Sequence record: OM319461.1
Length of the DNA stretch: 64,000 nt
Direction: 5' to 3' (one strand)
The notes under the pieces: model-generated
What the model was told of the DNA's origin: nothing
The model's input: only the letters and a program-made list of their open reading frames with translations
Databases searched by the model: none
Part shown: positions 1-64,000 of the stretch, piece by piece
How the letters are laid out: every line of letters begins with the position of its first letter
Position numbering within the stretch: position 1 is the first letter of the stretch
Position numbers and translations under genes: made by a program

Positions 1-18
1 GATTAGTTTAGTTTTCAT
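1..18 (-). CDS. 5' end of a hypothetical gene running off the left edge (MKTKLI...)
   Basis: ATG at 18 preceded by aaaaggaaacttatc (AGGA SD). Same start cassette as the ORF at 1154. Confidence 0.55.
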
Positions 19-46
19 GATAAGTTTCCTTTTAGGTAAATTTGAA

Positions 47-652
47 TTAGTTTGTTTCTGGCATGCGGAACACGCCGTGGTTTACAGAATAAGCGAGGCG
101 ACTGATAAGGCCATTGATGATGTGGATCATCTTTTCTTTGTCGATGTACATTGAGGTCACAGGACCAAGTGCATTACGCAAAGAACTTAAAGCACACAAT
201 AACGACATCTGTGTCGACAGCATGCGTTTTGTGTCGTCCTGATGAAGATACTCAGTACCAAGGATTTCGATGTTTTGGATTGCCTTGGTTACTTCCTTGT
301 CCTCTGCACGAACAGCGTACAGTGCACTCAGGTGCTTTGTAATCCCAGCCAATACTTCTCGTACGTATTTGTTTGCTACTTTGTTTGCAGCAGACGAAAT
401 GTCCGACTTTTGATCGATTGGGAACGACAGACGCGGAACAACACTAACTGGTTGTTGTGGTACTGCTACTGCCGGCTTAGCTGGAGCTTGTCTTCTGACT
501 ACTCGTGTACGCTTAATTGGTTTTGGTACTTCCTGTGCCTGTGGTTTGGCAGGGGTCTCTTCCTTGACGAGTTTGGTTCGCCTAGGTTCGCCGTGACACA
601 GGACCTCAAAGAAGGACTTAATGGCCTTCCAAAGATTCCTTAAGAATTGCAT
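47..652 (-). CDS. Hypothetical protein (201 aa) with amphipathic N-terminus and P/Q/K-rich linker
   Basis: ORF track; AAGGA SD overlapping the upstream stop; packed into an operon. Confidence 0.85.
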   Translation of the reverse strand: MQFLRNLWKAIKSFFEVLCHGEPRRTKLVKEETPAKPQAQEVPKPIKRTRVVRRQAPAKPAVAVPQQPVSVVPRLSFPIDQKSDISSAANKVANKYVREVLAGITKHLSALYAVRAEDKEVTKAIQNIEILGTEYLHQDDTKRMLSTQMSLLCALSSLRNALGPVTSMYIDKEKMIHIINGLISRLAYSVNHGVFRMPETN

Positions 653-653
653 G

Positions 654-1154
654 TTATGATTCCTTCTTAGTCAACAGACGCAAAGCCGCTTTAGCTTCGT
701 CTGCCAACATGAAATTATTGGTTAGTGTCACATCTTTCTTTGCATGCTTTAAAGCAGCACGAAGAATACGACGAGTAGTTTTGCGAGCAGTTAGATCATG
801 ATCGCACTTTTTAGGAGATGGTAGTTTAAGCAACAGCTCATCGATACGGACACGTGAACGTTTGTCAGTCATAGACAGCTGAAGTTTCTTACCGTTCCAG
901 TTTAGGGCACGCGCCGTGATGATCGAGATCTTTTTAGGTAGAGTCTCGATTACTTTTGCAAATGCATTTACCGCGTCTTTGAGTTCTGCTTCGGCAGGCT
1001 CTTTTTCAAGAGCCTCTGCTAACTTAAGTGACTCGTCGATTTCTTTAGCTTCGCCAAAGATTGTCCAGCCAGTCAGTTTGTGCAACCAACGAAAGACCGT
1101 GCGCTTAATCGTGGTCACAGTATGTTTAACTACTGTTAGTAATTTAGTTTTCAT
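654..1154 (-). CDS. Hypothetical protein (166 aa)
   Basis: ORF track; aaggaaacagatcATG SD. Confidence 0.85.
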   Translation of the reverse strand: MKTKLLTVVKHTVTTIKRTVFRWLHKLTGWTIFGEAKEIDESLKLAEALEKEPAEAELKDAVNAFAKVIETLPKKISIITARALNWNGKKLQLSMTDKRSRVRIDELLLKLPSPKKCDHDLTARKTTRRILRAALKHAKKDVTLTNNFMLADEAKAALRLLTKKES

Positions 1155-1169
1155 GATCTGTTTCCTTAA

Positions 1170-1586
1170 TTAAGCCACTGCCCATTCCTGGATGCGGCGA
1201 CGAAGTGCAGCGGCAGTACAAACAAAGCCAATCATTTCTTCTAGACCAGCCAGGATACGAAGTACCATTAGGTATGCATAACCGTAAATAAAAGTAAAGA
1301 CCGTAGCGAGTGCCACTTCAAATGCCCACATCAGTGGTGATGCAATTAGGCCAATTGGGTTAATCACAAGACATAGCAATGTGAGATAGCGAGCAGTATA
1401 CGCGAATGCTTTGATGGCATTCTTTGGCGATGGTGCGACAACCATAACTCCGATATACTGAACAGCCGCAAATGCACTTTCAAGAATACTGGCGAACACG
1501 CGTTTAACGAAACCTACTACGCCGTTCCATACTGTTTTGGCTGCACGTACTACGATATTGTCTTCTGTATTGATTTTAGTTTTCAT
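1170..1586 (-). CDS. Hypothetical membrane protein (138 aa; start moved to MKTKIN)
   Basis: AGGA SD before ATG 1586; 2-3 hydrophobic segments. Confidence 0.8.
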   Translation of the reverse strand: MKTKINTEDNIVVRAAKTVWNGVVGFVKRVFASILESAFAAVQYIGVMVVAPSPKNAIKAFAYTARYLTLLCLVINPIGLIASPLMWAFEVALATVFTFIYGYAYLMVLRILAGLEEMIGFVCTAAALRRRIQEWAVA

Positions 1587-1664
1587 AATGAGGATCCTCT
1601 TAGGAATTAGTTTTAGTTTGCGCAAAATATATAATCAAGGCCCCGGCCTCGGAACCTTTGTTAT

Positions 1665-1799
1665 TTACTCTGCTACTTGGTGAGTTGTTGTTTCCATTAC
1701 ATGGTTGTTGTATGCTTCTGTGTTGTCTTGACCTACAGTGAAGAATAGTACTACTGCGATAAGACCCATAAGAACTGCATGACCGTTAGTGAATTTCAT
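1665..1799 (-). CDS. Small single-TM or signal-like peptide (44 aa, MKFTNGHAVLMGLIAVVLFFTVGQD...), not in the ORF track
   Basis: GGAG SD (cggagttacttATG), open frame to TAA at 1665-1667, one hydrophobic stretch. Confidence 0.7.
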   Translation of the reverse strand: MKFTNGHAVLMGLIAVVLFFTVGQDNTEAYNNHVMETTTHQVAE

Positions 1800-1853
1800 A
1801 AGTAACTCCGATTGAATAAAAAGAAAAAATGGTTGTCGATAAAGGATAAGTTA

Positions 1854-1881
1854 CCTCCAGGAACCCGAAGGTTCCTGAAGG
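1854..1881 (-). terminator. UUCG-capped stem-loop (terminator or leader hairpin)
   Basis: cctccaggaacc-cgaa-ggttcctgaagg; the U-tract is weak and delayed. Confidence 0.5.
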
Positions 1882-1913
1882 ATTTATTGGATTATATGTT
1901 CTAATCCATGTAG

Positions 1914-1926
1914 GTTATATAGAGAT
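1914..1926 (-). promoter_or_regulatory. Early-type promoter motif ATCTCTATATAAC
   Basis: One of six copies of the motif; resembles the phiKZ early consensus TATATTAC. Confidence 0.7.
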
Positions 1927-1948
1927 AAAGAATCGTTGAAACACAATT

Positions 1949-2371
1949 CTATGCTTGGTATACCTGTATATAGAAGATGATCAATACGGCCAGAACCAGA
2001 ATAGCTCGTCTCGTAAAGAGCATTATCTTCATTGATGTTAGCATACCTTTTAGTTTGGCTGCATGGGCACTCTTAATCATCATCTCTAGTAATGCGAGAT
2101 AACCAAGAAGGAAGCCCATGATCCCACCTGCTTTACCTGGGATCAGATATTCAAACACAGCGAAGCCCAGGATGAATCCGAGCAACGTGATCAGTATAAG
2201 GCAGCCTATTCCTGTACTGATGCTGGTGAGTGATTGGTTCTTACGATTGGCCTTAGAGAAAGGAACCGTAATCATTAGAAACAGAGCCATGAATCCCAAT
2301 AGAGCATGGAAATACATTTCTGTTTGCAGTTGTCCGGTAAAGAACGGAAACACCACATGTAGGTTATTCAT
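1949..2371 (-). CDS. Hypothetical multi-pass membrane protein (140 aa, about 4 TM)
   Basis: AAGGAG SD; four hydrophobic segments. Confidence 0.85.
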   Translation of the reverse strand: MNNLHVVFPFFTGQLQTEMYFHALLGFMALFLMITVPFSKANRKNQSLTSISTGIGCLILITLLGFILGFAVFEYLIPGKAGGIMGFLLGYLALLEMMIKSAHAAKLKGMLTSMKIMLFTRRAILVLAVLIIFYIQVYQA

Positions 2372-2382
2372 ATCCTAACTCC

Positions 2383-3249
2383 TTAGAACGTATGTTTGTT
2401 TGACTGATAAGGATTTGCTTTTGTGAAGTAAACGACCTCACCAGTTTTGCGATCAAAGCCATAATCCAAGAAAAGACTATGTAGTCCTGATTCTGTTGAT
2501 GTGTACGCAGGCATAAAGTACTTAACCCAACTTGGGTGGTTGTTGCTACCTAAGCCACGCCATGAGATAAAGTACGTCGCATGTGTTTTGCGAGTAAGCT
2601 TTCCATCGATGATATCACTAGAGATCTGCCAGATGTCTTTCCATGCTTTCATTTCAGATGGATGCTTCTTGGCTAGCGCAGGAACAAAGGTATCGATCTT
2701 GCCCCATACTACATCTTCAATATCTGTGATGTACGGACCCATGCCAGAATACTGGCCACGTTCTACTACAGCGGCACAAATGTTGTTCTTGTAGAAACGA
2801 CCTTTGTAATCTTCAGTCCAGCCACGTGGATCCACGGCACGGTTTGTGATTGCCCAAGCAATAGTCTCACGTGCTTCTGATGGTTCTCCGTTCGCTTCCG
2901 TAAATGTCGCAATAGCTAGACATAGTTTATTCTGCAACGGAGTTAAAGCAAGCTTTGGTTTATACGGTTCCTTGCCTTGATTGAGTTTCACTGCCAGGTC
3001 ACGGATCTGTTTGTGCGCAATACGCAGACGTTCTTCGTATGCATCTTCGATGCGTTGTTGAATTTCCAAGTCAGACTCAAGTTCTTCTCGTGTTAGTTCT
3101 TCTTGGTTTAACGCAGCGTTCAACTCTACCTTTTCAGAATAGAGGCGATTGATTGTGCTGCTGAACAACAGAACGATTACTAACAATACCCAGGCAGTGA
3201 TGTTGAGTAAATAGAAGTGGCTTGTTTTTACTTGTTTGTACTTTGTCAT
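2383..3249 (-). CDS. Membrane-anchored SleB-like (Hydrolase_2) cell wall hydrolase (288 aa; start moved to MTKYKQ)
   Basis: CLAIATFTEANGE...IAWAITNRA...ICAAVVERGQYS motif; N-terminal TM plus coiled coil; AGGA SD at ATG 3249. Confidence 0.8.
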   Translation of the reverse strand: MTKYKQVKTSHFYLLNITAWVLLVIVLLFSSTINRLYSEKVELNAALNQEELTREELESDLEIQQRIEDAYEERLRIAHKQIRDLAVKLNQGKEPYKPKLALTPLQNKLCLAIATFTEANGEPSEARETIAWAITNRAVDPRGWTEDYKGRFYKNNICAAVVERGQYSGMGPYITDIEDVVWGKIDTFVPALAKKHPSEMKAWKDIWQISSDIIDGKLTRKTHATYFISWRGLGSNNHPSWVKYFMPAYTSTESGLHSLFLDYGFDRKTGEVVYFTKANPYQSNKHTF

Positions 3250-3286
3250 CTTAGTGGTTTCCTTTAAATGAATTAATTCCAAGAAG

Positions 3287-3299
3287 GTAATATAGAGAT
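3287..3299 (-). promoter_or_regulatory. Early-type promoter motif ATCTCTATATTAC
   Basis: Exact motif immediately after the portal terminator and upstream of the hydrolase. Confidence 0.75.
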
Positions 3300-3300
3300 A

Positions 3301-3336
3301 AAAAGTGCCTGAGACCTCCGAAGAGATCCCAGACAT
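3301..3336 (-). terminator. Intrinsic terminator of the portal gene
   Basis: 13-bp stem with G-U pairs, UUCG loop, followed by TTTT on the minus strand. Confidence 0.8.
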
Positions 3337-3347
3337 TTTGTTAGTTA

Positions 3348-6122
3348 TTAAGCAAGAGGATCTTCTGTATCAGGATCATCTGGGTCGATGTCTAATTCAG
3401 GATCGTCTTCAGGGTCAGTAACCTCAGGAACTTCCTCAGGTTCCTCTTCTACCCCGGCCAAAGGATCTACTTCATCTGGGTCAGCAGGGTCTTCTTCCTC
3501 TTCACCAGTCAAATCAAAATCAATTGGTTCTTCTTCCTCGCCTAAAGGATCAGGAGTTTCTTCTTCAGCTCCGGCCAAAGGATCTGCTTCCTCTTCCTCT
3601 TCGCCACCTAGTCCCAAGTCAATTGGGTCTTCAGTGACTGTTAGCGGATCGGCAACATCTGGGTCACCAGGTTCATCATCTGTACCTGGCTCCAGGTCAA
3701 GTCCGGTGTCTTCTTCAACAAACGGCTCGCCATCATCACTAAACGGAGTAGCCACGCCAGAGCCGAACACGTCAGCCCCACCAGGGACAGGAGCACCAGG
3801 AATAGGAGCAGCCCCACCAAACCCAGCATTACCAGGATTGCTTCCAGCATCTGTGCCATCAGTATCTTCCTTACGTTTTGGATTATCTAGGTATTTCTGA
3901 ATCAACGCATCGTTGTTATCAATACCTTTAAGAATAGCTTTAACCGTTGGACCGATCGCTTTAAATACCTTACGGTAGTGCTCAGGGATTTCCTTGTTAA
4001 AGCCAGATTCACTATCAGGGTCAATAAGCTCCCAGATTTCCGGTAGGATATTGTTGTCCTTCAAGTAGCGACGTTTGTATGCAGATGCATAGATGTTACG
4101 AATATCATCCAGTTGGTCACGCGTGTATTGACTATCAATACCAGCCATACCACGAAGCATGTCATCGGAAATGATCGATGGGAATACTTCATCAACGAAA
4201 CGAGAAATCTTATCCCAGGCGTCTGCATGTTGTTCTACACGAGACATATCTGCGGTAGGCATAACAATCTCAAGCGAACGAACAAAAGCAGCAGGGTCAG
4301 TAATTCCAGCGTCTTTGATTTCTTTGATGAACTGAGGAGAGAACTCAATTACCCGGCGGATGTAATCCAACAGACATTTCTTAAACTTGCGTTGTTTTGT
4401 CATTGCACGTTTTGCAGACAACAAGTCATTTAGAATTACCTGAGTAGCAAACTCACCCTGTAGGGATTGGTCGATTGCTTCTGGACTTACACCTAGACCA
4501 GCATACTGAAGACGACGCAATTGTTGATCAACTTCGGTATCGATCTGCGTAACACGAGACTTGCCTGAATCAGATAACTCAGTAGATGTTTTCGGGAATG
4601 CCGTACCGCCATCGATTTTAACGCGATATGCGGCTCTCTGAATAGAGGTTACAATTTCCGATGGATTGATAGTACCAATAGGGAAGTTAAGGCTTGTCAT
4701 CTTGCTCAGTTCGTGCAAGACGGTTTCTACGGTTCCTAATTGGTCATCGTCATCTTCATCAAGGGTAATTGCCACATCGGTTACTGGAATAGCATTGTGT
4801 ACTAGATTCATCACACCAGCAATTTGAATGATTGCACGGATAGATGAGTAGTAAGCTGTTTTCTCCAATAGGGAAACACCTTGACCCATGTCGTTGTAAT
4901 CCATGGCCATGTAGCTAACTAGTTTAGCTGGCACAAAGATAAGACGAGTTTTCTTTTGCTTCAAGTGACGATGCAACAGGATACGATAAAAGTTATGGTA
5001 TTCTGAAACGTCTACGTCGCCACGAACAAGACCAGAAGACTTAATCTTTTCACGGATAGGCTTTTCAACAAAGTCAACCCAACGACCCATGAGTTCATCA
5101 AACGACATCTTCGCTTTCTTGTCTTTTGAATCTTCAATAAAGCCAAGGTCTTTGATGATTGTGTACTCGTTAGATGTTTCGTCATGCAGGGCTTTCTTCA
5201 TGCGTGCCAACAGGTCTTTCATAAAGCCCGTGTCTTGACAAGAAGTACCTAGCTGACCACTATCGTCTGCAAGGATATAGTAGCCGTGGTGTTTTGACTT
5301 GTCCGATGGATCTCCGAGTGGCATAACGATATCCGGAGACAAACGAATACGAAGTGCTTGTGTTTGACGCTCGTCTTCGATGATCTCATCAATAACAAGA
5401 CAGCCTTCGTTTTTCTTCTCTGTGTGATCAGTAGCAAATGACATATTTTCAAAGTCAAAACCAGATGACACATTCTTGTTGATGATGTGCTGGCGACAAG
5501 AATCACGATAGAACAACTTGTAGTTATCATGAATACCGTCGATGCCTGCTTTGGTCAATGCCGGGTCAGTGTGTGTATGTACACCAATATCGGCAAACAG
5601 ATCAGTAGCACTTGCTTTGTCAAAGCTTTCTAAATCCATCTGTCCGACAATCGAATCGATCTGTGCAGGAGGAAGGATTAGATGAACTACCGCACCATGA
5701 TCATAAAGAATGTCGCCGAGATAGTCGCCAACTTTTTCTTCTAGCTCTAGGTGGGTATTTAGTACCTCTTGAATACGAGCTACTGCGATTGGGTTTACCT
5801 TGCCAGGATAAAGCACAGGGTTAACACGCAAACGGAATTTAAAATCAGACAGGTCTTTTGGCGCAAGTACTTGCGCCACTGTGATTTCTTTTGCTAGATT
5901 TAGGTCAGGGTGAACTTCCAGAATACCTTTTGCTGTAGACAGCTGTTCTGTACGCTCACTCAATAAAGCACGGATCTGTTGCGTCTTTTGTTTCAGGGAA
6001 GACGAAGGTTTGTCGTCTTTTACATTTCCCTCTGCATCAACAGGACGCAACCCTGCTTTAACTGACTTGGCCGGAACCGGGATTGTCATCGCGGCATCTG
6101 ACCAGTCATTCTTTTTGGACAT
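3348..6122 (-). CDS. Portal protein (phiKZ gp129-like, 924 aa) with acidic C-terminal tail
   Basis: Size, D/E-rich tail, divergent position relative to gp128/gp127-like genes; AAGGAG SD. Confidence 0.8.
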   Translation of the reverse strand: MSKKNDWSDAAMTIPVPAKSVKAGLRPVDAEGNVKDDKPSSSLKQKTQQIRALLSERTEQLSTAKGILEVHPDLNLAKEITVAQVLAPKDLSDFKFRLRVNPVLYPGKVNPIAVARIQEVLNTHLELEEKVGDYLGDILYDHGAVVHLILPPAQIDSIVGQMDLESFDKASATDLFADIGVHTHTDPALTKAGIDGIHDNYKLFYRDSCRQHIINKNVSSGFDFENMSFATDHTEKKNEGCLVIDEIIEDERQTQALRIRLSPDIVMPLGDPSDKSKHHGYYILADDSGQLGTSCQDTGFMKDLLARMKKALHDETSNEYTIIKDLGFIEDSKDKKAKMSFDELMGRWVDFVEKPIREKIKSSGLVRGDVDVSEYHNFYRILLHRHLKQKKTRLIFVPAKLVSYMAMDYNDMGQGVSLLEKTAYYSSIRAIIQIAGVMNLVHNAIPVTDVAITLDEDDDDQLGTVETVLHELSKMTSLNFPIGTINPSEIVTSIQRAAYRVKIDGGTAFPKTSTELSDSGKSRVTQIDTEVDQQLRRLQYAGLGVSPEAIDQSLQGEFATQVILNDLLSAKRAMTKQRKFKKCLLDYIRRVIEFSPQFIKEIKDAGITDPAAFVRSLEIVMPTADMSRVEQHADAWDKISRFVDEVFPSIISDDMLRGMAGIDSQYTRDQLDDIRNIYASAYKRRYLKDNNILPEIWELIDPDSESGFNKEIPEHYRKVFKAIGPTVKAILKGIDNNDALIQKYLDNPKRKEDTDGTDAGSNPGNAGFGGAAPIPGAPVPGGADVFGSGVATPFSDDGEPFVEEDTGLDLEPGTDDEPGDPDVADPLTVTEDPIDLGLGGEEEEEADPLAGAEEETPDPLGEEEEPIDFDLTGEEEEDPADPDEVDPLAGVEEEPEEVPEVTDPEDDPELDIDPDDPDTEDPLA

Positions 6123-6226
6123 GGGGTTTCTCCTTTGTAATTACTAAAAAATTAGTCACCCTAATTAAAAACAATAGTACCGCGGAAGCAAATTCTATAG
6201 TGCTTTAAACACATTCGGAGGGCCTC

Positions 6227-8284
6227 ATGGCTGATCTTTTCGACTCGTACGCCGAGGAATGTAGAGCATTGGCTAGATCATTGGTCATCAAGTTTGACTT
6301 GCAAAACACGCTTGTTAACAAACGTCTATTAGAACTAGGTTATGAAATCACTACCGACCCATCGGGTTGGAAGTATAACCTTAACTTGGCAGGCGAGTAC
6401 CATGAACGCGATGAGTTAATGTATGTTGTTTCGAATGACACACAAGCAACGATTCCGTTTACGAAAGAATCCTTGGCCAATCATCCGCGTACGAAAAGCG
6501 ACTTTCTAAATCGTACCGATAACTACTATCGGGCATTAGAAGACAAGTATCCATTACAGCGTCTTCTTATTAAATCCATCTGTCGTAACATTACGATTCA
6601 TCAGGTGGTAAATGCAAGAGACTTCCAAATTCTCGATTGGGATAGAACCCTAGTCGCCAAGAACGAAGTAAGTCTTATTAAAGATCTACAGGCATGGATC
6701 GATGATTTTGTAGAAGCTAACTGGAACCAAAATGCAGTTATCTCTGATCCAGGTTATCCGGCAGCTTTCTATGCAGTCATGGCACAGCACATTCCAGTCG
6801 TAATAGAAAACCTACGTAAGGCAAAGTCACATACCGTTGAAGCATCACAGTTTCACATCTGGACTTATCTGGCTGGGTTCTATGCACTGGATCGCTATCG
6901 TAATGTTCTGTCTCACGAACAAGCAATCTGGCTATATTACAATATCCGTAATGTTCGCCGCTATCTTGGTCGTACTGACAAGATGAAAGAGTTAATTGAT
7001 GTTCTACTTACAAAGAGTGGACTCAAACTCAATCGTCTTTATTATAGGCAGAACGAAGATGCTATCGACACACAGCTGTTCAAACATAGTTTCTTCTACA
7101 AGCACGACATCCTAGATGAAACGGACAATGCCGAAGAACTTACGTTCGAAGTCATGCGTAAAACGAAAGAGCTCGGTCTTGATAACGAACGTGATTTGAA
7201 AGACGATGTTGACATGCTTATACATCGTGGTAAGTACTCTTCTATCAACGATCGTATTGTTGGCCTAGTAGAAGCAGAGCAGACAGTCACCGATGGCTCT
7301 CAAACAGTAGAAGTTTATCGTAAGCGTTGGGACTATGCCATCTATCTTGCTCATCTCGGTATCTATGAACCAGACATTACTATCCCTCTGCCAAACGGCG
7401 CAGAGCGTACACTGAAACTAAAGGATGCAATCATTCTTTATTTCTTTGCCCAACAAGAAATCCTGGGTGGCGATAGAATTGCTGTACCGACCATTACAAT
7501 TGATTGGCTGGCTCCTACTGGCTATCCATCTTTCTCTTCTCTTCGACGTCTCTTGACGGACAATGTTTCTGACGAAATGATTAATTCGTTTCTTGACAAG
7601 AAACTTGACCTTAAGGTAGACAATGCCCTGGATTTTGAAAATCTCATTCAGCGAGTTATCAATCTGCACCAATGGCAAGAAGTTACATGGGAAAGCCAGA
7701 ACGGACACATGCGTAGAGCAGAGACCGAACAGCTAGCAAATGCCATGTGGAAAACGGTGACTTGTCAGCTTGCCGCTCCAGGTACTATCTACAATGACTG
7801 GCTCAAAACAGTTCAAATAAATAAGTATGACTTTGGTAAGTCAGACTGGACTACGATTGCAGACAATGTCCTTATGGCGGTCACTGGCGAAGAATTAGAA
7901 TCCGGCGGTTTACCAATAAGACAACAATCGATGCTCGATATCTTTGACAGTCTTACAAGTTATACTCTTCGTTATATTGTTGGCGATACAACAGGCAAAG
8001 TACAAAACTTTGAAATTCCAAACATCCATTGGGAAGTAGAACGCTTTATTGTTATCGAAGATCACTACATACCAGTGGGCAGAGTTCACGATACAGACGA
8101 GATGGCTACCGAGCTAACTTACGATGTCTTTATTGAGCTTCCTGATCGTCATCATTACCTAGAAGAACATACCGCAGAATACCTCGTTGAAACTGGCTCT
8201 GAATTATACATCGATGAAAACACCGGTGAGACTCATGAAGTCACAGTTTTAAACCTCGAAAGCTTTGAAGAAATAATCGATTAA
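6227..8284 (+). CDS. Virion structural protein (phiKZ gp128-like, probable baseplate component)
   Basis: 685 aa, GGAGG SD, synteny divergent from the portal. Confidence 0.7.
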   Translation: MADLFDSYAEECRALARSLVIKFDLQNTLVNKRLLELGYEITTDPSGWKYNLNLAGEYHERDELMYVVSNDTQATIPFTKESLANHPRTKSDFLNRTDNYYRALEDKYPLQRLLIKSICRNITIHQVVNARDFQILDWDRTLVAKNEVSLIKDLQAWIDDFVEANWNQNAVISDPGYPAAFYAVMAQHIPVVIENLRKAKSHTVEASQFHIWTYLAGFYALDRYRNVLSHEQAIWLYYNIRNVRRYLGRTDKMKELIDVLLTKSGLKLNRLYYRQNEDAIDTQLFKHSFFYKHDILDETDNAEELTFEVMRKTKELGLDNERDLKDDVDMLIHRGKYSSINDRIVGLVEAEQTVTDGSQTVEVYRKRWDYAIYLAHLGIYEPDITIPLPNGAERTLKLKDAIILYFFAQQEILGGDRIAVPTITIDWLAPTGYPSFSSLRRLLTDNVSDEMINSFLDKKLDLKVDNALDFENLIQRVINLHQWQEVTWESQNGHMRRAETEQLANAMWKTVTCQLAAPGTIYNDWLKTVQINKYDFGKSDWTTIADNVLMAVTGEELESGGLPIRQQSMLDIFDSLTSYTLRYIVGDTTGKVQNFEIPNIHWEVERFIVIEDHYIPVGRVHDTDEMATELTYDVFIELPDRHHYLEEHTAEYLVETGSELYIDENTGETHEVTVLNLESFEEIID

Positions 8285-8295
8285 GGATTAGAAAA

Positions 8296-9126
8296 ATGGC
8301 TAATACAACTGTTAAAACCTTTTGGTGGGCTCAATTGGAAGCTGCCCGCCGTCCAGGTAACACATACGTCCCTATGGACTTCTCTACACTAAATGGCTAC
8401 TTCAAAATTGAAGATGGTGCTGCTCTTGCTCAAGACGAGTTCCCAGAACCAAAGCTGTTGGTAATCGGCCGTGGTGGTCACGAGAATGAAGGTCTTGACA
8501 TCACCAACACAAAACAACACCGTGTAAACAATGCTCGTCTATTTGAACATCTTCCGTTTGTACTGCGAGAAGTAAACGACGACTTGGAAGATGACGAACG
8601 TCTTAAGTATCGTTTACGTCGCCTAGAGAACTACAACGGTAAAGATTACTTTGCTTACTATGCAAAAGTTCTTAACCCAATCAGTTCTGGTGCAGGCGGT
8701 GAACAACTAACGGTTAATGCTGATGGTGAAATCGAACGTAAACCTTATGTTCCAACAATTGCTCAGTACGACCCACAACCTGTATCTATGGTAGATGGCG
8801 AAGTAAACAGCGCGACAGATACTTACCTTTCTGTTTCTGACATCCAAGAGATTGTTATTACTCCTGCTGAGATTCAAGACATTCTTGATGCGGTGGACAT
8901 CATCTATGGTGACCGTCGTAAAGCAGTAATCTCAGAAATGGGTATTGCAAGTTCATTTGATCGCCCTACGAGTTCATCTGCTGGTGGTATCTCTGCGAAC
9001 TATACAGAAGCTATCGGCTCTCAAATCTGTTCGTTCCTTGGCGGTAGTCGTCGTGAACTAGAATCTCAGAATACTGAAATTCGTTTGCGTCTACGTGGTG
9101 GTAATACTCTGCCTCTACTATCATAA
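8296..9126 (+). CDS. Virion structural protein (phiKZ gp127-like)
   Basis: 276 aa; IGRGGH and RLFEHLPFVLREVNDDL motifs; synteny. Confidence 0.7.
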   Translation: MANTTVKTFWWAQLEAARRPGNTYVPMDFSTLNGYFKIEDGAALAQDEFPEPKLLVIGRGGHENEGLDITNTKQHRVNNARLFEHLPFVLREVNDDLEDDERLKYRLRRLENYNGKDYFAYYAKVLNPISSGAGGEQLTVNADGEIERKPYVPTIAQYDPQPVSMVDGEVNSATDTYLSVSDIQEIVITPAEIQDILDAVDIIYGDRRKAVISEMGIASSFDRPTSSSAGGISANYTEAIGSQICSFLGGSRRELESQNTEIRLRLRGGNTLPLLS

Positions 9127-9719
9127 TGCTTACCGGATTCAGCGAAGACGATCTACGCATTATTGCAATTGACCCGGGGATCAATACTTGTGGTTTTGCT
9201 GTCTTAAGTATCTCGATGGAAACATTCGAGATCTCCATATTAGATGCTTATACTGTTAAGAGTAATTCTTTTGTTACTCAAAACAAAATGTTTGCAATGA
9301 TACACGGAGATAAGGCAGCTAAACTACATGGCCTTGAAGAACATATCTATACCCTTTGTGAAAGATGTGAACCATATATGGTAACAAGTGAAGCTCCTTT
9401 CATGGGGCGCTTTGCTGCTGCCTTCGGTGCTTTGAAAGAAGTTACTATGGTATTACGCAAAGGTTCGTATCGTTATGACTTCATGATGCCTTTTATGTTT
9501 ATTGAACCAACTCCGGTTAAAAAGCACATGAAAGTAAAAGGTACCAGCAGCGATAAAAACCTCATGACAGTCGCTCTAAGCAAGAGAACAGATTTGGTGT
9601 GGGCAGACACCATTGTGTTTGATAATCTTGACGAGCACTCTGTGGATGCGGTATCAGTTGGGCTTTACCATGTAGACCGTATACGGGAACAACTGATCAA
9701 AGAAAATAAAAAACATTAA
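9126..9719 (+). CDS. ruvC: RuvC-like Holliday junction resolvase
   Basis: IIAIDPGINTCGFAV, VTSEAPF and DEHSVDA catalytic motifs; TAATG coupling to the upstream gene. Confidence 0.85.
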   Translation: MLTGFSEDDLRIIAIDPGINTCGFAVLSISMETFEISILDAYTVKSNSFVTQNKMFAMIHGDKAAKLHGLEEHIYTLCERCEPYMVTSEAPFMGRFAAAFGALKEVTMVLRKGSYRYDFMMPFMFIEPTPVKKHMKVKGTSSDKNLMTVALSKRTDLVWADTIVFDNLDEHSVDAVSVGLYHVDRIREQLIKENKKH

Positions 9720-9724
9720 GTAAC

Positions 9725-9750
9725 TCCCTCTCTCCATTTGGAGAGAGGGA
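9725..9750. terminator. Bidirectional terminator-like hairpin after ruvC
   Basis: Perfect 11-bp stem tccctctctcc / ggagagaggga between convergent ORFs. Confidence 0.75.
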
Positions 9751-9755
9751 TGTTA

Positions 9756-10098
9756 TCATTTAACGATGTCCATGAGATGATCGCGACCGATGGTCTTGGC
9801 ATTCTTATAGACTACCGAAGTATAATCATATTTGTTTTCATGCTTTTGGCTTGCCCGTCGGATAAAATCATCGAGTCCCATTGACTGTTCCTTGGCTTGG
9901 TTTTCAAAGGAACATTTCTGACATGCCACAACTGCGTTTAAAGTGATCTGGGTACTGTTCAAAATCCCCGTGTTTACGACATGTAATTGTTACCTTGGTC
10001 CTGTTATTTGTATAATGCACTTTAGAATAATCAAACTTGTCGCCGTATTTTCTTTTACAAAAAGAAATGAAATTCTTTTCTCTTTCCTCTCTAGTCAT
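9756..10098 (-). pseudogene. Frameshifted, truncated remnant of a homing-endonuclease-type gene with two DUF723-like zinc-ribbon repeats
   Basis: KYGDKFDYSKVHYTNNRTKVTITCRKHGDFEQYPDHF...G / CQKC...KHENKYDYTSVVYKNAKT, joined by a +1 shift at GGC-A-TGT (about 9924); GGAG SD; no nuclease domain visible. Confidence 0.75.
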
Positions 10099-10129
10099 GT
10101 TTTTCTCCATAAATAGTATCAACACTACA

Positions 10130-10142
10130 GTTATATAGATCT
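10130..10142 (-). promoter_or_regulatory. Early-type promoter motif AGATCTATATAAC
   Basis: Motif variant about 30 nt upstream of the remnant's ATG. Confidence 0.65.
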
Positions 10143-10155
10143 AAGCCCTCTGTGA

Positions 10156-10227
10156 AACACTGACGCATGCTGTGTGGGTCTTTATCATCTAGATCGCATA
10201 AAAGAACAGCTAATGACCGACAAATAG
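10156..10227 (+). pseudogene. Stranded second copy of the ruvC 3' end (NTDACCVGLYHLDRIKEQLMTDK*)
   Basis: 13 of 17 residues identical to the RuvC C-terminus (DAVSVGLYHVDRIREQL); no start codon, and an in-frame TGA at 10153. Confidence 0.85.
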
Positions 10228-10280
10228 TATGGTTCTTATTTTCAAGAATCCATGGCTATTTTGGATGGAGCATTTCTGTA

Positions 10281-10625
10281 ATGTCTAATCGAACTTTAAC
10301 CTCTTATGGCTTAGGCAGTGGAGGTCTAGCGATTAGCACAAAGATTCATTCTGGTGAAGTAGTAGAGGCGGTTAAGTCCGCTTCTACTATTCCTTTTGAT
10401 TCGTTGTGGTATAAGCTATTTCCAAGCCTTGTGGAGTCAGGTTCACTAACACAGATTGATGGTAAGCTTTTGTTGGATGGTATTATATTGTCTGATGTGG
10501 TTTCTATCGCTGTCGGTGTTATCTCTGGTCTCGTACTGATGCATCGCGCCATTGGCGACTTTTATATCTTCCTACTCAAGAGAAAGAATGCTCGTCTAGA
10601 GCGTGACTTACTTGAAGAAGAATAA
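10281..10625 (+). CDS. Hypothetical single-TM protein (114 aa; start moved to MSNRTL)
   Basis: GGAG SD at 10267; hydrophobic segment VVSIAVGVISGLVLM followed by a basic/acidic tail. Confidence 0.75.
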   Translation: MSNRTLTSYGLGSGGLAISTKIHSGEVVEAVKSASTIPFDSLWYKLFPSLVESGSLTQIDGKLLLDGIILSDVVSIAVGVISGLVLMHRAIGDFYIFLLKRKNARLERDLLEEE

Positions 10626-10640
10626 AAAAAAAATAAATGA

Positions 10641-10672
10641 TACTCCCCCCTCCCATCAGGGAGGAGGGGTAT
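10641..10672. terminator. Bidirectional terminator between convergent genes
   Basis: GC-rich stem-loop flanked by A-rich and T-rich tracts. Confidence 0.7.
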
Positions 10673-10680
10673 TATTATTT

Positions 10681-13281
10681 TTACTTGTGCTTAACGCCGA
10701 TTAGACGAACCATGCCAAAGTCTACATCTTCACATGCAAACACAAACATGTCACCAGCCGCATTGATCAAGTACAGGTACTCAGTACGATCAGGTTTAGT
10801 TGGGATTGCTTGGAATACACCAGCAACAATACGCCATAGATCTTGTCCGTGAACTGGATCAACGATTGCTGCACTGTAGCTATCTTTTGGTAGTTGGAAC
10901 TCTTTCAAGAACGCCACATGACCAGACTGCTCATTAACCAGCATTTGTGCTAATGCTTTTGGAGCTTTTGGTTCTTCACTTTCGTCTTCATCTTCTTCTA
11001 CGTCATCGTCAGTAGTGAACGAAATACCTTCATTGGAGATATTGAAGAAGTTTTCACGAATGTTTGTGATCTCTTCCAAGAACGACTCCATTGCGTTTTG
11101 GCTCTGTAGGTATTCTACTACAGCCGAAACATCTTTAGGGAATTCGATCATGTCAGCTGTCGCACGTGGTACGCCCATGCGATTGTAGATCACGTCAGTG
11201 AATAGCGGAGACAATTGTTGAGTCATGTATTGACATAAGTCGTATTGCTCTGCGTGTCCTGCTGCTTGGTATAATGCCAATAGACCTTGTAATGGATCTT
11301 CAGCATTCAGCTCGTCTAGTAGTTCGTCCGCTACGTTTAGAATAGGAGTTTCTTCACGTAGTTCGAAAGGACTAACGATCAGTGCACCTTGGTCAGCTGC
11401 GGTTGCTTGTTTCATTGCCGTTTGTACTGCCAGACCAGAAATGTTCATTGCATCAATGTACTCTTCTGCCATTTGTACTTTAGGGAATGTAGGAACACAT
11501 TGACCAGTATTTTCAGCAACCAATGGTGCTGCTTCAGGAGCAGTGTATTCACCATGGCCTGAGCTTAGGATATAACCTAGATGTTTTTCACGTTGCATAA
11601 AGCGCTCACGATTTACTACGAACTCAACACAAGTGTCTGGGTAGTACGCCAAAGCACGAGCATGAGTTTTGTTGTTTACAAGTACGGTTAGAGGAGCCAT
11701 CTCTTTTGGTAGGTATGGTTCATCTTCGATTAGTGCTGCTGCGTAATCTGTACCGTCGATTGTTACATGGAAGCGGTAATCCGCACCAAGGTCGTTTGCT
11801 GGGGTTTCCATAGTATTTCCTTCTACTTCTACAGGTGCTGTAGTTGGTTGTGGTGCAACAGCATACTCTTCGAAGCCAGTTAGATGCATCGTTGGGTCAT
11901 CTTGACTTGGAGCTGTTGTTTCGAAAGCAGGTGTCTTGTTCGCCATCATTGCGAACTCCATGCCAGGGATATCCATATTAGGATTGCTTGCTGGCTGGGT
12001 AGCAGGCTGCTGTTGGTTAACTTGCCATGCTGGTTGTTGCTGCTGATTCGCATTCCAAGCTGGCTGCTGTGCTGCTGGTGTGTAGCTTTGTTGTTGCTGT
12101 GCCGCACGGTACTGTTCAAACCAAGCAGACTGACGACCAGTAAGGTCAACCAAAATCTCTTGCCCACTTTGGTTACGGAAGATAACGATTGGCATGCCTT
12201 CTGAGTCGAAGATCATTTGGCCGTTGTCTTGTAGTTGGTAAAGAGAACCACCAACGTAAGCTTGCATGTCAGCAGGGTTAACGTTGATTGTCTGACCTTG
12301 TGCAGTAACGATAGGCTGGTTTTGGAAGTTGATAAGGATTGATTGTGGTGCTGTGTTGAAAGTGTTGAATGCTGGGTTGTATGCGTTGTACATTGTTTCT
12401 GTCTCCGGTTCCGGGGTAAGTTTGAAATTGATTGCAGTATTTTGTTCCATGTTTGCTGTGTAGCCCATTGCTGGTCCACCAGTTGTCACGGAGGTTGTGT
12501 TACTGAGCTGTTCGATAGTGCGCTTGGCACGGGCTTCTAATTCAAGCTTCTTGTTGAACTCACGTTCTTGGCTGTCAAGCATGTCTGACACGCCAGGGTC
12601 AAGATGTTTGAAATGATATGCTTCATCATTTGGCATTGTGATACTTCCAGTTAAGCTTTTACCTTGAGCTATCTGTGTAAGTGATATAGGTTTAGCTTTT
12701 TGTCGAGATATCTCTGCTAGCTTCTTTGCTGAGTTTTGAAGACCTTCAATATGGATGCCTTCTGACTGTAGCAGTTCTGCTTTCAGTTTGCTGTATTCCA
12801 GACGTACTCGCTCACCACGTGATACGTAGTCAAGTTTGTACTCTTCGGATACTGGCTCTCGATTAGGATCAGAATACCAAAACGAACACATCCAATCCCA
12901 GCAAAGTTCACCGGCATGTTGTATTACATTTGGCATTGTTCTGACGCCCACAGTACCACTCTGCATGCGAATTGTATCAGCGATGATTGTTTCATACACG
13001 GCAGGTATCATCTGCTCTGAGAGGCTGTCGTAGCCCATCTGTGTACTTGGATCAATCATCTGTTCGTAGTACTTCGTCATTACCGAAGAACCACATAGCT
13101 GTTCCATTCGCACATAGAAGTGTTGAATACCTTCACGAATTTCTTTTAAAAGTTGTTCGCTTTGATAATCATTATTCAGGATATTGTAGCCGGTTACATA
13201 CGTTGCTGCACCGGCGCGCTTTACCTTACCCTGAATATATTTTCCCGTTACCTGATACGCAAGAAAGTCGGGTGTTCTCAC
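10681..13281 (-). CDS. Conserved hypothetical protein (phiKZ gp124-like position, 866 aa) with central Q/A/P-rich low-complexity region
   Basis: Long ORF, GTG start with AGGTG SD, directly downstream of the nvRNAP subunit. Confidence 0.8.
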   Translation of the reverse strand: MRTPDFLAYQVTGKYIQGKVKRAGAATYVTGYNILNNDYQSEQLLKEIREGIQHFYVRMEQLCGSSVMTKYYEQMIDPSTQMGYDSLSEQMIPAVYETIIADTIRMQSGTVGVRTMPNVIQHAGELCWDWMCSFWYSDPNREPVSEEYKLDYVSRGERVRLEYSKLKAELLQSEGIHIEGLQNSAKKLAEISRQKAKPISLTQIAQGKSLTGSITMPNDEAYHFKHLDPGVSDMLDSQEREFNKKLELEARAKRTIEQLSNTTSVTTGGPAMGYTANMEQNTAINFKLTPEPETETMYNAYNPAFNTFNTAPQSILINFQNQPIVTAQGQTINVNPADMQAYVGGSLYQLQDNGQMIFDSEGMPIVIFRNQSGQEILVDLTGRQSAWFEQYRAAQQQQSYTPAAQQPAWNANQQQQPAWQVNQQQPATQPASNPNMDIPGMEFAMMANKTPAFETTAPSQDDPTMHLTGFEEYAVAPQPTTAPVEVEGNTMETPANDLGADYRFHVTIDGTDYAAALIEDEPYLPKEMAPLTVLVNNKTHARALAYYPDTCVEFVVNRERFMQREKHLGYILSSGHGEYTAPEAAPLVAENTGQCVPTFPKVQMAEEYIDAMNISGLAVQTAMKQATAADQGALIVSPFELREETPILNVADELLDELNAEDPLQGLLALYQAAGHAEQYDLCQYMTQQLSPLFTDVIYNRMGVPRATADMIEFPKDVSAVVEYLQSQNAMESFLEEITNIRENFFNISNEGISFTTDDDVEEDEDESEEPKAPKALAQMLVNEQSGHVAFLKEFQLPKDSYSAAIVDPVHGQDLWRIVAGVFQAIPTKPDRTEYLYLINAAGDMFVFACEDVDFGMVRLIGVKHK

Positions 13282-13288
13282 AAGTCAC

Positions 13289-14860
13289 CTATTTAAGTCG
13301 GTTAAATTCTTCGCGGTAGCCATCTAGTAACGGATCCTGAAGGACCTCGTTATTTGGGCCTAGTTTAATGGCTGGACGAATACGGTTTGATGCAGTAGGT
13401 GATGACTTTGTAATCATACGCAGACTGAATGGCTCTAGCATTTCTGAATCGAGGAAGTACATTGGGTTCTTCATATCCGATGCAGATGCAGTACCACCGT
13501 TCTTAGAAGGACGATACATCAAACTTGTGATCTTCATTGTCTTACTGTCTGTTGCAGACTCTACAAGGGAAATCTCAGGATGTCCACTCGCTAGCTTAAC
13601 GACTAGATTCTGAGAGAAGCCGCGGTTAAACAGATCTTCTATCACATCTTTGCGGAACTTGACTGGATCAAGACCACGAACGTTAAACATAAGACGGTGA
13701 ATCATAATAACCATATCGTGAATGATAGGCTCAATGATTCGTAGCTCTTTGCCGTTTGTAGATGCAGGATTTGTTTTGATGGTCATATCCTGGAAGTTCA
13801 TCATTACATAACGGAAGAGTTCCCAGATTGTTTCTACTGGTAGTCCTGCTACACGAATACGACGACGAACTGATTCATCGATATATTCTTCTAGAGACCC
13901 CAGGTGGTTTTCAATCTGTTCGATTGCTTCCAATGCACTTGGGTTACGCCAGATAAAACGAGACAAAGCACGCTTCCATAAATTTGGGTCTTCCATGTTC
14001 TCTGGGCGCATGTAAGCAAGATCGGCGCAGTTATCAAGGATATAGAAGAAAGACGCAATGAACGCTTCTGTGACGCGCGTATGATGCTCTTTCTTAACCA
14101 TGAGTACTACGTCTGGTTTTGTGTATTGCGGTAAGCGCATTTTAGGCTTCTTACCTGCTGAAGTGCACTTAACCCATTCATCTTCTGGAAAGTCAGTTTC
14201 TGAATATGCATCTTCGGCAATGATTGCTACTTCCATACCCATGTAACGAAATGCTTCAGTAGCACCCCATAAACAAAAGTAGTAGTTAAGCAGCTGTGGA
14301 TGGCGACTCGGTGGAGCTTCGTCTTTCGCTGTAAAGTGAAGACGGGCACAATGAACATCTACAGGAACAAGACGTCCTTCGCAATGATAGTAATAATCTT
14401 CGCGATAAACGTTTACTGGTGCGCGTGGAATCGGAATGAATACCTTGCCTTCTTCAATAGAGAAGAATTGATCAGATAGTGTTGGCGAGACGACATAACG
14501 ACTATCCTTAATAGTCATTAGACCATCACCATCTAGAAACGGCAGGTACATATAACGCGGACGCATACTTTCACCGGCGAACGAAAAGTTAAAACGATAT
14601 AGAGCAGACGTTGTTAACGATTGTTCGAATTGGTTCTTGTTACCACGAGGACGAACTATTTCAGCATAAGCTTCTTTCGGATCCGCAAGACAACAGCCAA
14701 GATACTTGAGTTTATCAAAGTCTTTAAAAGCTTGATGAAACGTCATGTCGATCACCGTAGGGATATCGGGGAATTCTTCGATTGCCATTCCGTGACAAAC
14801 TTTAGGATTCCAGCGAGTACCTTGTGAGACAATAGCATTAGCGATATCTGGATCTATCAT
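13289..14860 (-). CDS. Non-virion RNA polymerase beta subunit, N-terminal part (phiKZ gp123-like)
   Basis: 523 aa; RYMYLPFLDGDGLMTIKDSRYVVSPTLSD motif; synteny next to the MCP. Confidence 0.85.
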   Translation of the reverse strand: MIDPDIANAIVSQGTRWNPKVCHGMAIEEFPDIPTVIDMTFHQAFKDFDKLKYLGCCLADPKEAYAEIVRPRGNKNQFEQSLTTSALYRFNFSFAGESMRPRYMYLPFLDGDGLMTIKDSRYVVSPTLSDQFFSIEEGKVFIPIPRAPVNVYREDYYYHCEGRLVPVDVHCARLHFTAKDEAPPSRHPQLLNYYFCLWGATEAFRYMGMEVAIIAEDAYSETDFPEDEWVKCTSAGKKPKMRLPQYTKPDVVLMVKKEHHTRVTEAFIASFFYILDNCADLAYMRPENMEDPNLWKRALSRFIWRNPSALEAIEQIENHLGSLEEYIDESVRRRIRVAGLPVETIWELFRYVMMNFQDMTIKTNPASTNGKELRIIEPIIHDMVIMIHRLMFNVRGLDPVKFRKDVIEDLFNRGFSQNLVVKLASGHPEISLVESATDSKTMKITSLMYRPSKNGGTASASDMKNPMYFLDSEMLEPFSLRMITKSSPTASNRIRPAIKLGPNNEVLQDPLLDGYREEFNRLK

Positions 14861-14904
14861 GTTTTTCTCCTCTGTTCTGACACACGATTTCGCGAGTCTG
14901 TAAG

Positions 14905-15972
14905 TTATGATAATGCAAAGATACCACCGACAATGGCGAGTAGCTTTAACACAGGGGCAATGATATCTGACAGTGTTTTTGTCAGCTTGCCGAAGAACGA
15001 TTGATTCGTGTCACGCTTGACATTCTTCGCTTCGTTCCGGGTGCGCTCTAATTCAGCCTTAAGCTCTGTGATCTGGTCTTCTGCTTCTCTGCATTTGGCC
15101 TTCTCGATCATGAGCTCCTTGACAGCGCTCTTCTCTGCTTTACTCTTGGAGTCAAACAGAGCGAAGGTATACTTTTGACCATCATAGTCACATTCTACCT
15201 TCTTTGTATCCGCGTCCATGTGGACAACATCAACAAGTTCTTCACCACATCTAGTTGTTACATAGACACGAAGAACAAATCTACCACGGCGTTCGGACGT
15301 CTCCTCGACCAACGTAGATAATGTCATTCCATTTAGGTTATAGTAGTAGGTACCACCGTGACCCTCTGGAGCAGATACGTGAAAACGAAGTCCAAGTGCA
15401 GAGGAGTTACCCAAGTCACTAGAACCATGAAGGGAGGTCACCTTATTCATCAACGTAGATGGGTTAACACCAATCGTAACACCAATGAACGGCAGGTAAA
15501 CACCATGTAAGTTATTCTGAAGTGTTTCAGAGGAAACAAAGATCAGATAACTATAGTTGTCGATATTGCATCTAGCAACATCTTCTGCCGTAGGTGGGTC
15601 AATGGATACAAAGTCATAAAGCTTCGTATGTGACGCCACAGTCCCATGGAGATCATAAGTCGAAGTAACTTCGATTAAGATACCATCTTTAGCTCGTACC
15701 CTGTCCAATAAAGGACCTACTCGAGCTTGACTGTGCTCCGTGTTAGATGGTCGAATGTTGACCATGGGTGGAACCCGACCAACATGTCCGTCACCACGAC
15801 AGACATAAAGGTCAGCTCCTCCTCTATTAAAATTATAGATCGAGTACGAAGAAGTATTCAGATCTAAAAGACCAGGACCGATTAGGTGCTGTCTTAATGT
15901 TTCGCCGACTTTAGCATTGCTAATTTCATCGACGTTTCCGCTGAGGCGGAATGCAACCATCTTAGTGCGCAT
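14905..15972 (-). CDS. Conserved hypothetical protein (phiKZ gp122-like) with C-terminal coiled coil and hydrophobic tail
   Basis: 355 aa; GGAGG SD; first gene after the early motif. Confidence 0.8.
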   Translation of the reverse strand: MRTKMVAFRLSGNVDEISNAKVGETLRQHLIGPGLLDLNTSSYSIYNFNRGGADLYVCRGDGHVGRVPPMVNIRPSNTEHSQARVGPLLDRVRAKDGILIEVTSTYDLHGTVASHTKLYDFVSIDPPTAEDVARCNIDNYSYLIFVSSETLQNNLHGVYLPFIGVTIGVNPSTLMNKVTSLHGSSDLGNSSALGLRFHVSAPEGHGGTYYYNLNGMTLSTLVEETSERRGRFVLRVYVTTRCGEELVDVVHMDADTKKVECDYDGQKYTFALFDSKSKAEKSAVKELMIEKAKCREAEDQITELKAELERTRNEAKNVKRDTNQSFFGKLTKTLSDIIAPVLKLLAIVGGIFALS

Positions 15973-16012
15973 AATAGCCTCCCCTCTAAAATAAAGAATT
16001 AGTATACATGCA

Positions 16013-16025
16013 GTAATATAGAGAT
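16013..16025 (-). promoter_or_regulatory. Early-type promoter motif ATCTCTATATTAC
   Basis: Exact motif; shares 16 nt (catgcagtaatataga) with the copy at 60206-60221. Confidence 0.8.
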
Positions 16026-16061
16026 GAAGGTATTTTGAAAATTGCGAAAAAGAAAAGAAAT

Positions 16062-16085
16062 ACGGCTGCCCCGAAGGACAGCCGT
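16062..16085 (-). terminator. Intrinsic terminator after the major capsid gene
   Basis: UUCG stem-loop followed by TTTCTTTTCTTTTT on the minus strand. Confidence 0.8.
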
Positions 16086-16108
16086 GTTTCGTTCAGTCAA
16101 CCGACAGA

Positions 16109-18274
16109 TTATGCAGGTTGTAGGTAGAACTCTTCGATACCAGTAACGTCGATACGACCTAGGATAGGTAGCGTAACGTGGAAAGACGTACGTGGAATGA
16201 TTTGTTGCATTGTGTGCGTAGAACCACCTAGTGATACTTGTGCTTGGTGTACGAACGGAGAACACATGATTTGTGTACCGAAAGACATTACGTCAGCACC
16301 AGTAGTATCTGTACGTGCTAGAGATACGTAGATCTTACCGCGCATACGTGCGTCGTCAAGCTCACTTACTTTGAAGCGACGGTTGTTGCCTAGAGTACGG
16401 CCATCACCTGAAGTCATTAGGTGGTTAGCGATGATTGGATCTGTAACTACGATTACTTCGAAGTTAGAACGAGAACCAGTGTACATTTCTAGAGCTGGTA
16501 GGTAACCAGAATCAACGATCAGACGGTTAGCAAGCATTGTGATTGCGTTCACCAAGTGTACACGCAAGTCTTCGTTACCGTAACGAGAGTCGCGGTTACG
16601 AACGATTTGGTTTACGTTGATGCCGTTCTTGATGTATTTAGATTCAACAAGTTGACCACCGATTGCAGCAGCGTTGCCTGGTAGATCTTGAGTAGCGATC
16701 AGTTTCTTCTCGAATTCAAGAAGAGTAGTTACTGAAGTACCAAGGTCACGTAGACGTGCAGCAGAAGATAGACCATCGATTGATACGCCGTTACCTAGTG
16801 CAGCGATTGGCTTAACAGTAGATAGTGGAGCACCTAGTGGAGCAGCTAGACGGTACTTAGTTACACGACCAGCGTCAACGATAGTACCAACATCACGCAT
16901 GTTGCTGTTTGAACGACGAGCAGCTGGGAAGTAACCAGATTCTTCTTTAACGATTGTTACTAGAGCAATGAATGCAGCTAGTTGAGTAGCGTCAGCAGTA
17001 GAAGCGTAGTTAGTACCGAAGTCAACCGCAACGATTTCAGCAGCAGCTAGGTCTACAGTCATGTTCGCATCTTCGTCGATTTGAGCAGAGACACGTAGCT
17101 GTAGTTTCATACGGTAGTCGCCAGTTAGCCATGCTAGACTAGAAGTGTCTAGGCCAGCACTTACAGCAGCGCCTGCGTAGTCAAGGTCAGTAGAGTGTAC
17201 CCATACAGTGAATACGCCTACAGTAGTTGAAGTACGCTCGAAGCCTTCAGCTTGGTAGTTAAGCATTGCGCCAGCGTGAGTAGTTAGATCTACTTCAACG
17301 TCAACATTGTCAGTAGAGTCTTTTAGACGGATTACTTGACGACCGATAGATACTAGTGGATCTAGAGTATCTTGTTCAGTCATGTCACCTAGTTTGATTA
17401 GCTGACTGTTAGACGAAACGTCGATTAGGTCAGTTGGCTCACCGAACTTAAGTGGACGAGTGTTGAATGTAACACCGTGTTGAGTTACAGCTTTCTCAGC
17501 GATTGCCGCTTGTAGTTTAGCTGCACGTGCTGCATCAGAAACCGGAATGATTTCAGTGCTGTTGTCTTCCATGATAGTATGGTCGATAGGAGCACGAACA
17601 AGGTATTTACGTTGGAATTTGTTTTCTGCACCAGTACCTGGACGGTAAGTACGACGGTAAGTGTATGGAACCAACACTTTAAGGTCTAGACCGTTTTGAG
17701 ACGCAGGTAGTACAGATGGACGGAAGAACGTTTGAGAGAACGGAGAAGTTGCTGCAACAACACCAGCAGTCATTGCTGATTTAACAGTGAACTTGTCGAA
17801 TTTGAAATCGTCAAAGCCTTCAACGTCGTAGCCGTCTAGCGCACCGATAACTTCTGTGTCAGCATCCATGTTTGCAGATGGTGATACGTAAGCTTCAGCG
17901 TAAGCTTGTGGAGCAGCAGCAGCGATAACCATTGTCGCAGCAGCAGTTAGACCAGCTTGGAAACCAGGGTGGTCAGCAGCTTCTTTGTCTAGGAAATCAG
18001 CAACGCGTGCTTTTTCTGAACCTACAAGAAGTTTTGCTAGGAATTCGTCGAATTTAGCTTCTTCGATTACTGACTTAGCAGCTTGTACCGCAGCAGTTAG
18101 AGTTTCTGCTTTGCTTGCTTCAAGCTTGTCCCAGTTGCCGTTGAATTCAGCAAGGATTTGGCCAGCTTCAGAAGTTAGAGACATGCTTTGGTCAGCGATT
18201 GCTGCTTGCATGTTCTCATGGATGATCTCGAATTGAGACTTACCGTACGTAGTATTCAGGAATGAATTTAACAT
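16109..18274 (-). CDS. Major capsid protein precursor (phiKZ gp120-like)
   Basis: 721 aa with extreme codon bias; PFSQTFFRPSVL, FNTRPLKFG and VIVVTDPIIANHL motifs; Ala/Glu-rich propeptide. Confidence 0.92.
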   Translation of the reverse strand: MLNSFLNTTYGKSQFEIIHENMQAAIADQSMSLTSEAGQILAEFNGNWDKLEASKAETLTAAVQAAKSVIEEAKFDEFLAKLLVGSEKARVADFLDKEAADHPGFQAGLTAAATMVIAAAAPQAYAEAYVSPSANMDADTEVIGALDGYDVEGFDDFKFDKFTVKSAMTAGVVAATSPFSQTFFRPSVLPASQNGLDLKVLVPYTYRRTYRPGTGAENKFQRKYLVRAPIDHTIMEDNSTEIIPVSDAARAAKLQAAIAEKAVTQHGVTFNTRPLKFGEPTDLIDVSSNSQLIKLGDMTEQDTLDPLVSIGRQVIRLKDSTDNVDVEVDLTTHAGAMLNYQAEGFERTSTTVGVFTVWVHSTDLDYAGAAVSAGLDTSSLAWLTGDYRMKLQLRVSAQIDEDANMTVDLAAAEIVAVDFGTNYASTADATQLAAFIALVTIVKEESGYFPAARRSNSNMRDVGTIVDAGRVTKYRLAAPLGAPLSTVKPIAALGNGVSIDGLSSAARLRDLGTSVTTLLEFEKKLIATQDLPGNAAAIGGQLVESKYIKNGINVNQIVRNRDSRYGNEDLRVHLVNAITMLANRLIVDSGYLPALEMYTGSRSNFEVIVVTDPIIANHLMTSGDGRTLGNNRRFKVSELDDARMRGKIYVSLARTDTTGADVMSFGTQIMCSPFVHQAQVSLGGSTHTMQQIIPRTSFHVTLPILGRIDVTGIEEFYLQPA

Positions 18275-18334
18275 GTTTTTGTTCCTCGAGTTTTAAAAAC
18301 AAGATGTTTGTCAAAATTTTTTCGGTTTTCCTAA

Positions 18335-18772
18335 TTAGGAATGCGTTTTACAATGGTGTGACCAAATGGAAGTACGGAGTACCTCACTCATCCCCATAGT
18401 TTTGCCCAAGGCATTGAGGATGCGATCATTTATCGATGACCTTTGATCACAATCACCGATATAGAAAACTAAGCGATCAGTCTTCGTTGCTATAACATTC
18501 ACAGCTGCTGTAATTCCACTTTTGGAATCGATAATACCAGCATCAAGAAGCATAGCATCGTAGTCTTTAGGTTCTTCGGAGTTTTTATCCGAAGCGCTCT
18601 TAATACCATAGTTACCAAGCTTGAAGTATTCTACAATAGCTTCACCTAGCGCAACCGCGTGAGAGTATTCAGCATAGCCTAATTTCTCATCGAGGTTTAC
18701 TTCGGTAACAACATCGATACCAAAGGCCTCTGCGGCGTTCATCATTGCTTGGTTAAAGAATAAAGCTTGCAT
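18335..18772 (-). CDS. Virion/capsid-associated protein (phiKZ gp119-like position)
   Basis: 145 aa between MCP and DnaB; AAGGA SD. Confidence 0.7.
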   Translation of the reverse strand: MQALFFNQAMMNAAEAFGIDVVTEVNLDEKLGYAEYSHAVALGEAIVEYFKLGNYGIKSASDKNSEEPKDYDAMLLDAGIIDSKSGITAAVNVIATKTDRLVFYIGDCDQRSSINDRILNALGKTMGMSEVLRTSIWSHHCKTHS

Positions 18773-18956
18773 TCGAGCTTCCTTTGGAAATGATTTGCAC
18801 CTAAACTATTAACCATAAGTAATAGTAACATTACACTAACTGGAGTGTCTACATTATTTGTCTATACTATAAGTTCGTTTTTATCCGTAAAAACATTTAC
18901 TCCGATTATGATAGAGAATTAAAATTTAAAAATATTCAGATTAAAGGACAAGAACA

Positions 18957-20504
18957 ATGTCAGCACTGAACCCAAACCTTATTCTAACGAAAGCGATCAC
19001 TGGCACATTCTTTAATCGTTTTCTATCTGATCCAAACACTAACCTTAAGAAGATTGTTAGTGAGCTACTAGAGAAAGTTAAACTACCTAAGTCAATTGCC
19101 GGTGAAGGCGGCGAGGGTGAAATCGCAATGAGTCTTCGTTATACGTATGACTGGCTGTTGGCAGTTCCTCTTTCAGAAACAATTCGAGTCGAAGACATTC
19201 GCTCTCGTCTTATTATTAACTGTGCTTTCGCAGAAGACTATGCAGAACTTATCCGCGACCAGTTAGACGTGGACACAACAAACAAAGAAGCAATGGAAGA
19301 ACGCGTTAAGTCTATCATTGCTGAATTAAAGCATGACCTTAACGTTGCCTCTATCGGCACTATGGTTAGTGACATTCACCGTAAGATTAACTTCGGTGCT
19401 GAAATCTTTGATGTCTCTGGTACACTAGAGATGCTAAAGAACCAAGTAGAAGACATCCAAAACCAAAATGCGACAATGCACGAAGGCTTTGGTGGTAAAG
19501 TAGACTTCTCTAACTTACAGTCTATTCGTGAGACAATCAACAACGCAAAAGAAAACCTTAGTTATGACGGCATCCTTAAAACCGGTCTACAGGGCTTAAA
19601 CAAACTTTGGGGCGTTGGTGGTTACATCCGTGGTGGTTCCTATCTTTACGGTGCACGTACGCACAACTACAAAACCGGTATCTTGCTAGACCACTGTGAA
19701 TGGTTCTGCACTCTTAACTCTCCTCGTCTTTTAGATAAGACAAAGAAACCAATGATTCTTCGTGTTTCTTTCGAGAACAAACCAGAGCAAGACATTCCTA
19801 TCATGTACCGCTCTATCTGGGAAGCTGAGAACCTACGCAAGTGTGACTTTGCTGAGGTAGACATCGAAGAAGCTGCACAGTACATCCAAGAGCGTTACAA
19901 CCGAAACGGCTTCCATTTTGAAATGGTTTGTTTTGATCCAAACAACATGGATGTATGGGACCTAATCAATATCCTTAAAGGCTACGAAGCAGAAGGCTAT
20001 GAAATCCACGCAGTTGTTGTGGACTACATGGAACTGATCACGAAGAAAGGTTCTAAGCACAAACGTCTTGACGAGTTAATCGTTTACTCTTACGAAGTAT
20101 TACGTAACTACTGTTTCCCACGAAACATTACTCAGATTCACGCACACCAGCTAAACACACAGACTGACGACATTTTACGTGAGACTGGCTCGGCTGGCTT
20201 TGCTAAGAAAGTAGCATCTGGTGGTTACTGGATGAACTGTCGTTCACTTGAGACAAAAGTGGACGGTGCATGTACTATGCATATTCACCGTATGGAAGAC
20301 GATGCTTACCTCACTCTAGCATGGTCTAAGAACCGTACAAGTTCAGATACACCAGAAAGAGCTAAGAGTGTGGCATACAAGTTCCATGAGTTTGGTGGTA
20401 TTACCCCTGACTTACTTGACGATAAATCCAAAGCAATATATTCTTTTGCCGAAGTAACGGCATCCGTAAATGATACATCCGCAGACGATAATGAAGAATG
20501 GTAA
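18957..20504 (+). CDS. dnaB: DnaB-like replicative helicase (phiKZ gp118-like)
   Basis: LKTGLQGLNKLWG, Walker A variant GARTHNYKT, Walker B VVVDY, HAHQLN. Confidence 0.88.
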   Translation: MSALNPNLILTKAITGTFFNRFLSDPNTNLKKIVSELLEKVKLPKSIAGEGGEGEIAMSLRYTYDWLLAVPLSETIRVEDIRSRLIINCAFAEDYAELIRDQLDVDTTNKEAMEERVKSIIAELKHDLNVASIGTMVSDIHRKINFGAEIFDVSGTLEMLKNQVEDIQNQNATMHEGFGGKVDFSNLQSIRETINNAKENLSYDGILKTGLQGLNKLWGVGGYIRGGSYLYGARTHNYKTGILLDHCEWFCTLNSPRLLDKTKKPMILRVSFENKPEQDIPIMYRSIWEAENLRKCDFAEVDIEEAAQYIQERYNRNGFHFEMVCFDPNNMDVWDLINILKGYEAEGYEIHAVVVDYMELITKKGSKHKRLDELIVYSYEVLRNYCFPRNITQIHAHQLNTQTDDILRETGSAGFAKKVASGGYWMNCRSLETKVDGACTMHIHRMEDDAYLTLAWSKNRTSSDTPERAKSVAYKFHEFGGITPDLLDDKSKAIYSFAEVTASVNDTSADDNEEW

Positions 20505-20522
20505 ATAAATAAAATAAAGAAT

Positions 20523-20550
20523 CCTACTCCCTTCGGGGAGTAGGGTTTTC
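20523..20550. terminator. Terminator after dnaB (convergent junction)
   Basis: cctactccc-ttcg-gggagtagg followed by gttttc. Confidence 0.8.
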
Positions 20551-21915
20551 TTAATCTTCGTCTTCTTCTTTAAAGTGGAACGTAAGTTCACAAGATGTAC
20601 GATAGTCATCCTCGGCCACAGTGCCGCCCGCTGTGGTGGTTAATGCCATTACTGCGAGCAATGTACCATATACAAACGTAACCATGCCGTCTGACTTCAC
20701 GTAGTAAATCTTGGCAGGCATGCCAGGATACAACAACGTACGGTCTGCGTTATGCCAAGACAGAGTAATTAATCCACCCTGCGATGCATTGAGAGCTGAT
20801 ATCTCTGGATATGGATTGGCGTTAAACTTTTGATCGGAATAACGAACATTGTTTACGCCATGCCCAGCTTTCTTGCTTACATAGGTACGCGCATTCTCAG
20901 AACCTTTTACCTTAACCTTGTTACCACCGACTTCATAAAAGTTCTGGTCGTAAAAAGAAGCAGGGGTCATTCGTAATGCAGTACCTACATTAGCCGCTAC
21001 TGAAACAGACTCGTCTTTAATCTTTGTTTTACCCGTAGAGATAATATGCAAAGATTCATCTCTAACAACATAACTCTTATCCGTAGACGGTAACTCTGCC
21101 TCTGGGATATTATAGATCGTCAAGTTACGTGCACGCTTAGAAAAGCGATTGTGCTTAAACAGTGGGTAAGTATACCACATACCAGACTGCCAGAAGGTAT
21201 TGATACCGAACGTAGATATTCCATAGTGTTCTTGGATATACTTTGTCAGTCCTTTTAATCTGACATTACCCTTGATCACAATGTTGTCATAGATTCGATC
21301 GTTTTGGAATGTCTCTGCATCCAAACCACGAATACCTTTATAGCTGCGCTGGTCCAAGCCGTTTGTTGAAGAAGCACCTTCTCGAGTAGTTAGTAGTCTA
21401 TTAAACAAAACCGTTTCAGGTCTGCCTTCATAAATACCACCTACCTCTTTATTAAACTGGTAATAAAACTCTTCGTCAATAAGCTGGAAATAGACGGGCA
21501 CAAGCCCGCCTAGTTCTTTTTGTTTCTCTCCGGTATCTTTACGGCCCAGAGATAACTTATTGATGTCTTGAGGATTCACCAGGAACGCCAGGTACTCGTC
21601 GCTTATCTCAGTGATAGTTTCAGGTGACTTACCAGAAGCGTCCTTCTGTGTGCGTGACAGTCGTATTCTGAGACTATTCTGAAACGGGACCAATGTATCA
21701 CGATACACCGTAATCGGTATCTGAGTCATGATAAAATGATAAGCCGAGCAATCTGTCGCAAAATCAGCCGAGTACTTTTCAGAAGCTATGTTTTCAAATT
21801 CATAAACTTCTCCACCGTTAACAATCAGATGAGCTTTTAAGTCCCATGCGATAGGCATGAACTGATTGTTTGCGATGGCTTCTACTTCGGCCCTAATGTT
21901 TTCATCAAGTAACAT
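20551..21915 (-). CDS. Virion structural protein (phiKZ gp101-like; possible baseplate hub)
   Basis: 454 aa; WHNADRTLLYPGMPAKIYY motif; synteny. Confidence 0.7.
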   Translation of the reverse strand: MLLDENIRAEVEAIANNQFMPIAWDLKAHLIVNGGEVYEFENIASEKYSADFATDCSAYHFIMTQIPITVYRDTLVPFQNSLRIRLSRTQKDASGKSPETITEISDEYLAFLVNPQDINKLSLGRKDTGEKQKELGGLVPVYFQLIDEEFYYQFNKEVGGIYEGRPETVLFNRLLTTREGASSTNGLDQRSYKGIRGLDAETFQNDRIYDNIVIKGNVRLKGLTKYIQEHYGISTFGINTFWQSGMWYTYPLFKHNRFSKRARNLTIYNIPEAELPSTDKSYVVRDESLHIISTGKTKIKDESVSVAANVGTALRMTPASFYDQNFYEVGGNKVKVKGSENARTYVSKKAGHGVNNVRYSDQKFNANPYPEISALNASQGGLITLSWHNADRTLLYPGMPAKIYYVKSDGMVTFVYGTLLAVMALTTTAGGTVAEDDYRTSCELTFHFKEEDED

Positions 21916-21918
21916 TTA

Positions 21919-22599
21919 TTATCTCCCGAGAATCGAATCCATTGTTACTGCACCATGCGGTGACAATACTTCTTCATAGATTTCTTTTCTCTTGGTTACC
22001 AGGATATCATCCGATTCCACATCAATAGCACCTAGCTTTCTAAATCCAGCAGAGAACAGACGAGCAAGTGGACTATCTGTTTTAAAGCCACCGCCTTGAT
22101 TGCGCACAATCGGCTTAAGCCACTCTAACAAACTTTCCATCTTCTCATAGTCTTCGTTGAGGTCGTCGTACTGGTGGATCTCTAGTGCGTTGTAATCACG
22201 CAGCATAGATAGGTACTTGCGAGTTGTATCATAAAGAGCATTCATGCTGTCTTGACCGGAAATAACCAAAGTCTCGGCAGCATAAAAGATCTCTATAGCC
22301 ATGTCAACAGTAACCGTGTATGGCTGCAAGGATGTCAGGCTGTACTCAAAGTCTTCTTCGTCACCATAGTTCAAAGGCATGTTGTTAAACAAAGCCTCGA
22401 TGATCGGAGTGGAAGTATCTTCGATCGACATTGTGTTTCCCTGCCAGTCTTGTCCAACATAACCATCAATCGGATCTTCTTCCAATGTGATTATATCGCA
22501 GTTGCGCTTAATGGCATTCATGGCAAGTGGATTCGCTTTGATCTTGATAAAGTTCTCGTCGAATACTTTTTTATGCAGTCTTTCTAATTCTGTTAACAT
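21919..22599 (-). CDS. Conserved hypothetical protein (phiKZ gp100-like)
   Basis: 226 aa within the operon; GGAG SD. Confidence 0.7.
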   Translation of the reverse strand: MLTELERLHKKVFDENFIKIKANPLAMNAIKRNCDIITLEEDPIDGYVGQDWQGNTMSIEDTSTPIIEALFNNMPLNYGDEEDFEYSLTSLQPYTVTVDMAIEIFYAAETLVISGQDSMNALYDTTRKYLSMLRDYNALEIHQYDDLNEDYEKMESLLEWLKPIVRNQGGGFKTDSPLARLFSAGFRKLGAIDVESDDILVTKRKEIYEEVLSPHGAVTMDSILGR

Positions 22600-22614
22600 G
22601 GTAACTCCTAGTGG

Positions 22615-23832
22615 TTAAAGTTCTCTGATAAGTAACCAGAGGTAAATCGGAATGTTGTGGTACTTCTCCTGCATCGAAGCGATCTCGTAGTTCGTATCGA
22701 TCTTTTGTACGAGCTCTGATACAGCTTGCTTCTCTCGATTGAGGGCTGAGTAAACAAGACGTTCAAACTCTAATGTTGGCTTACAGTCATAGAAGTCTTT
22801 GCTAAATACATAGCTGCCTTCTGGTTCTGACTTGCCTAACAGTGACGACATTGAAGCAGGATGATAAACGGAACGGATATCAGTCATTAAGATAGAATGC
22901 ATAACAAACGGAGAATAAAACTCTGCCGTTGATGATTTCTGGTAACTTCCATCTACAACGGGTAACAGATTCAATTCGTTGTCTTGCAGAACATCGTACA
23001 AAGTTATTGCCTTGCGCTGATAGTCATTTGACGGCACGCTGAATAACTGTGCCCATGGATGACGTGCTTTATCCCGTGCCTGATGCGGAACAATGTGATT
23101 CATGAATTTGTTTACGGCATCGTCATAGATCTTTGCATTGTTTTCATCGACAAACAAGAATGTCTCGTTACGACGATCATAAAACAGAGAATAGTAAATG
23201 TTCAAGTATTTCAAGATGTACTTGATTAAATCAACTCGCTCGACAACTGCCTGAACATTCTCTGTCGGACAGTATGGATTGTCTGGATTGAAGTATAGTT
23301 CTTTGACTACCTTCGAGTCGATGTCATCCTGTATCTCTTGATTCCAGTAAGCCATAAGCTCATACTGGATACTATACGCCGTATATGCAAAGTACGTCAA
23401 TGGACGTGGTAGTTCTACAACAGCGAAGATGCCTTTACGACCATCCTTCATTGTTGCGATAAACATATCCCATTGGTTTGGTACGATACCAGGTAGTACT
23501 GTTGCCTCACCAGAAATCGTTGTAATTACATTGTCATCCGTTTCGCCACTAAGTGAAGTGGTCGTACGCAATTCAAGATTATGGATTCTTGCGTATTGCT
23601 GTAGTGACGGGTCCAATGCCAAGTCATGACGATTTGGATAATCGTCTTCGCCGAGTATCTGTCCTATCCATGCTTCCGTTGTCCATGGACTGCCTTCGAT
23701 CTCTGTGATGAAAACACCGGACTCTTTGCCCGGGTATCGGTCTTCATAGACTGTGGCCGTCTTATGTTCGACAACCGTCTCTTTGACAACCGGCGTTTCT
23801 GGTACAGAACTCTCTTCGCCAAATAAAGCCAT
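22615..23832 (-). CDS. Virion structural protein (phiKZ gp99-like; possible neck protein)
   Basis: 405 aa; IEGSPW, GIVPNQWDMFIA and YSIQYEL motifs; TAATG coupling. Confidence 0.7.
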   Translation of the reverse strand: MALFGEESSVPETPVVKETVVEHKTATVYEDRYPGKESGVFITEIEGSPWTTEAWIGQILGEDDYPNRHDLALDPSLQQYARIHNLELRTTTSLSGETDDNVITTISGEATVLPGIVPNQWDMFIATMKDGRKGIFAVVELPRPLTYFAYTAYSIQYELMAYWNQEIQDDIDSKVVKELYFNPDNPYCPTENVQAVVERVDLIKYILKYLNIYYSLFYDRRNETFLFVDENNAKIYDDAVNKFMNHIVPHQARDKARHPWAQLFSVPSNDYQRKAITLYDVLQDNELNLLPVVDGSYQKSSTAEFYSPFVMHSILMTDIRSVYHPASMSSLLGKSEPEGSYVFSKDFYDCKPTLEFERLVYSALNREKQAVSELVQKIDTNYEIASMQEKYHNIPIYLWLLIREL

Positions 23833-25436
23833 TATGGTCTCCGCACATTAATGTTGTATTGCCCTACGTACTTAGGCATCGTAGGACGCAAATTAATAAA
23901 CCATTCGTTTGTTCCTCTGAGCTTACGTACCCAGCGAGTAAACGAATAATCCGTGATTGCCTTGCTCGTTCTAAACAACAAGCTAGGGATAGTCATATCT
24001 CTACCCTGTGGCATTTCTGTACCGACACGAGTCTTCCATTCGTCTTCTGAGTCTGTAACCTCCAACGAGGCATCATAAAGCTTAAACAACTCGATTGCGA
24101 TATCTGGCTTATTGAGTATTCGTTTCAATGACTCAGGATGGATGGACGGTATATCCTTGAGTAGACCGATTCGAACATAATGTCTACGTCGGCTATCCAA
24201 AGGTTCTGCCGAAAGTACATTGTACTCATCGTCCAGATGGACAAAGATTTTCTTTTCGTCTTCTCCGACACTATATAGTTCGAACTGAACCAAAGACTGG
24301 AGATGTCGATTGATATGTTCTTTCTCACTGAGTACGTAGTCTAATACGGCCTTAGGTAAGAACTTCTCGGTCAGGTCATTGATGTTAAACAGGTTCTTTG
24401 TATTCGCATCATCAATACGAACAGGGAATAAACTTACTGTCTGGGTATTAGCCATCGGGTTTGCCGGGAAGAAGTCATCCCATGGAACCATCCTGCTACC
24501 ACCGTCACCGAGATAATAGTAGTTGATCTCGTAGTCTTGAAGTTTGTTGTCGATAAACGTTAATGACTGCGTATAGTCAAAGTCATTGCGTAATCGAAGA
24601 GGACTATGAAATGCCTGGACGTATTCTCTCGGAATAAAGCTATTGTAGATTACCGCAGGGTATGTTAACTCAACACCGACGATTCTGTCATAGCGGAATC
24701 GATACGTAAGCGATACTTCATAGATACCACGCTGGATGCTACGGGTATTCCAAAACATAGCGTCTTCAGGTACGCCCTCTACGTTCTTCTGTCGCTCGAT
24801 AGCAACAACTGCACTGAATGTATCGTTCAAGTTAGAACGCTTTGATATATCGCCTCTGAGGTGGTCTGCGAGATACTCCTTGAGACTTGGAGTCTCAGAA
24901 GGATGTGCGTCTATTGCTTTCCAGGCATCATGGATGAAATCAAGGAATGGAGTTGGTACTGCATAGTCGTATGTAATGTCAAAGTAACCTAGATGCGTAC
25001 GAATGGCATCCGAGGCACGCAGAGCATTTAACCATTGGTCTAGCTTTGCTTTACTATTGGAACGAAAACGCATTGTCATTTCTGCTTCGTGTTCGATATA
25101 GCGACTATTCATCTGAACACCGATAGCGGGGTCATCAAATAACGGAGGAGTGCGTCGCCCTTCTCGCATGCTATTTACCCAGCCGTGTTCTGTTGTTCTA
25201 TCNGTGTACTCNACAAACANANAGGAACGATATTGTGTTCGAATGCCTTCACTATTGAGACATCCATCAAACATGTTTTTTATTTGACGTGGGGAATCTA
25301 CCGACTCGTCATCAAAGATGATTTTGGCGCTTTTATCGAATCCCGTGTTTTCCACAAGAAAGCGAGCAGCGTCGCGCATAATGGCACGAGTAACAGTAAT
25401 GTCCGTTTGGTCGATCGTAATGAACGCTCTGCCCAT
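23832..25436 (-). CDS. Virion structural protein (phiKZ gp98-like; possible neck or tail-terminator protein)
   Basis: 534 aa; four N bases at 25203-25222 do not break the frame. Confidence 0.7.
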   Translation of the reverse strand: MGRAFITIDQTDITVTRAIMRDAARFLVENTGFDKSAKIIFDDESVDSPRQIKNMFDGCLNSEGIRTQYRSXXFXEYXDRTTEHGWVNSMREGRRTPPLFDDPAIGVQMNSRYIEHEAEMTMRFRSNSKAKLDQWLNALRASDAIRTHLGYFDITYDYAVPTPFLDFIHDAWKAIDAHPSETPSLKEYLADHLRGDISKRSNLNDTFSAVVAIERQKNVEGVPEDAMFWNTRSIQRGIYEVSLTYRFRYDRIVGVELTYPAVIYNSFIPREYVQAFHSPLRLRNDFDYTQSLTFIDNKLQDYEINYYYLGDGGSRMVPWDDFFPANPMANTQTVSLFPVRIDDANTKNLFNINDLTEKFLPKAVLDYVLSEKEHINRHLQSLVQFELYSVGEDEKKIFVHLDDEYNVLSAEPLDSRRRHYVRIGLLKDIPSIHPESLKRILNKPDIAIELFKLYDASLEVTDSEDEWKTRVGTEMPQGRDMTIPSLLFRTSKAITDYSFTRWVRKLRGTNEWFINLRPTMPKYVGQYNINVRRP

Positions 25437-25477
25437 TGTTCTATCTCCTAACTAAAANTATAAAATTTAACAAAAAG

Positions 25478-25503
25478 TACCCGCCTCCAAAGGAGGCAGG
25501 TAT
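25478..25503 (-). terminator. Terminator after the head paralog cluster
   Basis: GC-rich stem followed by TTTTT on the minus strand. Confidence 0.7.
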
Positions 25504-25508
25504 CTTTA

Positions 25509-26732
25509 TTATTCTTCTTCGCCGGTAGCATCTGCTGGCTTGTTGGTATCTACTTCGATTATGGCCTGTGCCTTGTCCGCGATCTTATAGAAAGCACCGT
25601 AGTAATCACGAGCCATCTTAATAGAACCTGTCGACAAGATAGTGCCATAACGACTAGACGAAATACAAAGACGAGATACGAACTCCAGGAGACCCTGGAT
25701 TGCTTTTGTATCTGTTGCCTCAGAAATCTGTCCTGCCTTAAAGTCTTCTTTTGGAATTGCATCCTTGAGTTCTTTAAGAACATCAAAGTTAGATTCCGCC
25801 AGTTCAAGCAGGTCGATTATTTCCTGTGCAGTAACTTCGACTTCTAGTTTCTTCTTGCGAGAATCCACTTTGGCAGCAGCTTTCTTGTCAGTCATTGTCA
25901 TTGCTGACCACTGACTATCTTTGCTTCGTGTGATCACCAAAGCAAGCGGAGAATAAAAATCCGGAGCCAAATGGAATACTGCTCTGTCGCCAGATACCGT
26001 AATTCCTTTTGGTGGGCCCATTTCCAATACACCTTCTAGCTGCTTGCGAATCATCATGTTAATTGATTTCACAGTTTCAGCAGTATGGGCATTGGCTAGG
26101 TTCTTACCGATCTGATCCAAGTCAGCTTCTTTGAACTTCTGAATCGCATCACCGATTACCGATAGCTCCAGTGGCTTCATATCAGCACTGCCAACGAAAT
26201 AGCGCGATGGCCCTTTCAAGGAAATTGTTTTCTTCTTCAATCCTGCCTTGCGTTTCTTCATTGCATTAAGAAGATCATTTGCTGCTTTCTGGCGACGATC
26301 ATTCATGTCAAAAAGATTACGTAGAAATTCTCTCAGCTTCCCAATTATTTTACTAATTGTAGCACCGATACTTTCCTGGATTTTAGCTAGGCGCTTTTTG
26401 ACGATTGCTGTCTTGCCTTCTTTGCCCACCTCGGCCATGACCGATACATCAAAGCCATAGCTGCCTGCCATTTGGTACCATGTAGTTGCACTGGTATCCA
26501 TATTAAAGTCGGTTACTTCGGTTTGTGCCAGTAGGTTTTCTAGATTTTCTTCTTCGCGATGGAAGTTATCTAGATGGAAGAACTCTTGTGTCAGACCAAA
26601 CTCCACAGCTGTGATGTCTTCGCTGAATACACCATTCCAGTCATGAGTACCAAGTTCGCCATGGATTACTTCTTGGTCTTTAAGTTCATTTTCGCTTTCC
26701 ATGATAATGTCGGCGATGTTTTGTGTAAGCAT
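25509..26732 (-). CDS. Internal head/ejection protein paralog (407 aa; start moved to MLTQNI)
   Basis: TAATG overlap and GGAG SD; acidic N-terminus then basic amphipathic helix. Confidence 0.75.
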   Translation of the reverse strand: MLTQNIADIIMESENELKDQEVIHGELGTHDWNGVFSEDITAVEFGLTQEFFHLDNFHREEENLENLLAQTEVTDFNMDTSATTWYQMAGSYGFDVSVMAEVGKEGKTAIVKKRLAKIQESIGATISKIIGKLREFLRNLFDMNDRRQKAANDLLNAMKKRKAGLKKKTISLKGPSRYFVGSADMKPLELSVIGDAIQKFKEADLDQIGKNLANAHTAETVKSINMMIRKQLEGVLEMGPPKGITVSGDRAVFHLAPDFYSPLALVITRSKDSQWSAMTMTDKKAAAKVDSRKKKLEVEVTAQEIIDLLELAESNFDVLKELKDAIPKEDFKAGQISEATDTKAIQGLLEFVSRLCISSSRYGTILSTGSIKMARDYYGAFYKIADKAQAIIEVDTNKPADATGEEE

Positions 26733-27847
26733 TATGAAATACTCCATTCTTTCTTAGAGGCCTCTACAGTCGCAAGTACTGCTAGGGCCACGCGGTATTC
26801 AAGATCATTCGTTGCCTTGATGTATTGGCGAACAAAATTGACCCAGCGCGGAATATAACGAACAAGATCTTTTTTGGCATCATTAGGACTAGATGCCTTG
26901 ATGGTGCGAATCATGTCGTTTGTATCTTTTTTGAATCGATAGCCATCGTCTCGGTCCAACAGTCGGTTAAAGGCTTGGTTGGCAGTACTGACTGCACTAA
27001 ATGCCTCTTGAGGGGAAAGTCCATCGACCTGGGTCTTGGATTTTATCTTTGCCTTTTTGGTTTCAAGACGTGCTTCTGAAACACGACCAGGTTTAGTCTG
27101 AACGATCAGATGTATATTCACACCAGGCACACGAACGACACTACGATGAACGCCCTTGACTGTCATTTCCTGGGCACCGTAGGCCCCCTTCATTACTCCG
27201 TGCACTATTTCCGATATCTTCAAAATATCGTTTCGAATCGCATCGAAGTCTTTTCCAGATTCAATGTCAGCAGGGATACCACCCACCGCGGCAGCTACCT
27301 TGGTCATCATTGCACTAGGATTGATTTTTGACATTTGTCCATCTATAAGCTTAGAGATGCTATGTCCGTCCAATAGTTTCCCATCCGATGTCAATGGGAC
27401 CATTGTCTGTGTCAATTTTATTTTTGGTTTTTGGTCACGATATCTATGGATATTCTTGTTGATCTGCGTAATCAGTCTGGCTGATTGTCGCTCTCGCTTT
27501 GCGGTGAGAGAAAGCAATTTTGACATATAGCGGAAGAATCCTTCTGCCATTGTCTGAAGAAGTCTACCAACTAATCGGAAAATTTTTCCAACCAAGGTTA
27601 GGCCAGTATCGCGTTCTTTTTCCAAATCATAAAGATACTCGAGTGCCTGCTCACCAATATAAGTAGCGGCTCTTTCGATAGCGATGGATCTTGCTATCTG
27701 GGAAGATTTCGGATCTTCGATGATTTTGACGGATTCGCACAGCGTATCCAGATGATCTAGTTTGGCCAGGAGTTCCATTTCCTCTCTTGCCATTTCTAGT
27801 TCCTCTGGTTCCATAAAGTCATCGTGGAGAGTTACATATGAGCTCAT
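26732..27847 (-). CDS. Internal head/ejection protein paralog (371 aa)
   Basis: Same acidic propeptide plus amphipathic helix layout. Confidence 0.75.
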   Translation of the reverse strand: MSSYVTLHDDFMEPEELEMAREEMELLAKLDHLDTLCESVKIIEDPKSSQIARSIAIERAATYIGEQALEYLYDLEKERDTGLTLVGKIFRLVGRLLQTMAEGFFRYMSKLLSLTAKRERQSARLITQINKNIHRYRDQKPKIKLTQTMVPLTSDGKLLDGHSISKLIDGQMSKINPSAMMTKVAAAVGGIPADIESGKDFDAIRNDILKISEIVHGVMKGAYGAQEMTVKGVHRSVVRVPGVNIHLIVQTKPGRVSEARLETKKAKIKSKTQVDGLSPQEAFSAVSTANQAFNRLLDRDDGYRFKKDTNDMIRTIKASSPNDAKKDLVRYIPRWVNFVRQYIKATNDLEYRVALAVLATVEASKKEWSIS

Positions 27848-27965
27848 TAGTTTTCTCCTGAGTTAACTATACGATTTGACAAAATAATAATAATCGACCA
27901 GCCACTAGGGCCAGTCGATTTCATTAGTCAAGATTCTCTAAAGAAACAATTAGACTCAGGCTAGA

Positions 27966-29270
27966 TTACTCGTCGCCTTCCTTTTTGTCGTCTTTCTTGT
28001 CATCTTTTTTGTCATCTTTCTTTTCGTCTTTCTTCTGATCGCCCATGTTCTTAATACATGCAGCAGCGTAGTTAGCTTGTGCTTCAGCTTGTAGGATAGC
28101 TTGTACGTGTACTTGCTTACCTACTTCACCAAGGAAGCTAATCATGCCTTTAACTTGTTTAGCATGCTCAGAGTTAACTGAACCAGCACCTTCTAGGCCT
28201 TTTAGAACTGAGCCTAGTTTCTCACCAACAAGCTTAGCATTTTCAACAAGTGCTTTAGCGCCTGGTGCTAGAGTAGCTGGCTCAACGTGTGGCATTTCAG
28301 TTGGGTTCTTAGCAGCAGTTTGTACTACACGTACAGTTGGAGCTGCTTTAGAATCGTTTGCAGTAGGAACGTGAACTACAAGGATCTTACCGCCGATGTT
28401 TTGACCAGTTACGTAGAAGTTGCCTTCGCCTTTAAGCTTAGCTTTCTTCACTAGTTCGTTACCAGCGTCAACTTTCTGGATCTTGCCAAGGTCTTTCTCG
28501 ATACCTTCACGAAGACGACCGAAAGCAGCATTGCGCGCAGGCATGTCTACTTTCTCACCGCTTACAGCAGAGATAAAGTCTTTGATCGCAGCAGCAGTTT
28601 GGCCCATACCTGATTTAGCAAACGCCATTGCATAGCCAGCAGCTTCTTTAGAATCGTCAGCATTAGATGCGTAGCCGATACCTTTGAAAGAAACAGCTTT
28701 AGCTTTTGCAGTGCCTTTTACAGTTGCAGCAATACCGAAAACTTGTTTTACTTTAGCTTCAACGCGACCAGCTTTAGTTAGGTAGCGCACGAACAATTTC
28801 TTAAGTGCTTCAACAATGCTCTTAACGATGTTCTTAGCACCTGTTTTTAACTTGTCCAAGTTTGCTTTAACTTTCATTTCTGCATCTTCAGTTGCAGAAA
28901 GAGCGCCGCCTGCTTCTGTGAAAGATTCAGTATCGAAGCCTTCAGCTGCGTGAGCACCAAGAACCGCAGATGCACCTTCGTACCAGCTAGCTAGTGTGGC
29001 AACTGTGTCGCCACGTGCGCCGCCGTTTTCACGTGCAACTTGCAGTGTTGCAGCTAGACGCTCGTGTTCTTCAGTTGCAGCAGATACACGCTGGAAGTTG
29101 CTTTCTAGTTGAAGAAGGTCAAGTTCTTCGCTCGGTACAGTTTCATCCATACCAAGGTCAATGCCTAGAGCAGCAAAGTCTACAGTGTCGCCGTAAACCA
29201 GGTCAGTGTTCATGTTTTCTTGATCTAGTTCAGTTGAGAATAGATCTTCAAGAGATGGTTGTTCAAACAT
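27966..29270 (-). CDS. Highly expressed internal head protein paralog (434 aa)
   Basis: MCP-like codon bias; acidic propeptide ending GFDTES/EDAE; C-terminal (DDKK)n repeat. Confidence 0.8.
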   Translation of the reverse strand: MFEQPSLEDLFSTELDQENMNTDLVYGDTVDFAALGIDLGMDETVPSEELDLLQLESNFQRVSAATEEHERLAATLQVARENGGARGDTVATLASWYEGASAVLGAHAAEGFDTESFTEAGGALSATEDAEMKVKANLDKLKTGAKNIVKSIVEALKKLFVRYLTKAGRVEAKVKQVFGIAATVKGTAKAKAVSFKGIGYASNADDSKEAAGYAMAFAKSGMGQTAAAIKDFISAVSGEKVDMPARNAAFGRLREGIEKDLGKIQKVDAGNELVKKAKLKGEGNFYVTGQNIGGKILVVHVPTANDSKAAPTVRVVQTAAKNPTEMPHVEPATLAPGAKALVENAKLVGEKLGSVLKGLEGAGSVNSEHAKQVKGMISFLGEVGKQVHVQAILQAEAQANYAAACIKNMGDQKKDEKKDDKKDDKKDDKKEGDE

Positions 29271-29380
29271 TTTTAGTTTTCCTTTGCAAAGGGTTGTTCT
29301 CAGATTTTTGAGAGTTTTTAAACATTTTCAGAATCGCCTCTACGGATGAGCGTTTTCTATCCTATTAGGCAGAATAGTTT

Positions 29381-29842
29381 TTAATTATCCGGTGGAGGAG
29401 TAGCTGGACCAGGAGGATTTAGTTCCCCGTGGATAACTTGAGCAAGCACCATCAAGGTTTCGATGGCTTCATCGACTTGCTTCATTGACGCAAGAGGCAT
29501 GAGTTTATCTACCATCTCCTCTCGACGTACAATGCCTGTCAAACAAACAAACTTATCTCGAGCCATAGTACAGCTTTCAACAGTTTTATCGTTTGCCGGT
29601 TGTAGGCCCATATACAGGAAGTCACATGGACGCAGTACCGTGTGGCAACCAGCCGCACGCTTAAATAGGGTTTCCATTACACAAGAAACAGCAGCGTAGT
29701 CTTCGCGCATCCCCATGGCAGCTTTCATAATACGATTGCGCCAAGTAAGGATCTCTTTTAAGCGGGAGACGTCATCGATTTGACAGTCTCCTGCTTCGTA
29801 GCTCTTGTAGAAATGGAGAAAGTCAGCAACCATGTTGCGCAT
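29381..29842 (-). CDS. Hypothetical protein (153 aa; phiKZ gp91-like position)
   Basis: AGGAG SD; sits inside the head-gene operon. Confidence 0.7.
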   Translation of the reverse strand: MRNMVADFLHFYKSYEAGDCQIDDVSRLKEILTWRNRIMKAAMGMREDYAAVSCVMETLFKRAAGCHTVLRPCDFLYMGLQPANDKTVESCTMARDKFVCLTGIVRREEMVDKLMPLASMKQVDEAIETLMVLAQVIHGELNPPGPATPPPDN

Positions 29843-29853
29843 TTTCTATCTCC

Positions 29854-30735
29854 TTAACTTTCCATGTCCTTGATTTTTTGCTCAAGGATACGGATGCGTT
29901 TGTCGTAATGCTCGATCTGTTTCTTGATGTTCTCAAGCTCTTCGCCGGTAGCTCCTTCCATCGCACGTTTGCGATATAGTTGCTCCATACGAATACGATT
30001 CAGGATTTCTTTAGCACGGTCACGACGATACGTAATCCAGCTATTCCAGTATTCGCCAACAAAGATGGCAATATGCCCGATAACAGGAATCAAGTTAGAA
30101 CGGAATGGGTCAACCTTTTCTTTGTAGGCTGCTTCCATTTCTTTCGCGCGCTCTTCGATAAACGGTACGTCTTTACCCTGTGCAAATGCCGACTCTAATT
30201 GAGATGGGCGTTTGTGGGCAATCATGATACCGTAGAACGCAGCTTGTTGGAAACCATAGTTATTGATTTCTTCTTCGTACTTCATAATGATCTTGTCTTT
30301 CTTGTACAAGTCACTGCTTGCATTAGCAGATAGTACTGCTGCAAACTTAGTAGCAAAGTCGAAGAAGGTATCGATAGCTGCACACATCTGAAGTAGATGT
30401 ACACGATGGTAATCAAGGCCTTCACGGATTACTTCGCGGTCGAAAGATTTTTCCAACATCTTGAGATAATCGTTTTTGTTCTTAGCCAGTTCTTTAACTG
30501 TTAGGCGAAGGAACTGAAGAACATTGCCTTTGTAGATATCACCAGTAAAGCTAGAACGACGCAGAGTTGTGTCGATCATTTTATAAACAGCCAGGTCAGC
30601 ATAAGCACGATCATCCACCATTAGGATTTCTTCAAGCATGCCTTCATGATTGTCGATGTTTTGCTCAAGACCTTTAACAACGATCTCTTTTTCTGTCGGT
30701 GTAAAAACTCGAGTAACAAAGTTTGTCAATGACAT
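29854..30735 (-). CDS. Virion head structural protein (phiKZ gp90-like; 293 aa; start moved to MSLTNF)
   Basis: AAGGA SD at ATG 30735; DPFRSNLIPVIG motif and C-terminal coiled coil. Confidence 0.75.
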   Translation of the reverse strand: MSLTNFVTRVFTPTEKEIVVKGLEQNIDNHEGMLEEILMVDDRAYADLAVYKMIDTTLRRSSFTGDIYKGNVLQFLRLTVKELAKNKNDYLKMLEKSFDREVIREGLDYHRVHLLQMCAAIDTFFDFATKFAAVLSANASSDLYKKDKIIMKYEEEINNYGFQQAAFYGIMIAHKRPSQLESAFAQGKDVPFIEERAKEMEAAYKEKVDPFRSNLIPVIGHIAIFVGEYWNSWITYRRDRAKEILNRIRMEQLYRKRAMEGATGEELENIKKQIEHYDKRIRILEQKIKDMES

Positions 30736-30745
30736 TGTTAGTTCC

Positions 30746-31852
30746 TTACAGGTTAAATGCCTTACCAAGCTCAAACGATTTCATCATACCTTCGATGTCG
30801 TTTGAACCACCGCCGCTACCTTTAGGCTTAAGATCAGATAGATCGTAAGTACCGTAGTCTTTCTGGCCAACTGTGTAAACCTTGATGATATCCATAGTAG
30901 GATCAACAACAGACATTACCATTGTACCAGTGCGGTCAAAGAATTGGTCGCGAATACGTGGATTGCTGAATGAACCACGCATAGCTGTTTCCATTGAACG
31001 AAGAGAAGCAGCTGACATTACAACCATGTTTGATGCAACGTTAAAGTTCATCTTCTTGTTGTTTGCGATAGATGCAACTGTGCCACGACGACGATTGTCG
31101 CGCATCAAGCCGTAAAGACCATCTTTGTCTTCTAGGCGTAGTTTGCCATCTTCGCGAAGGATGTCTAGACCAAGTAGGTATGTTGCAGAGCCTTCAATTT
31201 CACCAGCAAGGAAACGGTTCCAGCGACCCATGATAGATTGGTCTTGGCCAATGAATGCGTAAAGTAGTTTGTTAAGGAAGTTAACATCTACCACGTTTGG
31301 TTTAACGCGAACTGTGATTGGCTGTTGGATTTCAGTCTTGCCTACTCGAATAGGAACATAAACCAATTTGCCTACTGCAAGGTTCGACGGTTTAGAGATT
31401 TCTGCTTCTTTGTAGTTCTCTGCGTCAAACTGAGAAAGTAGGTCGCCGTAATCGCCACCGACTAGATTTACGTCATCGTAACCTTCTAGTGTAATGTCCG
31501 TGATGAATTCTTTAACGCGCTCCAAAGCACCTGTGGTCGTAGTACGTGGACGACGGTCAGAAATAGGTGCAAGGATTTCTTCTACTGAAGTACCTGGAGG
31601 AATAACCCCATCAGCCGGAAGAATTAGCGATGCAGCTTTAAGCCAAAGAGCTGTATACATGCTCAACTTAAACTGGTAAATGTTATGAATAGTTTCGGTA
31701 TCTAGAGAGTTGACCAGGTCATTACCGGTCAGGATTAACGGAGTAAGACTTGCCATATCGGCAGCTTCCGCGATCGATTCACGATCATCCTCTACAATTT
31801 TTAGGATACCAAGCAGTCGAGTTAACAAATCCGGAGATTGTACTTGAGACAT
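30746..31852 (-). CDS. Virion head structural protein (phiKZ gp89-like)
   Basis: 368 aa; SNLAVGKLV, NVASNMVVMS and MSVVDP motifs. Confidence 0.8.
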   Translation of the reverse strand: MSQVQSPDLLTRLLGILKIVEDDRESIAEAADMASLTPLILTGNDLVNSLDTETIHNIYQFKLSMYTALWLKAASLILPADGVIPPGTSVEEILAPISDRRPRTTTTGALERVKEFITDITLEGYDDVNLVGGDYGDLLSQFDAENYKEAEISKPSNLAVGKLVYVPIRVGKTEIQQPITVRVKPNVVDVNFLNKLLYAFIGQDQSIMGRWNRFLAGEIEGSATYLLGLDILREDGKLRLEDKDGLYGLMRDNRRRGTVASIANNKKMNFNVASNMVVMSAASLRSMETAMRGSFSNPRIRDQFFDRTGTMVMSVVDPTMDIIKVYTVGQKDYGTYDLSDLKPKGSGGGSNDIEGMMKSFELGKAFNL

Positions 31853-31911
31853 TATTGTGTTCCTTTATATATTTCTTCGAAGAAAAAGAGCTAGACACGA
31901 AGGAGTTTTTC

Positions 31912-32958
31912 ATGTCCACTGATAATCTAACACCGCGCGGAGTTAGACAAAAGGCCACCACCGGTGACCCAGATAGCGCTATCTTTAATATGTTTTACGG
32001 ACCAAGCCATACGGGCAGTGCTGATCTCGTTCAGATCAACCAAGACGTTCTTGGCTATGTCTTTATTACTAAGCCGAATTGCAACATGAGCAAAGGCAAT
32101 ATCGCGAAAGTCCGCAAACTATACAATTTGGCAGATGAAGATCCAAACAGTTTGTCTTGTGCCATCAAATGTTCGATGTCAACAAAACATTATTGGGATG
32201 TTCAACGCGATGGTATTCGCTCAAATGCCGTCAATGATGACTATGCCTTTATACCGTTTCTTAGCACAAGTTTAGAATCTTTGTCTGGCTGGCCAGACGA
32301 AGCAATGGAATTCTTCGAGTCCGAAGAAGGTTGGGCTAAAGAAGTTTATGGTTGGGCAGATGGTCGACCAGAGAGTTTTAGTACATTTGATTTGCAGTTC
32401 ACGTTTAATTCAAAAGAAGGCGACCCACACGGAGCATTCTTCACAGCCATGCATCAATACATGGGCCATGTTGGAATCGGTACAATTAACCCATTGGGTG
32501 TCAGTGAAATCGAATTCGAAATTGACTATGCGCAAAACGTTTATGTGATACTCATGGATAGAACGAAAAAGTTCGTTCATAAAATTGCATGCCTTAACAT
32601 GGGTGGCTTTTGGATGGGTACAAACAACGGCGCACAATTTAATGTCGAGAAAGGTCCTTCCGTACAACTTGGCAGTAGACAGATTTCTGTACCGATGCGT
32701 TGCTTTGGCTTTCTTTACAATGATCCAGCAATCGTGGATCGCTTCAATAAAACTGTCGGCAACTTCAAGTTCGACATGTTTAAAATCCATACCGACGAAG
32801 AGCACAAGCTAGTAAAAATTCCTAGCATGCACAAAGCTTATTATTTTAACAATCGCGGGTACCCGTTTATCAATCCGAATACCTCTGAACTAGAGTGGTG
32901 GATTGAACAGGACGTATACGATGCGATACTGAAAACAGCAGGAGTAAACAATGACTAA
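31912..32958 (+). CDS. Virion structural protein, tail-tube-fold baseplate component (phiKZ gp88-like; 348 aa; start moved to MSTDNL)
   Basis: AGGAG SD at 31901; GYVFITKP, SLSGWPD and IDYAQNVY motifs. Confidence 0.75.
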   Translation: MSTDNLTPRGVRQKATTGDPDSAIFNMFYGPSHTGSADLVQINQDVLGYVFITKPNCNMSKGNIAKVRKLYNLADEDPNSLSCAIKCSMSTKHYWDVQRDGIRSNAVNDDYAFIPFLSTSLESLSGWPDEAMEFFESEEGWAKEVYGWADGRPESFSTFDLQFTFNSKEGDPHGAFFTAMHQYMGHVGIGTINPLGVSEIEFEIDYAQNVYVILMDRTKKFVHKIACLNMGGFWMGTNNGAQFNVEKGPSVQLGSRQISVPMRCFGFLYNDPAIVDRFNKTVGNFKFDMFKIHTDEEHKLVKIPSMHKAYYFNNRGYPFINPNTSELEWWIEQDVYDAILKTAGVNND

Positions 32959-35797
32959 GGCAAAAGAAGCGTTAGTTTCCCTTGCTACTCATCTAGAAAC
33001 ATCCCCTGGCAGTATTTTTGAATTGTCACTGGACATGCTCGATGAAGCATATAATGGCGAGATCGATATCGTAGACGCAACATCTCCGATGGTCTCTCTG
33101 TTGGCAACTACGGCAACAATCAACGCAGGTTCTATGCTACGCATGGAAAGTTTGTCACGTCGTGAATATCCTGCATTGGCTCAAACATGGGATGATTTGT
33201 TTCCTCATATGTCGAGTGATGATCATCTAGATCGTTTTGCCAAGCCAGTAGAAGATACCGTAATTTACCTTGGCTTCAGTGCAAGTGAACTACGTGATGC
33301 GGCAGTAGCCGATACCGAAAGTGGAATGAAGCGACTCACTATTCCTAGAGACTCTAGTTTCAGTGTGGTGGGGGTTTCATTCTATACTGGGTATCCGATC
33401 GATATCTACATGATGGATGATGGTCAGTTTACATGTCGCTGGGATGACAGCATTCCTAATCCGTTGCGTTCACTTGCTACAAACCATATCCCTACAAAAA
33501 CGCTGTATACGCCCGCTGGTGAGGTTTTGGTTTTAACTGTCCCAATGATACAACTGGCAGCTACTTCGTCCTCTCAGCCTGCTTCTGTGTCCTCTGGTTT
33601 TAAGATCACTCAACAGTTTGATGATTACTTCTACGCTGCACGCATCTACATGCGCAGTGCAAGCGGATGGACAGAAATCAAAACAACGTTTGATGAACAG
33701 GTATACAACCCTAGTGAGCCAACGGCAATCATCAAGGTAGAAGAGAATCTTATTCATATTCGTCTACCTGAGATTTACTTTACCCAGAAAATGAACGGCT
33801 CTACGGTTCGTGTTGACATCTTTACTACAAAAGGTGTTCTTAATATGAATCTGGCCGAGTACGCATCTGACGTATGGTCAGGAGAATTCATTGACTTTGG
33901 TATGGAGTCTGGTCGCTTTATTGATCCTGTTTTGAATCTAACTATCCGCTCGGTCGAGTCACTGGACAAGACAATCGGTGGTCGATCTGGATTGAGCTTT
34001 GATGAAGTCAAGCAGCGTGTTATCTTTGGACATGGTGACAAAGAGAAAGCTCTGAGCTTCGATGAACTCAAAACTGAACTAGCCAAAGAACAACTCGGTG
34101 TAGAGCGCCAGAAAGATACAATCGGTAACCGTACCTTTGTTGCAACGAAGAAACTCGAGATTCCCGATAAGTATGGTCTTAGCACTGGTACTGGTACGGC
34201 ATCTGCGGAAGTTACGCTTGATCTTGCACGAGATGATATTAACAACCATCTTGTTAGAAACGGTGACCTAAGCACACTTAAGCCAAGTGCCCTGTTCAAG
34301 AAATCGGTTGGTTCTATTGCACTACTGAGTGACCAAGAGACTATCTCTTTTGAAAACTTGAGCATATACAACAAAGCTGACTACCTGAACAATGAAGAGT
34401 ATTTCTATACTCCATACCACTACGTAGTTGACGAAAGCTCTTCTATGAATGCGTTACGTGCTTACTATCTTCGAACACCAGTAGTTAATGCAGTTAATGT
34501 GATTCAACAGAATTCATCTGCTGGCTTTACGATAAGCACAAGTAACTCACAGATTCTTTATGATGAGACAGCTCAGACTTATTCTCTTTCTGTTATTGCT
34601 GAGACTCCGAACATGGGTGAACGTACGATTGCCGTACTTAACTTTACGGATCCGGTAACAAACCAGAAATGGGATATTGTGGGCATGCCTACTTATATCG
34701 ATAGTGATCGTACTCGCTATGACTTTGTCTTTGGTTCTATGGTTGACTTCGACGGTCAACATGACTTCACAGTTAACGGATGGACCGGCACTGGTAATCC
34801 ACGCTTTAGTCTTCGTGATCACCAATTGGATCTTGTGTACCTCAATACCTCTAGCAGCAATACGACGTCATTTGACTCTGTATTAGCCAAGAACGCATTG
34901 ACTGGTACATACACTGCAATTGCACACGAAACACTTGACATCACGTTCGGTGAGTACCTAGAGCGTCTATATACTCCGATGCGTAAGATCATTACTCCAC
35001 CTACTTACCAGACGTGGACATATGACGTACCTATGGTTTATCCGACTACGGAATTCGAGATGGGTATCGAAGGCCCTGTCATCAGTGAAGTAAAACCTGG
35101 CGAGTGGGACTTTGTTGTCAAACATTACCAGGGAGATCAAGTAGTTATCGATGGCGAGTTACAATGGGAAGCACGTAAAGGCGAACGCGTTGTAAACAGC
35201 GAAGGTAACTTCATCGAGCTCAAACCAAGTGGTACTGCTTTCAAATGTCGTCTTGCTATGGTGGATGCTTCTTATCGCTTTGCAAGTACTTCTGAGATTG
35301 TGGCATACGAAAAAGAAATTCCAAGTACGGTAACTGCTACACTACGTGGTCCAATTGACCGTATTGCGAATGCCCTGTTCGAAGAAACAAACCTATTCTT
35401 TGAGCCGGTAAGTGATAAAGTAGATGCACGTGCTCGTCTTGACTCTGGTCGTGAATCAACAATCCCTACTGCATTGAGTTTCTCTTTCCGCGTACGCTTG
35501 ACAGACAGTGCATATCAAAATCCCAATATCCGTAAACGTCTACGCGATTCATTAACTACCTTGCTATTGGATCAACTTGACTCCAGTGAGTTCTATCTAT
35601 CTGAACTTTATGCTGTCATGGCAAAACTATCTCCGGAAAACATCCGTGCTATTGAGATTGATTCTCCAATCCCTAGTGCAGACATGGCAATCCTACTCGA
35701 GGAAAATGCTCGCTTTACCCTAGCGACAAAAGCTCTGGTACTTGCTAACGGTGAGTTAGACATTGTCGACGACATCGATATTGAATGGACAAAATAA
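32951..35797 (+). CDS. Baseplate wedge-like structural protein (phiKZ gp87-like)
   Basis: 948 aa; RREYPALAQTWDDLFPHMS and VDIFTTKG motifs; T4 gp6/baseplate-J-like layout inferred. Confidence 0.75.
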   Translation: MTKAKEALVSLATHLETSPGSIFELSLDMLDEAYNGEIDIVDATSPMVSLLATTATINAGSMLRMESLSRREYPALAQTWDDLFPHMSSDDHLDRFAKPVEDTVIYLGFSASELRDAAVADTESGMKRLTIPRDSSFSVVGVSFYTGYPIDIYMMDDGQFTCRWDDSIPNPLRSLATNHIPTKTLYTPAGEVLVLTVPMIQLAATSSSQPASVSSGFKITQQFDDYFYAARIYMRSASGWTEIKTTFDEQVYNPSEPTAIIKVEENLIHIRLPEIYFTQKMNGSTVRVDIFTTKGVLNMNLAEYASDVWSGEFIDFGMESGRFIDPVLNLTIRSVESLDKTIGGRSGLSFDEVKQRVIFGHGDKEKALSFDELKTELAKEQLGVERQKDTIGNRTFVATKKLEIPDKYGLSTGTGTASAEVTLDLARDDINNHLVRNGDLSTLKPSALFKKSVGSIALLSDQETISFENLSIYNKADYLNNEEYFYTPYHYVVDESSSMNALRAYYLRTPVVNAVNVIQQNSSAGFTISTSNSQILYDETAQTYSLSVIAETPNMGERTIAVLNFTDPVTNQKWDIVGMPTYIDSDRTRYDFVFGSMVDFDGQHDFTVNGWTGTGNPRFSLRDHQLDLVYLNTSSSNTTSFDSVLAKNALTGTYTAIAHETLDITFGEYLERLYTPMRKIITPPTYQTWTYDVPMVYPTTEFEMGIEGPVISEVKPGEWDFVVKHYQGDQVVIDGELQWEARKGERVVNSEGNFIELKPSGTAFKCRLAMVDASYRFASTSEIVAYEKEIPSTVTATLRGPIDRIANALFEETNLFFEPVSDKVDARARLDSGRESTIPTALSFSFRVRLTDSAYQNPNIRKRLRDSLTTLLLDQLDSSEFYLSELYAVMAKLSPENIRAIEIDSPIPSADMAILLEENARFTLATKALVLANGELDIVDDIDIEWTK

Positions 35798-35803
35798 TAA
35801 TTA

Positions 35804-35827
35804 CCCTATCCCCGTTTGGGGATAGGG
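35804..35827. terminator. Bidirectional terminator
   Basis: Perfect 10-bp stem ccctatcccc / ggggataggg between convergent genes. Confidence 0.8.
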
Positions 35828-35835
35828 CTTATTTC

Positions 35836-37809
35836 TTATTTCTCTGTAGCTGCCATCCATGTAACTTTCATGGATACTGCTTCTTGTGCAATTGAACGAT
35901 AAGTACTCGCCAATGCCGAAGCTGTACGTGCCATGGTCTTCAAGGTATGGTTGTGTACTACAAATGATTCACGGACAACTTGTTCTTGTTCGAGAACATC
36001 TGCCTTCTCGGATTGACGTTCCATGAACTTAAAGTCGATGCGGTGAATGCGCTTAACCTTACGCTGGATGTCGCGTGCAGTTTGCTCTAGTTCTTCAGCA
36101 GTCTTCTCCATCACATCAATAGCAGGGAAAACAGAAACTACTTTCTCGATCGCTGCTTCTGTGATGTCAATAGAGCCATAACCATCGGTCTTGGCATTGC
36201 GGATTTTGTTTTGCATCTCAGTGACGTTAATAAAAGAACTTAGCTCAGTTGCTTTAACCAATGGCTCACCGTTTGCTGCACTCAGGCCGGTACCAGTTAC
36301 AGGTTCCTTGACGATGTTAGAGAACACACCAGAAGTATTAATAGCCGCATCGAAGCCAGAAGCAATCTCCAAGCCACGACGATTCATCTCATCATTAATG
36401 CGCTCTAGTTCTTCCTTGTTATCACTACGGAAGCTTTCTTCTGCTTCGTCAGCCAGGCGCTCAAAGAGATCCACATAATCGCCGATGTGATTCAAGCTAC
36501 TCTTGATGGCTTCAGGACCAACACGCTGCTCTGCCACAATAGGAAGACCAGTAGCAATCAAACCATGTATTGGCTTGTTAAATGCCTTCTTCCATTTGTC
36601 AATCAGCTCACCGCGCTCAGTGACACTGAAACGCACCTTGAGGTTAAATGGCGCACCGAAGAAATTAATCACGTTGGTAATGATTGCTTCGATAAAACGA
36701 ATCGCTGCTTTGATTAGACCTTGGCCAGCTTTGCGGATTGCACCGAATAGACCCATTACTACTTCTGCATCGGCCACAGTGCCATCGCGTTTCTCTGGGA
36801 ACTGTGCAAGCAATTCACGGTCTTTCACCGGATGGAGATTACCTAACATGATTGCATCTGTGCGCGAAATACCTTCGGCAAGAAGTTCACGAAGTAATTG
36901 CTCGTTGCGTTCTACGACAGCGAAACGTTCTTCCAACTGATTACCATAAGACTCTGCATCGAACCCTTCACCGAATCCTTCGACATCATGGCCTTCTTCT
37001 GACCAGTCTTGTGCAAAACTAGTTAGGTTCTGGTCTTCACGCATAGCTTCTTCACGGGACTTAACTTCTTTGCCATAGAATGCGTTAATAAAGGCAACTA
37101 GTGGCTGACGAGTAATACTACCCTGCATTGCTGAAACTACTTGGTTTTCCACAAGCATCATGAACTTACTATCTGTGATGTATTCGAACTTCATGTTACC
37201 ACGATACATCTCGAACATATCGGTAACAACCGAACGAACGACGCGATGGTAAGCCTGCATTGTCTCTGGTGGTACTTCTTTAAGTGCTGCATCTAAAGCA
37301 TCATAGATGCGGTCAGTTAGTTGATCGATCAGACGCGTAGGACTACGCATATAGTTGATATCAGAGAAGTATGTTAGAATCTCACGACGATTCGTAAATA
37401 CAACTTCCATGATGTAGTAGAATGCCTGATGGAAAACATGCTCGTCTTTATACATGCGGTTTTCTTTATACTCTGCTTCTACATAGTTGTATGCCGTAAG
37501 CATCTCAAACAAAATGTAAAGAGGGTCTTTGGCAATACGCAGACGATGTTGGTAAACCAGACGGGCCATTTCCAAAGCCAGGGTTTCATCTACCATTTGG
37601 TATTTGGCAATCTTGGCGATCTCTTGTTTGGCAATAGGAAGAACTTCTACAGACCAGCGAGTTAGGAACTCATGGTTATCGTCTGTCATCACCAATGGAA
37701 GGTGCTGGTTAACAATCAGTGCTGTTGCCATAGACATTGGTGAGCCTACGTTGAAATGCAGAGAGCCCGCACCAAGGGCAACGTTCTGAAGGATTTTATC
37801 TTGGTTCAT
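35836..37809 (-). CDS. Virion head protein (657 aa): N-terminal helical domain plus C-terminal head-paralog-like domain
   Basis: Internal HDVEG-FGEG-FDAES linker followed by a paralog-type amphipathic helix. Confidence 0.75.
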   Translation of the reverse strand: MNQDKILQNVALGAGSLHFNVGSPMSMATALIVNQHLPLVMTDDNHEFLTRWSVEVLPIAKQEIAKIAKYQMVDETLALEMARLVYQHRLRIAKDPLYILFEMLTAYNYVEAEYKENRMYKDEHVFHQAFYYIMEVVFTNRREILTYFSDINYMRSPTRLIDQLTDRIYDALDAALKEVPPETMQAYHRVVRSVVTDMFEMYRGNMKFEYITDSKFMMLVENQVVSAMQGSITRQPLVAFINAFYGKEVKSREEAMREDQNLTSFAQDWSEEGHDVEGFGEGFDAESYGNQLEERFAVVERNEQLLRELLAEGISRTDAIMLGNLHPVKDRELLAQFPEKRDGTVADAEVVMGLFGAIRKAGQGLIKAAIRFIEAIITNVINFFGAPFNLKVRFSVTERGELIDKWKKAFNKPIHGLIATGLPIVAEQRVGPEAIKSSLNHIGDYVDLFERLADEAEESFRSDNKEELERINDEMNRRGLEIASGFDAAINTSGVFSNIVKEPVTGTGLSAANGEPLVKATELSSFINVTEMQNKIRNAKTDGYGSIDITEAAIEKVVSVFPAIDVMEKTAEELEQTARDIQRKVKRIHRIDFKFMERQSEKADVLEQEQVVRESFVVHNHTLKTMARTASALASTYRSIAQEAVSMKVTWMAATEK

Positions 37810-37813
37810 TTGT

Positions 37814-39076
37814 TTAAACTCCGTGGTTTAGTCGCTCTGCGGCAACACGCAGTTCGCTGTTTGCGAAATGCTCTAATAGTTTTTGGGTAGTGATACTACG
37901 GTATTTTTTACGGCCAGTTGGGCCAAAGGTAGCTTGTAGGAATTCCCATAGGCCACGCTGGTCTTCGCCGTATTTAAGTAAGCGCTTGTCCATCTCGTCT
38001 ACTTGACGAAGAATTTCTTTCTTGTCTTTTTCGTCAACATACTTCAGATTTTGAATGATGCCTTTACGAATGACTTTATGGCGCTGTTTGGTTTTATCAT
38101 AGATATCAAACTGCAAATCGAACGAGGCCAGAACCAACAATGTGACTGGGAAATAAATCAAACTCGCAAGTATGCACAAGACGGTTACCAGTACAGATAA
38201 CCAGCGATTGTTGGAAAGCTGGTTTAAATCCCCGACCCAGTCCTCGATCTTGTAGATGAAGCTCGATACTTGGTTACCATAGCCCTGTTGGATTGCAAAT
38301 CGGTCAGCCAGGAATTCCCAGCCACGCATATCATAAGCAGGCAAACCAAGTTGCGACTTGGCATTATCTGTAGCCTCTTTGAAAAGAACGATTGATAGCT
38401 GGTCCTGAGTGGTAGCTGTCTTGGCTTCGTCCAGTCTTTTTAAATCACCTTTACGCAATTGCTTCTCAGTCAGGAACGCAACTCGCTTTTCTGGTGTTGG
38501 CTGCATGAATGCTTCTTTTGCCAAGAAGTCCATGTAGTAGTTCGTTGACATTGCATAATCAAGCATTGCGTAGAAGTAGAACACATGGCCGAGTTCATGT
38601 AGGATACCGCCGACTAGCTCACCGGCTGTAAATGTTTTATGATCGTTCATAAACCATTCGCCGACACCGATATCGTGCATTATCTCAGAGAACCAACCGC
38701 CAATACGGCCATTCTTGAAATCAACGAAACCGAGCTTAGCTTCTTCTGGTCCCTTAACGCCAACGTATTCCTGGTAATTCACTGATTGACCACGAGCGCC
38801 AAGAAATACATGATTGGCATCCATTACTGGCGTCATTACCCAAAGGTCCATGTTATTATCGCCAGACCGATATTTAAAACGAGCAGTGATGCCCGTTTCT
38901 TCTTTTACGATTTTTATGAAGTCAGAACGCTCGAGATCTTTTTTGCCAATACGACCATTGGCTCTCATGCGCTTCAACTCTGCTTCCAACCTTGGTCCAA
39001 GTTCTGACTTAGACCATAGAGATTCAGTATCAAAGCCGTCGCCAAAATACGAACCCATTTCTTCGTGTGTAAACAT
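37814..39076 (-). CDS. Virion protein with HEXXH zinc-metallopeptidase motif and TM segment (phiKZ gp84-like)
   Basis: ILHELGHVF, EFLADRFA, hydrophobic WLSVLVTVLCILASLIYFPVTLLVLA; GFDTES near the N-terminus. Confidence 0.75.
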   Translation of the reverse strand: MFTHEEMGSYFGDGFDTESLWSKSELGPRLEAELKRMRANGRIGKKDLERSDFIKIVKEETGITARFKYRSGDNNMDLWVMTPVMDANHVFLGARGQSVNYQEYVGVKGPEEAKLGFVDFKNGRIGGWFSEIMHDIGVGEWFMNDHKTFTAGELVGGILHELGHVFYFYAMLDYAMSTNYYMDFLAKEAFMQPTPEKRVAFLTEKQLRKGDLKRLDEAKTATTQDQLSIVLFKEATDNAKSQLGLPAYDMRGWEFLADRFAIQQGYGNQVSSFIYKIEDWVGDLNQLSNNRWLSVLVTVLCILASLIYFPVTLLVLASFDLQFDIYDKTKQRHKVIRKGIIQNLKYVDEKDKKEILRQVDEMDKRLLKYGEDQRGLWEFLQATFGPTGRKKYRSITTQKLLEHFANSELRVAAERLNHGV

Positions 39077-39155
39077 TATCTTTACTCTTGTTTTTCTGTT
39101 CGAACAGGGTGAGTAAATTATTTAGTCACCTATCTAATTAGCGGAGACAGTTAAG

Positions 39156-40883
39156 ATGACCAAACCAAGAGAGATCATGTCTCACTGCATGTTTACGACC
39201 TATATGCGCAACCAAAACAGCCGTGTAGAAGATGCAGTTTTAATCAAAGAACGATTACGATGTAAAGAGACTGGCCGTGAAAAGCCACGCATTCGTATCG
39301 CTACAAACGTACAGCGTCCTTACTGGGTATCTAAACCAGAAGTACAGAAACAACATACACAAAAGCGTGAGTTCGAATATGCACACAACCTAGAGATGCG
39401 TACTTGTACTCAGGCAGAACTTCCTTTACGTGTTGCCAAGGCAATTGGCTTTAAAGGTGGTTACCAAGCACTATCTAAATCTTGTCGCTCTCCTTATATC
39501 TACGGTACAGACATCTCAGTATCTGTTTTAGAGAAACACAAGCTAGACAAGGCAAACCAGGCAGTAAACGGTTCATGGGTTCCTGACTACTCAATTGCCG
39601 TGATGGACTTTGAGACAAACACTCACTCAAAGGACGAAGAAATCATCTCTGGTGCAATCTCTATGAAAGACAAAGCTGTGATTGTAGTATCACAAGACTT
39701 TGTTGCGAACATTCCTAATCTGGAAGAACGTGTACTAGAGATGTGTAACAAGTACCTAGAAGAAGATATCAAGAAGCGCGATATCAAAATCAAAGTACAC
39801 GTTGTACCAAACGATTTCGAAGTTGCAAAGAAACTTATGTTTTATGCACACATGTGGAAACCAGACTTCCTGACATTCTGGAACATGAACTTCGATATTA
39901 AGAAGATGATGCAGGCATGTGAACGCCACGACAAAGATCCTGCCTTCATCTTTAGTGATCCAAACGTACCAGCACATTACCGCTTCTTTAACTATCGTGA
40001 AGATGCCGTTAACCGCATTACTGCTTCTGGTAAGAAGATGAACAAGGATCCATCGGATGCTTGGCATGTGGTTGAATGTCCGGCTTCATTTTACGTTATC
40101 GATGCGATGTGTGTATTCCGCATGCTGCGCGTAATCAAAGGTAAACGCCATAGTTACTCATTGGATGCTATTCTAAATGACGAACTAGGTATTCGTAAAC
40201 TTGAGATTCCTGGCGTAGACGGAAACCACAACTTGAACTGGCACCGTTTCATGCAGCTTAACAAGAAAATTGAATACTTGGTATACAACTTGTTTGACTG
40301 TATCTCAGTTGAGTTACTTGATGAAGAGACAACTGACCTGTCTAAGAAAATCGGTCTTTATGCCGATGGTTCTGATTTCAGTTCATTGAGCTCTAACCCT
40401 AAACGTCTAGCTAACGCAATTCACTTGTTCCTAGTTGAGAAAGGTAAAGTTCTTTGTTCTACTGCGGATGACATGACAGAAGAGTTTGACAAGTTTGTAC
40501 TTGATAAGCGTGACTGGATTGTTACCCTAGCAAACGAACTAGCTGATGAATCCGGTATTGCTCTTTACAAAGAGTTGCCTAACCTACTTACTCGTGCAGC
40601 AGTAGGCGTTGCGGATATCGATATCACATCTGGTTACCCTAACGCACAGTTTATCGCAAACGTTTCTAAATCAACTACTCTTGCAGAAGTTTGTTCTATT
40701 TCTGGTCTTAACCGAAATCAAATCAAACAACTTTCTGTTGACCTCATGGCTTGTCCTGCTAATGCTTACGAGATATGTACTCGAGTATTGGAGATGCCAG
40801 AGTTTGACGAAGTCGTTGCAATGTACGATGAAATGGAAGCATCAAACGATGACCGCTTGCAGAACATTCTGGTAGCAGCTTAA
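39156..40883 (+). CDS. Family-B DNA polymerase, exonuclease plus motif A half (phiKZ gp82-like)
   Basis: ExoI VMDFETN, ExoII FWNMNFDI, ExoIII YNLFDC, polB motif A DIDITSGYP; motifs B and C absent. Confidence 0.85.
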   Translation: MTKPREIMSHCMFTTYMRNQNSRVEDAVLIKERLRCKETGREKPRIRIATNVQRPYWVSKPEVQKQHTQKREFEYAHNLEMRTCTQAELPLRVAKAIGFKGGYQALSKSCRSPYIYGTDISVSVLEKHKLDKANQAVNGSWVPDYSIAVMDFETNTHSKDEEIISGAISMKDKAVIVVSQDFVANIPNLEERVLEMCNKYLEEDIKKRDIKIKVHVVPNDFEVAKKLMFYAHMWKPDFLTFWNMNFDIKKMMQACERHDKDPAFIFSDPNVPAHYRFFNYREDAVNRITASGKKMNKDPSDAWHVVECPASFYVIDAMCVFRMLRVIKGKRHSYSLDAILNDELGIRKLEIPGVDGNHNLNWHRFMQLNKKIEYLVYNLFDCISVELLDEETTDLSKKIGLYADGSDFSSLSSNPKRLANAIHLFLVEKGKVLCSTADDMTEEFDKFVLDKRDWIVTLANELADESGIALYKELPNLLTRAAVGVADIDITSGYPNAQFIANVSKSTTLAEVCSISGLNRNQIKQLSVDLMACPANAYEICTRVLEMPEFDEVVAMYDEMEASNDDRLQNILVAA

Positions 40884-40892
40884 ATAATAGTA

Positions 40893-40916
40893 CCTCTCTC
40901 CCATATGGGAGAGAGG
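40893..40916. terminator. Bidirectional terminator
   Basis: 11-bp stem cctctctccca / tgggagagagg with a T-tract at 40924-40930. Confidence 0.8.
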
Positions 40917-40928
40917 ATACTTATTTTT

Positions 40929-42275
40929 TTAGCTAGATGGTTTGTCAGTCATAACTGCATCGATCGCAGTAATCGCAACAATGTCTGAAGACACATCAGC
41001 ATGCAATGCATCCAACCCACTCGCAATATGTCGGAATAGGTCCATTTCAGTACGAAGGATTTCTGCAATCTTGACAGGAATACCGACTAGGCGCTTCTTG
41101 CCTTCTTTTAGTGCTGGTGCAACTTCTGCCTGTGTGATACCTAAATCACCTTCTTGAATAGGCTTCGCGTTTTCACCGCTGTATGCCGCAAGTTCTTCGT
41201 TGTATTGGTTAACGATTGTATTGAACTTCTCTTTTAGCTGAAGGACATCCGAGCTTACAACAACTAGCTCTTCAAGATGTGCTCGACTAAAGACACCGGT
41301 GATCTTGCTGTTAGCCATTTTCTTCGGAGACTGTGCCAGCTTACCAGTATGAACAGGAATTGCTTTAATCTTGCTTGCCGAAACACGGATATCCGAGTGC
41401 CCAATAACAATAGGGTATTTTCTTGAAACGCCATGTTTCTTGAATGCTTCTGCTAGCTTAGCATGATATTCTTTACCAGCCGTATCCAGATGATTCAGTG
41501 CGTCCATCACATCGCGTTCGGTGCGGATTGCAATGACTTTGCGCAAGAAGTTAAATAGGTCTTCGTTACTACCACAGTTGGCAATATCTGCTAACACACT
41601 TAATTCTTTGCGGATGCGTGGAATGATATCTGATACTTCGCGTTCCAAAGTCAAAAGACTAGCTTGACGTGCAAGTGTGCGAAGATCATGTGCCTTGAGG
41701 ATGTTGTTTGCCATAGTTGCAGACGTGATTGGACGGAATGTCTTTTTGTCGCTTTCACCATAAATCGCAACCTTTAATCCCTCTGGAATAGCAGAGACTT
41801 GTTCTGGAGTTAGGGCCTTGCCTTCTTCCAGTCCGGTTTCTTTGATGTACTTGTCCGATAGCTCAACTAGCTCATCGAAAATAACCAAAGCATCGGCTTG
41901 CTTTTTCTGGCGCTGTTCTGTTTTCTTCGCATCATTCTTGAAGATACCACGGATGATACTGTAAATACGACGAATCAAATCAGCGATAGCACGGTAAACA
42001 CGAGAACCAAAGTCTTTAAGACCTTCTGCATCCAGACCATGCATGCGACGCATGTACTCGCCCTTGTCGAAAGACAATACCTGTCCACCAAGCACTTCGT
42101 TTACGCCATCAATCATTTTCTCAGCAATCGCCAAGTTTGATTTGGTTGGTGCCGCAGTCAAGGTAAACTCTTCTACTCGACGCAGGTTCTCAGCGAAAGC
42201 CATTGCTCTTTCTAGATCATGAGTCATAGTAAGCAATTCAACTTCCATTGCAAATTCAGATAATTGGATATCCAT
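40929..42275 (-). CDS. Internal head/ejection protein paralog (448 aa)
   Basis: Acidic N-terminus, GLDAEG, then amphipathic helix LKDFGSRVYRAIADLIRRIYSIIRGIF. Confidence 0.75.
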   Translation of the reverse strand: MDIQLSEFAMEVELLTMTHDLERAMAFAENLRRVEEFTLTAAPTKSNLAIAEKMIDGVNEVLGGQVLSFDKGEYMRRMHGLDAEGLKDFGSRVYRAIADLIRRIYSIIRGIFKNDAKKTEQRQKKQADALVIFDELVELSDKYIKETGLEEGKALTPEQVSAIPEGLKVAIYGESDKKTFRPITSATMANNILKAHDLRTLARQASLLTLEREVSDIIPRIRKELSVLADIANCGSNEDLFNFLRKVIAIRTERDVMDALNHLDTAGKEYHAKLAEAFKKHGVSRKYPIVIGHSDIRVSASKIKAIPVHTGKLAQSPKKMANSKITGVFSRAHLEELVVVSSDVLQLKEKFNTIVNQYNEELAAYSGENAKPIQEGDLGITQAEVAPALKEGKKRLVGIPVKIAEILRTEMDLFRHIASGLDALHADVSSDIVAITAIDAVMTDKPSS

Positions 42276-42336
42276 TGGATAATTCTCCTAAAAACGTTTT
42301 TTCCGAAAAATTTTCGGTGGTTTGAATATATTCAAA

Positions 42337-42627
42337 TTATTTGTCTAAAGGCTTATTCGCCTTACAGACCGCTGGTTCTGGCTCTTCTGTGTCCGGAGAA
42401 TTCAAACGCCTTGCTTGATAAAGTTCACATCTTTTTCTGTCGATTGCCTCAACCAAGTCAAACGCCCAGTTAAGGATGTCTTCATACTCAAAGCCTTTTG
42501 TCTGTGGTGTTTCAATGTCACTCAGCAGGCTCTGTGGCAAGGGCTCTTTCACAGGCTCGCTTATCGGCGAGTCCACGCTTGCACAGGAGACGAGCAACAG
42601 CAGTGCGATCAACATTACCTTCTTCAT
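42337..42627 (-). CDS. Outer-membrane spanin (o-spanin, Rz1-like lipoprotein)
   Basis: MKK plus hydrophobic core and lipobox LVSC; starts inside the i-spanin gene in another frame. Confidence 0.8.
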   Translation of the reverse strand: MKKVMLIALLLLVSCASVDSPISEPVKEPLPQSLLSDIETPQTKGFEYEDILNWAFDLVEAIDRKRCELYQARRLNSPDTEEPEPAVCKANKPLDK

Positions 42628-42913
42628 CTTTTGTTTCCTCTATAATACGGGTGGCTTCTTTTCGGGCAGCTGCTACTTCTCCCCATGATGTTTGTAACCT
42701 TAATCCGACTTCTCGCTCTAATAAGATCAAGTCTGTTGTCTTACTTAGCTGCTCGGTCAGGGCTTTGTTTGCTTGCTCTAAGATAATGGCCTTTTCTACC
42801 TTTGCCTTCCAATCCATATAGAAGCCGAATGCCATCGCAGCTACGACAAGATAGATCACTAAGTTAGAAATACCAGCCTTTGTCTTAAACCATTTTAATA
42901 CAGTTAAAATCAT
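42518..42913 (-). CDS. Inner-membrane spanin (i-spanin, Rz-like)
   Basis: N-terminal TM, periplasmic coiled coil, C-terminal cysteines; GGAG SD. Confidence 0.8.
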   Translation of the reverse strand: MILTVLKWFKTKAGISNLVIYLVVAAMAFGFYMDWKAKVEKAIILEQANKALTEQLSKTTDLILLEREVGLRLQTSWGEVAAARKEATRIIEETKDEEGNVDRTAVARLLCKRGLADKRACERALATEPAE

Positions 42914-42931
42914 AAAAACTCCAAAAACACA

Positions 42932-42953
42932 CCTCTTCCCCGAAGGGAAGAGG
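42932..42953 (-). terminator. UUCG terminator
   Basis: cctcttccc-cgaa-gggaagagg followed by gtgtgttttt on the minus strand. Confidence 0.75.
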
Positions 42954-42963
42954 CAATGTTAGA

Positions 42964-43635
42964 TTAGGCGATACGTACGTTAATTGTGTTGCTTAGTACT
43001 TTGTGTAGACGTTCAACACGTTCTTCACCCAGCATCAATACAAGGTTACCGCGTTGGAATCGAGCTTTAGGGCCCTTCTCCATAACTTGAGCAAATACCG
43101 TTGCATAAGCTTGAACTTCACGTTGACGTTCAATGTTGCCTGGGTAAGTTTGCCATAGGCCACGCAATACACGATCAGCACGGAAGGTCTTTGGATTAGC
43201 ACGACCATAAGTAATAGCAGTAAGCAATACTTCAGATGCTACTTCAAAACCTTTCGCTTCGTTAAACAGAACTTCGAAAACTGATTCGATGCGTTGTAGT
43301 GCAGATGTTTGTTCTGCTTGAGTAGGTGCACGTTGTGGACCCATTACTTCAACGTAAGCGATCATCTCTTCGATAACCGGATGGTTTTCTTCTGGTTCGA
43401 ATTCAGAAGAAGCAAGTACTTCACCATCTTCTGCAAGTACTTCGATTTCACCGCCAGGTTGTTCAACAACAGTACCTTCGATGATTTCGCCACTCTGTTC
43501 CATTACTGCAACAGTGTCGCCAACATTTACTTCTGGTTCAAATCCAGCTTCGTCAATCGCCGTAGCTAAAGACTGCATGCCACGTGGCTGTTGGTTCTTT
43601 TGTTGCTTCTGTTGTTTTGGTTTTTGGTTTGTCAT
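42964..43635 (-). CDS. Conserved hypothetical protein (223 aa), downstream of the vRNAP subunit
   Basis: AAGGA SD; good codon bias; synteny. Confidence 0.8.
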   Translation of the reverse strand: MTNQKPKQQKQQKNQQPRGMQSLATAIDEAGFEPEVNVGDTVAVMEQSGEIIEGTVVEQPGGEIEVLAEDGEVLASSEFEPEENHPVIEEMIAYVEVMGPQRAPTQAEQTSALQRIESVFEVLFNEAKGFEVASEVLLTAITYGRANPKTFRADRVLRGLWQTYPGNIERQREVQAYATVFAQVMEKGPKARFQRGNLVLMLGEERVERLHKVLSNTINVRIA

Positions 43636-43661
43636 GAGACAATTTCCTTTCGGTTATAGGT

Positions 43662-44933
43662 TTACATAACACGGTAGATCTTCTTGAAACCTTTTTCGCG
43701 CGTTAGGCGAGTAGTCTTTAGAGAAGAACCGTGGAAAGCTGCCAGGGATACTGACATGAATACGTTACCTGTTTGGTTCATCAATGCACCGATGCCGATG
43801 CCAGAATCAGCGATACGTGTACCAACACAACGACGACAGTAGTTACGCTGTGTTTCTTTACAGGTAGCAGGGACACGAACATATACGTTCTTGCCGATGA
43901 GTTTCTTGATGCGTGCCTCGGTCAATGGTTCATCTTCACCAACCAAGAACATCCCAGTTAATTCATCTACGTGGTCAGAAGTGATGACAGTCGGTTCACC
44001 GATTTGAGTACCGCAGTCCTCTGTCGGAATACGAACGTTCTGGAATGCACGTGTTGCGAACTTAGCTGCCTCACCACCGAGGGCAGTATCTTTTGCACGA
44101 CCATAAGAACCAGAGCGCAGGTTGTTTACCGCAGCTGGCATGTTTTCCGGAGTCATACCCTCATCAAGAGAGTTGGCCAACAAGTCCATACGAGTTGGGT
44201 CATCGAGTCGAGGAACACCACCCTGAATATGGAAGAGTTTCTTACGTACCGTATCGATTTGTTTTCCTTTAAGGAAGAAACGTTCTGATTCGTCGCCTTT
44301 GATGAACTCGCGGTCAATTGCCGAGATAGTTTGGTCGATTTCAGCAAGTACTGCTGGATCATCCAATTTACCTGCATACTTCTTCAATAGTTCTTCACGC
44401 TTCTTCAGTGCTTCCGGAGAAGGAGAGATAGAACGAGGAGTTGCAGCAGTAACCTGGGTCTGAGTAAATGCTTTGATGTGGCCACATGCCTTGTGCCAAC
44501 GGCGACGATATTCCTCAACGGTAATCGTTCCTTTCTCGGCCAACTCAGCGACGATCTTGTCGACGGCCTTGCCGTTAAGTCTACCTTGTACATATGGCAA
44601 TACGGCATCGAATGGCCAGACAAAAAGAATTGCATTGATTAGGGCTTGTGTGTATGCGGTATTGATCGTACCAGTTACACCAGGGAATTCACCTTCTTTC
44701 AGCTGCATCTTTTCTTCACGCCCAAACAATGGGGCTTTTGGATCCGCACCTTCGATTACCGTTAGTTCGTTTTCGTCATTGTAGAAGTACCAGCGCTTAC
44801 CATCGTTATTTGGCATGTTGCGTTCAGTATGTTCCACCATGTCCACTGGCAAAGCAGTAGCACGTAGACACCAGACACGACTACAGTACATTTCCAGTTT
44901 GATACAATCAATAAAGAATTGACGTTTATTCAC
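43662..44933 (-). CDS. Virion RNA polymerase beta-prime subunit, middle part (phiKZ gp80-like)
   Basis: RSGSYGRAKDTALGG bridge-helix region, EDCGT, CKETQRNYCRRCVG zinc site; GAGGAG SD with GTG start. Confidence 0.88.
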   Translation of the reverse strand: MNKRQFFIDCIKLEMYCSRVWCLRATALPVDMVEHTERNMPNNDGKRWYFYNDENELTVIEGADPKAPLFGREEKMQLKEGEFPGVTGTINTAYTQALINAILFVWPFDAVLPYVQGRLNGKAVDKIVAELAEKGTITVEEYRRRWHKACGHIKAFTQTQVTAATPRSISPSPEALKKREELLKKYAGKLDDPAVLAEIDQTISAIDREFIKGDESERFFLKGKQIDTVRKKLFHIQGGVPRLDDPTRMDLLANSLDEGMTPENMPAAVNNLRSGSYGRAKDTALGGEAAKFATRAFQNVRIPTEDCGTQIGEPTVITSDHVDELTGMFLVGEDEPLTEARIKKLIGKNVYVRVPATCKETQRNYCRRCVGTRIADSGIGIGALMNQTGNVFMSVSLAAFHGSSLKTTRLTREKGFKKIYRVM

Positions 44934-45747
44934 GAGTGAACTCCTCTACTGCTTCGCTGATGTAACGGTCAACGATTTCTTTCTGCGGTAGAAGATTTAG
45001 TCGAGCAGACTTCGCGTTAATTTCTAGCATGTCATCTTTTGTACCACTGATAATTTCAGCGGCAACTAATTCGATTGCAGCTAGTGTAGCGTTGTTGATC
45101 TCTTCTAGTTGACTCGCGATAGCTTCGTAGACAGCTCCACGTGTTACTGGGAGTTCTGTTACCTGCACAACGTACTCGTAAACTGGACCAGACTTTTGGT
45201 CTTGCATGAAACGCAAGTATCGATCACGAACCAAGCGGGCACGAGAGATGATGTCAAACTCGACACTATCTTCTTCTGCAATCTCGATCATCTTGTCAAA
45301 CAGAGCCGGGTCCACTTGACCGATCCATTCAACGATTTCTCCGAATTTTGCTTCTGTTAATTCGGCAATGATTTTTGCCAATAGAACTTCTTCGGTTTCT
45401 GTTTCGTCAGTTACGAAACTTTGTAAAACATCCAGGTTATCTGGATCGTCCATAACACTTAGTCCTTCTAAAAGGACATTGATATTTCTGAGTGTAAGTG
45501 GAGCATCCAGTCCTTCTGCCGTACGTACACCAAACAAGTTAATTAGTCTGAGTGCATGCGCATAGTAGACACCATATGTTTGCTGTGCCTTGTCGTCATT
45601 CTCGAAAGCCTTAACGGCCATCAGTTCAATAACGGAAAGTTCGTGAGCAGCATATGTAAAGTGGTCAAACAGATTTTCCGTATGGACCATGGCTTCAATG
45701 TCAGCAGGAGGAAGGATACCATCATAAAGAGCGATAATGTCAATCAT
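44926..45747 (-). CDS. Conserved hypothetical protein (273 aa; start moved to MIDIIAL)
   Basis: AAGGAG SD at ATG 45747; overlaps the vRNAP start. Confidence 0.75.
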   Translation of the reverse strand: MIDIIALYDGILPPADIEAMVHTENLFDHFTYAAHELSVIELMAVKAFENDDKAQQTYGVYYAHALRLINLFGVRTAEGLDAPLTLRNINVLLEGLSVMDDPDNLDVLQSFVTDETETEEVLLAKIIAELTEAKFGEIVEWIGQVDPALFDKMIEIAEEDSVEFDIISRARLVRDRYLRFMQDQKSGPVYEYVVQVTELPVTRGAVYEAIASQLEEINNATLAAIELVAAEIISGTKDDMLEINAKSARLNLLPQKEIVDRYISEAVEEFTRE

Positions 45748-45862
45748 GGGGTTTCTCCTTGTCTCTATTAGATTTAGCCGCTGAATCATTAAAGACAGGG
45801 GGCAAAAATGGTATGACGAATAAACCCTTTAATAAAGAAGAATAAACCCGGAGAACGCCCTC

Positions 45863-46201
45863 ATGAATAACAACCAGCAAAATCCACTTACGTGGAACGA
45901 CTGTATCGAAGTCCGCCAAGCATATCTGACAGCCTTTGAAGAAGCAAAATCTGTACTACTCAATATCGGCATCAATGCAGCTTCGACAAATCAGACACAA
46001 CTAAAACAGCGTGCTGATAACTGCCTGCACCAACTTGCAGTACTTGAAGATCAAGTAAACAAGTACATGTCCGACAAAGTTCACCTACTTACAATGGACA
46101 CCCCATTAACTGCCGATCAAACACCAATGGCATATGCGATTCATTCGTACCATACATTGGCCATCGGTGAAATCGTGAAAACCATGGAGTCATTTCAATA
46201 A
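45863..46201 (+). CDS. Hypothetical protein (112 aa)
   Basis: GGAG SD; TAATG coupling to the next gene. Confidence 0.75.
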   Translation: MNNNQQNPLTWNDCIEVRQAYLTAFEEAKSVLLNIGINAASTNQTQLKQRADNCLHQLAVLEDQVNKYMSDKVHLLTMDTPLTADQTPMAYAIHSYHTLAIGEIVKTMESFQ

Positions 46202-47670
46202 TGGAAAATGATAACAAACCAAATCTTCGTTTACCTATTTCCCAATTCGACAAAGACGAAGAAATCAAAAACAAAGAATTCCCCTTGCGTGCGCCAGGGG
46301 AACAACTGAATCTAAGCGAACAAAAGACTGCACTCTACAAAGAAGTAGAGCAGTCTGGTTCACGCAAACCAAATGAAAAGCAGGTTCAGCGTTTCCGCAT
46401 GATCAACGATGCCGAGAACCAGGCGTTCTGGCAAGAGGAAGAAAACTACTCTGATATCGTAGAAGATACGGATAAGCTAGCTCAGTCTCTTGAAGTAGAC
46501 GGCGACACGATCGCTCCTAAGCGACTTACTCCTGTTCTTCATGACGAAGGTCAGGTGCTAGGTAATGCTTTCCTACAAGCTTTACGTGCAGTTACTAAAA
46601 ACGGCGGTCATGCACAAGACTACATGTACTCGTCTGGCTTTTGGTTGAAGATCGGTGACTTTGATGCAGAGAAATGTTTCCGTACAGCATCTAAACTAAA
46701 AGATGCTCGTGATAACATCGGTATTGCTACAAACTCTATTTTGTTCTCTACTGATGACGTTCACATCCGTACTGTTATCGTTGACTTCATTCTAGACCAT
46801 GCTCTTGATTCAAACCTACAGGGTTGGCAAGATCGAGCTACTCTAGAAGAAGCACTCTTGGTTACGGATACCGAGCGTCTAATGGGCCTTGCACTTGATG
46901 CTATGTATCCTGATGGCTACCCATTAATCCAGGACTGTAAGAACAAGTTCTCTGATGAAAAGAAATGTGACTACATTACACTGCCGCCAGAAAACAAACT
47001 TGACGAGATCTCTAAACTTAACTTTATGCGCACTATGGTTCTACTGCCTCATCGCTTTGGTGCAGAACAGAAACGTTTCTTGCGTAAAGAAAAAGTTACT
47101 CTAGAAGAAGTCAAGGAGTACCAAGAGAAACTATTGAACTTTAATAACTCTTCTCTTGTTATCGGTACTTATGACTTTGGTCCAACGAAGATCCGTTTGC
47201 GTGGTCGTACACCGTCTTATCTTCAATACAAGGGCGAAGGTCTAACTTGGATTGCTAATGTTATCGATGTCGCAGAGAGTCTAACAGCTCCTACTGCGAA
47301 CAAGAAGCAAGAAGCAGAACAACGTAACGAACTTATTGTTAGTCGTGTTCGTCAAGTTATGACACAGCGTCAGATGTGCTGGATTGAACGTGTTAGTATG
47401 AACGGTGCTTATACTGACAGTCGTGAAGATATCGAGTCTGCTCTAGCTATTCTTGCAGAAGATCGCCAACTGGCTGAACGTGTTAAGTCCGATATTCGTA
47501 CGTTTACCAAATCACAGATCCACGGCCTTTGTGCTATTCCTAACTGGACATGTCCTTCTTGTAAGAAGACACAACCAGATGTTGAAGAGAAGATTAACCT
47601 TATCCCTATCTCGATGAGTGCTTATTTTTTCAGTATCCTGGTGGTCCGAGCTTATCAGTCGACGATCTAA
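46201..47670 (+). CDS. Conserved protein, putative tail/baseplate assembly chaperone (489 aa) with C-terminal CPSC
   Basis: DAMYPDGYP, IPNWTCPSC; ends ...AYFF on a slippery heptamer. Confidence 0.75.
   Translation: MENDNKPNLRLPISQFDKDEEIKNKEFPLRAPGEQLNLSEQKTALYKEVEQSGSRKPNEKQVQRFRMINDAENQAFWQEEENYSDIVEDTDKLAQSLEVDGDTIAPKRLTPVLHDEGQVLGNAFLQALRAVTKNGGHAQDYMYSSGFWLKIGDFDAEKCFRTASKLKDARDNIGIATNSILFSTDDVHIRTVIVDFILDHALDSNLQGWQDRATLEEALLVTDTERLMGLALDAMYPDGYPLIQDCKNKFSDEKKCDYITLPPENKLDEISKLNFMRTMVLLPHRFGAEQKRFLRKEKVTLEEVKEYQEKLLNFNNSSLVIGTYDFGPTKIRLRGRTPSYLQYKGEGLTWIANVIDVAESLTAPTANKKQEAEQRNELIVSRVRQVMTQRQMCWIERVSMNGAYTDSREDIESALAILAEDRQLAERVKSDIRTFTKSQIHGLCAIPNWTCPSCKKTQPDVEEKINLIPISMSAYFFSILVVRAYQSTI
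47625..47631 (+). promoter_or_regulatory. Putative -1 programmed ribosomal frameshift site T-TTT-TTC
   Basis: X-XXY-YYZ heptamer correctly phased (TAT TTT TTC); the -1 frame is open from 47598 to 48104. Confidence 0.7.
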
Positions 47671-48104
47671 AAACACCAAGAAGCATCCGTTATGTGCCAC
47701 CTCAAGGTACAGCCCAAAACATTGTTAATCGACTATTGCAAATAGAGATGACAGGTAAGGCATCGGATGCTTTTATTGGTAGGATCATTACTGAACATGA
47801 AATGGGTTACGTTGACTATGCGAATGATCGGTATTACAATCCGATTCAGTCTGTAACCCACCACCAGACGAAGGAACGCGATACTGTACTCAAGCATCAG
47901 ATCAAACGCATACTTAGATCCGGTGTTTGTGAAAAAGCTCAAATGGGGCTTAAGGACATACTTGCCCTAGACTTGGGGTTTTATGATTATCTCATGAACA
48001 TGATCGAGGAACTAAACATTGAGGAAGCAGAGCGAACTCAAGAACTAGAAGCCTCAGTTCAAGATGCAATTACAAAACTCAAAGAGAAAAAAGAAAAAGA
48101 TTAA
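47625..48104 (+). CDS. -1 frame extension (ORF track 47694..48104), probably expressed as a C-terminal fusion
   Basis: No strong SD at GTG 47694 or ATG 47748; frame is continuous back to the slippery site. Confidence 0.65.
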   Translation, partial: FFQYPGGPSLSVDDLKTPRSIRYVPPQGTAQNIVNRLLQIEMTGKASDAFIGRIITEHEMGYVDYANDRYYNPIQSVTHHQTKERDTVLKHQIKRILRSGVCEKAQMGLKDILALDLGFYDYLMNMIEELNIEEAERTQELEASVQDAITKLKEKKEKD

Positions 48105-48108
48105 TATA

Positions 48109-48136
48109 CTACCTCCTCCCGCTTGGGAGGAGGTAG
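48109..48136. terminator. Bidirectional terminator
   Basis: Perfect 12-bp stem ctacctcctccc / gggaggaggtag. Confidence 0.8.
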
Positions 48137-48142
48137 GTATTA

Positions 48143-48637
48143 TTACATTACATAATCGGCAAAACCAAGCTCAACAGCTTTGTCACCCATGCAGTAGAAA
48201 TCACGATCGAGATACTTGTCCATCTCTTCTTTTGTGAATCCTGCATCTTCTGCGAAGTGGTCATAAACAATCTCGTAGTAGTAACGCATATTGCCAAGGC
48301 CTTTCTCGGTAAGTTCAGCACCACCGTTAGGACCATGAATCATCATCTGACAATCACGAGTAATAGCACGTTTACCTGTAGCGGCACCTGCCACAAGAAG
48401 ATAACAACCAGCTGACATTGCCTTACCAATCGCAAGAACGTTAATCACACAACGGTTACGCTTCATCGCATCACGAATTGCAAGCATGGTTCGACAACAA
48501 CCACCATACGTACTGATGACCAGAAGGATAGGCTCTTGGCTTTCCTTTTCTAATTCATCTAAACGTTTGATGACCTCTTTACCGATACCCATGTCCACGC
48601 CGCAGGTTAAAAACACAGTACGTTCGACATTGATCAT
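48143..48637 (-). CDS. clpP: ClpP-like serine protease with intact triad (164 aa)
   Basis: RTVFLT, ISTYGG, GKAMSAG (Ser), MMIHGP (His), LDRDFY (Asp), AVELGFAD. Confidence 0.88.
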   Translation of the reverse strand: MINVERTVFLTCGVDMGIGKEVIKRLDELEKESQEPILLVISTYGGCCRTMLAIRDAMKRNRCVINVLAIGKAMSAGCYLLVAGAATGKRAITRDCQMMIHGPNGGAELTEKGLGNMRYYYEIVYDHFAEDAGFTKEEMDKYLDRDFYCMGDKAVELGFADYVM

Positions 48638-49119
48638 GCGGTCAACTCCTCTAGTGGACGGAAACCGAACTTCATTACTTCTGGTGCACGAGGTAGTTCT
48701 TTTTCCTTATGCATTTCTTCAGAGGTACGAGGTAAGTTAAATGCCTTATCTAGGATCTCGTTCATGCGTTGACGTAACTCAGTTTGAGCAACGGCTGCAT
48801 TGTTAAGATCTTTATAAGCACCATGACCTACAAAGTCTGGACTAGAAAACGCGAAGATACCTTGAGATGTAAGATAACGTTTGTCCTCCTCTACTGCAGC
48901 TGCAATAAGCAAAGCACCAGAGGTATTACCTGCCATGATAGCTACACGAATATCTACGTTAGGGAACATCTCGATGATGTTCTTAGCAGCTAGTGCGTCA
49001 TGGGGGTTATACAGAGCATCGTAGACACAGACTACGAAAGGACCTGTCATACCCTGCTCCGTGAAACGCATCAACTCTGTCATCAGTCCTTGGACCGATA
49101 GGGTTGAAGTTTTATACAT
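48634..49119 (-). CDS. Catalytically dead ClpP paralog (ClpR-like; 161 aa; start moved to MYKTST)
   Basis: GNTSGALLIAA, KRYL, FAFSSP, QRMNEIL and RAPEVMKFGF align to ClpP, but Ser/His/Asp map to Thr/Ser/Lys; AGGA SD. Confidence 0.7.
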   Translation of the reverse strand: MYKTSTLSVQGLMTELMRFTEQGMTGPFVVCVYDALYNPHDALAAKNIIEMFPNVDIRVAIMAGNTSGALLIAAAVEEDKRYLTSQGIFAFSSPDFVGHGAYKDLNNAAVAQTELRQRMNEILDKAFNLPRTSEEMHKEKELPRAPEVMKFGFRPLEELTA

Positions 49120-49179
49120 GGAATGTTCCTTTTTGATCAAAAAAAAAATAATGGCCATAAGATTAGACAGCCTAGTTAC

Positions 49180-50688
49180 CTAGGCTGCCTTTAGAATAAA
49201 GCCAGTTTCAATGGCCTTGAAATCTTTACTTCTGAAACGAACATCTTGACGGCGTTTGTTATCATAGATACGATGGGCACTAATGCGCTTATTCGTAAGA
49301 TAACAGAACACTGGATCACGATCAGGATAACGCTTGATTGGACGCAAGCGACCCATGATCTGACGCGATAGCTGCGTAGAGCTTAGACCTACTGTCAGCC
49401 AGCCCACAGAGAGGTTAGGGATGTCTACGCCCGTACCTGCACCTTTGGGTGTACTTACAATAATATCGCGCTCATAGAGCTCCTCGTCCTTGGCACCGTG
49501 GATATAACACCCAACGGTCAAGTCACCGACTTCTTGTCTAAAACGTTCGGTTACCAGACGACACATTTCTTTTGTAGAGCAAATCATCAAGAACTTGCAT
49601 CCTTCTTTATAGTTCTTCATAAAAGAACCACGAAGCATACCAGCCAAGAAATCAAGATACTGTTCGAGTATCTTTGGTTTCTTCATGATGGATTGTTCAT
49701 ACTTAACATGAGAGTATCCACGGAAACCCTTGAACTTGATTACGTTCTTTGGATCATACATGTCATAGAGGACAGATCGCACACAGATGTGTTTGTTGTC
49801 TTCTGATTTCCATCGATCCTTTTTAGGGAATACTCGTTCATACACTTTGTTAATAAAGGCATTGTCTGAAACTAGCGTAGCAGATAGGAATATTACGCGT
49901 GGCACATGAGTATAAATAACTTGGCGAACCAAGCTATGTATTGATTCATGTACCTCATCTCGAATAATCGTACCCACCTCCAAGAACTCAAAAAGATCTT
50001 GAGGAGGAAACTCATAATCGTATTCCATCATCTCTTCGTATGTCTTGTAAAAGTTACGAAGCGTAGTTGCACTAAAGAACAATAACTTGTAGTCTAGCTG
50101 TCCCGCTTTCTGCAACTCAACAACTGCCCGAATACTAGCCGAACCCTGTACCACAACAATATCTGATTTATTCAGATGGGTTTGTTCTGGTATAGAGTTT
50201 AACCAGGTCTTGATGTGACCAGGCTCCATAATAAAGGCGGCGCGTTGCTGACAGTTCATTGCAGTGTTTAAGCCAAGGAAAGACTTACCGAAACCAGTAG
50301 CTGCGTCAATGACGCGGTTAACTTCATCTGTCTTAGACAGGAACTCAACGGCTGGCTTCTGTTTGTCACGTGGTTTGAATTCCTCACGCATGAGGTTTTC
50401 AATTTCCACTGGCTTATACATAGGACGCATTTTAATGTTAAAGTTATCTCTCGACCATCCTGCAAATTCGCAATGACTCAAAAAAGGTTCTAAGTCAGCA
50501 CGAAGGAAACCAAACTCTGTTAAGTCTTGCTTCCAAGTTGCATAGATAGCTTTTGCCTGACGTTTCATCACGCCCGTACGAGGATCTTTAACGTCTTCGA
50601 CTTCGGTTACGGAACCAGCAAACCCACGAATGAGATCTACTTGTTTATCGCCAATAGGGTACACAAAGAACCCATGGCTGTTAACCAC
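49180..50688 (-). CDS. SF2 helicase (phiKZ gp75-like)
   Basis: ATGFGKS, RDEVHE, FLSATL, QIMGRLR. Confidence 0.9.
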   Translation of the reverse strand: MVNSHGFFVYPIGDKQVDLIRGFAGSVTEVEDVKDPRTGVMKRQAKAIYATWKQDLTEFGFLRADLEPFLSHCEFAGWSRDNFNIKMRPMYKPVEIENLMREEFKPRDKQKPAVEFLSKTDEVNRVIDAATGFGKSFLGLNTAMNCQQRAAFIMEPGHIKTWLNSIPEQTHLNKSDIVVVQGSASIRAVVELQKAGQLDYKLLFFSATTLRNFYKTYEEMMEYDYEFPPQDLFEFLEVGTIIRDEVHESIHSLVRQVIYTHVPRVIFLSATLVSDNAFINKVYERVFPKKDRWKSEDNKHICVRSVLYDMYDPKNVIKFKGFRGYSHVKYEQSIMKKPKILEQYLDFLAGMLRGSFMKNYKEGCKFLMICSTKEMCRLVTERFRQEVGDLTVGCYIHGAKDEELYERDIIVSTPKGAGTGVDIPNLSVGWLTVGLSSTQLSRQIMGRLRPIKRYPDRDPVFCYLTNKRISAHRIYDNKRRQDVRFRSKDFKAIETGFILKAA

Positions 50689-50760
50689 AATATCGATGGC
50701 GCACCTCCTTATTAATATTAGATAAACTATATTATTAAAGAAGAAAGTTTAAAAAGAAAA

Positions 50761-50785
50761 GCCCCTAACCACAAGGGCTAGGGGC
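50761..50785 (-). terminator. Terminator after the nvRNAP operon
   Basis: gcccctaacc...gggctaggggc followed by TTTTCTTTTT on the minus strand. Confidence 0.75.
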
Positions 50786-50792
50786 ATATTTC

Positions 50793-52757
50793 TTATTCAG
50801 ACCAAATGTAGTCCATGCTTGTGGATGGGATGTCTTGACCATCTTTCAAGTACGTACCCGGACTGAATATCTTGCGGACGTGTGACTCAAATGCCATACC
50901 TGTACCTTCTGAACGATTATGAATCAAATCTTTCATCGAGCCAAATACAAACTGGTCTCCGCCTCGTGGCATCTCATATGTGACATGCCCACTCTCATTA
51001 ACACGACACATCAAAGCACGCACAAAAACCTCAGCATGACTAAAGTTAATTGGAATGTGCTCGGACAGTGCTTCCATCAGTGCAGCAATAGCTGGACCAG
51101 GGTGGTTATAATCCGATGCTCTCACTGCATGCGGTTTATTCGGACTGTTTACGAAATCCTGGAATGCGTGCAATACGGTCATTACATCAGCACCACGCGC
51201 AGGTGTACGAATGATCGGTACAGCATAGTTCCATTGGGTCATATCTACAATGATATTAGTACCAACAACATCCCAGCTTACTTCTTTAAGGTATACCAGG
51301 AAGTCCGTTGTCAATGGAGAACCAAAGCCACCAAGACTCACATCCAAGTTAACGATGTGTGGTGTTGTACGACCTTTGACCATGTAGTGTACTTGCAAGT
51401 TAGTAACACAAGAAATACGACTTTCGATTAGTTCGTGTGGATCTTCAACGGAAAGCACATCATTCAAGAATGCTGCCTCGTCGCGTTGAATACGCAGACT
51501 AACTGATTCGATATTTTCTTGTTCACGTAAACGTACAAGATGTGGATTATCCATATCCAATTCCATGAACTTCGCATTGTCAACGCCGACATGTAGATAC
51601 AGTGGTTTTGTAGATGCAATTACGTGCTTAGTCGAAAGGATCTTTTGTGAGATACGACCAAGTGGTTCTGTTGACAAGTGATGACCAAGTACTGTGTTAG
51701 GTGGAGTAGTCCAAGCATTCCAACCGATACAGATAGCACACGGGTACTGAGGATCTTTTGATTCACAGCGAGTAAACGAACGAATCTCCAGAGTCTGTCC
51801 AATGAGTTCCTTCTCATTACCATAGATCATGTGGTGCTGACCATCCTTCATGTAGAACTTACCACGAAGTCGACTTAAGTCTTTAGGTCCACCAACACGC
51901 CATGTCAGTGTATGCTTTGTACCACAGTCACAATGTTCAATACCACGAATAACCGAACACAAGAACTGTGCCATGCGGTTATTGTACTCTGAGTCTTCTA
52001 GTGGAGCTTTCGCCATGAAGTATGCGATAGCAGCCGTACGTGACTCAATGAGGCGGTCGTACTGAGATTCCAAGCCAGAGATATAACCAGGTGCAATCGG
52101 CGTCTTAAATGCCGTACCGTTGATTTCAGGGATATATGCACGAGGACCGATGGTTTGGTTAGTCTGACGCTGGTTAAAGATCTTCGCACGAGCACCACGA
52201 GAAATCTCGTTGTAATGGAACTCAGGACGACCAGATGTTAACGTATTCCATGTTACATCATGACAGTCATCCACATCCATTTCTCCGACTGCCCATTTTG
52301 CTTGTGCTTCTTGAACTTCTGGTGCATCAAGTACGTTGATCAGATCCATGATATCCAATGTAGATACATGACTTGCCATCTTAAAGATAGAGTCGTTGTA
52401 TAGCTCATTGATTACTTGATATGTACGACGAGACATCTCCCATACAAAGTCTAGACCCTGACCAGGAAAGAAACCACCTACACGGCGCATGTAAACTTCC
52501 CAGAAGATCTTACTTAACTCTTTACTTGGAACACCACCATTAAAGTCGATGTTGCCCATGTATGCACTACTGTCGATGCCTTGAATTTCACCAAACTTAT
52601 ACAACTGCCAGAAATACCAGTTGATCTTGATGATGTTTGTTGGACATACAATGGTCTTATCAGAAAAGGCGACACGAAGGCCGCCAACTGGTAACTCCCA
52701 CACTTGTTCTTTTGTCATCGCGACAATTTGATCAATCGTGTAGTCTCTGTTTACCAT
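50793..52757 (-). CDS. Non-virion RNA polymerase beta-prime subunit, C-terminal part (phiKZ gp74-like)
   Basis: CDCGTKH, RCESKDPQYPCAICIG, TEPLGRISQKILSTKH (motif G-like). Confidence 0.88.
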   Translation of the reverse strand: MVNRDYTIDQIVAMTKEQVWELPVGGLRVAFSDKTIVCPTNIIKINWYFWQLYKFGEIQGIDSSAYMGNIDFNGGVPSKELSKIFWEVYMRRVGGFFPGQGLDFVWEMSRRTYQVINELYNDSIFKMASHVSTLDIMDLINVLDAPEVQEAQAKWAVGEMDVDDCHDVTWNTLTSGRPEFHYNEISRGARAKIFNQRQTNQTIGPRAYIPEINGTAFKTPIAPGYISGLESQYDRLIESRTAAIAYFMAKAPLEDSEYNNRMAQFLCSVIRGIEHCDCGTKHTLTWRVGGPKDLSRLRGKFYMKDGQHHMIYGNEKELIGQTLEIRSFTRCESKDPQYPCAICIGWNAWTTPPNTVLGHHLSTEPLGRISQKILSTKHVIASTKPLYLHVGVDNAKFMELDMDNPHLVRLREQENIESVSLRIQRDEAAFLNDVLSVEDPHELIESRISCVTNLQVHYMVKGRTTPHIVNLDVSLGGFGSPLTTDFLVYLKEVSWDVVGTNIIVDMTQWNYAVPIIRTPARGADVMTVLHAFQDFVNSPNKPHAVRASDYNHPGPAIAALMEALSEHIPINFSHAEVFVRALMCRVNESGHVTYEMPRGGDQFVFGSMKDLIHNRSEGTGMAFESHVRKIFSPGTYLKDGQDIPSTSMDYIWSE

Positions 52758-52767
52758 TTTCTATCTC

Positions 52768-54837
52768 CTAAGCTGAACGTGTGATTGTTGGACCCAGACA
52801 CTCTAGAATATGTCGTGGAATCGATACTGAGCGACCTTCGCCATAGCCGACCTGAGAACGGTCCACCATGTTGTACTCACCCATAGGTGTGTCTGACTTC
52901 CATTGTGCACGCAACATCATGTCCAGTGCCTCTGGGTTAACAGACAAGTCTACTACATCCATTACATACTTACCATGAACCGCCGCAGTAATACCACGGA
53001 TTTCTGATTCAGCATAAGCACGAGATGGCTGTTTGTTTGTTGGACTGCTGATCTTAGTAGACTTATTAAGCGTACTCGGTAAGCCATGGATTTGACGACG
53101 GGCTACCGATACTGCCATTGGTTTGGTAGATGACTTATCTAGAATCCACCATGAAGCACTGCCGATCAATACAGGTACTTCGGTTGTTACCATGTTACCG
53201 TCCAGGTTTCGGAATGTAACAGGCGTTTTGATTGGAGGACAATACACATTTAAACGTTTGATCCAATCTACTCCCACATAGGTATTATCGCCAGGAATGA
53301 TCAAAGTTGGACCGCTCTCTGCAATAAGGTTAATATGGTCTGCACGCTTGGCTGGTGATTTATTGGACATGACTGCAAATGTCTCTGGACTTGCAATTTC
53401 ATACCAACCCATTAGGAAGCTCCATGCTCCTTCAAGGTCACCGGCATCCAGCATTTGTTTTGCTTTCATGGCAACAGTATCGCCACATGCATTCACATAC
53501 TGTTCGTACAACTGACCGTCATTAAGACGAGCGATTGTAGAACCACCATACATGACGATCTCTGCACGTCGACCATATTGGTCTGTTGGCATATCTTCAT
53601 CAGGTACAATGCGTGAGAATACACCCTTACTTCCGTGAAGGTTTGTAACTTTACCACCATCGCCAATACGGAACTTCCACTTGAGTTTCAGTTCCACATG
53701 CCATTCGTCAATCGGTGTGCCACGCTGAGTTCGAGTAATACCGCCAGCTTTGCGCGCACCAAAACGAGCACGACTATCATTAGGCTTGTCAGCATATGCA
53801 CGAGTAAGTAAGTTACTTAGACGTGGACTGATACGGCCTTTGTAGTTAGTTGTACGCATGTAGTCACTGTAAACATCCAATAGACGATCATAGAACTTGG
53901 AATGCTGTTCTGCGAAGATACGCGGATAAGCCTCCATGCCAATTGGAGTTAACGGTAAGCGACTATGGTCACGTGTTGTAGTCGTAACAGTAATGTCTGC
54001 TACTTCTACGTCTTCTGATTCAGGCGGGGCATAAACAGCTTTGTCAAATACCTGTACCTTCTTCAGTTCTGATGGAAGCATCAAGATACCATCAAAGATC
54101 GGGCACTTGGCACGAGTAGCTGCAACCAGGCCAGACGGTTTGATCTTTTCACCAGGACCACAGAATGGCTTATAGATCGAACCATCGCCATACGCATCCA
54201 ATGGATAATGGGTACGACCCCACTCAAACGTAATCTTGGCAAAAGCATACGGCATTGCACGACGAACAAAAGATTCTGATGCCCATACACCATCCTCGAT
54301 TGTTGGAGAAGCCGACAAGTAACAATAGTTTGCTTGAAGTATCGTACTATAAAGTCCATTGTCCATTACAGACGAAGAACTTGTTAGCTTCGTGCCTTTA
54401 GGGATTGCCACGTTTTCGCGGGCAGTATGGCGAATCAATGGATTTTCTTTTAGCTCGTATCCGAAGATATCGTGCGTGTAGTCAAACGTCTTCACATCTA
54501 GACAATCAAGTTCATTGGTATCTTGGTCAACAAACAACATTGTGCGAGATGGGTTGACGCGTATTGCGTTCATACCATAGCCAGTACTAAACTTGTTAAT
54601 CAATCCTTTACTTAGACCATCAACAGGCATTGTTGTACCCATCGAATAGATAGCCTGTTCGTTCTCGAATGTTGTTAAGATACGAGGACTATCAGGACCA
54701 TTTGCAAAAACAACCGCCTGTGACGACTGAGAGGCTGTCATTGCAGTACGCGAACCAGAGTTAAAACGCTCAAACGAGGTAATAGCTTCTGTAATGCCAA
54801 TGGCTAATGAATTGGTGTGCAGTTTTTCAACCAGCAT
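52768..54837 (-). CDS. Non-virion RNA polymerase beta subunit, C-terminal part (phiKZ gp71-73-like; 689 aa; start moved to MLVEKL)
   Basis: SRTAMTASQSSQ, EDGVWASE, KVTNLHGSKGV, NDGQLYE; AAGGAG SD at ATG 54837. Confidence 0.9.
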   Translation of the reverse strand: MLVEKLHTNSLAIGITEAITSFERFNSGSRTAMTASQSSQAVVFANGPDSPRILTTFENEQAIYSMGTTMPVDGLSKGLINKFSTGYGMNAIRVNPSRTMLFVDQDTNELDCLDVKTFDYTHDIFGYELKENPLIRHTARENVAIPKGTKLTSSSSVMDNGLYSTILQANYCYLSASPTIEDGVWASESFVRRAMPYAFAKITFEWGRTHYPLDAYGDGSIYKPFCGPGEKIKPSGLVAATRAKCPIFDGILMLPSELKKVQVFDKAVYAPPESEDVEVADITVTTTTRDHSRLPLTPIGMEAYPRIFAEQHSKFYDRLLDVYSDYMRTTNYKGRISPRLSNLLTRAYADKPNDSRARFGARKAGGITRTQRGTPIDEWHVELKLKWKFRIGDGGKVTNLHGSKGVFSRIVPDEDMPTDQYGRRAEIVMYGGSTIARLNDGQLYEQYVNACGDTVAMKAKQMLDAGDLEGAWSFLMGWYEIASPETFAVMSNKSPAKRADHINLIAESGPTLIIPGDNTYVGVDWIKRLNVYCPPIKTPVTFRNLDGNMVTTEVPVLIGSASWWILDKSSTKPMAVSVARRQIHGLPSTLNKSTKISSPTNKQPSRAYAESEIRGITAAVHGKYVMDVVDLSVNPEALDMMLRAQWKSDTPMGEYNMVDRSQVGYGEGRSVSIPRHILECLGPTITRSA

Positions 54838-54876
54838 TGTCTTTCTCCTTCGGTCGAATCTTGTAGACTCTGACTT

Positions 54877-54889
54877 GTTATATAGAGAT
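54877..54889 (-). promoter_or_regulatory. Early-type promoter motif ATCTCTATATAAC
   Basis: Exact motif 40 nt upstream of the nvRNAP ATG. Confidence 0.8.
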
Positions 54890-54895
54890 TTTTTT

Positions 54896-55237
54896 ATGAT
54901 GAAGATCACACAGAATAATTCCATGTACACAGAGACAACGAAGCGGTACTTCGAGAAAGACTTTATTAGTCTAGTCGAAGATCACTCTAGTTACTTGCGT
55001 GGTTTAGCGACCACGACAACGATAACAGTGGAACCTATAAGTACCTATCGTTATCGCTCTGACTTCTTTGGATATCTGCGGTCAAAGGGAATCACCCCCA
55101 AGCTGTGGATTCCAATACTCATAATCAACAGAATGCGTGACCCACAGAACTTTAATGATTCTTGGAAGAACGCCGTCTTGCTAGTTCCTAGTGAACAGGA
55201 AATAGATAAGTTGATTACTTCGTACAAAAGAAAATAG
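54896..55237 (+). CDS. Small conserved protein (113 aa; start MMKITQ), possibly T4 gp53-like baseplate wedge component
   Basis: YRYRSDFFGYL...LWIPILIINRMRDP pattern; flanked by a terminator. Confidence 0.6.
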   Translation: MMKITQNNSMYTETTKRYFEKDFISLVEDHSSYLRGLATTTTITVEPISTYRYRSDFFGYLRSKGITPKLWIPILIINRMRDPQNFNDSWKNAVLLVPSEQEIDKLITSYKRK

Positions 55238-55247
55238 TTACGCGAAT

Positions 55248-55279
55248 AGCCTCCCCGTGCCATTAGGTACGGGGAGGTT
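55248..55279. terminator. Bidirectional terminator
   Basis: 14-bp stem with G-U pairs between convergent genes. Confidence 0.8.
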
Positions 55280-55286
55280 AACTATT

Positions 55287-57194
55287 TTAAAAGTGCGAGT
55301 ATGATGATGCAGCTGTTTGCTGACCAAATTGGAAGCCGCCAGTTTGTTGTGGTTGTCCGTAACCGCTAGGCTGACAGTAACCAGACGCAGGAGCAGTAGC
55401 ACCGCCAACCAGATGTGCAATCTGACTGAAGTGTGTTACTGGCTGACCAGTTGATGTGAAGTACTCACCCATCGCATTGCCGTTAACATCAAACTGTGCT
55501 TGAACTTGCTGACCGTTGCGCATCATCAAAATGATGGTAGGCATTTGTGGTGCAGTACCATAAGCCGCTGCCGTGTGACCAAATCCAACTGGACCATTCT
55601 GCTGGTTAGAAGCATGGTATGGGTTGTATGGGCCAGCCTGTACAGGAGCTGCATTGTATGGGTTAGCAGGAGTAGCAGCAGGAGCAGCATGGTATGGGTT
55701 AGTATGAGCACCAGATGCAAGAGTTGCCTTGTACAGTGATGGCGTACCATCAGAGTTAAAGATCAACGCACCATTAGACTGCTTCTCTTGAAGGAACGGG
55801 TCACGAGGAATGTCAGACTGAGCTAGCTTGTACGGTGAGTTATCACGGTTGTACAAGTAAGTACCGTTTGCATCTTGGACGTGAACCATTGCTTCTTTTA
55901 GTACTGGAGCATGGCTGCTAGTAGGTGCAGCCGATGGAGCTTCTTTTAGTACCGGTGCTGATGTGCTTTGTGACGGAGCAGCCGCCGCAGGTTGAGCTAC
56001 CGCAACAGTCTGCTCTGTATTAGTTGCGGCCGAGGACTTTGCAAAACCTGATTGGTATTCAGATACAGGTGCGTGAGTTTGTGCAAGTACTTCAGTGCGA
56101 GTTTGGATAGCCATGTTATTGCGTCCTTCTAACTTGATAGGGCCGAATGTTTTTGGGGTTTCGGCAGGGTTTGATTTAGGTTGAGTTGGTTGTGGTACAG
56201 CTGCTACTGGTGCCGTTGATACTGGCGCAGTAGTCTGAGTTGTTTGTACCGGTGCTTCGTTAACTACTGGAGCTGCTGCTTGCTCTTTCATTTCACCTTG
56301 GTTGGCAGGGAACTCGACATTAAGTTCTTTGACGTACAGGTCTTGTAGTTTTGTCTCTAGGTCATCACTAAACCAATCGGCATTGAAGTTAACGCCCATG
56401 TCTAGATCAAGTAGCTTACCTAGTTTGTTAAGACGACGTACTACTTCTGCGTGACACTCTAGTAGTGACATGAAGTATGGTGCATTACGGCCATCCCATG
56501 TAGACACTACATCCAAGTAACCTTTTAGGCGTTCTGCCACAAGACGAATCATCTTACCTACGTCTTTGTTTGGTGGCTTAATGCCTGCTGGTTGATCTGC
56601 ATTCAACTTGTCAAGGTACGGAGTGATAAGTGCAGTAACACGGATATGTGTCTTGTCACCGATCTTCACGTTTGCTTGTTGTTGGTAACGACAAAGTGCA
56701 TTACGACCTTTAACGCCAGTGTGCTTCTTCATCACGGTATTCATGTAGCTGATGTATTTTTCAGCTGCCTTGCCATCTTTTGGAGAAGGAATACCTTTTA
56801 CTAACTCGTACAACTCGCCAGTTAGACCTTCGTGTGCTTCTGTGTTTGTAATCAAGTAAACCATTGACACGAACACTTCAACCATACGAACCATCACGGC
56901 ATTAGATGCATCAAAGACCAAACGCTTTTGTACTTCGGATTGACCTTTAGCCAAGTATGACTCGACCATAGGGTTAAACTTAAGTACAGATGGATCATCG
57001 CACTTATTGGCCATCGCTTCGTCTACCAGCACAATCGGAAATTGTTTTGCTGCTTCTGTACCAGGTGCACGGTAGTTTACTTTAACCGTTGACTTTTTGC
57101 CTTTGTGTACATGAGTGTACAGTTGGCGAGTATCTTGCTCCATGTACGTATCAAGAGAAGATAGAATACCTTCATAAACTTTTGAGATTTGCAT
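55287..57194 (-). CDS. Conserved protein (phiKZ gp70-like, 635 aa) with a long P/A/Q/Y low-complexity C-terminal half
   Basis: LKFNPMVESY motif; GGAG SD; synteny. Confidence 0.75.
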   Translation of the reverse strand: MQISKVYEGILSSLDTYMEQDTRQLYTHVHKGKKSTVKVNYRAPGTEAAKQFPIVLVDEAMANKCDDPSVLKFNPMVESYLAKGQSEVQKRLVFDASNAVMVRMVEVFVSMVYLITNTEAHEGLTGELYELVKGIPSPKDGKAAEKYISYMNTVMKKHTGVKGRNALCRYQQQANVKIGDKTHIRVTALITPYLDKLNADQPAGIKPPNKDVGKMIRLVAERLKGYLDVVSTWDGRNAPYFMSLLECHAEVVRRLNKLGKLLDLDMGVNFNADWFSDDLETKLQDLYVKELNVEFPANQGEMKEQAAAPVVNEAPVQTTQTTAPVSTAPVAAVPQPTQPKSNPAETPKTFGPIKLEGRNNMAIQTRTEVLAQTHAPVSEYQSGFAKSSAATNTEQTVAVAQPAAAAPSQSTSAPVLKEAPSAAPTSSHAPVLKEAMVHVQDANGTYLYNRDNSPYKLAQSDIPRDPFLQEKQSNGALIFNSDGTPSLYKATLASGAHTNPYHAAPAATPANPYNAAPVQAGPYNPYHASNQQNGPVGFGHTAAAYGTAPQMPTIILMMRNGQQVQAQFDVNGNAMGEYFTSTGQPVTHFSQIAHLVGGATAPASGYCQPSGYGQPQQTGGFQFGQQTAASSYSHF

Positions 57195-57239
57195 TGTTTG
57201 ATTCTCCGATGGGGGAGTTTCCTCCCCCCTGGTTTTTAA

Positions 57240-58697
57240 TTAGACATAAAGTGCCGTTGCTTGCGCTGGGCTCGCAGCACCTACGAAAGTATTGCGGATG
57301 ATCTCACCGATCTTCTGACCGTTGGCATCAACTTCTTCTTTAGAAGTCGCAATGTTCATAGACGATAGTGAGTCACAGTAACATGGCATGATAAGTGGAA
57401 CTGGTGGTTTACCATCCAGTGAGATTTCCATAAACATGTCACCACCGATTACGAAGTGACATTTAAGTTGGTATTGACCAACTGTTGGTGGAATGATCTC
57501 AGGCAGGATAGTATTCGCCATAGCTTGTACAGCTGCATGCATGTAGTGTGCATCAGACTGAACTTCAAACATAGGGCGGAAGATTTCTGGTAGGACAGCA
57601 TGCGTATTGTTAATGATGTCCTTTGTTGCTGTGAAGCTGAACTCGGCACCAAGTACTTGAGTTACGATACTTGGAACTGCTTGAGTTAGTCGGTTACCGA
57701 TTTTAACTTCTTCACCGAAACCACCCCAGCTTGCCATGTTAGCTGCATTAGGCATACCTGCCATAAGAGGCTGAGTACGTACTGCTTGCCAGTTAACACC
57801 AGCTACTGCACCACATAGCTCTTGCCATGTAAATGCACCAGATTGACCAAACTGAGTACGTGCACCTAGCAGTGTAAACAGTTGGCTTGAGCTGAAGTCG
57901 TTCTCACGAGCATTTGTTGCTGCCAGACCGATCATGTAGCGATCGTTGTGCTGTAGTGATTTCTCACTTTGCTGTGCTGCTTGAGACCAAGAAGTCAAGA
58001 TGCGGTTCAGAGTCTTAGCCGAAGACGAGTTAACAACACGGTCAGATGCTACACCTGTTGGTTTGTTAAGTGCTTGGCGTGGATCATAACCATCACGGCT
58101 TGTGCCGACTACTTGGTTCTGTAGACCAACCAACAAGTCAGTAGGACGCTGAGAGTTAGCACCAGATACTTGACCGGTTTGAGTCATTACTTGGATCGGT
58201 GTCAATACATGTTGGTTTTGACGAGTGCTCATAGTCAGACGCTGACCCATTGAACCATGCGAGCTTTGTTGTCCCACACGCAGTAGCGAGTTAGGGATAA
58301 TAAGCAGATGGTTAGCAACCGTATTGTTTGCACCGATCTCAGGTGTAGCAGTGTAGCCTGTCAGTACTTCGTAGTATGTCATCTCACCAGACTTGATTTC
58401 GAAGTTTAGGAACACAGAACAACGAGATGTACCCCAACCACCTTGGATACCGATCTCGCCACGAGAAGTATCAGATGGACGGATGATGTCGTTTGCGATT
58501 TCACGCAGTGTTGCTTCGTTAATGATTGCACCACCTTCCGTTACGTTTTGCAGTGCATTGATACCTGCTTGACTTAGGTGGATATTCATTGGACGGTAGT
58601 GGAGTGGCTGCGAGGCAGGAACTTCAAAGAACATTGCGCCGATTAGGTTAACAGTTACACCTTGGTTAACTTGAGCAATTACTGAATGTTCGTACAT
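57240..58697 (-). CDS. picA: Putative phage-nucleus protein import factor PicA/Imp1 (phiKZ gp69-like)
   Basis: 485 aa directly after the gp68-like gene; YRP...GIQGGWGTSR...EVLTGYT pattern. Call rests mainly on synteny. Confidence 0.62.
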   Translation of the reverse strand: MYEHSVIAQVNQGVTVNLIGAMFFEVPASQPLHYRPMNIHLSQAGINALQNVTEGGAIINEATLREIANDIIRPSDTSRGEIGIQGGWGTSRCSVFLNFEIKSGEMTYYEVLTGYTATPEIGANNTVANHLLIIPNSLLRVGQQSSHGSMGQRLTMSTRQNQHVLTPIQVMTQTGQVSGANSQRPTDLLVGLQNQVVGTSRDGYDPRQALNKPTGVASDRVVNSSSAKTLNRILTSWSQAAQQSEKSLQHNDRYMIGLAATNARENDFSSSQLFTLLGARTQFGQSGAFTWQELCGAVAGVNWQAVRTQPLMAGMPNAANMASWGGFGEEVKIGNRLTQAVPSIVTQVLGAEFSFTATKDIINNTHAVLPEIFRPMFEVQSDAHYMHAAVQAMANTILPEIIPPTVGQYQLKCHFVIGGDMFMEISLDGKPPVPLIMPCYCDSLSSMNIATSKEEVDANGQKIGEIIRNTFVGAASPAQATALYV

Positions 58698-58717
58698 GTT
58701 TGATTTTCCTTTTTAAA

Positions 58718-60175
58718 TTATTGTTGGGGTGTTGATTGTGCTGCCATGATTAGGCAAGATGCGATAGAACGACGGATATCAGAAATGTTTTCTGCATCGA
58801 TCCAGTCGTATGTTAGGACTGCTTTTACCAGGCCTTCGATAGAACGTTTACCAGGATTGGTTTTCGCTTTGATGTCTGCTTCTAGTACATATGGGTAACA
58901 TGCACTCAAGTCAGCTGCTAGCGAATGACTTAGATGACTGATCACCAATGTACCGGACGCACCAGTTAACATCGATGGGTCACGTTCTTCTCGTCGAGAT
59001 AACAACAAGCGTGCCAAGTCACCGTAACCAAGATTTTCATAGTAAACACAAGCTACTGCAATTACGGCAAGCAGAGCAGGTTTTGATTCTACGATCATTA
59101 GTGAACGCGGGTCGATAATATCTTTGATCACAAGACCGACTAGGAAGTAGTGGATCTCAGGAACAATATGATAATTCTCAATGCGCTCATGTAATAGACG
59201 CAGATAGTTTTCTACACGAGGTGTTACGTCTGGATTTAATCCAAGATGGTTAATCACAGTATGGTAGTCTTCCAAATATAACTCAGATGCTACAACGTAG
59301 TCTTTTGTTACTTCTTCCGAGATACGGTGATGATCGGCATAACCGATTGATTCAGCACCACCACCACCATCACTGGTATTAAACTTATGGTTCCAGCTGT
59401 CCTTATTTAAGTTGCGCAGTTTGTCATCAAGGAATGTATAAACATATGCAATGATGTTACCGTCATCGGTATTACGTAAACGGGCAATGGCAAAACGACG
59501 AACAATGGACATACCCATCAGGTACTTATCCAAGTTTGTTTTTGCTGCACCGAAACGCAATGGCATTGGGACTGCCGACTGACGACGATGGGCAAGAACT
59601 GCAATGTAACGAGAGAATCGTACAAACGGTGGCCAATCAGCCATGCTTGTTGCAGAAACAATCTCGCCAGTTACGCGTTCTTTCTGCGTTGTTTGAATTT
59701 CATCTTTTGTACTGATAACAAAAGAACCAATGATTGGAGTCAGCAACTTCAGACCAACACACATTGTACGCAAGTCAAACATCTCTTGTAACGAGTATGT
59801 CATCTCTGGCGGGTTCTTACCAGCAAGTACTGGTTGTGGTGGATCTTGATAGAAGTTAGCATTAGCTGTACACCATGCATGCAGGTGATCATAATCAAGC
59901 AGGTTTGTTAAGTCCTTATTGATTGCGATGATCTCTGTCTTCAGATGTTTAATCTTACTTGCATCTGAGAATACCGACTCTGCTCGACGATAGCACTCAA
60001 ACAATGCTTGTTGCTTTTCTTCAGGCAAGGTTGCAAGATATTCATTTGTAGGACCAAAGATAACCTCAGTTGGGTTGTGGTTTAGTGTGGTCCAAACACT
60101 GAACAGAAAGTTTAGCTTTTCGTTGCCGTGCGAAACACTAATTACTCTGTCATGACGACTTAGTTCGATTTTCAT
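58718..60175 (-). CDS. Non-virion RNAP promoter-specificity (sigma-like) subunit (phiKZ gp68-like)
   Basis: 485 aa; LKLLTPIIGSF, VRRFAIA and NIIAYVYTF motifs; synteny. Confidence 0.8.
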   Translation of the reverse strand: MKIELSRHDRVISVSHGNEKLNFLFSVWTTLNHNPTEVIFGPTNEYLATLPEEKQQALFECYRRAESVFSDASKIKHLKTEIIAINKDLTNLLDYDHLHAWCTANANFYQDPPQPVLAGKNPPEMTYSLQEMFDLRTMCVGLKLLTPIIGSFVISTKDEIQTTQKERVTGEIVSATSMADWPPFVRFSRYIAVLAHRRQSAVPMPLRFGAAKTNLDKYLMGMSIVRRFAIARLRNTDDGNIIAYVYTFLDDKLRNLNKDSWNHKFNTSDGGGGAESIGYADHHRISEEVTKDYVVASELYLEDYHTVINHLGLNPDVTPRVENYLRLLHERIENYHIVPEIHYFLVGLVIKDIIDPRSLMIVESKPALLAVIAVACVYYENLGYGDLARLLLSRREERDPSMLTGASGTLVISHLSHSLAADLSACYPYVLEADIKAKTNPGKRSIEGLVKAVLTYDWIDAENISDIRRSIASCLIMAAQSTPQQ

Positions 60176-60211
60176 CTACTCTCCTTTGACTTAGGAAATC
60201 TATACCATGCA

Positions 60212-60224
60212 GTAATATAGATAT
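60212..60224 (-). promoter_or_regulatory. Early-type promoter motif ATATCTATATTAC
   Basis: Motif 37 nt upstream of the gp68-like ATG. Confidence 0.8.
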
Positions 60225-60314
60225 TAACATTGCTTGAAACTATGCCATTCCCTAAGTTAATTCAAATTAATCATATCATTATTGTAGTAAGTCAATAATG
60301 ATAAAAAGATAATA

Positions 60315-60341
60315 GACACCCGGCCACATGGGCCGAGTGTC
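60315..60341 (-). terminator. Terminator after the ChmC-like gene
   Basis: gacacccggcc...ggccgagtgtc followed by TATTATCTTTTT on the minus strand. Confidence 0.7.
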
Positions 60342-60349
60342 AATAGATT

Positions 60350-61048
60350 TTATTCCCAACCATCGTCTTCGTTTACAACGATGTCGTCAGTCTTAGGAGC
60401 AGCAGGTGGAGTAGCAGCGCGCTGATCTTTAACTTCTCGGCCAGCCTGTGGTACGTAATAAGCAACAGCCAATGGACCACATACTTCCATGATCTGCATC
60501 CACCAAGAACGAGCAGAAAGCTTAGAGTTCTTTGATTTAGGAAGTTCTTGACCATCCTGTTGGATTGGCACCCAGTACTCATCAGCAAAACGGAATAGTG
60601 CTTTGTCGCGATCTTTCTCGTAGATCTTCATGTAGATACAGCCATCGCTGTCTTGGCCGAATGATAGACGAGAGTTAACAACTGTCTTACCAGGAACCTT
60701 TTGGCCATTCTCATATTTAGCGCCTTTAAAAGACATAGAGAATTCGATTGGTTCACTTGAAGCAATAACTTCTTCCATAAGGAATGTGAACTTCCAAAAG
60801 TCAGACCATTTCATACGACAAGAAATCGGCGTGTTTGCCACCTTCTTCGTACGACCATCAACTTCGCGGGTCTTTTCTGCTTCAGATGGGTTGTTACAGA
60901 ATACCACAAAGCGTGGATTGTTGTTTACCATATCTAGGGTAAGTTCGGGACGCTTCCAATCTGATTCGTTCCAGCGTTCACCACGAAGCTTGAATGAGAA
61001 TTGGTTTAGAGGCGTAGCGCCGAATTGGGATTGGGGTGAGTTAGACAT
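60350..61048 (-). CDS. chmC: Putative nucleus-associated nucleic-acid-binding protein ChmC (phiKZ gp67-like)
   Basis: 232 aa; NNNPRFVVF and FGQDSDGCIY motifs; basic then acidic disordered tail; directly upstream of the gp68-like gene. Confidence 0.6.
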   Translation of the reverse strand: MSNSPQSQFGATPLNQFSFKLRGERWNESDWKRPELTLDMVNNNPRFVVFCNNPSEAEKTREVDGRTKKVANTPISCRMKWSDFWKFTFLMEEVIASSEPIEFSMSFKGAKYENGQKVPGKTVVNSRLSFGQDSDGCIYMKIYEKDRDKALFRFADEYWVPIQQDGQELPKSKNSKLSARSWWMQIMEVCGPLAVAYYVPQAGREVKDQRAATPPAAPKTDDIVVNEDDGWE

Positions 61049-61110
61049 GATGGATTACTCCGGTTATTATTATCAAAAATACTCTACCTGATTAAGAGGT
61101 ACCGTTATTT

Positions 61111-61908
61111 TTAAGACAAACGGTACTCTAAGGCTTTTACTAAAATCCTCTTAAGATCGGTATCGGTTACCTTCTTAATGTCGTAACGGATCTTCTCTAT
61201 CGTAGTAAGTGGAGTCCAATGGTTTTCTTCTGCCAATTGGAAAACGGCCTTACGGATGCGGATAGGATGACCAGAGAACATCTTACTTCTGTCTCCGAAG
61301 ATTGAGAAGGTAAAGACATTAAAGGGCATGCGACGATATCGTTCATTAGCAAAGATCGTCTTGTTCCAGCCAATAGGTTCAATCAACTTACCCGTATGAC
61401 TTTGCAAGAGTTTCAAGGAAGAGAATTGATAGCGATTGAATAGATCTATAGGCAAATGGCTTACTAGCCAAAAGTTACCGTTGTTGTTTGGTAACAACAG
61501 ATCCAGTATTGTTGCTGCCTTGCGGCGTTTTACCTCTGCGGCAATCAATGCCTCAGAGGCATCAAAGATAACGGCATTGGCGGTTTTCTTTTCATCTGGC
61601 TTTGGCACACTACCTGGAAACTTGGTAAAGAGTCCACGGTATTCTGGCCAATAGAAATAATGCTGGATACCTATGTTAACCATAAGTCCAGCGATTACTT
61701 CTAGTTCCTCAAAGAAAGGCTCGACAAGATTACGCGTTATCGGACGAGTATCCTTATCATAGGCTTCCCAGAAATTACGCCAAAGGGTGCGAACATTAAA
61801 GATCACACCGTCTGGCTTATAAGGTATTTCTTGAGTAAGAGTCAGTTCAAAGATCTGCGCCGTAGCCACGGAGATAGCTATTTCTTCTCCGAGGACACGA
61901 TCGGTCAT
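61111..61908 (-). CDS. Conserved protein (phiKZ gp66-like; possible FEN/PIN-like nuclease fold)
   Basis: FNVRTLWRN, SHLPIDL, LLQSHTG, MPFN...IFGD; ATGA coupling to SbcD. Confidence 0.7.
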   Translation of the reverse strand: MTDRVLGEEIAISVATAQIFELTLTQEIPYKPDGVIFNVRTLWRNFWEAYDKDTRPITRNLVEPFFEELEVIAGLMVNIGIQHYFYWPEYRGLFTKFPGSVPKPDEKKTANAVIFDASEALIAAEVKRRKAATILDLLLPNNNGNFWLVSHLPIDLFNRYQFSSLKLLQSHTGKLIEPIGWNKTIFANERYRRMPFNVFTFSIFGDRSKMFSGHPIRIRKAVFQLAEENHWTPLTTIEKIRYDIKKVTDTDLKRILVKALEYRLS

Positions 61909-63065
61909 TTATACTCCTCCAATAGCGCCAGGGCCTCTGTGATGGCTCCTGGGGCATAACCTTGACGTTCGGCATAGGACTGGGTTAATCCTAAAATAGT
62001 ATTCTTATTAATAGACGGAAGATCCAGAGCCATCATCGTAGCCGCCTCATCCTGTCCGTCTTTTATTTTTTGCTTCTCCACCTTCTTGGACCAGATGATC
62101 TGTTTGTCACCAGCCAGTTCAGTAGCAGAATCAAGAATACCATCACCGAATAATTTACCATCTACTAACAGACGTATGTTGCCATACTCCATGTCATCAA
62201 GACTATTCTTGATTACCTGTATGGCAGGGTCCATATCCAACCCTACTAGATCAAGGGTAACAAATGGAGTTGCATCGTCGTTCACGATAAACTTAGAAGC
62301 TACCGCATTCTTCTCCGGAGTCACAATCATCTTGAAGATGCCTTTGGCTTCTTCTTCATTATGACTCAGACGATCAGGTGAACCCTGTGCAAAGATCTTG
62401 CCGTAGTTGGATGAACTATGGATATGGCCAACAGTGATAAACCAATTAACAATAGACTCGTAGTTACTTGCCTTGTGATGATCACGCATGATTCCATTAG
62501 GCAACTGATGACCAAACATCCCGTGCATTATTGCGATGTCTACGGAATCCAATCTTTGTTGGCGCATTAACTCCCTGACTTCCTGCCAAGTTTGATCTGT
62601 TTCTCCACGCCATTCATCCGGAACATAAAGTATATTGATTCCGAACTCTTCCTCGTGGTCGATCTTTAAAACGTCAATGTATCGCAAGTCACAGCCCTTT
62701 TCACCCAAGGCATTATTGATCGTCACAATAAGCTGCGATTGGTTTCGGTCATGAGATGGAGTACCTTCTAAGACTCTGAGGCGGACACCGCGTTCCTTTA
62801 GCATACTTAGCCAATACATCATGAAATCCATTACCGCATAGACTTCGTTATCGGCCAAGGTGCGCAGTCTATCAAACAAGTCACCTGCCACCAGGATATA
62901 GTCGAGTTCTCCAGTCAGATCATTGTCCGGAAAGAATCGATTGATCGTAGCAAGTAGTCTACTGATAGGTACACGCGGATGACAAAGGTGCACGTCGGAA
63001 ATCGTAGCAAATGCTAGATCACCAATCTGCTTCCTCATAGGCAGCTGGTCTATTGTTTTGAGCAC
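61905..63065 (-). CDS. sbcD: SbcD/Mre11-like metallophosphoesterase nuclease (phiKZ gp65-like)
   Basis: SDVH, AGDLFD, GTPSHD, MHGMF, GHIH motifs; AAGGAG SD with GTG start. Confidence 0.88.
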   Translation of the reverse strand: MLKTIDQLPMRKQIGDLAFATISDVHLCHPRVPISRLLATINRFFPDNDLTGELDYILVAGDLFDRLRTLADNEVYAVMDFMMYWLSMLKERGVRLRVLEGTPSHDRNQSQLIVTINNALGEKGCDLRYIDVLKIDHEEEFGINILYVPDEWRGETDQTWQEVRELMRQQRLDSVDIAIMHGMFGHQLPNGIMRDHHKASNYESIVNWFITVGHIHSSSNYGKIFAQGSPDRLSHNEEEAKGIFKMIVTPEKNAVASKFIVNDDATPFVTLDLVGLDMDPAIQVIKNSLDDMEYGNIRLLVDGKLFGDGILDSATELAGDKQIIWSKKVEKQKIKDGQDEAATMMALDLPSINKNTILGLTQSYAERQGYAPGAITEALALLEEYK

Positions 63066-63495
63066 CAGACTCTCCTTCTTCGCTATCTGTTTTTGGTAAG
63101 TATCCGTAACGCGTTAGGATGAATTTCCATGCGTCTAGATCTTCCTGTGGTGGCTCTGACGCGTCGATTACTTCGCGCAGTGCACTTACCGCACCATTAA
63201 GGAACGCAGGGTTACGCTTGTGACGTGTGTCCTCTAATCCCTTGTTGATGATATTACCCATGTTCGTACCGACCTGGGTTTCAGGAGTATAAACAAGTGG
63301 CGGTACACGATAAAGTACTTTTGAATGATCTTCATCGTCAACTACTTCTACTGCCAGTGTCGGCTGTATTGCAACTTCTTCCACCCAGCGCATGCGGCCG
63401 TTTGGATTTTCGTTATCAAGTAGAAGCGGCAGATAGTTCTTTACGAAGTTGTGTTCGTTTATCTGAGGAACATCTTCAAAATTTTCAGGTTTCAT
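63019..63495 (-). CDS. Conserved hypothetical protein (158 aa; start moved to MKPENF)
   Basis: GAGG SD; LYRVPPL motif; its 3' end overlaps sbcD by 47 nt. Confidence 0.75.
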   Translation of the reverse strand: MKPENFEDVPQINEHNFVKNYLPLLLDNENPNGRMRWVEEVAIQPTLAVEVVDDEDHSKVLYRVPPLVYTPETQVGTNMGNIINKGLEDTRHKRNPAFLNGAVSALREVIDASEPPQEDLDAWKFILTRYGYLPKTDSEEGESGAQNNRPAAYEEADW

Positions 63496-63496
63496 A

Positions 63497-63898
63497 TTAA
63501 CCTCTCGTAGCATTGGTAATGCGAGTTAATGTTTTATCTGGGTCAATGCGGAGTACTTCAGACAACTGGTAGGACTGGCCACCGTGTGTTATTCGTGCAG
63601 ATAGCTCGATAGTGTATCTTGCTGACTCATGCGAATCAACGTCACTCACTATTACCGAAGCACCTTCTGGGAAATACGCTCGTAGGTATTCACCGAACTG
63701 TGATTCCATTTGGCGTATGAACTCTTTTGGTTCATTACCATAAAGTCCGGTCAGATATTGAAAAGAAAAAACATTGCCCAGGCCTTTGCCCTGCTGGGCT
63801 GTGGCTGTATATGCCTGGATAAAAAGCATACGCAAAAGGTCTTCAGGGTCTTTGACCACATTCTTTGCACCAAGGTGCAGAACAACGGGTTGTTTCAT
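63497..63898 (-). CDS. Conserved hypothetical protein (133 aa; possibly T4 gp25-like)
   Basis: ORF track; size and layout only. Confidence 0.7.
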   Translation of the reverse strand: MKQPVVLHLGAKNVVKDPEDLLRMLFIQAYTATAQQGKGLGNVFSFQYLTGLYGNEPKEFIRQMESQFGEYLRAYFPEGASVIVSDVDSHESARYTIELSARITHGGQSYQLSEVLRIDPDKTLTRITNATRG

Positions 63899-63911
63899 AG
63901 AGGGTCCTTAA

Positions 63912-63929
63912 AAGGCCCCGAAGGGCCTT
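63912..63929 (-). terminator. UUCG stem-loop
   Basis: aaggccc-cgaa-gggcctt followed by TTTT on the minus strand. Confidence 0.65.
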
Positions 63930-63931
63930 AA

Positions 63932-64000
63932 TTACATTAGGTCGTTTTCTGGTGAAGTCAGGTCGTAGTCTGTCTCGTCGATCATCCATGCAGCAGTTGT
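63932..64000 (-). CDS. 3' end of a gene entering from the right edge (...AWMIDETDYDLTSPENDLM*)
   Basis: Open frame ending in TAA at 63932-63934, followed by the hairpin. Confidence 0.7.
   Translation of the reverse strand, partial: TTAAWMIDETDYDLTSPENDLM

Follow-up and report, generated by a model that had tools for sequence, protein, structure and literature searches.

In fungal mitochondria, mobile endonuclease ORFs (mORFs) bring in a foreign C-terminus for a resident gene and leave the native one behind (PMC3630166). Hybrid genes of this kind are known for atp6 in Allomyces macrogynus and for atp6, atp9, cox2 and nad3 in Glomus, and in Endoconidiophora degenerate GIY-YIG/LAGLIDADG ORFs flank partly duplicated C-terminal regions of cob and atp6 (PMC3630166, PMC6279837). 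Free-standing nucleases cut away from their own gene and the DNA in between is co-converted (PMC2988022). According to PMC2988022, one-sided illegitimate repair at microhomologies is on record in T4, and homing of the T4 td intron with limited exon homology involves illegitimate one-sided double-strand-break repair (Parker, Belisle and Belfort 1999, via PMC2988022). In the chimallivirus PhiPA3, an intron within a gene for an RNA polymerase subunit encodes a homing endonuclease (PMC11620839; review PMC12908238). Homing endonucleases are under discussion as weapons in chimallivirus competition (PMC11620839), a role that lends relevance to another way into a core gene, one that needs no intron.

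Here, we describe a locus in Vibrio phage C-ZP2022, a phiKZ-like jumbo phage, found in a 64,000-nucleotide stretch of record OM319461.1 (the window). The gene for a ruvC-like Holliday-junction resolvase is followed by a terminator, a broken endonuclease gene in antisense orientation and a second, stranded copy of part of the ruvC 3' end (Table 1). A first-pass annotation of the window had already noted the duplicated end, and had read the locus as a self-repairing insertion that swaps in a recoded C-terminus. We think it reasonably probable that a now-dead free-standing endonuclease of the T5orf172/GIY-YIG type left this scar by intronless homing, the repair being illegitimate.

Table 1 Features of the ruvC locus of Vibrio phage C-ZP2022 (positions in the window)
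Feature	Position	Strand	Description
Near-identical C-ZP2022/vB_pir03 tract	2600..10400		Sliding-window comparison; 7.8 kb
ruvC-like Holliday-junction resolvase gene	9126..9719	+	Intact, 197 aa
ruvC functional 3' end	9645..9719	+	D174 to stop; most of the C-terminal helix
Terminator hairpin	9725..9750		Between the convergent ruvC and endonuclease genes; 11-pair stem, T-rich tail
Broken free-standing homing-endonuclease gene	9756..10098	-	N-terminal DNA-binding repeats retained
5' region of the endonuclease gene	10099..10143	-	ATG with a GGAG ribosome-binding site 7 nt ahead
Left part of the stranded fragment	10144..10154	+	E170-V173 codons; MAFFT alignment with relatives agrees
7-nt insert AAACACT	10155..10161		Exactly between the V173 and D174 codons; breaks the fragment frame
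Stranded copy	10162..10212	+	ruvC codons 174-190 (DACCVGLYHLDRIKEQL); start-less
Conserved spacer motif GACAAATAGTATGGTTCTTATTTT	10219..10242	+	Upstream of the next gene
Next gene	10281..10625	+	114 aa, function not assigned; syntenic in all relatives

Sequence HMM matches of the ruvC product are weak. Search with its AlphaFold model (pLDDT 89.9) using Foldseek gave bacterial RuvC proteins as best matches (E 2e-9; target-normalised TM-score up to 0.84), with target-normalised TM-scores of 0.75-0.84 for the D. radiodurans, T. thermophilus, P. aeruginosa and E. coli enzymes. The invariant residues in the alignment are D16, E89, D169, E170, H171 and D174. The predicted structure points to an RNase H-like RuvC fold with the acidic catalytic residues in place. 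The part of ruvC that is duplicated is the catalytic C-terminal helix, and the junction lies at the start of this helix, at the DEHxxD codons. This agrees with the first placement of the junction at the last catalytic motif.

The endonuclease ORF is flanked by two homeologous C-terminal segments, the first of which continues the ruvC frame and completes the gene. We refer to the functional end, in which 9645-9695 encodes DAVSVGLYHVDRIREQL, as the DAVSVGLYHVDRIREQLIKENKKH type and to the stranded copy as the DACCVGLYHLDRIKEQL type. They are in direct orientation, 517 nt apart. Translation and alignment confirmed the original counts, with 13 of 17 residues identical (76%) and nine of those 13 encoded by different codons. 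At the nucleotide level, 18 of 51 positions differ (35%), distributed 3/3/12 over codon positions 1, 2 and 3. When 18 substitutions were placed at random in simulations, at least 13 residues were kept in at most 1 of 100,000 trials. Since 12 of the 18 differences are at third positions, both copies evolved as coding sequence in separate genomes, and the pattern of changes indicates purifying selection on both. The direct orientation and the short distance would also suit an in-place tandem duplication of the ruvC 3' end that diverged later, the endonuclease having been inserted separately. This is very improbable. Such divergence at such residue identity, with its third-position bias, demands coding selection on both copies, which a start-less copy would escape, and no relative carries the duplication. 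The initial statement that this is not a recent tandem duplication was upheld.

Chance similarity and assembly chimerism can be treated as excluded. The 13 of 17 identities compare with a chance maximum of 7-8: the next best match of the 17-mer, in six frames over the whole window, is 7/17 and the maximum in 20 shuffles is 8/17. The sister phage vB_pir03, sequenced independently and from a different host, has the same arrangement, with both ruvC ends and an endonuclease gene broken differently, by one nonsense codon. Because this genome is independent, the locus is not an assembly artefact, an objection that the first-pass annotation had itself raised.

The stranded copy was examined at both of its edges. 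The absence of a start was confirmed: 10162-10227 translates to DACCVGLYHLDRIKEQLMTDK followed by a stop, with in-frame stops upstream and no start codon. Homology to ruvC is indeed present from 10162, as first reported, but it continues leftwards to 10144 across the 7-nt insert. There, AGCCCTCTGTG (10144-10154) matches AGCACTCTGTG (9634-9644) at 10 of 11 nucleotides, with a spacing of 510 instead of 517 nt; a match of this score was reached by 35 of 2000 shuffles. The left part contains two nonsynonymous changes, at the invariant E170 and H171. The AAACACT insert is also found in vB_pir03. A further extension to about 10130, suggested by one local alignment and by MAFFT, was not retained, the 10144-10154 11-mer being the supported part.

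On the right side, the MTDK tail that ends the reading frame had been taken as part of the native ruvC end. It is probably no native ruvC tail, because its DK and stop codons overlap a spacer motif of element-free relatives. This motif, GACAAATAGTATGGTTCTTATTTT, supplies the last two residues and the stop of the fragment's reading frame and aligns with motifs located 42-44 nt after the ruvC stop in the relatives L005, L006 and L007 (z 4.2, 4.7 and 3.2, respectively; 0, 0 and 4 of 300 shuffles). Within the window, motifs of this type do not form a general promoter consensus. On these alignments, the stranded copy is an internal fragment of about 69 nt ending at L190. It lacks about 50 nt of native sequence comprising the last codon, the stop and the terminator, so that the intact native end initially proposed to precede the next gene is not there. 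A longer version of the next gene, starting at 10167 (152 aa) and annotated in vB_pir03, was also considered and rejected: it begins within the ruvC fragment, and relatives give no support to it. Both the ruvC 3' end and this 152-aa ORF call for caution in phylogeny and annotation.

The inverted endonuclease remnant and the terminator that had been noticed between the copies are both present. The minus-strand remnant matches PHROG 681 ("endonuclease") in two pieces (E 4.7e-9 and 2e-5). Two lesions disrupt it: its frame shifts by 1 nt near 9930, and 427 bp, including the catalytic domain, have been lost between 9789 and 9790. The 8-nt direct repeat ATGGTCTT flanks this deletion. In vB_pir03, the catalytic piece matches PHROG 681 with an E-value of 4.8e-18 and the N-terminal piece with 1.9e-12; the catalytic part also scores 19.0 bits against Pfam T5orf172 (GIY-YIG clan), below the cut-off of 20. 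These profile matches suggest a member of a recognised homing-endonuclease family, T5orf172/GIY-YIG-like. Searches in NCBIfam and in PDB sequences gave no match. Among 5.8 billion proteins, the only close or intact homologue was the vB_pir03 protein itself, and the matches in phage databases are at about 33% identity or less and in unrelated contexts.

The endonuclease gene lies between genes, antisense and beyond the ruvC terminator, outside any intron or intein. ruvC is one uninterrupted ORF, whose stop and terminator precede the endonuclease gene, and an Rfam intron search of 9000-10800 returned only noise at E up to 1. A group I intron or an intein carrying the endonuclease was discarded on the same two grounds, no Rfam intron and a contiguous ruvC ORF. 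The original description, without intron, intein or integrase, thus holds. The early promoter that it assigned to the endonuclease found no confirmation: minus-strand searches turned up neither a recurrent motif nor a sigma-70-like site, no k-mer enriched upstream of 52 crude genes could be assigned to the endonuclease gene, and ACAAATNNTATG is not enriched (5 matches versus 6.8 expected).

The distribution of the element is sporadic among otherwise syntenic relatives. The insert is absent from five of them (sm033, BONAISHI, L005, L006 and L007), in which the gap between ruvC and the next gene is only 67-121 nt. The endonuclease is also absent from 80 IMG/VR ruvC loci. Both copies in endonuclease-free relatives had been named in advance as evidence against an insertion; the second copy, or this endonuclease, was found in 0 of 82 other ruvC loci. 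The nearest element-free relatives share only 60-67% RuvC identity. A single-protein scan of IMG/VR returned no close ruvC relatives, and a degenerate 51-nt pattern for either version of the end returned nothing from JGI metagenomes, IMG/VR and GTDB genomes; a close element-free relative or a donor was found in none of the collections searched. The alignment of the spacer following the functional terminator (9751-9790) to the spacers of relatives is not significant.

Comparison of the two phages carrying the element showed that the locus is the right edge of a near-identical tract. Divergence in this tract is mostly at most 1% (about 0.4%), while the genomes are about 10-20% divergent elsewhere. 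According to the list of SNPs, near-identity ends between 10278 and 10400, about 150-250 nt past the fragment. These genomes contain several such tracts, and this one could be the product of ordinary mosaic recombination. The different lesions in C-ZP2022 and vB_pir03 imply that the endonuclease was intact recently.

Which of the two ends was imported was evaluated from their composition. The functional end (9645-9695) has a codon adaptation index (CAI) of 0.50, corresponding to the 1.3rd percentile of 17-codon windows, and contains the rare codons GGG, CGG, GCG and ATA; the drop in CAI begins at about 9636. The CAI of the stranded copy, 0.69, is the same as that of the ruvC body. A Cys conserved in the clade is retained in the stranded copy and is replaced by Ser in the functional end. 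The functional protein ends with seven unusual residues, IKENKKH, instead of the Asp followed by a stop of four relatives. Nucleotide identity to the four relatives (of 51 positions) is 29/31/25/26 for the fragment versus 25/26/25/23 for the functional end. From its atypical codon usage and sequence, the functional end is probably donor-derived, and CAI, conserved Cys and tail together favour an imported functional end and a resident fragment. This polarity rests on the composition of 17-24 codons and on one conserved residue. The claim of a swapped-in functional end is favoured by indirect evidence.

With the reverse polarity, the functional end and its terminator would be resident. The mobile cassette would comprise the endonuclease gene, its 5' region and a hitch-hiking internal ruvC fragment of a former host. 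It would have landed in the spacer, past the terminator and ahead of the motif that precedes the next gene. The segment from 9756 to about 10213 does fall within what is simple spacer in relatives. The functional end is followed by the terminator as in the four closest element-free relatives, where a hairpin also directly follows the ruvC stop, and the fragment has neither stop nor terminator. We nevertheless regard this polarity as rather unlikely, as codon usage is the opposite of what it predicts, the clade Cys is in the fragment and not in the functional end, and none of the four relatives is closer to the functional end than to the fragment. Moreover, if the endonuclease cuts ruvC, the stretch from the cut to the endonuclease gene must be co-converted (PMC2988022), and the origin of the fragment would merely be moved to an earlier genome.

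Under intronless homing with an imported functional end, the endonuclease gene of a donor chimallivirus would have stood in antisense orientation just past the ruvC terminator, in the spacer ahead of the next gene. Acting on endonuclease-free relatives, the enzyme would have cut ruvC where the C-terminal helix begins, in the conserved codons that specify the last catalytic motif. Repair of the double-strand break would have copied the donor ruvC 3' end, the terminator and the endonuclease gene into the recipient. The working ruvC would then end in divergent donor sequence, presumably uncleavable, as codon usage and sequence oddities suggest. On the far side, repair would have been non-homologous, stranding about 69 nt of resident ruvC (codons ~170-190) between the 5' region of the endonuclease gene and the upstream motif of the next gene. 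The 7-nt insert at V173/D174 and the loss of the resident stop and terminator (~50 nt) may belong to the same event or to later decay. The fragment is without stop and terminator and spans both sides of the proposed junction, so a model in which the right end of the break was simply retained needs an extra deletion and an extra insertion. The block would have become common to C-ZP2022 and vB_pir03 recently and the endonuclease would have decayed independently in each, by frameshift and 427-bp deletion in the former and by one nonsense codon in the latter. A dedicated "self-repairing" design, as first put forward, was not borne out: the endonuclease sits in the spacer like an ordinary free-standing homing endonuclease. 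With the gene in this position, co-conversion of the ruvC end is an expected by-product of intronless homing.

The fragment might have been retained for a function, either by serving the endonuclease as an operator or decoy that it cannot cleave or as a leader or promoter part of the next gene. It occupies the stretch 46-115 nt upstream of the endonuclease start codon, the 7-nt insert is exactly at the junction of the presumed target halves, and one base only differs between the two phages. For comparison, the endonuclease I-TevI uses an operator that resembles a homing site to repress its own promoter. Still, a retained function seems quite improbable. The whole 7.8-kb tract is near-identical, which makes conservation of the fragment uninformative, and the endonuclease is dead in both genomes. 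Motif, sigma-70 and k-mer searches found no promoter, and no such fragment exists in any other genome examined. A broader proposal, which we hold unlikely, is that the mobile unit is an obligate end-replacement cassette combining a recoded, cleavage-immune RuvC helix, a terminator and the antisense endonuclease, the split fragment being kept as a non-cleavable operator or decoy. If true, active-site codons of a core phage gene would be targetable without intron or intein, and the cassette would be the phage counterpart of mitochondrial mORFs, with a regulatory role in addition.

Read as a homing scar, the locus suggests that free-standing homing endonucleases are able, in nucleus-forming jumbo phages, to rewrite the catalytic helix at the C-terminus of a core recombination enzyme. 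The route would be the import of another phage's version, the old one being left as a molecular fossil. The codons of the RuvC DEHxxD helix are a candidate target site. The locus also offers a dated case of the cycle of invasion, fixation and decay, with two independent inactivations within a tract that is ~0.4% divergent.

Compared with mitochondrial mORFs, the order is the same: gene core, divergent in-phase C-terminus, endonuclease ORF and stranded original C-terminus. In both cases the C-termini are similar as protein and diverged as DNA, intron and intein are absent, and the endonuclease is often degenerate in the mitochondrial systems and broken here. The host is a phage and not an organelle, and the endonuclease is antisense and separated by a terminator, whereas mitochondrial ones are fused or co-oriented. 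Instead of a complete native 3' end, what is stranded here is a 69-nt internal piece carrying the 7-nt insert. For Allomyces and Glomus, a match to sister species identifies the native end; here, no element-free sister is closer than 67%.

The resemblance to intronless homing of the T4 type (SegF, SegG, MobE) lies in an intergenic endonuclease that is sporadic in relatives (PMC2988022, PMC2790892). The presumed cut is likewise in a neighbouring conserved gene, here ~100-120 nt from the insertion, and the intervening DNA travels along. Unlike here, clean homing leaves no duplicated target fragment. The present case is known from sequence, and its endonuclease is of the T5orf172 type, without a close homologue in the protein collection searched except that of vB_pir03. 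Illegitimate repair at T4 td, as described in PMC2988022, provides a mechanism for a homology-free junction on one side, at microhomologies and with extensive degradation; it was studied in an experimental plasmid/phage system. The PhiPA3 endonuclease also belongs to a nucleus-forming jumbo phage and has as its target an essential gene that is conserved in related phages, but it is active and resides in a self-splicing group I intron, while the enzyme described here is dead and has no intron. The principle is already known from mitochondrial mobile ORFs and T4-type phages, and the ruvC locus would add an example in a giant Vibrio phage.

The window matches Vibrio phage C-ZP2022 exactly (OM319461.1; add 124,000 to a window position to obtain that of the record). 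In this phage, the 3' end of ruvC is present twice, the second time without a start, and our translations of both copies agree with those of the first-pass annotation. Thirteen of 17 residues are identical, of which nine are encoded by different codons. The copies differ at 18 of 51 nucleotides, with 3, 3 and 12 changes at codon positions 1, 2 and 3, respectively, which bears out the view that this is no recent tandem duplication. Chance similarity is ruled out: elsewhere in the six frames of the window the best match to the 17-mer does not exceed 7/17, and shuffled sequences reach 8/17 at most. When 18 random substitutions were simulated, at least 13 residues were kept in at most 1 of 100,000 runs. 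Thus, both copies diverged under coding selection, in two different functional ruvC genes, which also excludes a duplication in place followed by decay. An assembly chimera is excluded as well, since the independently sequenced sister phage vB_pir03 (97% identity at the locus) shows the identical arrangement.

Features of the ruvC locus of C-ZP2022 (window coordinates)
Feature	Position	Strand	Size	Description
ruvC	9126-9719		197 aa	Annotated as Holliday junction resolvase
Hairpin within ruvC	9595-9612			Short palindrome TGGTGTGGGCAGACACCA, ~20-30 nt upstream of the duplication junction; flagged on both strands by the terminator scan
Functional ruvC end	9645-9695			Translation DAVSVGLYHVDRIREQL
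Terminator hairpin	9725-9750		12+12	Perfect stem, T-rich tail; downstream of the ruvC stop
Endonuclease remnant	9756-10098	minus		Two ORF pieces, both matching PHROG 681 'endonuclease'
Insert AAACACT	10155-10161		7 nt	Splits the stranded copy precisely at the V173/D174 codon boundary
Reading frame of the second ruvC copy	10162-10227			Translation DACCVGLYHLDRIKEQLMTDK*; start absent, in-frame stops upstream
Hairpin within the 114-aa coding sequence	10358-10391		14 pairs	AGTAGTAGAGGCGG...CCGCTTCTACTATT, T-rich tail; flagged by the terminator scan
Strong G+C-rich hairpin	10643-10668			CCCCCCTCCCATCAGGGAGGAGGGG, between the convergent 114-aa and 866-aa genes; probably a bidirectional terminator; stem similar in style to the ruvC terminator
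Large reverse gene	10681-13281	minus	866 aa	Gln/Pro/Ala-rich low-complexity stretch (…QQQQSYTPAAQQPAWNANQQQQPAWQVNQQQPATQ…)

Sequence HMMs match the 197-aa ORF weakly. The best PDB matches of its AlphaFold model (pLDDT 89.9) are bacterial RuvC structures (E 2e-9; target-normalised TM-score up to 0.84). Residues D16, E89, D169, E170, H171 and D174 do not vary across the clade, and the final helix of the model comprises residues 170-196. It follows that the duplicated stretch codes for the catalytic DEHxxD motif together with the C-terminal helix, which puts the junction at the last catalytic motif, as first proposed. A RuvC homologue occurs in the same gene neighbourhood in 262 phage records, mainly phiKZ-like jumbo phages, which indicates that the C-ZP2022 genome is of the chimallivirus type.

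The terminator and the inverted endonuclease remnant reported between the copies are both present. In vB_pir03, the nuclease gene is 427 bp longer and contains the catalytic part, which matches PHROG 681 (E 4.8e-18) and Pfam T5orf172 of the GIY-YIG clan (19.0 bits, below the cut-off of 20). Its lesion is one in-frame TGA, read as CGA in C-ZP2022 (window 9860). The C-ZP2022 gene has lost 427 bp in a deletion flanked by the 8-nt direct repeat ATGGTCTT and is also frameshifted by 1 nt near 9930. Because the lesions differ, the gene was intact in the common ancestor. The N-terminus in vB_pir03 (3332-3751 of its sequence L001) contains two copies of a ~45-residue module (…KYGDKFDYSKV…C..HG.F…C..C), 38% identical to each other by tblastn and weakly matching CapR-homology and zinc-finger Pfam models. 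These modules are presumably the DNA-binding part. A GGAG ribosome-binding site precedes the gene. The early promoter ascribed to it was not substantiated, as neither a recurrent motif nor a sigma-70-like site was found on its strand. An Rfam search of the locus found no intron, consistent with the initial description.

Five syntenic relatives, sm033, the metagenomic contigs L005-L007 and BONAISHI (RuvC identities 66%, 60-65% and 38%), share the order two virion genes, ruvC, 109-118-aa gene and large reverse gene. Their ruvC-to-next-gene gap is 67-121 nt, with no nuclease gene. We also examined 80 ruvC loci from IMG/VR. Among 84 loci with a recognised ruvC motif, only C-ZP2022 and vB_pir03 have the second copy; no nuclease-free relative carries both. 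The C-ZP2022-type nuclease is absent from every other ruvC locus fetched. This distribution marks the element as an insertion specific to the lineage, which is what one would expect of a homing endonuclease gene. Among 5.8 billion proteins, no relative closer than 67% was found, the homologue search gave no close homologue of the nuclease, and degenerate patterns of either ruvC end had zero matches in JGI metagenomes, IMG/VR and GTDB genomes.

The left edge of the stranded copy lies before 10162: AGCCCTCTGTG (10144-10154) matches AGCACTCTGTG (9634-9644, codons E170-V173) with a score reached in 35 of 2000 shuffles. The spacing of this match is 510 instead of the 517 of the rest of the copy, hence the 7-nt insert. 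On the right, ruvC of all four close relatives (4/4) stops one residue past the 17-aa block (D*), immediately followed by a terminator. The motif GACAAATAGTATGGTTCTTATTTT (10219-10242) aligns with a motif of L005-L007 located 42-44 nt past the ruvC stop, beyond the terminator (z 4.2, 4.7 and 3.2), and its TATG core is ~50-55 nt ahead of the next gene's start in relatives and C-ZP2022 alike. The 'MTDK*' tail, previously read as the end of ruvC, overlaps this motif and is probably not ruvC sequence. From these alignments, the stranded copy appears to be an internal fragment of about 69 nt (codons about 170-190), from which the last native codon, the stop and the terminator are missing (about 50 nt). 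A second copy does lie before the next gene as proposed, but not the complete native end. In vB_pir03, the 152-aa CDS QNI21108.1 (window 10167-10625; L001 3793-4251) begins at an ATG inside the fragment, in another frame. This long form is probably a mis-annotation, because a start at 10281 is supported both by the annotation of C-ZP2022 and by the relatives, whose gene has 109-118 aa.

Which end is resident was judged from several clues. The functional end uses codons rare in the genome (GGG 3%, CGG 1%, GCG 10%, ATA 7%). Its codon adaptation index, 0.50, ranks at the 1.3rd percentile among 17-codon windows of the long ORFs, with the drop starting at ~9636; values are 0.69 for the fragment and 0.686 for the ruvC body. 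The fragment keeps the clade-conserved Cys (xCVGLY), replaced by Ser in the functional end, and resembles every one of the four relatives at least as closely as the functional end does, in DNA and protein. The functional end also bears an unusual 7-residue tail. Together, these indirect clues consistently favour the imported functional end of the first-pass annotation and a resident fragment, a polarity we hold with moderate confidence since they span few positions.

C-ZP2022 and vB_pir03 diverge mostly by no more than 1% over the tract ~2600-10400 and by about 10-20% in its flanks. The right-hand switch lies within 10278-10400, some 150-250 nt past the fragment, which puts the nuclease locus on the border of a block exchanged recently. 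This position is compatible with nuclease-initiated gene conversion but does not prove it, since other such tracts are present. Over window 1-24000, the comparison with vB_pir03 (L008) is strongly mosaic, with tracts of up to 1% at 1-800, 2600-10400 and 16400-16800. Blocks of 10-40% include 1000-2600 (to 40% at 2001-2200), 10800-12400 and 15000-16000. The 866-aa ORF is among the most diverged regions.

The locus holds a lineage-specific nuclease-gene insertion, two homeologous ruvC ends, a junction in the catalytic-helix codons and a nuclease gene that decayed independently in the two phages. A nuclease encoded in a donor's spacer after ruvC may have cut nuclease-free genomes in conserved ruvC codons ~100 nt away; in intronless homing, cleavage and insertion sites are separate (PMC2988022). 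Donor-templated repair would then have carried over the ruvC end along with its terminator and the nuclease gene by co-conversion, as intronless homing does. The far side would have been joined without homology, stranding a piece of resident ruvC; one-sided illegitimate repair is known in T4 (PMC2988022). Two further changes would be secondary: the 7-nt insertion, and the disappearance of the stop and terminator of the resident gene. Speculatively, the insert also removed a site that the nuclease could have cut in its own genome. While the two-copy observation is confirmed, its interpretation as a self-repairing endonuclease insertion is supported in part: the nuclease insertion and the homeologous ends stand, but the stranded end is incomplete and the promoter unsubstantiated.

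Partial C-terminal duplications with flanking degenerate GIY-YIG ORFs are on record (PMC6279837). A limited literature search found no phage example of such a hybrid-gene structure. T4-type intronless homing fits the locus, except for the retained fragment. Hybrid genes formed by mobile endonuclease ORFs in fungal mitochondria (Allomyces atp6; Glomus atp6, atp9, cox2 and nad3) likewise consist of a gene core joined in phase to a foreign C-terminus, an endonuclease ORF and the native C-terminus left stranded (PMC3630166). Unlike these, the ruvC locus has a phage host, its nuclease gene is antisense behind a terminator, its stranded copy is truncated and interrupted, and no sister genome proves the polarity. 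We view the ruvC locus as a homing scar that made a hybrid gene, of a kind already known, in a jumbo phage.

Follow-up and report, generated by a model that had tools for sequence, protein, structure and literature searches.

The 64,000-nucleotide stretch analyzed here (the window; sequence record OM319461.1) derives from Vibrio phage C-ZP2022 and carries, among genes for RNA polymerase subunits, a helicase, ClpP-like proteins and a gp79-like head protein, two adjacent open reading frames annotated as separate hypothetical genes (Table 1). The first, ORF1, is the homolog of phiKZ gp077 and RAY gp267, with tblastn retrieving PHIKZ077 (E 1e-14) and a profile match to phrog_4585 (E 1.5e-41), and belongs to core gene cg18 of the Chimalliviridae, the nucleus-forming "jumbo" phages (PMC10299810, supplement). 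The neighborhood is also conserved, with an upstream ORF at the gp78 position that abuts or overlaps ORF1 in pir03, sm033, BONAISHI, phiKZ and the other loci, followed by gp79-like and virion RNA polymerase subunit genes on the other strand.

Table 1. Coordinates of the features at the ORF1 locus, in positions of the 64,000-nucleotide window.
Position	Strand	Feature	Details
45863..46201	+	Upstream ORF, 112 aa (CZP2022_180)	Positional counterpart of phiKZ gp078; its stop overlaps the ORF1 start codon by one base; no PHROG match
46201..47670	+	ORF1, frame 0, 489 aa, TAA stop (CZP2022_181)	phiKZ gp077 / cg18 / phrog_4585 family; proposed short isoform
46936..47562	+	Span with four cysteine codons: C246 (46936-46938), C256 (46966-46968), C451 (47551-47553), C454 (47560-47562)	Invariant in 149 family members; inferred zinc site
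47625..47631	+	Slippery heptamer T_TTT_TTC in X_XXY_YYZ phase	Last base of the Tyr475 codon and the Phe476-Phe477 codons (TAT TTT TTC)
47632..47670	+	Dual-coding overlap	Last 12 sense codons and stop of ORF1 in frame 0, first residues of the extension in frame -1; part of a stretch (47612-47666) that is 100% identical to pir03, a genome only 85% identical across the locus
47631..48104	+	-1 frame extension, 157 codons plus stop	Proposed C-terminal domain of the long isoform; most relatives match phrog_12109
47694..48104	+	ORF2 as annotated, GTG start, 136 aa (CZP2022_182)	Probably an artefact of gene calling within the -1 extension; in pir03 the GTG is GTA and the gene is annotated from the ATG equivalent to 47748
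48109..48136	+	Terminator-like hairpin, 12 pairs	Just after the stop of the -1 frame, between convergent genes

A preliminary description of the locus had noted the phased T run, and our reading of the sequence, both directly and by script, confirmed this observation. The -1 frame is open from 47598 to 48104 (168 codons) and contains the annotated ORF2, whereas the +1 frame is open for only 36 codons at this point, and the product sizes that had been predicted hold by count (489 aa, and 477 + 157 = 634 aa). To determine whether the heptamer is conserved in orthologs, a point that had been set beforehand as a test, we examined 39 related loci (38 distinct), comprising 26 isolate phages of about 20 genera infecting Vibrio, Pseudomonas, Erwinia, Serratia, Klebsiella, Salmonella, Ralstonia, Burkholderia and Xanthomonas, plus 13 metagenome contigs; a scan of IMG/VR returned only one locus. 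In all 39, ORF1 stops 6-44 codons after the same Phe-Phe/Leu/Ile position and the -1 frame then continues for 142-195 codons, while the +1 frame is short. A full X_XXY_YYZ heptamer is kept in 33 loci (TTTTTTT in 16, TTTTTTC in nine, TTTTTTA in five and TTTTTTG in three), and although six loci lack one (five have N_TTT_TTY and one has T_TTT_ATC), these still hold the U_UUY tetramer. U_UU.U_UU.Y heptamers and U_UU.Y tetramers are both among the frameshift-prone motifs measured in E. coli (PMC4066793). The recurrence of this arrangement, with nucleotide-level selection on the T run, is more than chance. Homopolymer runs are error-prone in some sequencing chemistries, but a sequencing or assembly error, or a recently broken gene, is extremely unlikely because the same frame arrangement occurs in 38 independent genomes and contigs from different laboratories and platforms, and none of 150 diverse family representatives (the best 150 of 1596) is fused in frame, the profile match ending within about 15 residues of the C-terminus.

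The Phe-Phe motif is conserved at the protein level (F476 is invariant), which by itself favors T-rich codons, but codon choice at the site goes beyond this amino-acid constraint. The first Phe codon is TTT in 32 of 32 loci, although TTC is preferred elsewhere in most of these genes (for example, 1 TTT to 20 TTC in Totoro), with a product of probabilities of 10^-13.5 over 27 lineages, and the preceding codon ends in T in 22 of 27 lineages against an expected fraction of 0.31 (P = 1e-7); as the lineages are related, these probabilities are not exact. All eight Phe-Leu variants encode Leu as TTA or TTG, as had been predicted, even though TTR makes up only 0.31-0.65 of the other Leu codons in the six genes where this was measured.

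Every record that we inspected annotates the locus as two separate genes, and the downstream ORF could in principle be translated on its own from the GTG at 47694, the ATG at 47748 or by termination-reinitiation, with the T run merely reflecting the conserved Phe-Phe motif. This appears very unlikely, since the annotated starts are scattered across loci, and 25 of the first 33 loci have no ATG, GTG or TTG in the -1 frame from where it opens to 10 codons past the site (in phiKZ the first start lies 85 codons downstream). In one contig the gene caller found no gene at all in the 480 nt after ORF1. Independent initiation is nevertheless not excluded in the 8 of the first 33 loci, and 4 of the last 6, that have a possible start codon near the site. 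Substitutions between close pairs in the stretch from the ORF1 stop to the first ATG fall mainly on third positions of the -1 frame (1/2/8 and 5/7/19 at positions 1/2/3; a comparison of 201phi2-1 with Viktualia was excluded because of an indel), showing a coding signal upstream of any ATG. The -1 frame is conserved from its first residues, including inside the overlap upstream of the ORF1 stop, and both frames are conserved there, with a mean BLOSUM62 score over the first eight codons after the site of 0.64 in frame 0, 0.16 in frame -1 and -0.94 in frame +1, against a background of -0.92.

No conserved stimulatory element was found. The preliminary description had proposed a hairpin at 47638-47658, which is not supported, as it can be drawn as seven pairs of which three are G-U but is not in the minimum-energy fold, and the 69 nt after the heptamer fold no better than shuffles (z = +0.47). 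Across 31 loci the median z is -0.07, with 4 of 31 below -2, for folds that leave pseudoknots out of account. No SD-like element was seen upstream by eye and no Rfam family matches the region. A stimulator is usual for -1 sites of this class but not obligatory.

Our data suggest that ORF1 and the downstream "gene" form one recoded gene, and we consider a conserved -1 programmed ribosomal frameshift giving two isoforms to be very probable. In this view most ribosomes would read ORF1 to its stop and make the short isoform, which is predicted to end in a helix spanning the slip site, while a fraction would slip back one base with the two Phe codons of T_TTT_TTC in the P and A sites, where the tRNA-Phe pair re-pairs perfectly in the -1 frame, and then read 157 further codons. 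The resulting long isoform would have the same body, including the putative zinc site, but would replace the last 12 residues with a linker and an extra domain. The comparisons themselves establish the site with its phase and conservation, the nucleotide-level selection on the T run, the open and conserved -1 frame lacking a start codon in most loci, and the dual coding in the overlap. That a trans-frame protein is made, that the slip is ribosomal, that its efficiency is modest (since no stimulator was found), that it serves to fix a ratio of two isoforms and that the four cysteines bind metal are inferences, the evidence being comparative only. The same long isoform could also arise if the phage or host RNA polymerase stuttered on the T run and standard translation followed from mRNAs with a run of altered length. 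Runs of 7-8 T occur in 18 of 33 loci, homopolymer U/A heptamers are noted as prone to transcriptional slippage (PMC4066793), and selection for a T run fits either mechanism. However, we regard this as unlikely, since 15 of 33 loci have runs of only 5-6 T, which are short for efficient slippage by known RNA polymerases (slippage-prone runs being about 9 or more), although this may not extend to the phage enzymes, and in the Phe-Leu and TTC variants the run is kept at exactly the heptamer pattern rather than lengthened.

The interpretation given in the preliminary description, that this is the unrecognized lambda G/GT-type tail assembly chaperone pair of phiKZ-like phages, is only partly supported. 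A -1 frameshift joining the two annotated hypothetical genes, conserved throughout the phiKZ-like (Chimalliviridae) phages including phiKZ itself and unannotated in every record inspected, is supported, whereas the chaperone assignment is not. As in lambda gpG/gpGT and P2 E/E+E' (the G/GT role is described in PMC5009743), a -1 slip on a heptamer a few codons before the stop of the upstream ORF would give a minor long isoform sharing the N-terminal body, the downstream part lacks its own start (in most loci here), the arrangement is conserved across very divergent phages and the proteins are absent from virion lists. However, ORF1 is 489-670 aa in the family, 3-5 times larger than G proteins (roughly 100-150 aa), and has a four-cysteine site of a kind that is not known to have been described for tail assembly chaperones. 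Searches of Pfam, PDB sequences and NCBI-style names gave no match for either part, and the extension showed no likeness to T4 gp51. Structural modelling of ORF1 with AlphaFold2 was poor from 8 sequences (pLDDT 51) but good from 149 sequences (pLDDT 89.8, pTM 0.91), and Foldseek hits of the latter model to annotated tail assembly chaperones were insignificant (E >= 0.07, TM <= 0.16). The locus does not lie in a tail module or beside tail tube or tape-measure genes, and the Churi homolog (gp256 = phiKZ gp077) is listed among early-expressed proteins (PMC11849849), which argues against a late morphogenetic role but does not exclude it. On present evidence this is a core, apparently non-virion protein whose function remains unresolved.

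A weak predicted fold likeness to the T4 gp26 family of baseplate hub assembly chaperones (PF12322) remains. Foldseek against BFVD linked the ORF1 model to a 284-aa predicted structure annotated "Baseplate hub assembly protein, T4-like" (E 3e-4; TM 0.30 query-normalized and 0.46 target-normalized) and to a 687-aa "Baseplate protein" (E 8e-19), although these names are automatic annotations and Foldseek against the PDB found nothing. Both families have four invariant cysteines arranged 2+2 and a Phe-Phe close to the C-terminus, T4 gene 26 also yields two products (26 and the internal 26'), and one submitter annotated a homolog in this way. Conversely, none of 80 members hit PF12322 at E <= 0.05, hhalign probability was 14% against the single sequence and 1.7% profile to profile (not significant), gp26 is only 208 aa, and T4 encodes its Phe-Phe as TTC TTT, which is not slippery, and shows no equivalent frameshift. 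It is not excluded, though unlikely, that the gp077/cg18 pair is a much enlarged, zinc-binding relative of the gp26 chaperone working by lambda G/GT logic, in which a shared body would bind one assembly partner, the frameshift-added domain would bind a second and the slip would set the ratio; any such binding, including that of a tape-measure protein, would rest on analogy alone. If so, it would be the tail or hub assembly chaperone of nucleus-forming jumbo phages, which is not known to have been identified, placed outside the tail module.

Like the frameshift inferred here, E. coli dnaX (tau/gamma) and IS3-family OrfA/OrfAB use bacterial -1 frameshifts on X_XXY_YYZ heptamers to set a fixed ratio of two isoforms from one gene, and U_UU.U_UU.C is among the heptamers used by IS elements (PMC4066793). 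Those sites have recognized stimulators (an upstream SD-like element, a downstream hairpin or pseudoknot), none of which was detected here, and in dnaX the shift shortens the protein rather than lengthening it. We found no description of the present frameshift in literature searches (of an incomplete library), in a large recoding review, in the main text and supplements of the core-genome paper (PMC10299810) or in the main text of an antisense-oligomer screen paper.

Chimalliviridae are studied intensively and used as therapy candidates, and a recoding event in one of their core genes would mean that a protein of ~630-690 residues has been missing from proteome lists, interaction maps and essentiality screens. 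The small downstream "gene" is mis-annotated, with scattered and often truncated starts, across the 145 phage records that hold the gene, and in phiKZ itself PHIKZ076.4 covers 80 of 171 open codons. The finding would add a deeply conserved phage frameshift outside the tail-chaperone and transposase paradigms, and gives a concrete handle, two isoforms in a fixed ratio, on a protein of unknown function.

ORF1 and ORF2 of Vibrio phage C-ZP2022 (OM319461.1), in which window position 46201 corresponds to record position 170201, are both annotated as 'hypothetical protein'. Reading the sequence confirmed that the ORF1 codons TAT TTT TTC place a T_TTT_TTC heptamer in the X_XXY_YYZ phase, followed by 12 sense codons before the TAA stop, and that the -1 frame is open through the site, whereas the +1 frame is open for only 36 codons. 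The arrangement of slippery site and open -1 frame given in the preliminary description therefore held, while its interpretation, a frameshift that produces a lambda G/GT-type tail assembly chaperone pair, was only partly supported, in that the frameshift is supported and the chaperone identity is not. A terminator-like hairpin lies after the -1 frame, and none lies between the two ORFs. The stop of the upstream 112-aa ORF overlaps the ORF1 start codon by one base, which suggests translational coupling; an ORF abuts or overlaps ORF1 at the same position in the relatives inspected, and the upstream ORF has no PHROG match. Directly downstream on the opposite strand, a ClpP-like gene and a second small gene are found in the Vibrio-phage clade and in several metagenome contigs (PF00574 hits), but they are not at this position in phiKZ.

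Coordinates of the features at the C-ZP2022 locus and at the related loci discussed in the text
Record	Coordinates	Strand	Feature	Size or remark
C-ZP2022 window	46199-46203		Overlap of the upstream 112-aa ORF stop with the ORF1 start codon	1 base
C-ZP2022 window	46201-47670		ORF1	489 aa
C-ZP2022 window	47598-48104		Open -1 frame	168 codons
C-ZP2022 window	47612-47666		Island 100% identical to vB_pir03	55 nt
C-ZP2022 window	47625-47631		T_TTT_TTC heptamer	X_XXY_YYZ phase
C-ZP2022 window	47694-48104		ORF2	GTG start
C-ZP2022 window	48109-48136		Terminator-like hairpin
C-ZP2022 window	48143-49158	minus	ClpP-like gene and second small gene
phiKZ NC_004629.1 (locus L005)	4077-4592		Frame containing PHIKZ076.4, starting just before the T run of PHIKZ077	171 open codons
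phiKZ NC_004629.1 (locus L005)	4350-4592		PHIKZ076.4 as annotated	80 aa
Erwinia phage RAY (locus L022)	2400-2948		gp266, annotated from an ATG in the -1 frame inside gp267	overlaps gp267 by 136 nt
Metagenome contig (locus L030)	3970-4451		Stretch after the ORF1 homologue with no called gene	480 nt; -1 frame open for 155 codons
T4 NC_000866.4 (locus L034)	3803-4429	minus	T4 gp26 locus

ORF1 matches phrog_4585 (E 1.5e-41) and, by tblastn, 145 phage records including phiKZ PHIKZ077, PhiPA3 gp074, 201phi2-1 gp136 and RAY gp267. The supplement of the Chimalliviridae core-genome paper lists phiKZ gp077 / RAY gp267 as core gene cg18, 'hypothetical protein' (PMC10299810), and a profile search of 1.84 billion representatives returned 1596 family members. 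In an alignment of 149 members only five columns are invariant, namely C246, C256, C451, C454 and F476, of which F476 is the first Phe of the slip site, and we infer from the alignment that the four cysteines form a zinc site. With the same alignment AlphaFold2 gave a confident model (pLDDT 89.8, pTM 0.91), in which the slip site lies inside the predicted C-terminal helix (residues 472-488).

We read 39 related loci, of which 38 are distinct, comprising 26 isolate phages of about 20 genera and 13 metagenome contigs. In every one, ORF1 stops 6-44 codons after the same Phe-Phe (or Phe-Leu, once Phe-Ile) position, the -1 frame continues for 142-195 codons and the +1 frame is short. The heptamer is TTTTTTT in 16 loci, TTTTTTC in nine, TTTTTTA in five and TTTTTTG in three, so that 33 loci have a full heptamer, whereas five loci have A/G_TTT_TTY and one has T_TTT_ATC, and these six keep a U_UUY tetramer. 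In Escherichia coli, U_UU.U_UU.Y heptamers are among the efficient motifs and U_UU.Y tetramers are shift-prone (PMC4066793). In the best 150 of the family representatives the profile match always ends within about 15 residues of the C-terminus, and no in-frame fusion exists among them.

The T run is more than a conserved Phe-Phe. The first Phe codon is TTT in 32 of 32 loci, although most of these genes prefer TTC (for example 1 TTT to 20 TTC in Totoro, 1 to 16 in DT01 and 2 to 16 in RP12), and the product of the per-gene probabilities is 10^-13.5 over 27 lineages. The preceding codon ends in T in 22 of 27 lineages, against 0.31 expected (binomial P = 1e-7). As the lineages are related, these probabilities are indicative rather than exact. 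Where the second residue is Leu, the slippery hypothesis requires TTA or TTG out of six possible Leu codons, a prediction made beforehand, and all eight such variants use TTA (five) or TTG (three) after T_TTT, even though TTR makes up only 0.31-0.65 of the other Leu codons in the six genes where this was measured.

Several lines of comparison suggest that the -1 frame is translated from the site. In 25 of the first 33 loci there is no ATG, GTG or TTG in the -1 frame from where it opens to 10 codons past the site, and the first start codon lies 85 codons downstream in phiKZ, 91 codons downstream in a coral-metagenome contig and, as the first possible start, 52 codons past the site in contig L030, where no gene was called downstream of ORF1. 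Annotated starts are scattered, as pir03 has GTA where C-ZP2022 has its GTG, and in RAY the gene is annotated from an upstream ATG inside the ORF1 homologue, which is another sign that gene callers have no consistent start for this ORF; in phiKZ, PHIKZ076.4 looks like a truncated call of the frameshift extension. The extension nevertheless aligns from its first residues. Between close pairs, substitutions in the stretch from the ORF1 stop to the first ATG fall mainly on -1-frame third positions, with counts at positions 1/2/3 of 1/2/8 for C-ZP2022 against pir03 and 5/7/19 for Totoro against Moabite. Inside the overlap both frames are conserved, with a mean BLOSUM62 over the first eight codons of 0.64 in frame 0 and 0.16 in frame -1, whereas frame +1 scores -0.94, equal to the background of -0.92. 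This dual coding explains the island of complete identity between C-ZP2022 and vB_pir03, which coincides with the slip site and the overlap although the two genomes are only 85% identical across the locus. In the enterobacterial clade of Totoro, Moabite, PCH45, SPLA10 and LPKP23 the 0-frame tail after the slip site is 37-44 codons long and both frames look conserved over the whole overlap; for Totoro against Moabite there are no substitutions at the position that is non-wobble in both frames, versus six and four at the other two positions.

The simplest reading is tandem -1 slippage of two tRNA-Phe (or of tRNA-Phe and tRNA-Leu) on the heptamer. The site, its conservation, the codon choice and the dual coding are shown by sequence comparison, whereas the ribosomal slip itself, like the zinc site, is inferred. 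No stimulator was found: the hairpin proposed in the preliminary description is absent from the minimum-energy fold, the downstream 60-69 nt fold no better than shuffles in C-ZP2022 and in most loci (median z of -0.07, with four of 31 loci below -2), and there is no Rfam match, so the efficiency of the shift may be low. Transcriptional slippage on the T run would give the same product, but the runs of only 5-6 T in 15 of 33 loci, and the retention of the exact heptamer pattern rather than a longer run, argue against it on present evidence, which does not extend to the phage RNA polymerases themselves. Literature searches on phiKZ and its gp77 (gp077, PHIKZ077), on Chimalliviridae and on jumbo phages, a large recoding review, the main text and supplements of the core-genome paper and the main text of an antisense-oligomer screen paper contained no description of this frameshift, although prior description elsewhere cannot be excluded, and no inspected record annotates a joined CDS at this locus.

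Searched as separate pieces, neither part has a Pfam or PDB sequence match, and most extension sequences match phrog_12109, a family of unknown function. Foldseek with the ORF1 model found nothing in the PDB, whereas in BFVD, after the family's own members, it found a 687-aa 'Baseplate protein' (E 8e-19), a 284-aa 'Baseplate hub assembly protein, bacteriophage T4-like' (E 3e-4, target-normalised TM 0.46) and annotated tail assembly chaperones only at E >= 0.07. One submitter also annotated a homologue as gp26-like. The comparison set comprised T4 genes 26 and 51 and a set of gp26-family proteins, all PF12322; the extension showed no likeness to T4 gp51, and profile comparison of the gp26 family with that of ORF1 is not significant (hhalign probability 14% against the single sequence and 1.7% profile to profile). 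The gp26 family also has four invariant cysteines arranged 2+2 and a nearly invariant Phe-Phe three residues from the C-terminus, the same layout as in the ORF1 family, but the T4 Phe-Phe codons are not slippery; the stop of T4 gene 26 overlaps the start of gene 25, and gene 26 has an internal product, 26'. Against a late tail role, the locus lies among RNA-polymerase, helicase and ClpP-like genes, the 201phi2-1 record marks its neighbour gp138 as found by virion mass spectrometry but not gp136 or gp135, and Churi gp256, the homologue of phiKZ gp077, is listed among early-expressed proteins found by proteomics (PMC11849849). 'Tail assembly chaperone' is thus not supported as family membership, and the proposal that the pair works like G/GT holds only for the recoding logic.

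Follow-up and report, generated by a model that had tools for sequence, protein, structure and literature searches.

Clp proteases serve as a paradigm of gated proteolysis driven by ATP, and they are also targets for drugs. In the ClpP/ClpR cores of cyanobacteria and plastids (ClpP3/ClpR; CLPPR), a catalytic ClpP is accompanied by a ClpP-fold paralogue that lacks the catalytic triad and is maintained under selection, and the ClpP and ClpR genes are adjacent in cyanobacteria. Two ClpP paralogues per core are likewise found in the ClpP1P2 heterotetradecamers of Mycobacterium tuberculosis, Streptomyces, Pseudomonas aeruginosa, Listeria, and Chlamydia. The present analysis concerns a pair of this kind, one active and one dead, in a nucleus-forming jumbo vibriophage; such phages are under development for aquaculture therapy. 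The axial loop and helix A of ClpP serve as plug and gate of the pore and as its link to the ATPase (PMC6853987, from which the residue numbering was also taken). ClpP genes are distributed patchily in jumbo phages, for which host targets have been proposed (Iyer et al. 2021, PMC7824862), and Rak2-like phages such as Atu_ph07 carry Clp gene sets (PMC6102473). No discussion of a dead ClpP partner in phages was found in the literature.

The window, that is, the whole stretch of 64,000 nucleotides analyzed here, belongs to record OM319461.1, Vibrio phage C-ZP2022 (287,943 bp; host V. parahaemolyticus), in which the window starts at record base 124,001; the region matches this phage at 100% identity. 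The features of the locus are as follows (window positions).

48634–49119, minus strand: gene of the dead ClpP-fold subunit, an open reading frame of 161 aa (MYKTS...); GenBank CZP2022_184, annotated as hypothetical
48143–48637, minus strand: gene of the catalytic ClpP subunit, 164 aa; CZP2022_183, annotated as 'ATP-dependent Clp proteolytic subunit'
48634–48637, minus strand: ATGA, read from the sequence, in which the TGA stop of the 161-aa gene overlaps the ATG of the 164-aa gene
48646–48651, minus strand: Shine-Dalgarno-like GAGGAG for the 164-aa gene, within the 3' end of the 161-aa gene (...AGAGGAGTTGACCGC-ATG)
49126–49131, minus strand: Shine-Dalgarno-like AAGGAA, read from the sequence, 6 nt 5' of the ATG of the 161-aa gene
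49143–49172, minus strand: weak hairpin with a T10 run after it, in the interval from the helicase stop to the pair, a possible attenuator by consensus match only
48109–48136, no strand assigned: 12-bp GC-rich hairpin (12 pairs, 8 of them G-C) with T-rich tails on both strands, between the ClpP gene and a convergent 136-aa ORF
49180–50688, minus strand: SF2 (SWI/SNF/UvsW-like) helicase, the conserved upstream neighbor of the pair (Pfam ResIII/DEAD, annotation, and synteny)

A first-pass annotation of this DNA had described two ClpP-fold genes overlapping by ATGA, and the two minus-strand ORFs indeed share positions 48634–48637. The overlap is consistent with translational coupling of the 161-aa and 164-aa genes; a search for RNA-seq runs covering the region returned none. 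The record of phage pir03 (L003:3962–4486) places the start of the dead subunit 13 codons farther upstream, which gives 174 aa. Since the Shine-Dalgarno-like element is positioned for the downstream start, and since relatives of the 161-aa protein begin with MYK or MYT at that position, the 161-aa start is favored. The GC-rich hairpin at 48109–48136 is likely to be a bidirectional terminator that ends the transcript of the ClpP pair. Convergent to the pair lie three plus-strand genes (112, 489, and 136 aa; window 45863–48104) without a Pfam match, whose synteny with the pair extends to most related loci; the 489-aa protein carries a CxxC-containing segment at its end. This block may be what the first-pass annotation called a frameshift locus, but its genes are conserved as separate units in BONAISHI and the other relatives.

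The 164-aa protein matched Pfam PF00574 over residues 4–164 (94 bits against a cut-off of 20.2; E 1.3e-26) and dozens of solved ClpPs in the PDB (E 4e-14 to about 1e-13), and it stayed under the NCBIfam thresholds for ClpP equivalogs (TIGR00493, 74 bits versus 308.6; NF001368, 80 versus 249). Peptidase_S49, the SppA type, gave no Pfam match, and SDH_protease reached only E 0.12. The protein was aligned with nine clade relatives and E. coli ClpP, the latter sequence being taken from a contaminating host contig within the phage collection. G68, S97, H122, and D171 (E. coli numbering) are all present and invariant in the 10 clade active ClpPs including the 164-aa protein, in agreement with the earlier statement that one gene of the pair has Ser, His, and Asp intact. 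The clade active ClpPs start at about residue 37 of the E. coli precursor, without the propeptide, the axial loop (14–31), and most of helix A. The pocket that docks ClpX and ClpA (the activator or IGF-loop pocket; residues as in PMC6853987) is also altered. According to the alignment alone, the 164-aa protein has L48 replaced with D, F49 with E, A52 with K, Y62 with V, and F82 with R in this IGF/LGF-loop pocket, and in most clade active subunits the pocket is charged or polar (D/E/Q/R/K at L48, E/A/K/Q/R at F49, and R/T/K/S at F82); these pocket mappings, as well as those of the 'sensor' residues, come from alignments at 15–30% identity and could shift by one residue. The 'sensor' pair D169-R170 is conserved in the active subunits, which is compatible with ring stacking.

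The upstream partner had been said to align with ClpP over its length. By BLASTP, it did not: the comparison of the 161-aa with the 164-aa protein was not significant (E 25), and the match of the 161-aa protein to Pfam ClpP (E 0.0076) was under the cut-off. Profiles and structure, however, bore the claim out. When 1.84 billion representatives were searched exhaustively with HMMER, only 15 relatives of the 161-aa protein were recovered, all of them from phages; IMG/VR scans with the 161-aa and 164-aa proteins found no relatives, and a word-indexed protein search returned nothing beyond the query's own cluster. The resulting 16-sequence profile matched PDB ClpPs at E 1e-10 over positions 10–156. 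In the profile comparison of the 161-aa family with the clade active ClpPs by hhalign, from an alignment in which the active domain of a fusion protein had been trimmed off, the probability was 95.4% and the E value 1.8e-8 over 135 columns. AlphaFold2 with the family alignment gave a pLDDT of 93.3 and a pTM of 0.86, and the single-sequence prediction gave a pLDDT of 57.6. The best 50 Foldseek matches of the 161-aa model in the PDB were all ClpP (probability 1.00, TM 0.63–0.75). Judged by these profiles and by the predicted model, the 161-aa protein has the ClpP fold.

The catalytic triad of this partner had been mapped to Thr, Ser, and Lys. The latter two assignments stood, with Ser92 at the position of His122 and Lys140 at that of Asp171, but the equivalent of Ser97 depends on the aligner, being Gly64 with hhalign, Asn65 with hmmsearch, and Thr66 in the first-pass annotation. 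Across 19 members of the dead-subunit family, no conserved nucleophile, His, or Asp was found at the triad positions. The oxyanion loop 'SPGG' of ClpP is replaced by a family motif, NPHDAL, and the conserved motifs AAAV..KR, GxGTYKDL, and a C-terminal G-F/L are counterparts of structural motifs of ClpP. In BONAISHI ORF86, a dead subunit, a His persists at the His122 position, which looks like a relic. The dead subunit encoded at L021 still yields a recorded Pfam ClpP match, which shows that degeneration is uneven across the family. The 161-aa protein begins at the equivalent of about residues 37–42 of the E. coli precursor and is devoid of the propeptide, the axial loop, and most of helix A; the first-pass annotation was thus right that both proteins lack the N-terminal loop extension. 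The IGF-loop pocket is not conserved in the dead subunits either, the equivalents of L48, F49, and Y62 being polar, charged, or variable. Many dead subunits have K-E at the ring-ring 'sensor' position, as opposed to D169-R170 in the active subunits, and one might speculate that this is a complementary charge swap between the two. Poly-Asp/Glu tails extend the C-termini of four relatives (P0007, P0008, P0013, and P0014) and are absent from the C-ZP2022 protein; in locus L008, a separate, highly acidic 48-codon ORF lies between the two ClpP genes (L008:5516–5662). Such tails may be appendages for regulation or docking.

A survey of co-occurrence in phages, suggested with the first-pass annotation, found the pair together in every locus examined: the dead subunit lies directly upstream of the active ClpP in 14 of 14 (five isolate lineages and nine metagenomic contigs), one of them as a fusion, with pseudo-subunit identities as low as about 22%. 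In 12 of these loci, the genes are joined by an overlap of 1–8 nt or separated by a gap of 2–12 nt. The pair adjoins genes for the non-virion RNA polymerase (nvRNAP) and a helicase, in the order RNAP beta, RNAP beta', helicase, dead subunit, ClpP, and then three opposite-strand genes. The order from RNAP through helicase to the pair is common to C-ZP2022, vB_pir03, vB_VpaM_sm033, BONAISHI, and the Yong phages; both ORFs of the pair are labeled as Clp subunits in BONAISHI (PMC6207643). In a metagenomic relative with a rearranged neighborhood (L021:421–4992), two opposite-strand genes have been inserted between the helicase and the pair, and the dead and active genes remain together. In a syntenic 153-kb phage contig (L006), the dead and then the active subunit are encoded by one continuous ORF of 330 aa (fusion P0015) with a linker of ~10 residues. 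A search for further dead/active fusions found none, P0015 being a singleton (one cluster on two contigs).

Decay of the partner in relatives, which the first-pass annotation had named as a point that would speak against a functional pair, was not seen. Between C-ZP2022 and vB_pir03, compared at a dS of about 0.7, dN/dS was 0.019 for the dead subunit, 0.020 for ClpP, 0.015 for the helicase, and 0.030 for RNAP beta'. The dead subunit is not decaying, and purifying selection on it is as strong as on its essential neighbors. The earlier proposal of a ClpP/ClpR-like pair of a catalytic and a non-catalytic member was upheld, and both members are selected to nearly the same degree. In a maximum-likelihood tree, the dead subunits (support 100/100), the phage active subunits (95/84), and the bacterial ClpPs (91/94) each formed one group, and therefore a single origin before the clade diversified is indicated. 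The branches of the dead subunits are roughly twofold longer than those of the active subunits, and the branching orders are broadly parallel. The tree is a three-way split with long branches, which fits a duplication of the phage ClpP as well as a separate acquisition. An origin of the dead subunit independent of cyanobacterial and plastid ClpR is likely, because the family is found in phages only and is monophyletic, in a tree built without ClpR sequences.

We also looked for ATPase partners in the window and in the rest of the genome. The 64-kb window contains no AAA+ gene, as had been noted before, and tblastn with E. coli ClpX, run over 286 kb of the 288-kb genome, detected no ClpX-like gene (best E 0.037), the scan running up to the last 1.9 kb and over all but scattered N positions. 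The only AAA+ protein among the Walker A ORFs of the genome is a BCS1-like ATPase. This ATPase and a prohead protease lie outside the window (record positions).

38651–39994 (L012:38651–39994), minus strand: BCS1-like AAA+ ATPase, annotated as hypothetical; Pfam AAA E 1.8e-14, BCS1_N E 5.8e-6
227513–228334 (L015:40513–41334), minus strand: phiKZ gp175-type prohead protease, annotated as 'virion structural protein'; Pfam Peptidase_S80 E 4e-53

The BCS1-like protein was considered as a symmetry-matched, dedicated partner of the pair and rejected, because jumbo phages without ClpP commonly have it too and because it went undetected in sm033 and BONAISHI, where the pair is present. No adaptor or ATPase linked to the pair was found in the 14 loci. 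The prohead protease, a type of gene also reported for pir03 (PMC7765460), agrees with the earlier view that head maturation is served by a different protease: because the genome has a separate phiKZ-type S80 enzyme, this function is already covered. Several other observations were made on the record. It contains clusters of isolated N positions, often at multiples of three, for example at record 36308–36796, 63415–64311, 190292–191254, and 282183–283184 (L012–L016), and one cluster coincides with a thymidylate synthase annotated as three CDS (record 282007–282935). Outside the window, record 86186–104599 is annotated as one ORF of 18.4 kb for a 'hypothetical protein' of about 6,100 aa.

BONAISHI encodes chimallin and has been placed in the Chimalliviridae (PMC10587174). 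Erwinia phage RAY has a homologous block of nvRNAP beta-2, nvRNAP beta'-2, and helicase gp250 with no ClpP after it; gp250, the helicase homologue, is a nuclear core protein that localizes to the phage nucleus (PMC10299810). RAY instead encodes a nucleus-localized HslV-family protein and an SspB-like ClpXP adaptor (PMC10299810). Since the corresponding nvRNAP-helicase block of RAY lacks the pair, the latter is a clade-specific addition, and to call it 'inserted' beside the helicase, as the first-pass annotation did, was fair. As an accessory module, the pair belongs to a single clade of nucleus-forming (Chimalliviridae-type) jumbo vibriophages. Elsewhere in the family, other protease-related accessory genes are found, such as the HslV-like and SspB-like genes of RAY, which suggests that a need to control protein turnover recurs among these phages but varies between them.

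On balance, and with moderate confidence, we favor the explanation that the conserved active/dead pair is a hetero-oligomeric, gate-less, unfoldase-independent ClpP/ClpR-like protease. A heteromer of the 161-aa and 164-aa subunits is strongly suggested at the sequence level, because the two genes lie end to end or overlapping in 12 of 14 loci, co-occur in all, have roughly parallel trees, and are naturally fused in one case. Translational coupling would yield both subunits together and in similar amounts, and these would co-assemble into a self-compartmentalized protease like the cyanobacterial and plastid ClpP/ClpR cores. The dead subunit would lower the density of active sites and may shape specificity or assembly. 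Since the axial loop and most of helix A are absent and the ClpX/ClpA pocket is not conserved, we infer a chamber that would be constitutively open and, without a Clp unfoldase, would act on peptides and on unfolded or loosely folded proteins; the pair is probably ATPase-independent. Defence proteins as its substrates, which the first-pass annotation considered possible, are purely conjectural. In ClpP, both chain ends line the same apical inter-subunit pocket (PMC6853987). Because the fusion joins ends located at that pocket, an arrangement of active and dead subunits as neighbors within one ring is favored, and a strict 1:1 alternation within such a ring would need an even number of subunits. 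A bolder version, to which we assign a rather low probability, is that the pair forms a minimal unfoldase-free protease that is not a canonical 7+7 barrel and that provides nucleus-forming phages with a proteolytic compartment of their own, perhaps within the phage nucleus, to which host proteases presumably have no access. If true, this would parallel the nuclear HslV-like protease of RAY.

The favored explanation has to be weighed against a hijack of host unfoldases, which the first-pass annotation had also raised: a phage core would dock host ClpX or ClpA, possibly via the dead subunit, for ATP-dependent degradation of substrates chosen by the phage. To judge from the titles of PDB entries, one subunit type alone binds the ATPase in ClpP1P2 of M. 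tuberculosis and P. aeruginosa. Some pocket positions are more hydrophobic in the dead subunit (F82, with M/L/F/Y; I90; and M92), and the SspB-like ClpXP adaptor of RAY (PMC10299810) shows that manipulation of Clp exists in the family. However, axial loops and most of helix A are missing from both subunits, the equivalents of L48, F49, and Y62 are polar, charged, or variable in both families, and none of the 14 loci has a linked adaptor or ATPase. The loss of the axial loops together with the unconserved L48/F49/F82 pocket makes canonical docking to host ClpX or ClpA less likely than had been supposed, a non-canonical docking of a host unfoldase being conceivable, and we regard the hijack as improbable. 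We attach a similarly small probability to separate action of the two proteins, in which the active subunit would be a homo-oligomeric protease, while the dead one, as a decoy, would cap or poison the ClpP rings of the host or would serve some other target as adaptor or inhibitor. Co-occurrence in 14 of 14 loci, tight coupling, the one fusion, and the survival of the pair through local rearrangement all speak against it. Moreover, since the dead subunit shares only about 15% identity with bacterial ClpP, it is less likely to mix into host rings than with its own partner. Its roughly twofold faster evolution, as read from branch lengths, and the acidic C-terminal tails of several relatives, such as adaptors or inhibitors might have, would fit separate action.

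A role in the virion or in head maturation, with the pair as a ClpP-type prohead or internal-protein protease, is very unlikely, although the 164-aa protein does match PHROG head-maturation families (PHROG 94 etc.; E 6e-16) and NCBIfam Clp_rel_HeadMat (NF045542; E 4.5e-13), and ClpP-type prohead proteases are missing the N-terminal gate too. The NF045542 match scored 49.5 bits against a cut-off of 120, and the 164-aa protein is closer to cellular ClpP than to prohead proteases. Neither a scaffold nor a capsid domain is fused to it, the surrounding genes are those for the non-virion RNAP and the helicase rather than head genes, and the genome has its own phiKZ gp175-type S80 prohead protease (E 4e-53; for the pir03 protease, see PMC7765460).

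If the hetero-oligomeric reading is true, nature has cut a ClpP/ClpR-like pair to about 160 residues per subunit, without a gate, a conserved docking site for an unfoldase, or an ATPase of its own. With so small a system, one could ask what the dead subunit adds to a proteolytic chamber and how far the ClpP fold can function in the absence of an unfoldase. The locus would also represent a module for proteolysis confined to a single clade of nucleus-forming jumbo vibriophages.

Comparison with the known systems sets the phage pair apart from each of them. ClpR is full-length, with N-terminal loops, and its cores are driven by ClpC or ClpX, whereas the phage subunits are ~160 aa, gate-less, and without a conserved docking pocket, in a phage that encodes no Clp ATPase. 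The structures nearest to the 161-aa model, among the best 50 Foldseek matches, are bacterial ClpP1P2 cores. In contrast to the phage pair, ClpP1P2 usually keeps the triad in both paralogues, consists of two stacked homo-heptameric rings, and needs AAA+ partners and intact N-termini. The ClpPs of other jumbo phages are single and longer and are often accompanied by a phage ClpX, ClpA, or ClpS, while the vibriophages have an obligate-looking active/dead pair without a Clp ATPase. E. coli SppA (S49) has tandem ClpP-fold domains and forms an even-numbered ring. Like the fusion P0015, it carries two diverged ClpP-fold domains per chain, a likeness that we take as a lead only; SppA is membrane-anchored and uses a Ser-Lys dyad, whereas the phage active subunit has a classical Ser-His-Asp triad. 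As for the missing gate, N-terminally deleted ClpP was reportedly found by Bewley et al. in 2009 to be active independently of the ATPase. When the N-terminal plug is lost or retracted, as also with ADEP, the ClpP pore admits unfolded proteins without an ATPase (PMC6853987). These openings are made in the laboratory or induced by a drug in a homo-tetradecamer, whereas the truncation in the phage is natural, reaches deeper in that it includes helix A, and comes with a dead partner.
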